Shown: piece by piece, positions 1 to 25,036 of the stretch
Layout of the letters: each line of letters starts with the position of its first letter
Numbering within the stretch: the stretch's first letter is position 1
IMG/VR virus record: IMGVR_UViG_3300043173_000393
Location: 1 to 25,036 of that record
Strand: one strand, 5' to 3'
Length of the DNA: 25,036 nt
Origin: a virus
Taxonomy: Duplodnaviria; Caudoviricetes
Program-made: the position numbers and the translations under genes
Notes under the pieces: model-generated
Database searches by the model: none
The model's input: the letters and a program-made list of their open reading frames with translations, nothing else
Told to the model about the DNA's origin: nothing

Positions 1-32
1 TTTGTTGAAGGGATAAGAAATTCAGTGCTCAT
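1..32 (-). CDS. Partial CDS (N-terminus MSTEFLIPST...), continues beyond the left edge; probably the next fibre-cluster gene
   Basis: ATG at 32-30 overlaps the TGA of the 387-aa gene (ATGA coupling); GAGGG lies ~8 nt upstream; the frame is open to the window edge. Confidence 0.5.
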   Translation of the reverse strand, partial: MSTEFLIPST

Positions 33-1192
33 GTGACAGCCCTCAACGCGAGATTAGTGAAGTAGTATCGCAGTGTTTTGATACCCGTTATTGTCGTTAT
101 ACCTGCCCAAAATGACATCAGGAATGTCGCCGCAGGTAGCTCCGTTGTGAACGTCGTGCTCGCCTCCACTACTTTGGTAGCGCTCAACAAGCTAACGGTG
201 ACTGATGTCCCACTTGTCGCATCGACAACCACATAGTGCGCTAACGTGTCAGCTACTACACCAGAGTCCACGAGTGTCTGTGTCGTACCATCATTGGCAA
301 CGAATTGGAAGTTGGTATCAGGTCGATCGCTTGAGTACACAACACCAACGCCTTCGGTGTTACCGTCCATGACGTTGTCGTCAGTTGCGATACCCGCTTC
401 TGGAAAGAGTCCTGCGAAGAAACGAACACTCGTTGTTCCGAGAAGCTTAAACTTCGTTACGAGCATGGGTTTCTGGTCGAGACGAATACCGTCTTCATCT
501 GCTGTGATGATTACGTCATTACCAGCTATTGCACTTGTATCTACGTCAACGGAGATTCCATCAGCATCAGCAACAAAAGAAGTGGCATTAGAAGCCACTA
601 CGACTTTCTTCCCAATCCCATCGCCGTCGATTTTGACCTTACTATCCATCTGCGCAGACACCATGCCCAGCTGGTTCGTTATATCGAATGAATGCTTGTG
701 TAATGCAGAGGCATCGCTCCCGTCAGTGAGTGTCTCTGCTTCTGCAGCACTAATGTCAGTGCCTCCGTCTGCGGCCACTGACTCAGAGAATGTCACACCG
801 TGGGGGTTACTCCCTACTGGACCACCGACGTGGGCCTGGATGTTGACGTTTGCAACTTCTGCACCGGCCTGTGCTGCTGTCACACTGTGAGGGTTATCAG
901 CAGCAAGGGAGTCGTGCCTTGCCTCAGTCAGATACTGCGCATGATCGTCATCACTGAGTCCAGTGAGCGCACCATGATCGTTATTGATACCAGGGACCAG
1001 TCCTGTCCATACTGGCGTGATTGCGGAGAGGTAGTACAGCGCACCAGTGTCTTCTTGGAACGCTAGCTTGTTAATGTCTACTGCAGTGTAGACCGTTGCA
1101 TCTGCGGCTCGCGCAGCTGCGTCTGCAAACACTTGGCGGAAGGGAGTATGTACTTCTACGCCAATTTGATTACTGTGTAAGCCTGTGCTCAT
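29..1192 (-). CDS. Putative tail/virion fibre protein with a His-motif shaft and C-terminal beta-sandwich (387 aa)
   Basis: TAATG coupling to the upstream gene. Motifs DHGALTGLSDDDHAQYL, NPHSVT/NPHGVT and LTDGSDASALHKH are typical of phage fibre shafts. The C-terminus is beta-rich and lectin-like (FFAGL...GVGVVYS...NFQFV...DSGV). Confidence 0.7.
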   Translation of the reverse strand: MSTGLHSNQIGVEVHTPFRQVFADAAARAADATVYTAVDINKLAFQEDTGALYYLSAITPVWTGLVPGINNDHGALTGLSDDDHAQYLTEARHDSLAADNPHSVTAAQAGAEVANVNIQAHVGGPVGSNPHGVTFSESVAADGGTDISAAEAETLTDGSDASALHKHSFDITNQLGMVSAQMDSKVKIDGDGIGKKVVVASNATSFVADADGISVDVDTSAIAGNDVIITADEDGIRLDQKPMLVTKFKLLGTTSVRFFAGLFPEAGIATDDNVMDGNTEGVGVVYSSDRPDTNFQFVANDGTTQTLVDSGVVADTLAHYVVVDATSGTSVTVSLLSATKVVEASTTFTTELPAATFLMSFWAGITTITGIKTLRYYFTNLALRAVT

Positions 1193-1491
1193 TACTCTGC
1201 CCTTTTTATGAGTGCATCGCCTGCGGAGTCATAGATCAGTCCACCATCAATAGTGAGTAGGCCGAATCCTAACCCAATAGCAGCAGAGCCACTCACTACC
1301 CAGTTCGCTGGGGTTGTTGCGGGTAGTGCGGTAAGAATGAAGCGCCTACCATCCGTATGAAAAAAGACAGAACCCACAGGCGCATTAAGAAATGCAACCC
1401 ATGGGTCCTGTGACCCGGCAGTGAGGCCCAGTGCATCACCGAGATTGATGCCATCATCTGAGACCTCCCAACCTCTGTCGAAATTACCCAT
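1192..1491 (-). CDS. Small virion/fibre-associated protein (99 aa)
   Basis: Starts 1 nt after the upstream stop and is TAATG-coupled downstream. The motif GSQDP...APVGSVFFHTDGRRF...W resembles the N-terminus of the adjacent 375-aa protein. Confidence 0.65.
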   Translation of the reverse strand: MGNFDRGWEVSDDGINLGDALGLTAGSQDPWVAFLNAPVGSVFFHTDGRRFILTALPATTPANWVVSGSAAIGLGFGLLTIDGGLIYDSAGDALIKRAE

Positions 1492-1492
1492 C

Positions 1493-2620
1493 TTACGTCA
1501 GGGCAACAGTCCTTACTGCGCTGGTACGCACCACATGGAAGTCGGTCGAGCCAGTAGCGGCTACGTCCAGGTCCATGGTCTGAGCACCCGCAGCACCCGT
1601 GAGGCTTACTGCAACAGAGAAGCCCGCGATGTTCCCGATCTTGAGCTTCGTGTGAACCGAGAAATCAACCGTCGTCGCATCTGCACCAGCGGTTATCCCG
1701 TCATGTGCAGCTGTGATGATAGCCGATCGCATGTTTGCACCGTCGCGAGCAATGACATGCCATTCCGCGTAGATATAGTCATCTACGAGCAGAGTGTCAG
1801 GCGTTGCAGCGGTCGTTGCGAGTGCAGTGGTCTTGAAGTTAGCGTCAGCGAGAGCGACATCCAACTTCTCGACGGCGACGTTCGTGTCGTCATTCGCACC
1901 GATGAAGTTACCAGCTGAGATTTCAGCACCGATCTGTGCATCCAACTTACCGATTGCAACTTCCAGGTTGTCACCGTTAGTGACGTGGTTGTTGCTGGAG
2001 TAAGTCGGCGTTTCGGAGCCAACACCAGTCTTACCGATGAAGGTTCGAATGAAGCCAAGCTCGTCCAGATCGGACTGGTTGCTCAGTACCCAAACTGTAC
2101 CGTTGTAGGTGAAGGTCTTGCCTGCGTCAGTACCGTCCACGATGAAGAGCGTGTCACCCGCAGTTGCGAGATTGGCGCTTTCCGTAAAGGTCCACGCACC
2201 AGTACTACCTGACACGATGTAGATGTTCTCGTTGCCAGAGGTTAGATCAGTGAAGAGCAGACGGTCAGCGACGTCAATCGTGACGCCATCGACAAGGTCA
2301 GCGACGTTCGCAGCAGTCACCGCAGCCGCGATGTCCGCATACGTGGTGTTGTCACGAACGAGCGCAGGCTCACGCCATGAGGTACCCGTCGTTACGTCAT
2401 CAATCGTAGCGAGCTTTACCCACTTATCGGAGCCAGAGCCTGCTGTGTCCTTGATGTAGAGATCACCGTTGGTGTAGTCCTGTGCCAAAGAACTGACGGA
2501 TACGACATCCGCATCACCACCACCAGGAGGTCCTGCTGTAGGGATAATGTAAGTCCGACGTACATCACCACCTTCTGAGATGGCAATACCCCGGTCTAGT
2601 TCAAAGAAATCAAGAGCCAT
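1493..2620 (-). CDS. Putative tail fibre / virion structural protein (375 aa)
   Basis: GGAGG SD upstream. Contains the common phage-fibre segment SWREPALV...VDGVTIDVADRLLF...NENIYIV...GAWT, short coiled segments (LEVAIGKLD, VAVEKLD) and a C-terminal beta domain. Confidence 0.75.
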   Translation of the reverse strand: MALDFFELDRGIAISEGGDVRRTYIIPTAGPPGGGDADVVSVSSLAQDYTNGDLYIKDTAGSGSDKWVKLATIDDVTTGTSWREPALVRDNTTYADIAAAVTAANVADLVDGVTIDVADRLLFTDLTSGNENIYIVSGSTGAWTFTESANLATAGDTLFIVDGTDAGKTFTYNGTVWVLSNQSDLDELGFIRTFIGKTGVGSETPTYSSNNHVTNGDNLEVAIGKLDAQIGAEISAGNFIGANDDTNVAVEKLDVALADANFKTTALATTAATPDTLLVDDYIYAEWHVIARDGANMRSAIITAAHDGITAGADATTVDFSVHTKLKIGNIAGFSVAVSLTGAAGAQTMDLDVAATGSTDFHVVRTSAVRTVALT

Positions 2621-2636
2621 AGTATGTGGCCTCCGC

Positions 2637-3239
2637 TTAAGCTATCAGTGTGGCGAACCGCAAGACATTCACGTCGAGCGACTCAGTGTGGTTATTCGTA
2701 ACTCTCAGTCTCATCTCTCCACTCAGTATGTCCACGTCCACAGTGAAAATACGGTCGCCCATCCTACCATAAACAGCATGGGTCACAGCACTCACACGGT
2801 GGACCGCTATCACATTCACCCTCGCATAGACCGCTGCCCCCGTGGCAGTGTCTGTTGCAATGACAACCCAGTCAACTCCCTGGTCTGCACCTAGACTAAC
2901 ACTATCAGCGGTCACAGTCCCGGCAGCGTTCACCGAAGTGTTGGTCTGGAGTGCCCCTCCAGCCGGTCCAGCCGGTCCCTGCTCCCCTATTGAGACCACC
3001 TGAGTGATGTCCTCGTTCACAATGACGGTGACATTTTCCTCAGTAATCGGGACCTGAGAGACCTCAGTTAGCCGCACAAACGTCGTATTCTGTTGAACTA
3101 CAACGACCTCCTCATTGCATGTGATCTTGACAAAGGTATTACCTTCGTCAATCGCGACAAACCCTTGCGCCGGGGGAGTGATCTGGACGACCGGATTGGT
3201 CTCGTTGACCACCACTACATTGTCATTGCAGTCGCTCAT
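2637..3239 (-). CDS. Putative fibre protein: Val-rich beta N-terminus, short collagen-like GEQGPAGPAG, C-terminal beta domain (200 aa)
   Basis: ATGA overlap with the upstream gene; Gly-X-Y triplets; C-terminal domain similar to that of the 375-aa protein. Confidence 0.7.
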   Translation of the reverse strand: MSDCNDNVVVVNETNPVVQITPPAQGFVAIDEGNTFVKITCNEEVVVVQQNTTFVRLTEVSQVPITEENVTVIVNEDITQVVSIGEQGPAGPAGGALQTNTSVNAAGTVTADSVSLGADQGVDWVVIATDTATGAAVYARVNVIAVHRVSAVTHAVYGRMGDRIFTVDVDILSGEMRLRVTNNHTESLDVNVLRFATLIA

Positions 3240-3628
3240 GCTGTGACGTTCAAGCTGAATTTGATGCTGCCTTCAATCAGGCGGATGACCTTACCACCGG
3301 GCTCTATGATTTCGAAGTCGTAGAACGCACCACCGTCGAAGTCTGCTTCGGTCAGTGCTGCTGTAGCCGTGTCATCCACGTCAAGCTGGAACTGTCCGAG
3401 CGCTTCGCTCAAGATGATTATCCCGCTCCCGATAGTCAGGTCGAGAAATACCGGTCCTGTCTTGCTACCGGTCCTGGCTTTCATCCGAGCATCGTAGCCT
3501 GTGATATCAATCGGAGGCCCAGGCGTATCCGGATCATTGTCCGGATCAGGCGCAGGGTTCAGATACTGAATGATCGGATCGAAGGTTGCGCCCTGTTCGA
3601 TATTGAATGTGTGTTTTCCTGCTGCCAT
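3236..3628 (-). CDS. Ig-like (BppU-N-like) fibre adaptor/virion protein (~130 aa)
   Basis: Motifs IEQGATF...PIDITGYDARM...YDFEI...RLIEG match a widespread phage family that precedes collagen-containing fibre genes. Start 3628 (MAAGK) is preferred to 3646 because it has GAGG ~8 nt upstream and follows the upstream stop by 1 nt. Confidence 0.7.
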   Translation of the reverse strand: MAAGKHTFNIEQGATFDPIIQYLNPAPDPDNDPDTPGPPIDITGYDARMKARTGSKTGPVFLDLTIGSGIIILSEALGQFQLDVDDTATAALTEADFDGGAFYDFEIIEPGGKVIRLIEGSIKFSLNVTA

Positions 3629-3629
3629 T

Positions 3630-3863
3630 TTATCGGCCTCGCTCATCGTTGATCATGTTGCGCATCACCATCAGTTGACTATCATGGCAACGCGCTTTGT
3701 CTTGCATGTACTCAATCTGCCACTCAGTCAGCGGTCTGTCTGATTCGAAGAACCAAGTCCTGTCTTCGCGGCCTATCACTTTTGCCTCGCCTTCTTTCTT
3801 AGGCCAAGGCATCTCTAGATACGCCGCGAGCCCCAAGTCAGTCGTTGTAAATTTATGACTCAT
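3630..3863 (-). CDS. Small hypothetical protein, DUF5659-like (77 aa)
   Basis: The N-terminal FTTTDLGLAAYL...WFFE pattern is recalled from DUF5659-type proteins. It overlaps the end of the 2150-aa gene by 11 nt and fills the gap to the next gene. Confidence 0.55.
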   Translation of the reverse strand: MSHKFTTTDLGLAAYLEMPWPKKEGEAKVIGREDRTWFFESDRPLTEWQIEYMQDKARCHDSQLMVMRNMINDERGR

Positions 3864-6800
3864 CTAACCCGTTCTCCATCCAGTGCTTCCAGGCAGCTTG
3901 GCCTGGGAGATTTCTTGTAGCGGCATTCCACTGAGCCTCGTCGTCACTTGAGAAGAGACCGCCGAGATCTGTGATCCCATCAATAGTGGGACCAGACAAG
4001 GACTCATACCCGAACCCCCCGAATTGTATATCTTGTCGGGCATCAATTAACAGCTGGCTGATCCCATTGACCCCTGACCGCTCTGCGCCTGACCATATGT
4101 AATCAAGCAACCCCCACTTGGCTTTGCGTGGGTTCCCGCCCATCCCGAACTGGACGAAGTCGCGGAGGACATCTGCCATGATCATCGCAGGGATGAATAC
4201 TGAGAGCAGTACCAAAGGTGCCATATTACCTAGCTCTGCCTCCTGGAACACACGTCTCAAGATCCGGTCATGGAACGAGAACATGAATGACTTCAGATGG
4301 AAGACCAGCGCATAGTTGGGATCGGACGCCCATATCGGACGTTGAGCCGCGTTCGGGCGTAGGATGCTCTCATCAACAAAGCGATTGAGCGCATTGCGGA
4401 CATTGTCATCCCTGGCGAGTTCTTCGCTATCAAATGAATCTCCTTCGCGCTCAAGTCGGGTGAGGATACGTATATTACCTTGCTCATCGAACTTCACATC
4501 CGCTGGATCGAGATTCAGTTGCTTGAGAAACCTCTCGCTGTTCTGGTTCGGACGTTGCACATGGCGCTTGATGAACTCCTTCCCACCAGCTAGCGCCATG
4601 AGACGGGTAACGCGTGTCCACTGTGAAAGGCCGATAGCCTTGAAGAACCATTCGTTCGTAGCCTTGAGTCGTGGCGTTAAGTACGTGCTGCCGTATTCCC
4701 ATTCCAATGCCTCGTTTGTCATGTGATCTTCAATCGTACCCATACCCTCTGCGAGCTTACGCAACTCCGAACGTGCTTTCTTCTCATCGCCTCCGACTAG
4801 GAGTTTGACCTCTGCCACAATCTCCGTAGCACCTGTGCGCAGCGCTGCCATTGTCGCGTTAAGATCTTGTGATCGTACGAGAATACCAACCGGGTCCACG
4901 AGCGATGTGAATGTCGCGAGTGGTAAGACAGCCAGATTTTGCAGAACCATTGCGATGCTAGTAAATGTACGCCAGTGGGGGTTGATAACCTCGCCTTGAC
5001 GTGTCGCGAGCCCCAAGACTTGTGCAATTCGATTGTTTGTACCTTCACCAATCACTCCTGTCATCGCATCGATGTAGCTGTGAGCCATACGCATCTCAGC
5101 AGCTGTTGCGCCCTCTGTAACAGCATTCGTCAAAGCGGCTAGTATTTTCTCGCTCCGCACACCAGCACGCTTCGTGTACTCAGTACGTTTCACACCCTGT
5201 CGGATGTACGTCATCATGACGAGATCGAGCTGATCGCTGAACAGACTGTCGAAGAACTCACGCTCCGACGCTGTCAGCTTACCGCTCTCGGTGAGGAAAC
5301 CGAGCGTTCGTTTATTCATCGCAGCGAAGAACGGAACGGTACCTGCCTGCGAAGGGTTGAGGTTCACGTCAGACAATCCTTCTGACTGTTCCAGGCCCAT
5401 CATCATGCGCTCGATCAGTTGATCTTTTGTAATCGGTACCTGTTTAGGACCAAGTTTTGCTGTACCGCCCAGGTTCTCCTCAGAAAGAGCCTTCTCTATG
5501 ATGCGCTCGTTGATCTTTTTACGGATGCCTTCCATCTCTGGATCGAAGCGCTTGTCTGCGAGGATGTTACGGAACCAGTCCGAGTTGTCCTGCACCTTGC
5601 GAGGATCGAACACCCACGGGAAGTAGTTCTTGCCCCGGTCTCCGATCTCTACGCCCCCGGCCTCCATATAGTTCCGGACACGACGGAGTAGTTTGCGGAT
5701 AGCACTCGCATGTGCGATCGCAGTGGGGTCACTTGCTTTTCCAGGGTTACGCAGAAGACGCAGCACTTCTTTCTTTAGCCCTGGTTTTTTCTGTAGCTCT
5801 GCAGTGATGCGCGTGTAGCTGTTCATGAACTTGCCGATCTCAGCAGTCCGAGCCTCGAAGAACGTCGTTGCTTGTCCCTCGCCTCCTGTACGAGCATGGA
5901 AGATCTGAGCAATCTGAATCAAAGAGGGGATGCCACTGTCCAGCATACGCGAGTCAGCGATACCAATTGCCTTATCGAAGAACGGCTTGATGTGTTCAAA
6001 CGCATCGTTAGTTGTTTGCGCCACACGCTGCAGCACATCGCCGCGCACAGCTTTGATGACAGAGAACTCACGGGTACCCGCTCTCCGCGCAGCGAATGTA
6101 CTGTCTCGGATAGCATCCAAGATCTGAGCCGCTTCCTCTGACTCATAGACAAAGCCGAGGCGTCCAGCAAGCGCATCGAACAGTCCCTGGAAGATCTGTC
6201 CGATCAAGCGTGCTGTACTCGTTGCAATAGGTGCCGCTACATCAGTGAACTCTCCTGCGCTCTCAACCTGTTCTTGTGAAGGCGTTGTGAGTTTGAACGT
6301 ACCCGCGATCCACATCTGATAGCCGAACACTGCAGCGTGCAGAGGACTGTTCTCAATCAAAGCCTGCTGTGCCGGATCGTCCAACAACCTCTTCAGTTTA
6401 GTCTTCACCGAGCGACGGTTGAAGTATTTGAATAGCGTGGCACGCTCGTCAGGCTCCATGTTGTCCTGCATCACTTCACGCACTGTGTAGTTCGTCATTG
6501 AGCTGAACGGATCGATGTTCTGGAACACTGCCGCGATACTGGTGTTATCTGTACCTACAACTTTCGCAGCTGACTGCGACAGTCCGCTGATCACAGACTC
6601 TTTCGCTCGTGCCATCTGCAACTCAGCATTGTGATTTACCAGATCGTTGAGGAACGCTTCGACAGTCGGAGCAGGACGATGGTCGAAGGTATCGATGATG
6701 AACTGATACAGCTCTTTGAACGCATCCGCTATACTCTTGAAGAACTCCTCAGTAACCGTCATGTTCTCAAGCAGCGACGGAGATGGGTTGAACCACTTCG

Positions 6801-9800
6801 CAGTGTTGTCAGCAAACCACTCCTCAAAGTCCAGTACGTAGTCGAACATGGCGTCGTCTAGCTGGTCGAGAGGTTGTCTTGAAGCAGATATCGCTTCCAG
6901 TGCAAGATTGAATGCTTGCTTGGTTGCTAATACTTCTCCTACTGGTGTGTTTGGTTGACGCAGCTGATCACTGCGCCACTGCATAAACTCTTTCCATATC
7001 TGATTCTGCACTTCGGGAGTCGCGGCAAGGAAGCGAGACTTGAACGCGATGTGCCCTACCTCATGTGCGAGCACTTCGATGATGAATTTGTCATCGTTGA
7101 GGAACGGATTGATAATGACTATATGATCGTCATCCCCGAAAAGATCTAGAGTCGCCTGTCGTACTCCTGGTGCGTTCCTGTCGATTGAAAAGGTGAATCC
7201 TCCGGCAGTTCCGTGAGCAAACTGTTCGATAACGTGTTTGATATCGAGGTCATTTACGAATTTGAAGAGGTTTTCTCCAGTCTCGATCCTAGCTCTGTCA
7301 AGATTCAGCTTCTTCGTCATCGCAGCAAAATCAACTTCCATTTTATCTTGCACTGCTTGAGTTATTCCTATCTCCGCTCCCGGCTTACGGAGGCCGCGCA
7401 TCCCACGCGTGAACATTGCGCTGAAGTCGATGTCTTTCTTCCTCTTCAGAATCAGTTCTTTTTCCGCCGCGAGATTGATCTCTGTCTCACCAGCGCTGAA
7501 CTTAGGCGCTTTGCCTCTAGGCTGGGGAGCCGGTTGCTTTCGCTCTTCTTCAAACTTTGCAATCGACTCCTTCTGTATATCAAACTTCTCCTGAACAGCC
7601 TGTGTAGCTGTGAGACTCTCGCCTTCACCAGCTTCGAGTGAACCTTCCGGTGCTGTACGTTCGCGTCGTGCCCGCGTTTCTCCTGTAGCGAAGTCATCAA
7701 GATCTCCGAGTTCGTCTCCGATATCAGACAACTCTTCTGAAGCCTGAGTATTAAACCCTTCACGATCAAGCTGGCGTCGTATCTCCTGTATCTCAATTGC
7801 GATGTCTGATAACCCTTCCGCTTCGTTACCGAGCGCAATCTCCAATTCAGATGCATCGTTCAAACGACGAGTCAGGTCTTGCACATCCCTACTTACGCTC
7901 TGACCGAAGATATTCAGCGTCTCGATTGCACTCGGGATCTTCTTAACCCGTCGCTGCAGCTTCTTAACTTGGCGTTGCATGCTCTTCTTACCAGCAGCAC
8001 CAATATTAGAACTCTGCATGTCCTTGTTGATTTTTTTGATCTTCTCCAAGAGCGCAATCTCATGCTCTTTGAAGGCAGCGATGCGAGCACGTATCCGCAT
8101 CGCGCCTTTGACCTTGACCTGTCCCCACGTAATTATTCGCCCGTTCACACCCGGCTTCTTATGGATGATGAGGCTGTCTGGTAGACCACCTTCGCTGAAG
8201 CCGATCTTCACACCACGTTGCTGCAGTGCAGTTATGCCGGTGAAGAATGCATCTGCAATCTCTTGCACAGAACCAGCCTTCTCTCCTTCACGCTTCGAAA
8301 GCATCCGATTTGTAAGTGCGATAGCATCGACAGTTTGCTCGTTGCCTTTGTTATCGACATTGAAGTCTCCGTCTTTAGATACTTCACGATCAACAAAGAT
8401 AGGACGACCACTGGGCTGAGCTACAGTCGTCTTAGCACGCTGTGTGCCTATGGGTTTCTTCGTGCGCGGATCGAGTTTGGTAACTGGGCCACCCACCTGG
8501 ACTTCTGTCTTCCGGGTGGCACCACCGAGATCACTGTCAGTCAGGCGAAACTGGTCTCGACCTGAAAGTACGACGTTCACTTCTTCCTTCTTAATCGCTT
8601 TGAACTGATTGAGGAATGCTCTCGGATCGTTCGGATCGAGCGGAGCAAACTTCGCCGCGTTGAAACCGGGTTCGGCTAATTTCTCTTGCGCAACACTACG
8701 CAGCGCTTGGTTTGCTTTGGCCTCAGTCTCTTTCGCAAGTGGAGACAACCCCTCGAAGATAGCATCCCCGAGTCCAACCACATCGAAGCTGATGTCTGGA
8801 AAGTCAGTCTCTAATCTCTTTAGCGTATTCCGCAACGCGATCTCCTGTAGCGGATTGTTCGACTCGATGAAGCCCAGCTTCTTGTTACGATTGCGGAAGA
8901 TGAATGACTTCGAGACATTCGGTGACTGGAACCCACCTGGACCACCAAACTCTTCGGGGCCGGTCTCTTGTACCTCAGACACAGGACGCTCATCAACTGC
9001 GAGGCTGATATGCTCTTCCTCTAGCTGTCCAGCTTTTTCCTGTAGTGCAGTAGCAAGTTCTTCCCGTATGGCTGGATCGATCCCTGACTCAGCGAGTATG
9101 TTTGAGAGCTGTGCAGGATTCTCTAGCCTACCAACAGCATCAACGAGCTGAGCAAACGACCGACTGGTTGGAAGCTTGCCGTCTACTCTTGCTGCTAGTA
9201 TGCGCTCGATAACACGCTCCGGTTCAGTTGCTAGCTCTGTCTCGCTAACAAGGAATCGCGAAGCGCGGATATCGACACCAACTGGTCCTAGATCATTGAG
9301 GTCTGCGTCGAGGGACGATGAAGTGCCTCCGGTCGTTTCCAACTCATCAAGGCTCTCTTCGATGTCGAGTTGGTCTTCGATGCTACCTTTCTGGAATCCT
9401 CCAGAGACTGCGCCAATCGGACCACCCAAGACAAATCCCGCAACGCTGGCGTTAAGAATCTCGGAGATACCTTCCTCACCAAGAATCTCTCGATTCTCAT
9501 TCGCAAACTTCGCGGCGGCTCTTTCAATAATCGTCTGAACACCCTCAGTTCCTCCTTCGAGTAACGCTTGACCTGCAGCCCCTTTCCCGATTCGCTTTGC
9601 CAAATCACCGCGTATTGATCGTGCGGCAGACTTCCCCAAATTGAATCTTCTAAAAATTGAGAGAACAGGGAGAGCTTCGAGGCTTCCAGCAAGGACTCCT
9701 CCCACACCTGAGATACCAGCGATCTCTCGCAGGGATAAGTTTTCTCTTGACTCTGGATCATTCGCTATGTCTCCAAAAATTGAACCCGTCTCAAGACCAA

Positions 9801-10305
9801 TGCCGGTACCAACTGCGCCTACGGCACCCGCGACTGGAGCGGATACACGCTTACGTATTGCAGCAGGGGCAGCTGCACGCGCACCAACACCACCGATCCC
9901 ACCGAGAAGAGTGGCACCGAAGATAGGACCTTGTTGTCCTGCTATACCAATGACGAAATCAGTCGCGTCTTCAGCGAAGGCTCCAAGCCCTTCGGTAGTC
10001 CGGATGTCTTCGACACGACCAACACGAGGGGCGAGCTTCGCAGCCTCTGCCTGGGCCTCTCGACCAGCAGCGAGACGCTCTTCCGCGAACTCGTCAGCAC
10101 CGACTACAGCACCACCGAAGCCAAGGACATTCTGCCCGATAGATTCGAGCTGACGAAGGCCACCAGCAGTTGTGCGAGCAAGTTCCGACGTTGTTGACGG
10201 CTGCTGTTGAAACGTCGCCTGTTCCGTAATAGCTGTACGTGGTGTCTCAGCTAACGTGTTCGGAATAATACGTCGTTTCTTCCGTTGTGCATTTGTCTCG
10301 GCCAT
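3853..10305 (-). CDS. Large internal virion / DNA-ejection protein with zincin-like HExxH motif (2150 aa)
   Basis: Last of three large genes after the tail genes, the usual position of podoviral ejection proteins. Gly/Ala-rich hydrophobic N-terminal segments; EVLAHEVGH at 7051-7065 with downstream FEEWFAD; helical C-terminus with hydrophobic segments. Confidence 0.7.
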   Translation of the reverse strand: MAETNAQRKKRRIIPNTLAETPRTAITEQATFQQQPSTTSELARTTAGGLRQLESIGQNVLGFGGAVVGADEFAEERLAAGREAQAEAAKLAPRVGRVEDIRTTEGLGAFAEDATDFVIGIAGQQGPIFGATLLGGIGGVGARAAAPAAIRKRVSAPVAGAVGAVGTGIGLETGSIFGDIANDPESRENLSLREIAGISGVGGVLAGSLEALPVLSIFRRFNLGKSAARSIRGDLAKRIGKGAAGQALLEGGTEGVQTIIERAAAKFANENREILGEEGISEILNASVAGFVLGGPIGAVSGGFQKGSIEDQLDIEESLDELETTGGTSSSLDADLNDLGPVGVDIRASRFLVSETELATEPERVIERILAARVDGKLPTSRSFAQLVDAVGRLENPAQLSNILAESGIDPAIREELATALQEKAGQLEEEHISLAVDERPVSEVQETGPEEFGGPGGFQSPNVSKSFIFRNRNKKLGFIESNNPLQEIALRNTLKRLETDFPDISFDVVGLGDAIFEGLSPLAKETEAKANQALRSVAQEKLAEPGFNAAKFAPLDPNDPRAFLNQFKAIKKEEVNVVLSGRDQFRLTDSDLGGATRKTEVQVGGPVTKLDPRTKKPIGTQRAKTTVAQPSGRPIFVDREVSKDGDFNVDNKGNEQTVDAIALTNRMLSKREGEKAGSVQEIADAFFTGITALQQRGVKIGFSEGGLPDSLIIHKKPGVNGRIITWGQVKVKGAMRIRARIAAFKEHEIALLEKIKKINKDMQSSNIGAAGKKSMQRQVKKLQRRVKKIPSAIETLNIFGQSVSRDVQDLTRRLNDASELEIALGNEAEGLSDIAIEIQEIRRQLDREGFNTQASEELSDIGDELGDLDDFATGETRARRERTAPEGSLEAGEGESLTATQAVQEKFDIQKESIAKFEEERKQPAPQPRGKAPKFSAGETEINLAAEKELILKRKKDIDFSAMFTRGMRGLRKPGAEIGITQAVQDKMEVDFAAMTKKLNLDRARIETGENLFKFVNDLDIKHVIEQFAHGTAGGFTFSIDRNAPGVRQATLDLFGDDDHIVIINPFLNDDKFIIEVLAHEVGHIAFKSRFLAATPEVQNQIWKEFMQWRSDQLRQPNTPVGEVLATKQAFNLALEAISASRQPLDQLDDAMFDYVLDFEEWFADNTAKWFNPSPSLLENMTVTEEFFKSIADAFKELYQFIIDTFDHRPAPTVEAFLNDLVNHNAELQMARAKESVISGLSQSAAKVVGTDNTSIAAVFQNIDPFSSMTNYTVREVMQDNMEPDERATLFKYFNRRSVKTKLKRLLDDPAQQALIENSPLHAAVFGYQMWIAGTFKLTTPSQEQVESAGEFTDVAAPIATSTARLIGQIFQGLFDALAGRLGFVYESEEAAQILDAIRDSTFAARRAGTREFSVIKAVRGDVLQRVAQTTNDAFEHIKPFFDKAIGIADSRMLDSGIPSLIQIAQIFHARTGGEGQATTFFEARTAEIGKFMNSYTRITAELQKKPGLKKEVLRLLRNPGKASDPTAIAHASAIRKLLRRVRNYMEAGGVEIGDRGKNYFPWVFDPRKVQDNSDWFRNILADKRFDPEMEGIRKKINERIIEKALSEENLGGTAKLGPKQVPITKDQLIERMMMGLEQSEGLSDVNLNPSQAGTVPFFAAMNKRTLGFLTESGKLTASEREFFDSLFSDQLDLVMMTYIRQGVKRTEYTKRAGVRSEKILAALTNAVTEGATAAEMRMAHSYIDAMTGVIGEGTNNRIAQVLGLATRQGEVINPHWRTFTSIAMVLQNLAVLPLATFTSLVDPVGILVRSQDLNATMAALRTGATEIVAEVKLLVGGDEKKARSELRKLAEGMGTIEDHMTNEALEWEYGSTYLTPRLKATNEWFFKAIGLSQWTRVTRLMALAGGKEFIKRHVQRPNQNSERFLKQLNLDPADVKFDEQGNIRILTRLEREGDSFDSEELARDDNVRNALNRFVDESILRPNAAQRPIWASDPNYALVFHLKSFMFSFHDRILRRVFQEAELGNMAPLVLLSVFIPAMIMADVLRDFVQFGMGGNPRKAKWGLLDYIWSGAERSGVNGISQLLIDARQDIQFGGFGYESLSGPTIDGITDLGGLFSSDDEAQWNAATRNLPGQAAWKHWMENGLDES

Positions 10306-10312
10306 GTTCTCT

Positions 10313-12055
10313 CTACTGTCTCAAACCCACTTGTCCTCGAAGCCTACCGCTTGCGTCTCTCCCCCCGAGCTGAAGTTGTGACTTACCTTTCTTGTCCTTA
10401 CCGATAAGAATACCCTTCGCTCGCAAGAAGTCCTGCGTACGCTTGGGCAGTGCGCTGAAATCCACCAGCTCTTGATCATCCTCACCTTGAGTCGTACTCC
10501 GCTGTATGATCTTGCCAGTCGCTCTATCGAAGACTACTTGGTTCTCCGGATTCAACGTCACGACAGGCTCGTTACTCTCGGATAAGAAATCGAAGAGGTT
10601 ACGACCAGGGCCAAGACCAATCAGGTTTGAAAACTTCTTCACCGAAGACAGGTTAGTAATTTCTTCCGAGACAAGTCCGCTGAAGATCGCAGCCCCCGGC
10701 CCGTTGATATCTCGAATAGATCCTGCGGCGAGATTATCTTTCAACCTGTCGAGTGAAGTACCGTCATCATCCGCTGCCTCTGCAGTGGTTAGGTCTTGCA
10801 GTAATGCTCGCGACTCATCGGCAAATTGTTTTTCCCTACCCGGTCCAGCCTTTGCTGCGGCTTTCGTCAGCTCGATCTCGATCTTGTTCTGCTGAGTCTG
10901 CTCAGCTTCCTGAGTCTGGAACTGACGCTGACGGTTCGCTGCTTGCTCACGCAGCACGTTGCCGCCCGCAGCAAGCGCACCGAAGGCAGATGAGAGTCCA
11001 CCAGCTTGTGCTTGGCCTGAGAGAGTCTTCAAGATCTCTTCGTTCTGTGTTTGTCCTGGAGCCTCTTGCGCAGCGCGCAACCCCTGCGCTTCTGGTGCGA
11101 AGTTTAAGTTCGTTGTCGCACCAGTACGCTCATTCGTGAACGAGCCCGTACCCGGAGGAGGTACAACACCACCAGCGGCTGGAGCGGGAGGCCCTTCAAC
11201 CGGCGCTTGAGTGAACGCTCCACGCGCTCCACCAGGAGTACCAGGGATAGGACCTTGTTCTTGGGTGCCTCCACCCTGTCCTTGGGTAGGCTGTGGTGCA
11301 GTTGCATCCCCTATCTTGCTACCAACATTCCCCGTTATCCTATCAAATATAGATGGGCCGCGATCTCCCTGTCGAGTTGGGTCATCCGTTGGCTCATCAA
11401 CGAAGCCAAGCGAGTTAGGTGCTATCGCTCCTCGCACTGAGCCACGGAAAGCTTGTCCAAGACCCTGCCCTGCATCGCGTCGTTTACCGAAATCTTGAAC
11501 CGCTGCAAAAGGAGCAGTGAAAGGATTCTGCCGTGACAAGCGATTACCAATATCTTGCTCAGGATTCGTTACGATATCCGTTGCGAGACCTGCAACAGGG
11601 CCTGCGAGTTTACCAAGTAAGGCAGCTCCCCGCACAAAACCGCTGCCAGCGACTTTACCCGCAGCAGTTTTTGCAGCGGTGAGACCAGCGCTTGCTTTGC
11701 TCGCTCCCTTCCTTGCTACGTCTGCTGCCTGACCAGTAATCCCCGAGCCTCTGCCGAATCCCTTAGCACCTTCCTTTAGAAGACCTCCTGTCTCAGCTAC
11801 TGTCGCACCACCAAGTTCACCAAGACCGCCAGCCCCGGCTCGCGCAGCGGTACGAAATTTCCCTGCTTTGTCCTTGAATGCGTCACGTAACCTAGCAGTT
11901 GTTTTGTTGCCAGTCGTTGCGCGGGAACTTTGCGCTTGCGCTAGAGTTACCTTTGGCTTCACACCCGCTGACGCTCTTCCACTGGAAACTTGCCCCCGTG
12001 CTTGTGCGCGTGCCTGTCTTGTTCTGACTCTCTCGTCTTCAGTATGTTTGGGCAT
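10313..12055 (-). CDS. Putative internal virion/ejection protein (580 aa)
   Basis: Basic N-terminus followed by low-complexity Gly/Ala/Gln/Pro-rich segments; located directly upstream of the giant ejection-like gene. Confidence 0.6.
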   Translation of the reverse strand: MPKHTEDERVRTRQARAQARGQVSSGRASAGVKPKVTLAQAQSSRATTGNKTTARLRDAFKDKAGKFRTAARAGAGGLGELGGATVAETGGLLKEGAKGFGRGSGITGQAADVARKGASKASAGLTAAKTAAGKVAGSGFVRGAALLGKLAGPVAGLATDIVTNPEQDIGNRLSRQNPFTAPFAAVQDFGKRRDAGQGLGQAFRGSVRGAIAPNSLGFVDEPTDDPTRQGDRGPSIFDRITGNVGSKIGDATAPQPTQGQGGGTQEQGPIPGTPGGARGAFTQAPVEGPPAPAAGGVVPPPGTGSFTNERTGATTNLNFAPEAQGLRAAQEAPGQTQNEEILKTLSGQAQAGGLSSAFGALAAGGNVLREQAANRQRQFQTQEAEQTQQNKIEIELTKAAAKAGPGREKQFADESRALLQDLTTAEAADDDGTSLDRLKDNLAAGSIRDINGPGAAIFSGLVSEEITNLSSVKKFSNLIGLGPGRNLFDFLSESNEPVVTLNPENQVVFDRATGKIIQRSTTQGEDDQELVDFSALPKRTQDFLRAKGILIGKDKKGKSQLQLGGRDASGRLRGQVGLRQ

Positions 12056-12065
12056 TGTCTTCTAC

Positions 12066-13889
12066 CTATGAAACGTCTTCTTGCACCACAAGGGTATTCG
12101 CCGCGCTCTGTGCAGCCTGAATCAGGTTCTCAAAGTTTGTTACACCGCGAGAAGTTGCATCGAGTCGAACCTGTGTCTCAGATTGAAGACGACTCAGCTC
12201 AACCTTAGTAATCTCTATATCACGGTCAGCGTTATTACTAACCTGTTGCAGGAACTGAGCTGTGGCGCTATCTGCATTTGCATAGAAAGCAGCCCAGCCG
12301 TCAATCAGTGTGCGGAAGCTGTTGATATCGGAGTCATACACTTTCGTCAGAGAACCGACACGCTCTATCTCGCGGGACAGGTTAGCCGTGAACTGCCTGA
12401 TCTCACCGTCGTACCTCTGCAGGTCGAGCTTCCCTCGTTCGATATCCGTCTGGACATTGAGGTTCTCGATCTGTGTCTTCGTCGCAGCGGCTTGCACTTC
12501 AGCGGTATACGTCTGCACTTCAGTCTGGAAGACTCCGAGCTTCGTTACCTCGCCTTTGATCTGTGCTTCGAACACCTGGATCTTAGCAACCTCTGCGCCG
12601 ATGAGCGAGCTGTATGCGCTGACTTCTTCACCGAACTGCTGGATCTTCAAGCGCTGGATCTCAGCTTCGATAGACGCAGCCCGCATCTCAGTCTCGAAGA
12701 TATTCACGACAGCCTGGACTGCATTGATCTGAGCTGTGAACAGTGCAACGTCCTGCTGGTTCAACTCTGAGATCAAGCGCTGTGCTTCGATCTCAGATCG
12801 AAAGATCTCGATCTTCGCCAGCTCTGCACGCACGAGAGTCTCATGGGATTGGACCTGGGCTCCGTATGCAGCGATACGAGTATTGAACTGCCGTACCTGT
12901 GCATCGAACGAAGCGATTGAGAACTCCGAAACAAACACTGCAGCTTTGAGCGCACGTTCCTGTCTGAATCCAAACAGAGTGATGAGCAAGCTTTCAAGAG
13001 TTGTCCCATTCGAGAGAATGAATTCTCGAGTCTTGCGGAAGAGATCAGACCTGACGGTGAAGACTTCGCGCTCGCCTGCAGAGATTCTCGCCTGCGTATC
13101 TTGCTGCGCTGATCTCAGGGCATCGTCAAGAGATCCAGACGGCAAGTGGTGTCCTCGACTAGCGAAGTTCCGCAGGACTTGGGACTCGTTTGTACGGCCA
13201 CCACGAGCTTCACGATCTCTAAGTCTACCCACCAACTGCTCTTCGTCGCGTGGGTCAATGCCAAAGCCGCCATTAAGTAGATCATCCAAGTGCTGGCTTT
13301 TGATTTCATCAAGTAATTCATCTGAGAACTCAGGCTCCGAGTAGTTGAAAGGTGTGGGGGCGAACAACAACGTGTCAGCCGGGAACTGTGCAGAGAACGT
13401 CGGCAGAGCAATCGACTGCGGCGTCGGGATCACAATCTGTGCGAGCACAGGTGTCGGCGGTAGCGTGAAGTCAGGTGCCGTAGGAATCGCAACAGGCGCA
13501 ACCTGTGGCGCAGTTGGCGATGCCGGGAACGATATAATCGGCGCTGCCGGTATGAGGATCTGAGGCGAGTCACCCGGCGCATCAGGTAGAACTGGGATCG
13601 TAGCATCGCGGATATCCAGTACAGGTGGCGCAGCGACGTTGCCTGGGCTCACGAAGGAAAGACCATCCGGACGCTCCGGTTGGTTGTTGATCGCATCTGC
13701 TAGACCCGCTCCCGTAAGAATCGAAAACGTACGACTACCGGGCGGATCGAGATCGAACGCCTGTGTTACAAATGTCTGCAGATCTACGATGAACGATTCT
13801 GACTGCGCAAGCAAATGATCGATTCGCGCTTGCGCGTTAGCAATCTGCCCTGCTGCAGTATTCGGATCGCCTGCTGGTACATGTGGCAT
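12066..13889 (-). CDS. Pro-rich and long coiled-coil virion protein, putative ejection/tail-channel component (607 aa)
   Basis: TAATG-coupled to the 1477-aa gene; Pro-rich region at ~aa 70-180; heptad-patterned helical C-terminal half. Confidence 0.6.
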   Translation of the reverse strand: MPHVPAGDPNTAAGQIANAQARIDHLLAQSESFIVDLQTFVTQAFDLDPPGSRTFSILTGAGLADAINNQPERPDGLSFVSPGNVAAPPVLDIRDATIPVLPDAPGDSPQILIPAAPIISFPASPTAPQVAPVAIPTAPDFTLPPTPVLAQIVIPTPQSIALPTFSAQFPADTLLFAPTPFNYSEPEFSDELLDEIKSQHLDDLLNGGFGIDPRDEEQLVGRLRDREARGGRTNESQVLRNFASRGHHLPSGSLDDALRSAQQDTQARISAGEREVFTVRSDLFRKTREFILSNGTTLESLLITLFGFRQERALKAAVFVSEFSIASFDAQVRQFNTRIAAYGAQVQSHETLVRAELAKIEIFRSEIEAQRLISELNQQDVALFTAQINAVQAVVNIFETEMRAASIEAEIQRLKIQQFGEEVSAYSSLIGAEVAKIQVFEAQIKGEVTKLGVFQTEVQTYTAEVQAAATKTQIENLNVQTDIERGKLDLQRYDGEIRQFTANLSREIERVGSLTKVYDSDINSFRTLIDGWAAFYANADSATAQFLQQVSNNADRDIEITKVELSRLQSETQVRLDATSRGVTNFENLIQAAQSAANTLVVQEDVS

Positions 13890-16800
13890 TAGTTCTTCCT
13901 CGTCTTACGAGACAGGATGCGCAAGAGCAATCCCATCTTGTCTATCTTGAATTCTGACCCACCCTGGTTCTTTATTCCGAGCTGATAGGTGCGAGACCTA
14001 AGACCTCGTGCGCCTTTGAAACGAGCGTGCTTAACTCCTGTGGAGTTTGAGATCCGTTCAACTGGATACTCACGCACACGGGTCTGCCCATCAGGGAAGA
14101 GACGGAGAACGAGATTGCCTCCTGTGTACGCCATATACAGCCCATCAGCTTCTTTAAGATGCGCATCATCTCGATCCTCGATACCTGATAAGAACTCCGC
14201 ATCGATGTTCGTGCCATCGTCGTCGTCTCCTGCGAGCAGGAAGATCCCAGCGTCAGTGACTCCGTACGGCTGGTCATTGAATGAGACCAGATTTATGAAA
14301 TCGAAGTTCAAATAGTTGGTGGTCTCGAAGCTCTCTGTGTTCATTGCCCATACCGTTGAAGCGAGTACTGCGGTATTGACGATGGTCCCGTTTACCCGCA
14401 GGAAGGGGAGTATAACCAATCCTTCGCCCAGTGAGCCAGCGGCCAGAGGAGCCTGGGCCGGGTCTGTGCGGAAGGAGGGCAGCGTGAGCGTACCCGAGAT
14501 CAGGTTGTCTCCGTCCAGCAGACTGAGCACTTGCAGCCCTGGCAGGTTGATCGAGCCTGTAATGACCGAGCCTGTGATGATGGTACCCGTGACCTGGAGC
14601 GCACGGGGGGAGACCGAGCCGGTCGATAGGTTCGGGTTTAATATCGAGCCGGTGACTTGGAGGAACGGCAGCGTAACCTGACTAACGAGAACGGGGCCGT
14701 TACATATGATGCCGTTTACGGTGAGCGTCGGCAGGGAGACCTCATTCGTTTCATTATTGATCAGACCGTTGATCTGCAACTGCGGCATGCGCGGGTTGCC
14801 CTGGTACGCAGCCGTTGCAACAAGCGTACCTGTGACCCCGAGCAACGGTATCGTGAGATTTGCGACACCCGCGTTGCCGCGTACAATCGTCCCGTTGTGT
14901 GTCATTATCGGGAGCGTGAGCGTCCCTACAGCAGTCGCTCCAGCAAGGATGATCCCGTCAACTGTCAGAGCCGGGAGAGTGACTGTCCCCCCGAGACCAT
15001 TCGCATTGGTCTGACCAGTCGCGGAGATCGCCATGGTCATCGGCATCAAGCCGTCACCGCGATGGATATCGTTCGATCCCGTGGCAACAATCGCCATGGT
15101 CATAGCAGGTACGGCATCGCCATGCTTCGCAGGATTCGATCCCGTGGCAGCAATCGCCATAGTCATTGGCATCAAGCCATCGCCATGCTTCGCAGGATTC
15201 GAACCCGTGGCGACAATTGCCATGGTCATAGCAGGTACGGCATTGCCGTGCTTCGTATCATTCGATCCCGTTGCAGCAATCGCCATGGTCATCGCTGGTA
15301 CGCCAACGCCGGTATGCAAATTATTTTGTCCAATCGCAGCAATCGTCATGGTCATAGCAGGTACGCCAACACCATGGTGGACAGCGTTGTCTCCCACTGC
15401 AGCAATCGCCATGGTCATTGGTAACGCACCAACACCATGGTGAACTGAATTCAATCCCACTGCGGTAATCGCCATGGTCATCGGCACCAAGCCAGCGCCA
15501 TGATGTGCGGTATGTCCAGTCGCAGCAATCGCCATGGTCATCGGCATTAAGCCGTCACCGCGATGGATATTGTTCAATCCCACTGCAGCAATCGCCATGG
15601 TCATCGGCATCAAGCCAGCACCAGTATGCAAAACAGCTACGGGAAGGCCAGAGAACCCGGATGGAGCTGCTTGATTAAATTCTGAGGTTTGCGCCCTCAG
15701 AATCGTAGTCATGATGTGATCTTCTTTTACCTGAGCACCGAAGACCAGATCTTCCCCTGCGTCTGCCGTCGTTGCAGACTCACCAGTCCCCGCAGCTGGA
15801 TCTCCACCACCCTCCCACGTACCGTTGAGGCCAACCCACACCTTCGCGGGACTGACGGTCGTATCGATGGCGAACATGACGTAGTCGCCAACAACTGATA
15901 GGTAGTTTAGGGTAGCTGTGATGGCGATGGCCGAGCCATCGTTCCTGACGTTACCTTCTTGGAACGTGCTATTTTGATCGTCGTATTGGAGGATGACACC
16001 ATCCAGACCAGACAGAATGCTCGAAGTAACAGCGGAGTTGTCCGATGTTTGCGGAACAAAGCCAGCATAGCGTTGTTGTAAAGCTGGTCCTGGGTCTGTA
16101 AGTAGCTCTAGCTCACAGTAGACCTTCGCGCCGCCTCCGCTGTTCCCAGGGATCGTAGTACCAGTCTTCGTCCACCGGCCTGTTGTTGATGCTTGTGCAG
16201 GCCAAACACCTGAAGCAGTTCGGTTATCACCAAATACTGCCGCAGCTAAATGACTGTATGGGCCAGCCGTACTGAAGTCACCGTCGCTTGATTGCCAACG
16301 TCTCCAACCCGGATCTGTAGCTGACCACCCTGCGTAGCGTGTGTCTGTTTCGAGCGTCGTCCATCCCGAAGGAATCGCGATTCGTGTCTCAGGACCAGGG
16401 AGCAGTACATAACTTGAATCATGCGCACCCCCTCCGTTAGTCTGGAACACGCCATAGAGAGGAGCGCCGAATGTCAAGCCAGAGAAAGCTGCGTTCGTAA
16501 CAGTACCTGCGGCAAGTTCTGCGTCTGTCGCACCGTTTTGCCAAACGCCATTCTTCCCGAACCAGATCGCGCCAAGGTCGAAATCAACAGCGACAGAGAC
16601 AATATCGTCGTCAGTTTGTGTAGTACCGTACGCGCTCTTGATTGAGTTCGTAACTTTGTTCGCATCGTTCTCAAATGCCCATGAGACGAGAGAATTACCA
16701 GGGGAGACACTTGAGGGTGCGGGTGCTTCTGTTACACCAATACGCGCATCCTGTTGGCGTTCATCTACGAATACTTCGAAAATAATCTTCTGACCATCAC

Positions 16801-18322
16801 TGATCGTAGGCTTGATACGTTCTACTGGTGCGGTGGTTGTATCAGCACGAGCGACTAATCCATCCTGGGAATATTTTACATCGTTGAAGCTTGGATCCCA
16901 CATCGCCCGAGCACCCGGATCGATGTGAACCTCATCATCCATACCCGAGTCACCGAACTGAGTCGGTGGCCCTTCTGTAGATTGCGAAGGTCTGGTTGTA
17001 GCGATGTCGACGTCAAAAGCATTCGGACCTAAGTCACGATAACCGTTATGATCAAGCGCAATGTAGAAGTGCAGATCGGTGCGTTCAAGTAAGAGATCTG
17101 GTTTGTGTTGAATCTCTGTAATCTCAGCGAGTGTCAGCACGCCTTTGACACCAGCCACATGCGCTATCTTGCCGTTAAACTGAGAAGAACCAGCGGGGAG
17201 GCGATCACCAATATGGATATCGTCTCCGCTGTCTAGCATCCCGGTGCCACCGATAGTATCTGTTGCTATCTCAACACCATCTACGATCAGCTTGATGCCG
17301 TCTGTTGCACCGAGGTCAATGACGCCAGCCATTGCATGCCATGTACCAGACGCATCAGCGAGACCGACGCCGATCAGGTCCCAACTCCCAAATCCGGAAC
17401 CTGAACTACGACCAACGAAACGCGGAGCGTATGGAGTCCCCGAGCTGTTTTCCGCAATTAGAGCGAAGGCAGTCAGTGAAAGTGTTGAGCCAACGAGCCA
17501 AGCATCAATGTTACCGACGTCATCGTTGTTCCAACAAAATACTGTGTACTCATTGAGAGTACTGACAGGATCTGCAGAAACGTCGAAGGTCAGTCGATCA
17601 GTTGAGCCGTCGAAGTCATGTGATGCAGTGGCACCGTCTAGGAGAGTGGGTGCGTTTACTTCCGATCCTGTTTCGTTGGTTAATACATTCGCCCAAGTAA
17701 CTGCGTTGGCATGATCACCATAGTCGATCTTGTCATCGTAGCCGCGAAGGTGACTGATATTCGAAAAGCCAGCGCCGACGTAAGCTTCTGGATTCCATCG
17801 CAGCGCACGTAACTCATCAATTGTCAGTGCGGTCTGGAACGCCATGGCGTTCGAATAATTACCACTAGCATGGAAACCGCTGCCGAGTCCGTTGAAGAAA
17901 CCGACATTGAAGTCGTGGTTGTTGTTTTGTACTAAGCCACTAGATGATGCGCCATCTGGAAAGATGACGTCGTTGTCGATCATAAAGAAAGCATTGTCTG
18001 GATCAGCAGAGTCGTAGACTAGCGCGAGAAAGTGCCAATCTGTCTGACCGCGAGCAGTTGTTGTTTTGGTATCAGTGTATGCGCTAGAGCCTCCTACGGC
18101 TGAGATGTTGGCGACGAACGTATCAGCAGGCGAAGCGGTCTCCACCTTGAAGGCCATACCCGCTTGGGTAGTATTGTCGCGGAGATTAAGGATGTGGTCG
18201 TCACTGCCACCATGACCACCAGAAGATTTGTACCAAACACAAATAGTGGCGGCGGCTACACCTTCAAACCGATCTGCGCCAGTAAACGCAGCCCATGTTG
18301 GTGTGCCGACAAGGATACTCAT
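13889..18322 (-). CDS. Multidomain tail/receptor-binding protein: 2x LamG-like, 2x SPRY-like, ~20 x 21-aa repeats, nozzle-like C-terminal domain (1477 aa)
   Basis: LamG-like motifs DWHFLALVYD...ALTIDEL and TWHAMAGV...KLIVDGV...FNGKIAHV...LTLAEI; SPRY-like motifs DIVSVAVDFDLGAIWFGKNGVWQ and GDYVMFAID...KVWVGLNGTW; repeats visible in both protein and DNA. Confidence 0.8.
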   Translation of the reverse strand: MSILVGTPTWAAFTGADRFEGVAAATICVWYKSSGGHGGSDDHILNLRDNTTQAGMAFKVETASPADTFVANISAVGGSSAYTDTKTTTARGQTDWHFLALVYDSADPDNAFFMIDNDVIFPDGASSSGLVQNNNHDFNVGFFNGLGSGFHASGNYSNAMAFQTALTIDELRALRWNPEAYVGAGFSNISHLRGYDDKIDYGDHANAVTWANVLTNETGSEVNAPTLLDGATASHDFDGSTDRLTFDVSADPVSTLNEYTVFCWNNDDVGNIDAWLVGSTLSLTAFALIAENSSGTPYAPRFVGRSSGSGFGSWDLIGVGLADASGTWHAMAGVIDLGATDGIKLIVDGVEIATDTIGGTGMLDSGDDIHIGDRLPAGSSQFNGKIAHVAGVKGVLTLAEITEIQHKPDLLLERTDLHFYIALDHNGYRDLGPNAFDVDIATTRPSQSTEGPPTQFGDSGMDDEVHIDPGARAMWDPSFNDVKYSQDGLVARADTTTAPVERIKPTISDGQKIIFEVFVDERQQDARIGVTEAPAPSSVSPGNSLVSWAFENDANKVTNSIKSAYGTTQTDDDIVSVAVDFDLGAIWFGKNGVWQNGATDAELAAGTVTNAAFSGLTFGAPLYGVFQTNGGGAHDSSYVLLPGPETRIAIPSGWTTLETDTRYAGWSATDPGWRRWQSSDGDFSTAGPYSHLAAAVFGDNRTASGVWPAQASTTGRWTKTGTTIPGNSGGGAKVYCELELLTDPGPALQQRYAGFVPQTSDNSAVTSSILSGLDGVILQYDDQNSTFQEGNVRNDGSAIAITATLNYLSVVGDYVMFAIDTTVSPAKVWVGLNGTWEGGGDPAAGTGESATTADAGEDLVFGAQVKEDHIMTTILRAQTSEFNQAAPSGFSGLPVAVLHTGAGLMPMTMAIAAVGLNNIHRGDGLMPMTMAIAATGHTAHHGAGLVPMTMAITAVGLNSVHHGVGALPMTMAIAAVGDNAVHHGVGVPAMTMTIAAIGQNNLHTGVGVPAMTMAIAATGSNDTKHGNAVPAMTMAIVATGSNPAKHGDGLMPMTMAIAATGSNPAKHGDAVPAMTMAIVATGSNDIHRGDGLMPMTMAISATGQTNANGLGGTVTLPALTVDGIILAGATAVGTLTLPIMTHNGTIVRGNAGVANLTIPLLGVTGTLVATAAYQGNPRMPQLQINGLINNETNEVSLPTLTVNGIICNGPVLVSQVTLPFLQVTGSILNPNLSTGSVSPRALQVTGTIITGSVITGSINLPGLQVLSLLDGDNLISGTLTLPSFRTDPAQAPLAAGSLGEGLVILPFLRVNGTIVNTAVLASTVWAMNTESFETTNYLNFDFINLVSFNDQPYGVTDAGIFLLAGDDDDGTNIDAEFLSGIEDRDDAHLKEADGLYMAYTGGNLVLRLFPDGQTRVREYPVERISNSTGVKHARFKGARGLRSRTYQLGIKNQGGSEFKIDKMGLLLRILSRKTRKN
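14372..14995 (-). repeat. Degenerate protein-level repeat: ~10 units of ~21 aa, consensus GxxxLPxLxVxGxI
   Basis: Units include GTVTLPALTVDGII, GTLTLPIMTHNGTI, ANLTIPLLGVTGTL, SQVTLPFLQVTGSI and GLVILPFLRVNGTI; little DNA-level identity is visible. Confidence 0.8.
15005..15631 (-). repeat. Coding tandem repeat: 10 units of 63 nt (one of 60 nt), consensus x(H/K)xGxG(L/V)(MP/PA)MTMAIAAxGxN
   Basis: The core atcgccatggtcat (with variants) recurs every 63/60 nt; 627 nt = 9x63 + 60; in frame within the 1477-aa CDS (aa 898-1106). Confidence 0.95.
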
Positions 18323-18335
18323 CTAGAGCAAACCT

Positions 18336-18827
18336 CTAAGTCGGAATTTCGATAGCGAAGAAATCCCAGTACATATCCCCAACAAGGTCAGTCGTAGTTG
18401 CAACGAAGCGTGAAATGCGGAAGCCTACAAGTTGTTCCGCTGTCCAGCCAAGAGCAGCAACAGTCTCAGTCCATTCGATAATCGAGATATCGTCCTGCGT
18501 AGCATCGATTGGTTGATCGTCTATGTCTTCATCGACATAGGCGACGTCCCAACTACCGCTCTCACCAAAATTGTGATGACCTATACGCAGAGCTACGTTG
18601 CGAGACGCAGCTACAGTCTTGGACCACACGTAAGCGCGGAACGTGACGACACCCGCCCCGTTGATAGAAGAAGGCACGACGAATTTGCCATTGCGATACT
18701 CTTCCGTGGTATCGTCAAAAGCCGCCGTGCGCTTCGTACGGTTACTTCCTACAACCGTTTCAACTGGGGCAAAGTTGGACTCGACCGCCTGCAAAGCTGC
18801 CACCGTAAAAGGCAGAAGTATTGGCAT
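18336..18827 (-). CDS. Beta-sandwich virion/fibre-associated protein (163 aa)
   Basis: AAGGAGG SD. The pattern AAFDDTTEEY...FVVP...VTFRAYVW...GFRISR...DLVGD resembles a domain often seen at phage fibre C-termini. Confidence 0.65.
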   Translation of the reverse strand: MPILLPFTVAALQAVESNFAPVETVVGSNRTKRTAAFDDTTEEYRNGKFVVPSSINGAGVVTFRAYVWSKTVAASRNVALRIGHHNFGESGSWDVAYVDEDIDDQPIDATQDDISIIEWTETVAALGWTAEQLVGFRISRFVATTTDLVGDMYWDFFAIEIPT

Positions 18828-18841
18828 GCGCTAAATCCTCC

Positions 18842-19279
18842 TTATGCGTTAATCGAGACCGAGAACGTATCGATGACGATTGGATCTGCCGCAACGAAGA
18901 CAGGGTTGACGAACTCCAGATCGAAATCACCAGAGTCGATACCAGCCGAGCCATCCATGCGGACAGCAACCGCACTCACACCAGTTGTATGAGCGTTGTC
19001 ATACAACCGGAACCAAGTACACGTACCGGGGTTGTCAGCCGAGGTATCTTCCCACGTACCCGCTTTCGCGACTGCGCCACCTGACGGAGCTGCGAACGGA
19101 GATACGGGAAGAACGACACCGGCGAGAAGCGTTCCCGCTCCTTCCGTTGCATCAGCAGTCGCGGGCTGAGCGCCATCGAAGATATCGAGGAACCCAAGAG
19201 TGAACAGGGTATCCATATCATTCACGCCGCCCAGCAAAGCGTTTCGAAGACCAGTTGAGAATTTGGGGTTGAAAGACAT
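18842..19279 (-). CDS. Small tail-associated beta protein, paralog B (145 aa)
   Basis: AGGAGG SD; clearly similar to the adjacent 154-aa protein (GLRN, TLGFLxI, GxQPA, WFR, DGS). Confidence 0.8.
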   Translation of the reverse strand: MSFNPKFSTGLRNALLGGVNDMDTLFTLGFLDIFDGAQPATADATEGAGTLLAGVVLPVSPFAAPSGGAVAKAGTWEDTSADNPGTCTWFRLYDNAHTTGVSAVAVRMDGSAGIDSGDFDLEFVNPVFVAADPIVIDTFSVSINA

Positions 19280-19294
19280 TTCTACTTCCTCCTA

Positions 19295-19759
19295 TTAGGC
19301 AGCGGGCTGGACGATGTTGAAATCGGTCACAGTCTGCGTTGCACCTGAAACAACGGACACGTTGCTCATGTTCAGATCGGCACCACTGACAGCAATCGAG
19401 CCGTCGAGCGCTTTCACTCCAGAACCGCCTGCGTCAGCACTTGCTTCCGTAGTCGCTTTGTTTGTGTCCAGTTCATGAAAACGGAACCAGCCAGCCGTGC
19501 CTGTTGCACCAGCTGTCCCGTTCCACACTTCTGCCGCAGCTTTGGGCAACGTACCCGCTACAACAATCGCATCGAACGTAAGTCCGATTGCACCACCGTC
19601 GACAGCAATCGTCGCGAGACGAACTCCGGTCGCGGCGTCATTTGCGCTTGCGGGTTGAGACCCGCTGTAGATCATGAGAAACCCGAGAGTAAGCGCAGCC
19701 TCCACCGAGCTAACCTGCAGGATGTGATTCCGCAGTCCGTCCGTCAATCTTAGTGCCAT
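19295..19759 (-). CDS. Small tail-associated beta protein, paralog A (154 aa)
   Basis: GGAGG SD. MALRLTDGLRN...IYSGSQPASAN...GTAGWFR...LDGSI...GADLNM is a widespread phage structural family. Confidence 0.8.
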   Translation of the reverse strand: MALRLTDGLRNHILQVSSVEAALTLGFLMIYSGSQPASANDAATGVRLATIAVDGGAIGLTFDAIVVAGTLPKAAAEVWNGTAGATGTAGWFRFHELDTNKATTEASADAGGSGVKALDGSIAVSGADLNMSNVSVVSGATQTVTDFNIVQPAA

Positions 19760-19763
19760 TGTC

Positions 19764-20978
19764 TTAGCCTCCGTTTACCACTGCGATGTAGTGGTTCTGC
19801 TTGTTCGCTCGTCTGTAGAGCGCTGTACCATCCACTGAATTGGCTGAGAAGTCTACCACACGCTCGTGGACGTTTCTCAAGGTTCCGCCTGGGAGCCCTA
19901 TCACGATGCCCGCCTGAGTAGCCCATACCGGGATCCTCTCAGTGGCCTCGCCGGTACCAACGACTGAGCCGTTGATATGGACCTTCGTGCCTGGGATCGC
20001 TCCGTAATCTGCAGCTTCGGTCAGGGACAGGTTCATCATGTCGCTCCCGGTCAGCCAATAATGCTTTGTCTCCGTCCCGATGTAAAACCCATCTCTGAGA
20101 CCACCAATGATGTGGATCCGTTCCCCGAAGGGCATGTACCCTTTGGCGAGGTCTCTGAGTTCATAATCGAACTCATTTGTCCACTCTAAGTTGTTATTTC
20201 GGGCGAAGAGTAAACTAGCGCGGAACCAGTCAATCTCGTGCCATGCCTCCGGGGCGGACATCAATTGACGGTCGAGCACTATGCTTGTACGAGGTCGTCC
20301 ATTACGATAAGAGAAGCCCGTCTCCCCTGCAAAAATTTCATCTGCGAGATATAGGGTGTCGCCGTTAGCTTCAGTGATCCAGAAGCGCTTCGTGAGCCCC
20401 GCAGAGAATGTGAAGAGAAAGCCTTCATTTTCTCCAACGTCAACGGTTCTTGGTAGAGGGCTTCCGGACTCGCGGCCATCTGACTCAACATTTGTGAAAA
20501 CATACGAGTAGCGGCCTTCTCCAAGGTTTCCTGTAGTTGGCGCACCTTCCAAGCGGGAAGGGACGGGTACTCCGAAATCACGAAGGTTACCGTTTGGCTC
20601 CACGACTCCAGTTTCAAATCCGTTGCTCCAGTAGACTTGGTTTCCAATTCTGTAGGCACTGATCTTATCTCCTATCGTTAAGCCGGTGCGCAGCGTCTCA
20701 ACGTCAGTCGCAGAGCGAAAGCGTTTGAGCGACGTGCCCTCCTGAAAAAGAAAGAGCTGCTTGTCAGCCCATGCACTGTGTATCGTTCCTGCAGGAACGT
20801 ACGAAGTGTCAACGCGACCAGGGCGGCGCTCGATGCTATTCTTGCGCGTCAGGTCGACGTTGTTAGCGAGGACCATTCCATCGAAGCCAACCTCAAAGTC
20901 TTCGTCTTGCGTACGAAGTCCCTTGATCTCAAGCTTCGCATCTCTCGGTCTGTTCGCTGTGGTGTTCTTGAGCGCCAT
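19764..20978 (-). CDS. Putative tail nozzle/stabilisation protein, beta-propeller-like (404 aa)
   Basis: Follows the adaptor gene with TAATG coupling. The N-terminal LANNVDLT...IERRPG motif is typical of P22 gp10/T7 gp12-like nozzles; beta-rich. Confidence 0.6.
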   Translation of the reverse strand: MALKNTTANRPRDAKLEIKGLRTQDEDFEVGFDGMVLANNVDLTRKNSIERRPGRVDTSYVPAGTIHSAWADKQLFLFQEGTSLKRFRSATDVETLRTGLTIGDKISAYRIGNQVYWSNGFETGVVEPNGNLRDFGVPVPSRLEGAPTTGNLGEGRYSYVFTNVESDGRESGSPLPRTVDVGENEGFLFTFSAGLTKRFWITEANGDTLYLADEIFAGETGFSYRNGRPRTSIVLDRQLMSAPEAWHEIDWFRASLLFARNNNLEWTNEFDYELRDLAKGYMPFGERIHIIGGLRDGFYIGTETKHYWLTGSDMMNLSLTEAADYGAIPGTKVHINGSVVGTGEATERIPVWATQAGIVIGLPGGTLRNVHERVVDFSANSVDGTALYRRANKQNHYIAVVNGG

Positions 20979-21721
20979 TAGAAGGGTATGCCTCCGTAGC
21001 GCGTACTACGAGCGCGGAAGCGCGTACGCTTGATCTCACGACGTCGCTCATCAGCTGCACTGTCAAACAGACGTCCGAACTTGGCAGACAGCTCTGGATC
21101 GTAGGTATCCGCGTCCTGCTTCAAGAAAGCAAGAGAGCGCATGTAGTCCATGATGATTAGCTGATCTTCGAGTTCTGTGACGTCGAGCGTAGCGCTATCA
21201 CACGTCACAGTGTTAAGCGGAAGATGTTCAACGATCAACTCAACGGTGTCGTCTTGTGCAGGGATCGGGACAATGCGTACGAAGTTCTCTGTGAAGTTCG
21301 GAGCAAGGATACGTGCGTTTCCAATCTTATCCTGCCAGTTTCCTACGAACACAGCGCCATAGTCACGCGTGAAGAACCCCTCGTTGAGTTCCTCGAAAGG
21401 CATGATCTCTAGTGGATCTGAATTCGAGTTTGAAGTGTCTCGCATCCTTGCGTTCAAGATACGAATGATCTTGGTACTGATCGGTAAAAAGCCACTCGCA
21501 CCCGAAGCAGTGAAGGCCAGTGTGGTCAGATCTGTTATATCGACCGCAGGGGAACCCTTCCGCAGAAAATGTGTTCGTCGTACGAACTTTCTCTGCGCCA
21601 CTTCCATGTATCCGAAGACGTCATCATCAGACCAGAGGTAGTCTTCACCTTGACTACCACCGTTTATGTCATCGACTTCTCTGCGGAACCTGTCTTTAAG
21701 ATCTTCGGGTGTGAGTGACAT
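20978..21721 (-). CDS. Head-tail adaptor (247 aa)
   Basis: Position after the capsid genes; helical N-terminus (LKDRFRREVDD...YLWSDDDVFGYM), beta middle and helical C-terminus (DYMRSLAFLKQDAD), as in podoviral adaptors. Confidence 0.7.
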   Translation of the reverse strand: MSLTPEDLKDRFRREVDDINGGSQGEDYLWSDDDVFGYMEVAQRKFVRRTHFLRKGSPAVDITDLTTLAFTASGASGFLPISTKIIRILNARMRDTSNSNSDPLEIMPFEELNEGFFTRDYGAVFVGNWQDKIGNARILAPNFTENFVRIVPIPAQDDTVELIVEHLPLNTVTCDSATLDVTELEDQLIIMDYMRSLAFLKQDADTYDPELSAKFGRLFDSAADERRREIKRTRFRARSTRYGGIPF

Positions 21722-21730
21722 TTACGTTAC

Positions 21731-22420
21731 CTACTCTGCTGGTTGCCCTTTCTGCGCAGCTTGATAGCGCTTATGGGCCGCATCGCGTTCGGCTGCTGTC
21801 ACATCGTAACCAGATCGGTTGACGATAGACCGCACCTGTGGTGCGCCGGATCCAGTGAAGTCATCCTCGCTTCCAGTCTCGAAGACTGAGCGAACGATAT
21901 CATCGAGTGCTTTCACGAACTCCTCCGGATCAGAGGGGCGAACGGGAGCAGCGCTCTCGATGACCTTTGAAGGATCATTGCGAGAATCAGCGTTCTCCTG
22001 TTGGATCTTGGCCCACACCTTCGTTACCTCGCTGAGATCGACATCGTACCCGAGAGTACGGTTGACCACTTTGAGATTCGGTAGGCCGCTGGCAGTAAAG
22101 TCAGTTCGTCCGTTGCGCCTGATCAGTGCCTCGACACAGTCACGAATCTGACTGATACGTGCGCTACCCGTGATCTCGACTGGCAGAATCCCATCGTCGT
22201 CGTCATCCGACACACGGTCCCTTTCGACGGGAAGGATTCCAACTGCCATCGCATCTTCGAGTATGACGTTGGGGCACAGCTGCTTTCGACCGCGCAAGAA
22301 GAAAACGCAGTGTCCCTTCGTAGTGTTCAGGGTAATATTTCGGTTTGATTCCACCCACGTCATTCCACGCACGACTGCGGGAAATACGGGGGCGGGCAAG
22401 TTCACTCTCTCTTTAGGCAT
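21731..22420 (-). CDS. Hypothetical protein with two copies of a small helical domain (Mu gp35/HeH-like) (229 aa)
   Basis: Internal duplication: DFTASGLPNLKVVNRTLGYDV versus DFTGSGAPQVRSIVNRSGYDV. Confidence 0.7.
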   Translation of the reverse strand: MPKERVNLPAPVFPAVVRGMTWVESNRNITLNTTKGHCVFFLRGRKQLCPNVILEDAMAVGILPVERDRVSDDDDDGILPVEITGSARISQIRDCVEALIRRNGRTDFTASGLPNLKVVNRTLGYDVDLSEVTKVWAKIQQENADSRNDPSKVIESAAPVRPSDPEEFVKALDDIVRSVFETGSEDDFTGSGAPQVRSIVNRSGYDVTAAERDAAHKRYQAAQKGQPAE

Positions 22421-22440
22421 CTCTCTTTCCTCTCAAACAC

Positions 22441-22480
22441 AAATAAAAAAGGGACCGGGGCACGTAAGTACCCCAGTCCC
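22441..22480 (-). terminator. Rho-independent terminator after the capsid and cement genes
   Basis: Minus strand GGGACTGGGGTAC-TTAC-GTGCCCCGGTCCC (13-bp stem with 2 G-U pairs) followed by TTTTTTATTT. Confidence 0.9.
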
Positions 22481-22500
22481 CGCTTCGTTCCCCAAAGGGG

Positions 22501-22962
22501 TTAGCCGGTCTCAGGCGCATTCTTCGATCCGTAATCCGCCACGTTCAGGCCCTGGTTCTCATGGGCTCGATCGTTGATGACGTACTCGACTCGAATGGTC
22601 GCCGCTCCCTGCGTGGAATCGGCCCCGACAAGAACGGGATCGACGTCGACCGTCTCTTCCCCTGTGGTCACTTTACCATCCAGAGTAAGAGCCGTTCGCC
22701 CGAGGCTTTTGAGATCGACAGGCGAAGACGTGTAACGATCAGGATCGTCTACGTCTCCGATATCAAGCACAGCGGTTGTGCCCTGATCCCATACCTCAGT
22801 CACGGTAATTGAGCCACCAACCACTTCCGCGCCCGCAGGAAGATCCAGAAGATCTTGAATCCCTGTACCGATTGCTTGCGCGACAGTGAGTCCATCAGCA
22901 AAGCCGATGTTCGCAGATGCCCAAAGGGAGTATTGCCGACCTTGGTCTTTCAGAATTTCCAT
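22501..22962 (-). CDS. Capsid cement/decoration protein, jelly-roll type (BPP-1 Bbp16-like) (153 aa)
   Basis: Directly after the MCP with a GGAGG SD; motif LPAGAEVVGGSITVTEVWD...LDIGD...RY...GAATIRVEYV. Confidence 0.7.
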   Translation of the reverse strand: MEILKDQGRQYSLWASANIGFADGLTVAQAIGTGIQDLLDLPAGAEVVGGSITVTEVWDQGTTAVLDIGDVDDPDRYTSSPVDLKSLGRTALTLDGKVTTGEETVDVDPVLVGADSTQGAATIRVEYVINDRAHENQGLNVADYGSKNAPETG

Positions 22963-22974
22963 GATCAGCCTCCG

Positions 22975-24093
22975 TTAGATTGCGTGATTGACGCGAAGAA
23001 CTGCGAAGTCTTCGTTGGTACCCGACGCGTGGCTTCGGAAGACAGGCTTCTTCATGCCGCACATTTTGCCCAACGAGATACCTTGCTCGTTCTCGTAGTC
23101 AAACCCTTTCTCCACCCAGTAGGGATCGCCAATGTCAGCGAAGCCGAGGGCTTGGGAACCGCAGAGCAGCGTGCTGGAACCTTCGACGTTTCCGCCAGAT
23201 CCGAACTTGCTACCACCCGCAGCGCCAAGGGTGTTGAACACATGGAAGAACTCGCGAATTGCGAGACCATCCACAAAGTACACGTCTGCATCGCGAAACA
23301 AGATGTTGCTTGTCGAACGAGGCATCGCGTTGCGCCATGCGGCGAGAAAGTCCGGATCCAACTTGAGGATCGCGATTGCATCGGGGTGCATGAACACGTT
23401 GTACATGACCTGCCCCGAGAAAGGACCTTCGCCCCGGATGGGCCGAATGAACTGAATTTTCGCAAACGCCTTCATCTTGACAAGCATGCGCCAAGACGGC
23501 ACGTCGGCAGCGACTACCGTAGCGGTATCGCCGGGGACGAGTGAGTCGGATGCGTCAACCCAGTTGCGATGACGAAGCGTAGTCGGAGCCGTGACGTCAG
23601 CCGCCCACTCCAGGAACGGCAGATCACTACCCGTTCGCGGGGAGCCGTCGTTCTTGAGAGTGAAGGAAACGCCAGTGAGCGCCAAGAACGCCATTTGGTC
23701 GAGTCGGTCAGCGAGCCAGTAGGCCAGTACGTCGCGAGAGTTCTCTCTGAACTCCACAACCGAACGCTGATCCGCAATGCGGCCTTCGTGTCGGTTGGCG
23801 TGACGCAGTTGGTCGACTTGGATGACCTGATCGAACGACTGGATCTCTTCCTCATTGCCTTCGAGGGTTCGATCTCCCGCAACACCATCACCTTCCAGGT
23901 CCTTGACCAGGGTAATGACAGCGCGTGCGCCTTTCTCGGTCTTCTTCAACTCGGAGATCCGCTGGATCATCGAGTTGGGACCGTCGCCTAAGAACTTGTT
24001 CAGAAAGGCAGCGTTACGGGCGTTCTTCCAGGTATCCTTGGCCCAAATCGTTTTCTGCTCGTCTGTGAGAGCAGCGAAATTGGTAAGAGCCAT
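22975..24093 (-). CDS. Major capsid protein (DUF4043 / N4-gp56-like family) (372 aa)
   Basis: Motifs MALTNF...W, GDGVAGDRTLEGNEE, QVDQLRHA, LAYWLADRLDQMAFLAL, LLCGSQAL and FDYENEQGIS; strong AGGAGG SD; lies between the scaffold and cement genes. Confidence 0.92.
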   Translation of the reverse strand: MALTNFAALTDEQKTIWAKDTWKNARNAAFLNKFLGDGPNSMIQRISELKKTEKGARAVITLVKDLEGDGVAGDRTLEGNEEEIQSFDQVIQVDQLRHANRHEGRIADQRSVVEFRENSRDVLAYWLADRLDQMAFLALTGVSFTLKNDGSPRTGSDLPFLEWAADVTAPTTLRHRNWVDASDSLVPGDTATVVAADVPSWRMLVKMKAFAKIQFIRPIRGEGPFSGQVMYNVFMHPDAIAILKLDPDFLAAWRNAMPRSTSNILFRDADVYFVDGLAIREFFHVFNTLGAAGGSKFGSGGNVEGSSTLLCGSQALGFADIGDPYWVEKGFDYENEQGISLGKMCGMKKPVFRSHASGTNEDFAVLRVNHAI

Positions 24094-24102
24094 TTTGATG
24101 GA

Positions 24103-24108
24103 CCTCCT
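24103..24108 (-). promoter_or_regulatory. Shine-Dalgarno AGGAGG of the major capsid gene
   Basis: cctcct on the plus strand at 24103-24108, 9 nt from the ATG at 24093. Confidence 0.85.
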
Positions 24109-24231
24109 AAGTCCTGATACACAAGATAGATACAGTGTTCCGAACTGTCGTGTCGGAGGCCGGAAAGCAGCTCTTTAGCGTGTGCTGAGCACGGGCTTCA
24201 TGTCGTACGCCACCCGAATGTCGAGAGACTA

Positions 24232-25036
24232 TCATGTAACGAAATCGCCCCGCAACCGGGACATTTCCTCCGGATTGCCAGAAAGGGCCTCAAACTCTTC
24301 AGGCGACATATCCATCGCCCGCTTGCTATCCGCTGTGACCCCAGCCTTATCGGAGTCCGATCCGGCCTTTGAAGCGGCCAAATCGGGCGGCAGCTTCTTT
24401 GCCTTGTCGACGTTACCCGCGATGTCGGTCTCTTTCTTTTTGACCTCTTTCACCGTGTCAGTTCCATCGAGGCCCAATTTAGTGGACATATAATCCACTG
24501 CCAAGATCATCGCATCTCCTTGAGAGCGGCCACCTTGTCTGTGTAGTGCGCGAGCGAGTTCGACTACTTCGTCGGTCAGGTCTTTGTCGAAGTCGTCATG
24601 CTTCTCGTCGAGGATCGGGATACGTCCCTCCAGGTCAGTGACCACGCGGTCGAACTGGATGGACTCCGTAGTCTGCGCTGTCTGTGCGACAGTTGCATCT
24701 TCCAGTTTAGCATCCCTGACGCCTTCCGATAACTCGCGCTGTTCACGAAGTAAGACAGCAGCTTTGGCACCGCCCTCATCATCTTCGTCTTTCATCGCTT
24801 TCGCGATCTCAGCGTCAAGCTCCCCGATGCGCTTCTCAGCCTGCGCAATCGTTAGCGTGTCGTCGTCATCATCGGCTTTGGCAGTCGCGGGGGTCCGCTC
24901 AGCTTCAGTTGCTCGCAGCTCTGCTGCATCGGCTCGCGCCTCTGCCTCACGCGCACGAACTAGCGCAGCATCCATCCTCGCCTTCGGAACGGAGATCTTG
25001 AGGTCGGTGTCCCCGTCCTTGTCCGTTTTGTCGCCG
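24232..25036 (-). CDS. Capsid scaffolding protein, 5'-truncated by the window edge
   Basis: The frame stays open upstream of 24975 to the edge (...GDKTDKDGDTDLKISVPKARMDAAL...). Acidic coiled-coil protein with a VPKARMD motif and C-terminal MSPEEFEAL...RLRGD, directly upstream of the MCP. Confidence 0.8.
   Translation of the reverse strand, partial: GDKTDKDGDTDLKISVPKARMDAALVRAREAEARADAAELRATEAERTPATAKADDDDDTLTIAQAEKRIGELDAEIAKAMKDEDDEGGAKAAVLLREQRELSEGVRDAKLEDATVAQTAQTTESIQFDRVVTDLEGRIPILDEKHDDFDKDLTDEVVELARALHRQGGRSQGDAMILAVDYMSTKLGLDGTDTVKEVKKKETDIAGNVDKAKKLPPDLAASKAGSDSDKAGVTADSKRAMDMSPEEFEALSGNPEEMSRLRGDFVT

Follow-up and report, generated by a model that had tools for sequence, protein, structure and literature searches.

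Results

Gene content of the locus

The window, the whole stretch of 25,036 nucleotides that was analysed, is a single 25-kb contig carrying a podophage structural module on its minus strand (Table 1). Nineteen proteins of the window were scanned with Pfam and PHROGs. The context obtained in this way is a capsid-adaptor-nozzle module, and the scan detected neither a chaperone nor an usher or pilin family. The only public run matched by the window is X1, a marine sediment metagenome, of which a contig is identical over 13800-19900; this run is possibly the source of the window and thus not independent of it.

The closest described system is podophage A1002 (Pseudomonas, Kochitakasuvirus; PDB 44NX, 26GP, 26FB), whose fibre module comprises gp39 (nozzle-rope), gp40 (fibre I), gp41 (fibre II) and gp42 (nozzle-base) (PMC13730344). 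According to the available text of that report, residues 243-468 of gp39 form an extended rope of 300 Å, which carries 11 dimers (beads) by beta-sheet augmentation, 7 of gp40 distally and 4 of gp41 proximally, so that 226 residues serve 11 dimers, one dimer per approximately 20.5 residues (PMC13730344). The C-terminal platform and partial propeller of gp39 complete gp42, the proximal bead is the product of the gene adjacent to that of the nozzle-base, and six fibres per virion, along an elongated tail tube, are seen by cryo-EM (PMC13730344). The window has a gp40-homologous bead, a gp39-like platform C-terminus and a separate upstream nozzle-base gene, along with two different beads and a docking period of 21 residues between head and platform.

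KPP25 was used as a second reference. Its 620-aa rope and its beads of 147 and 171 aa have the sizes of gp39, gp40 and gp41, and the rope has the same letters as gp39 wherever the PDB alignment displays them. The window and KPP25 are 56% identical in the capsid protein, 39% in the bead (the 154-aa protein against the 147-aa one) and 23% in the nozzle-base; these values refer to protein pairs only, and membership in Kochitakasuvirus is not claimed.

Downstream of the rope gene, genes of 607, 580 and 2150 aa follow in that order on the minus strand. The 607-aa protein (12066-13889, phrog_10969), located directly after the rope, gave, in a phmmer comparison within a set of 13 proteins, a weak match to the KPP25 protein with the size of a tail-tube protein (E 4e-5), and no match among PDB sequences. 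The gene at 22501-22962 likely encodes a cement protein (E 4e-6 to KPP25 gp17), and the one at 3236-3646 possibly a collar-type jelly-roll (E 0.007 to KPP25 gp88; phrog_1084). Three genes of 387, 375 and 200 aa, located at 29-3239, have no Pfam or PHROG match and probably encode further fibre parts; judged by eye, the two shorter ones have similar beta-rich C-terminal domains, with a brief collagen-like segment in the 200-aa protein. Each of the two bead genes, like the 163-aa gene, is preceded by a GGAGG ribosome-binding motif (18828-18845, 19280-19295, 19760-19775), which fits a high copy number of their products.

Table 1. Features of the structural module in the window, in minus-strand order.
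Feature	Position	Strand	Basis
Major capsid protein	22975-24093	-	PF13252
Adaptor	20978-21721	-	PF24175
Nozzle-base protein, 404 aa, A1002 gp42 homologue	19764..20978	-	phmmer 26fb_K, 398 aa, E 1.7e-10; phrog_8040 E 5e-40
Bead 1, 154 aa, gp40-like	19295..19759	-	44nx_B E 5.2e-24; phrog_3758
Bead 2, 145 aa, separate gp40-like clade	18842..19279	-	profile A2 to 44nx_B and 9rkv_A; phrog_3758
163-aa predicted jelly-roll protein (CBM-like fold)	18336..18827	-	AF2 pLDDT 64; VIA matches
Nozzle-rope protein, 1477 aa: 4 head domains, 10 class A, 10 class B, nozzle platform	13889..18322	-	ORF
Head domain 1, LamG-like (inferred)	17723..18322	-	46% identical to L165 domain matching PF13385 at E 7e-12
Head domain 2, LamG PF13385, aa 240-401	17120..17605	-	Pfam E 1.8e-11
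Head domain 3, SPRY PF00622, aa 513-625	16448..16786	-	Pfam E 1.1e-11; E 6.8e-10 in whole protein
Head domain 4, SPRY-like (inferred, boundaries approximate)	15638..16225	-	similarity to L246 head and head domain 3
Class A array, 10 x 21 aa, distal segment	15014..15628	-	regex, self-similarity, TRF
Class B array, 10 x ~21 aa, proximal segment	14381..14989	-	regex, self-similarity; in-register alignment to P0217
C-terminal partial propeller and platform domain	13889..14380	-	26gp_Q, phrog_26502

The nozzle-rope protein

The 1477-aa protein contains two classes of repeats of approximately 21 residues, as the original prediction had stated. Class A (aa 899-1103) comprises 10 units of the type HxGxG(L/V)xPxTMAIxAxG with a period of 21, starting at aa 900, 921, 941, 962, 983, 1004, 1025, 1046, 1067 and 1088 (spacing 20-21), which corresponds to nt 15625-15014. 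Class B (aa 1112-1314) comprises 10 units of the type GxxxLPxLxVxGxI, starting at aa 1112-1301 with a spacing of 18-24; nine of them were found by regular expression, and one, which has no proline, was placed by eye. The self-similarity at lag 21 reached 2.75 in the class A region (aa 899-1110) and 0.63 in the class B region (aa 1109-1322), far above the maxima of 200 shuffles (0.06 and -0.07, respectively), and the same scan revealed no period in the N- or C-terminal regions. TRF reported a period of 63 bp for class A only. The mean pairwise identity of the class A units is 0.73 at the nucleotide and 0.68 at the amino acid level, in comparison with 0.49 and 0.37 for class B. The 73% likeness of class A DNA, against 49% in class B, suggests that class A is younger or more homogenised.

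The N-terminal head comprises four domains, of which the first has no Pfam match of its own. The fourth has no Pfam match either and was recognised by its similarity to the L246 head (28% over 164 aa, E 4e-9) and to head domain 3 (34% over 53 aa, E 0.008). At the opposite end, rope residues 1315-1473 match residues 460-615 of 26gp_Q (E 5e-4 against PDB sequences) and phrog_26502 (E 3e-12); the 620-aa chain matched in this way is present in 26GP, 26LA and 44NX. It is this C-terminal domain, at E 5e-4, that provides the link between the rope and gp39, as a profile of the repeat region matched neither A1002 gp39 nor any other PDB sequence. By homology to gp39, the C-terminus would be a nozzle piece which anchors the rope, a part of the protein that the earlier description had overlooked. 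The placement of the LamG/SPRY head at the distal, N-terminal end agrees with the A1002 homologue.

The small bead proteins and the 163-aa protein

The 154- and 145-aa proteins are 31% identical (E 1e-9) and both belong to phrog_3758. They are indeed paralogous, as predicted, but they do not lie directly upstream of the long gene, since the 163-aa gene (18336..18827) sits between. The profile of the 145-aa protein (A2) matched 44nx_B (E 2.3e-21) and 9rkv_A (E 2.1e-6). Its AF2 model (pLDDT 86) was most similar to 9rkv_A (VIA: Z 12.6, rmsd 2.0, 118 aligned residues); this chain belongs to 9RKV, the tail-fibre entry of phage 7-7-1, and is presumably the garland protein, a homodimer. The model also matched GP4 fibre I (8jou_a; Z 8.1, rmsd 3.2, 117 aligned) and the Sf14 and Bas63 neck entries. 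In a quick tree, ten proteins of the 145-aa type formed one clade (SH-aLRT 87), whose sister group is a 135-aa family, whereas the 154-aa protein lies far away from it; the two beads are thus an old pair. A comparison with the KPP25 proteins revealed no gp41 relative.

The 163-aa protein was considered as a third bead and rejected, as its model is a jelly-roll, it has no similarity to gp40 or gp41, and its gene is missing from other two-class loci (L085, L013, L060, L072). The best VIA matches of the model are jelly-rolls and CBMs (Z 9-10), with no bead protein among the best 50 listed, and its profile matched no PDB sequence. The gene has the same position in L165. The model is of modest confidence. 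Neither repeat class requires the protein, which may be placed at the head or serve as decoration.

Association of repeat class with bead subfamily

The relation between repeats and beads can be followed in KPP25, whose rope carries 7 proline motifs (aa 250-370) followed by 4 acidic motifs (aa 392-452), with patterns chosen by eye. These 7 and 4 motifs equal in number the 7 and 4 dimers observed by cryo-EM in A1002.

A first survey covered 65 non-redundant loci in which the platform gene was complete and a gp40-like gene was present. The class A profile was built from the ten class A units of the window only, and its threshold was derived from shuffled ropes. At least three clustered class A hits were found in 7 of the 8 loci with the 145-aa clade and in 1 of the 57 without it (Fisher 9e-8, uncorrected for kinship). 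Thus, class A tracks the 145-aa clade among relatives, as expected if each repeat class recruits its own paralogue. Three of the 8 loci were fetched after the profile had been built, the score cut-offs for the clade were set after the scores had been seen, and two pairs of loci (L013/L060 and L245/L246) are closely related. The one exception with class A hits and no 145-aa clade (L082) has, by eye, units of the proline type, and the one miss (L244) combines a 145-aa-clade paralogue with a single class A profile hit, two class A-like units being visible by eye. The 145-aa clade has a single origin, and its co-inheritance with class A could therefore be a single event. In L008, L012, L015 and L025, only a bead of the 154/gp40 type was detected, and their ropes have proline arrays and no class A.

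In a second survey, loci were fetched by the nozzle-base or platform domain, so that there was no selection by bead. It yielded 98 platform genes in 107 loci. Of these genes, 70 were kept; the 28 excluded ones comprised 7 that were already known from the first survey, 11 duplicates, 5 with a short upstream part and 5 open ones. An array of at least four proline motifs within 200 residues was present in 22 of the 70 loci, and all 22 had a gp40-like bead. Among the 48 loci without such an array, 14 had a gp40-like bead and 34 did not (tally read from the table), so that the array occurred in none of the 34 bead-less loci (Fisher 5e-9, uncorrected for kinship). The pattern misses variants in L311, L320 and L361. 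Repeats retained without the small-protein family, which would speak against their interaction, were thus not encountered among the 22 proline-type arrays. In six loci with a stand-alone platform gene no bead was detected. Neither class A nor the 145-aa clade was found in any of these 70 independently fetched loci.

The corresponding relation for gp41 is less sharply defined. Five ropes accompanied by gp41 only have, by eye, acidic and proline-poor units. The test with an acidic-class profile, trained on one locus, failed (at least three hits in 1 of 9 loci with gp41 and 0 of 35 without, p 0.2). In a post hoc test, the last 80 residues contained no proline motif in 8 of 10 gp41 loci and in 6 of 35 others (one of the 6 being an empty segment), again uncorrected for kinship. 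The class B profile of the window gave no hits on the KPP25 rope and is too narrow for distant ropes.

Variation among relatives

The rope of P0217 is 66% identical to that of the window in class B, in register, and 90% in the platform, and it has fewer class A units (5 profile hits) and a different head. Both LamG domains of the window are shared with L165, and SPRY is found in L246. The number of class A profile hits varies from 1 to 10 across loci, and the closest ones have 9 of class B. The stable class B and platform, the variable class A and the changed heads fit a proximal block that is fixed, a distal one that can expand and a tip that can be exchanged.

Several further arrangements were observed. 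At 4746-7319 of L060/L088, the rope begins with a fused bead domain of the 145-aa clade, from which the last ~14 residues are missing. This arrangement is a candidate for either a real fusion or an assembly chimera; in the related L013/L087, bead and rope are separate genes. Phage Rollin and a spring-water phage (L005 9093-12455; L003 6252-12806) each have three bead types, gp41-like, of a third family and gp40-like, and their ropes have, by eye, three repeat classes. In L072 (9001-12493), L245 (8535-11064) and L246 (8351-10998), the proximal repeats are of the LGxLxA type, without proline, and the proximal beads group together in a separate clade (support 100); possibly, these are another cognate pair. 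The distal bead of L072 has an inserted domain. The platform-matching gene of L371 (9059-10450) resembles, by eye, an unsplit nozzle without a rope, with no bead gene detected, and is a candidate for the state before the nozzle was split. Finally, the rope of L017 (6815-8500) has a globular domain between its proline repeats, with the platform as a separate gene; the GDCED motif of this domain is, we presume, reminiscent of transglutaminase-like enzymes.

Discussion

The gene order, the homology to gp39, gp40 and gp42 and the repeats of the long protein make a rope-and-bead architecture of this fibre very likely. By analogy with A1002, the C-terminus of the 1477-aa rope would lock into the nozzle-base and complete the nozzle, and the beta-sheet of each bead dimer would be completed by one repeat of 21 residues. 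About ten dimers of the 154-aa protein would then be placed on the proximal class B and about ten of the 145-aa protein on the distal class A, with six such ropes per virion. The number of repeats would set the fibre length, which, scaled from 300 Å for 11 dimers, would amount to ~55 nm. The LamG/SPRY head would be located at the tip, where it probably binds the host surface. The idea of a long chain which acts as a template and adds beta-strands to small subunits is thereby retained from the original prediction. Its expectation of a single subunit per repeat gives way to a probable dimer, as in A1002, and the ~10 copies of each paralogue per chain would become ~20, because A1002 has one dimer per site (PMC13730344, available text). 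We assign a probability of about 0.75 to the reading that this is a chain-like podophage rope fibre, anchored by its C-terminus, with one dimer per repeat and with repeat classes that sort the two beads in this way.

The addition of this locus to what is described for A1002 is the sorting, namely that the repeat type likely specifies which bead binds. The likely assignment, as judged from the sequences, is of the 154-aa protein to class B and the 145-aa protein to class A. It rests on co-occurrence. A fibre of two segments with one paralogue each, as had been predicted, fits the A1002 homologues as far as they are described in the available text (PMC13730344) and the co-occurrence in relatives.

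The most serious alternative is a rope on which beads are not sorted by sequence, so that either bead, or a heterodimer, would occupy any repeat, and class A would be a young expansion of one unit. The hydrophobic-Pro-x-hydrophobic core common to both window classes, the gp40-like nature of both beads, the homogeneity of class A at the DNA level with its variable copy number, and a possible joint origin of class A and the 145-aa clade are all compatible with it. However, the A1002 beads are described as forming clean blocks of 7 and 4 (PMC13730344), which match the motif switch of the rope. Moreover, class A remains distinct and tied to the 145-aa clade in L072, L245 and L246 despite different capsid genes and proximal repeats, and neither of the two occurs alone in the 70 independent loci, both being absent from all of them. 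An unsorted rope is therefore regarded as improbable.

Sorted beads in the reverse arrangement, with the 154-aa protein on class A and the 145-aa protein on class B, would agree with the closer relation of the 154-aa protein to gp40, which is described as the distal bead of A1002 (PMC13730344). This arrangement is nevertheless very unlikely, since loci with the 154/gp40 type as their only detected bead (e.g. L008, L012, L015, L025) have proline arrays and no class A, and since the 154-aa gene adjoins the nozzle-base gene, the position reported for the proximal-bead gene in A1002 (PMC13730344). For the garland protein of phage 7-7-1, the presumed identity of the closest structural match to the 145-aa model, no rope is named in the available text (PMC12796354). 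Repeats which fold on their own into a beta-helix or trimeric shaft, with the small proteins as a separate garland or whisker, would suit this match but are regarded as highly improbable, because the homologous A1002 region is an extended 300-Å rope (PMC13730344), each of the 22 proline arrays from loci fetched without selection by bead is accompanied by a bead gene, and the six loci with a stand-alone platform have no detected bead.

Returning to the sorted rope, with the 154-aa protein on class B and the 145-aa protein on class A, a more general rule can be proposed, which on balance we favour. Rope fibres may use an address code in which each bead subfamily has a cognate strand of 20-21 residues, so that the order, number and identity of beads could be read from the rope and reprogrammed by the duplication of repeats. 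The window would then represent an orthogonal pair within one bead family; its proximal block would be conserved, its distal block able to expand (~2 to 10 units among relatives) and its head open to swapping. The A1002 authors speculate about a transition between the two dimer types, and the cause of the sorting is unstated in the available text (PMC13730344). The openly searchable literature, a scope outside which the primary papers on GP4 and VP1 fall, contained no published repeat-to-bead code. As the repeats of the window are plain and nearly perfect, the question of bead sorting can be addressed with short peptides together with the two small proteins. Were the code true, fibre length and composition would become predictable for many uncultured phages, and the rope would serve as a genetically encoded template on which proteins are arrayed in order.

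Comparison with known fibres

In chaperone-usher pili, an incomplete beta-sandwich is completed by an outside strand, which is known as donor-strand complementation. The likeness to these pili that had been proposed holds for the addition of a strand, as in A1002; the pilus itself is an analogy only, as in the window a single continuous chain would donate all strands, and would donate them to dimers. The fibre is thus no chaperone-usher pilus. No pilin occurred among the listed fold matches of the 145-aa model, the top ones being phage bead proteins. The neck fibre of A-1(L), a chain of beads, was also considered and rejected, as its beads are trimers and no rope is described in the available text (PMC10966104).

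Closer are the fibres in which dimers are wrapped on a rope. In the available description, the whiskers of Bas63 are dimers strung like beads along a rope, by which their incomplete sandwiches are completed, and the five dimers of GP4 sit on a separate rope (PMC12609058). GP4 fibre I (gp80 dimers, PDB 8JOU), VP1 gp11 and the Bas63 and Sf14 collar-whiskers (9MT4, 9C39) share with the window the bead fold and, as far as they are described, probably the wrapping of dimers on a rope, but they have one bead type and 2-5 dimers, and their rope is separate or part of the collar, not of the nozzle.

The most similar system is A1002, with which the window shares a homologous nozzle-base, rope C-terminus and gp40, the gene order nozzle-base, bead, bead, rope and, according to the available text, ~21 residues per site, an N-terminal head and two bead genes. 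The window differs in its ~20 sites, compared with the 11 described, in the gp40-like nature of both beads, where A1002 pairs gp40 with gp41, in a head of four LamG/SPRY-type domains instead of one Ig-like domain, and in the additional gene for a predicted jelly-roll of 163 aa. In the window, the repeats can be plainly seen in the sequence, whereas the word 'repeat' is absent from the main text on A1002 (PMC13730344). Summarizing, the design of this fibre has already been solved in A1002 and is not new; what the window likely adds is a rope in which the repeats indicate which bead they bind.
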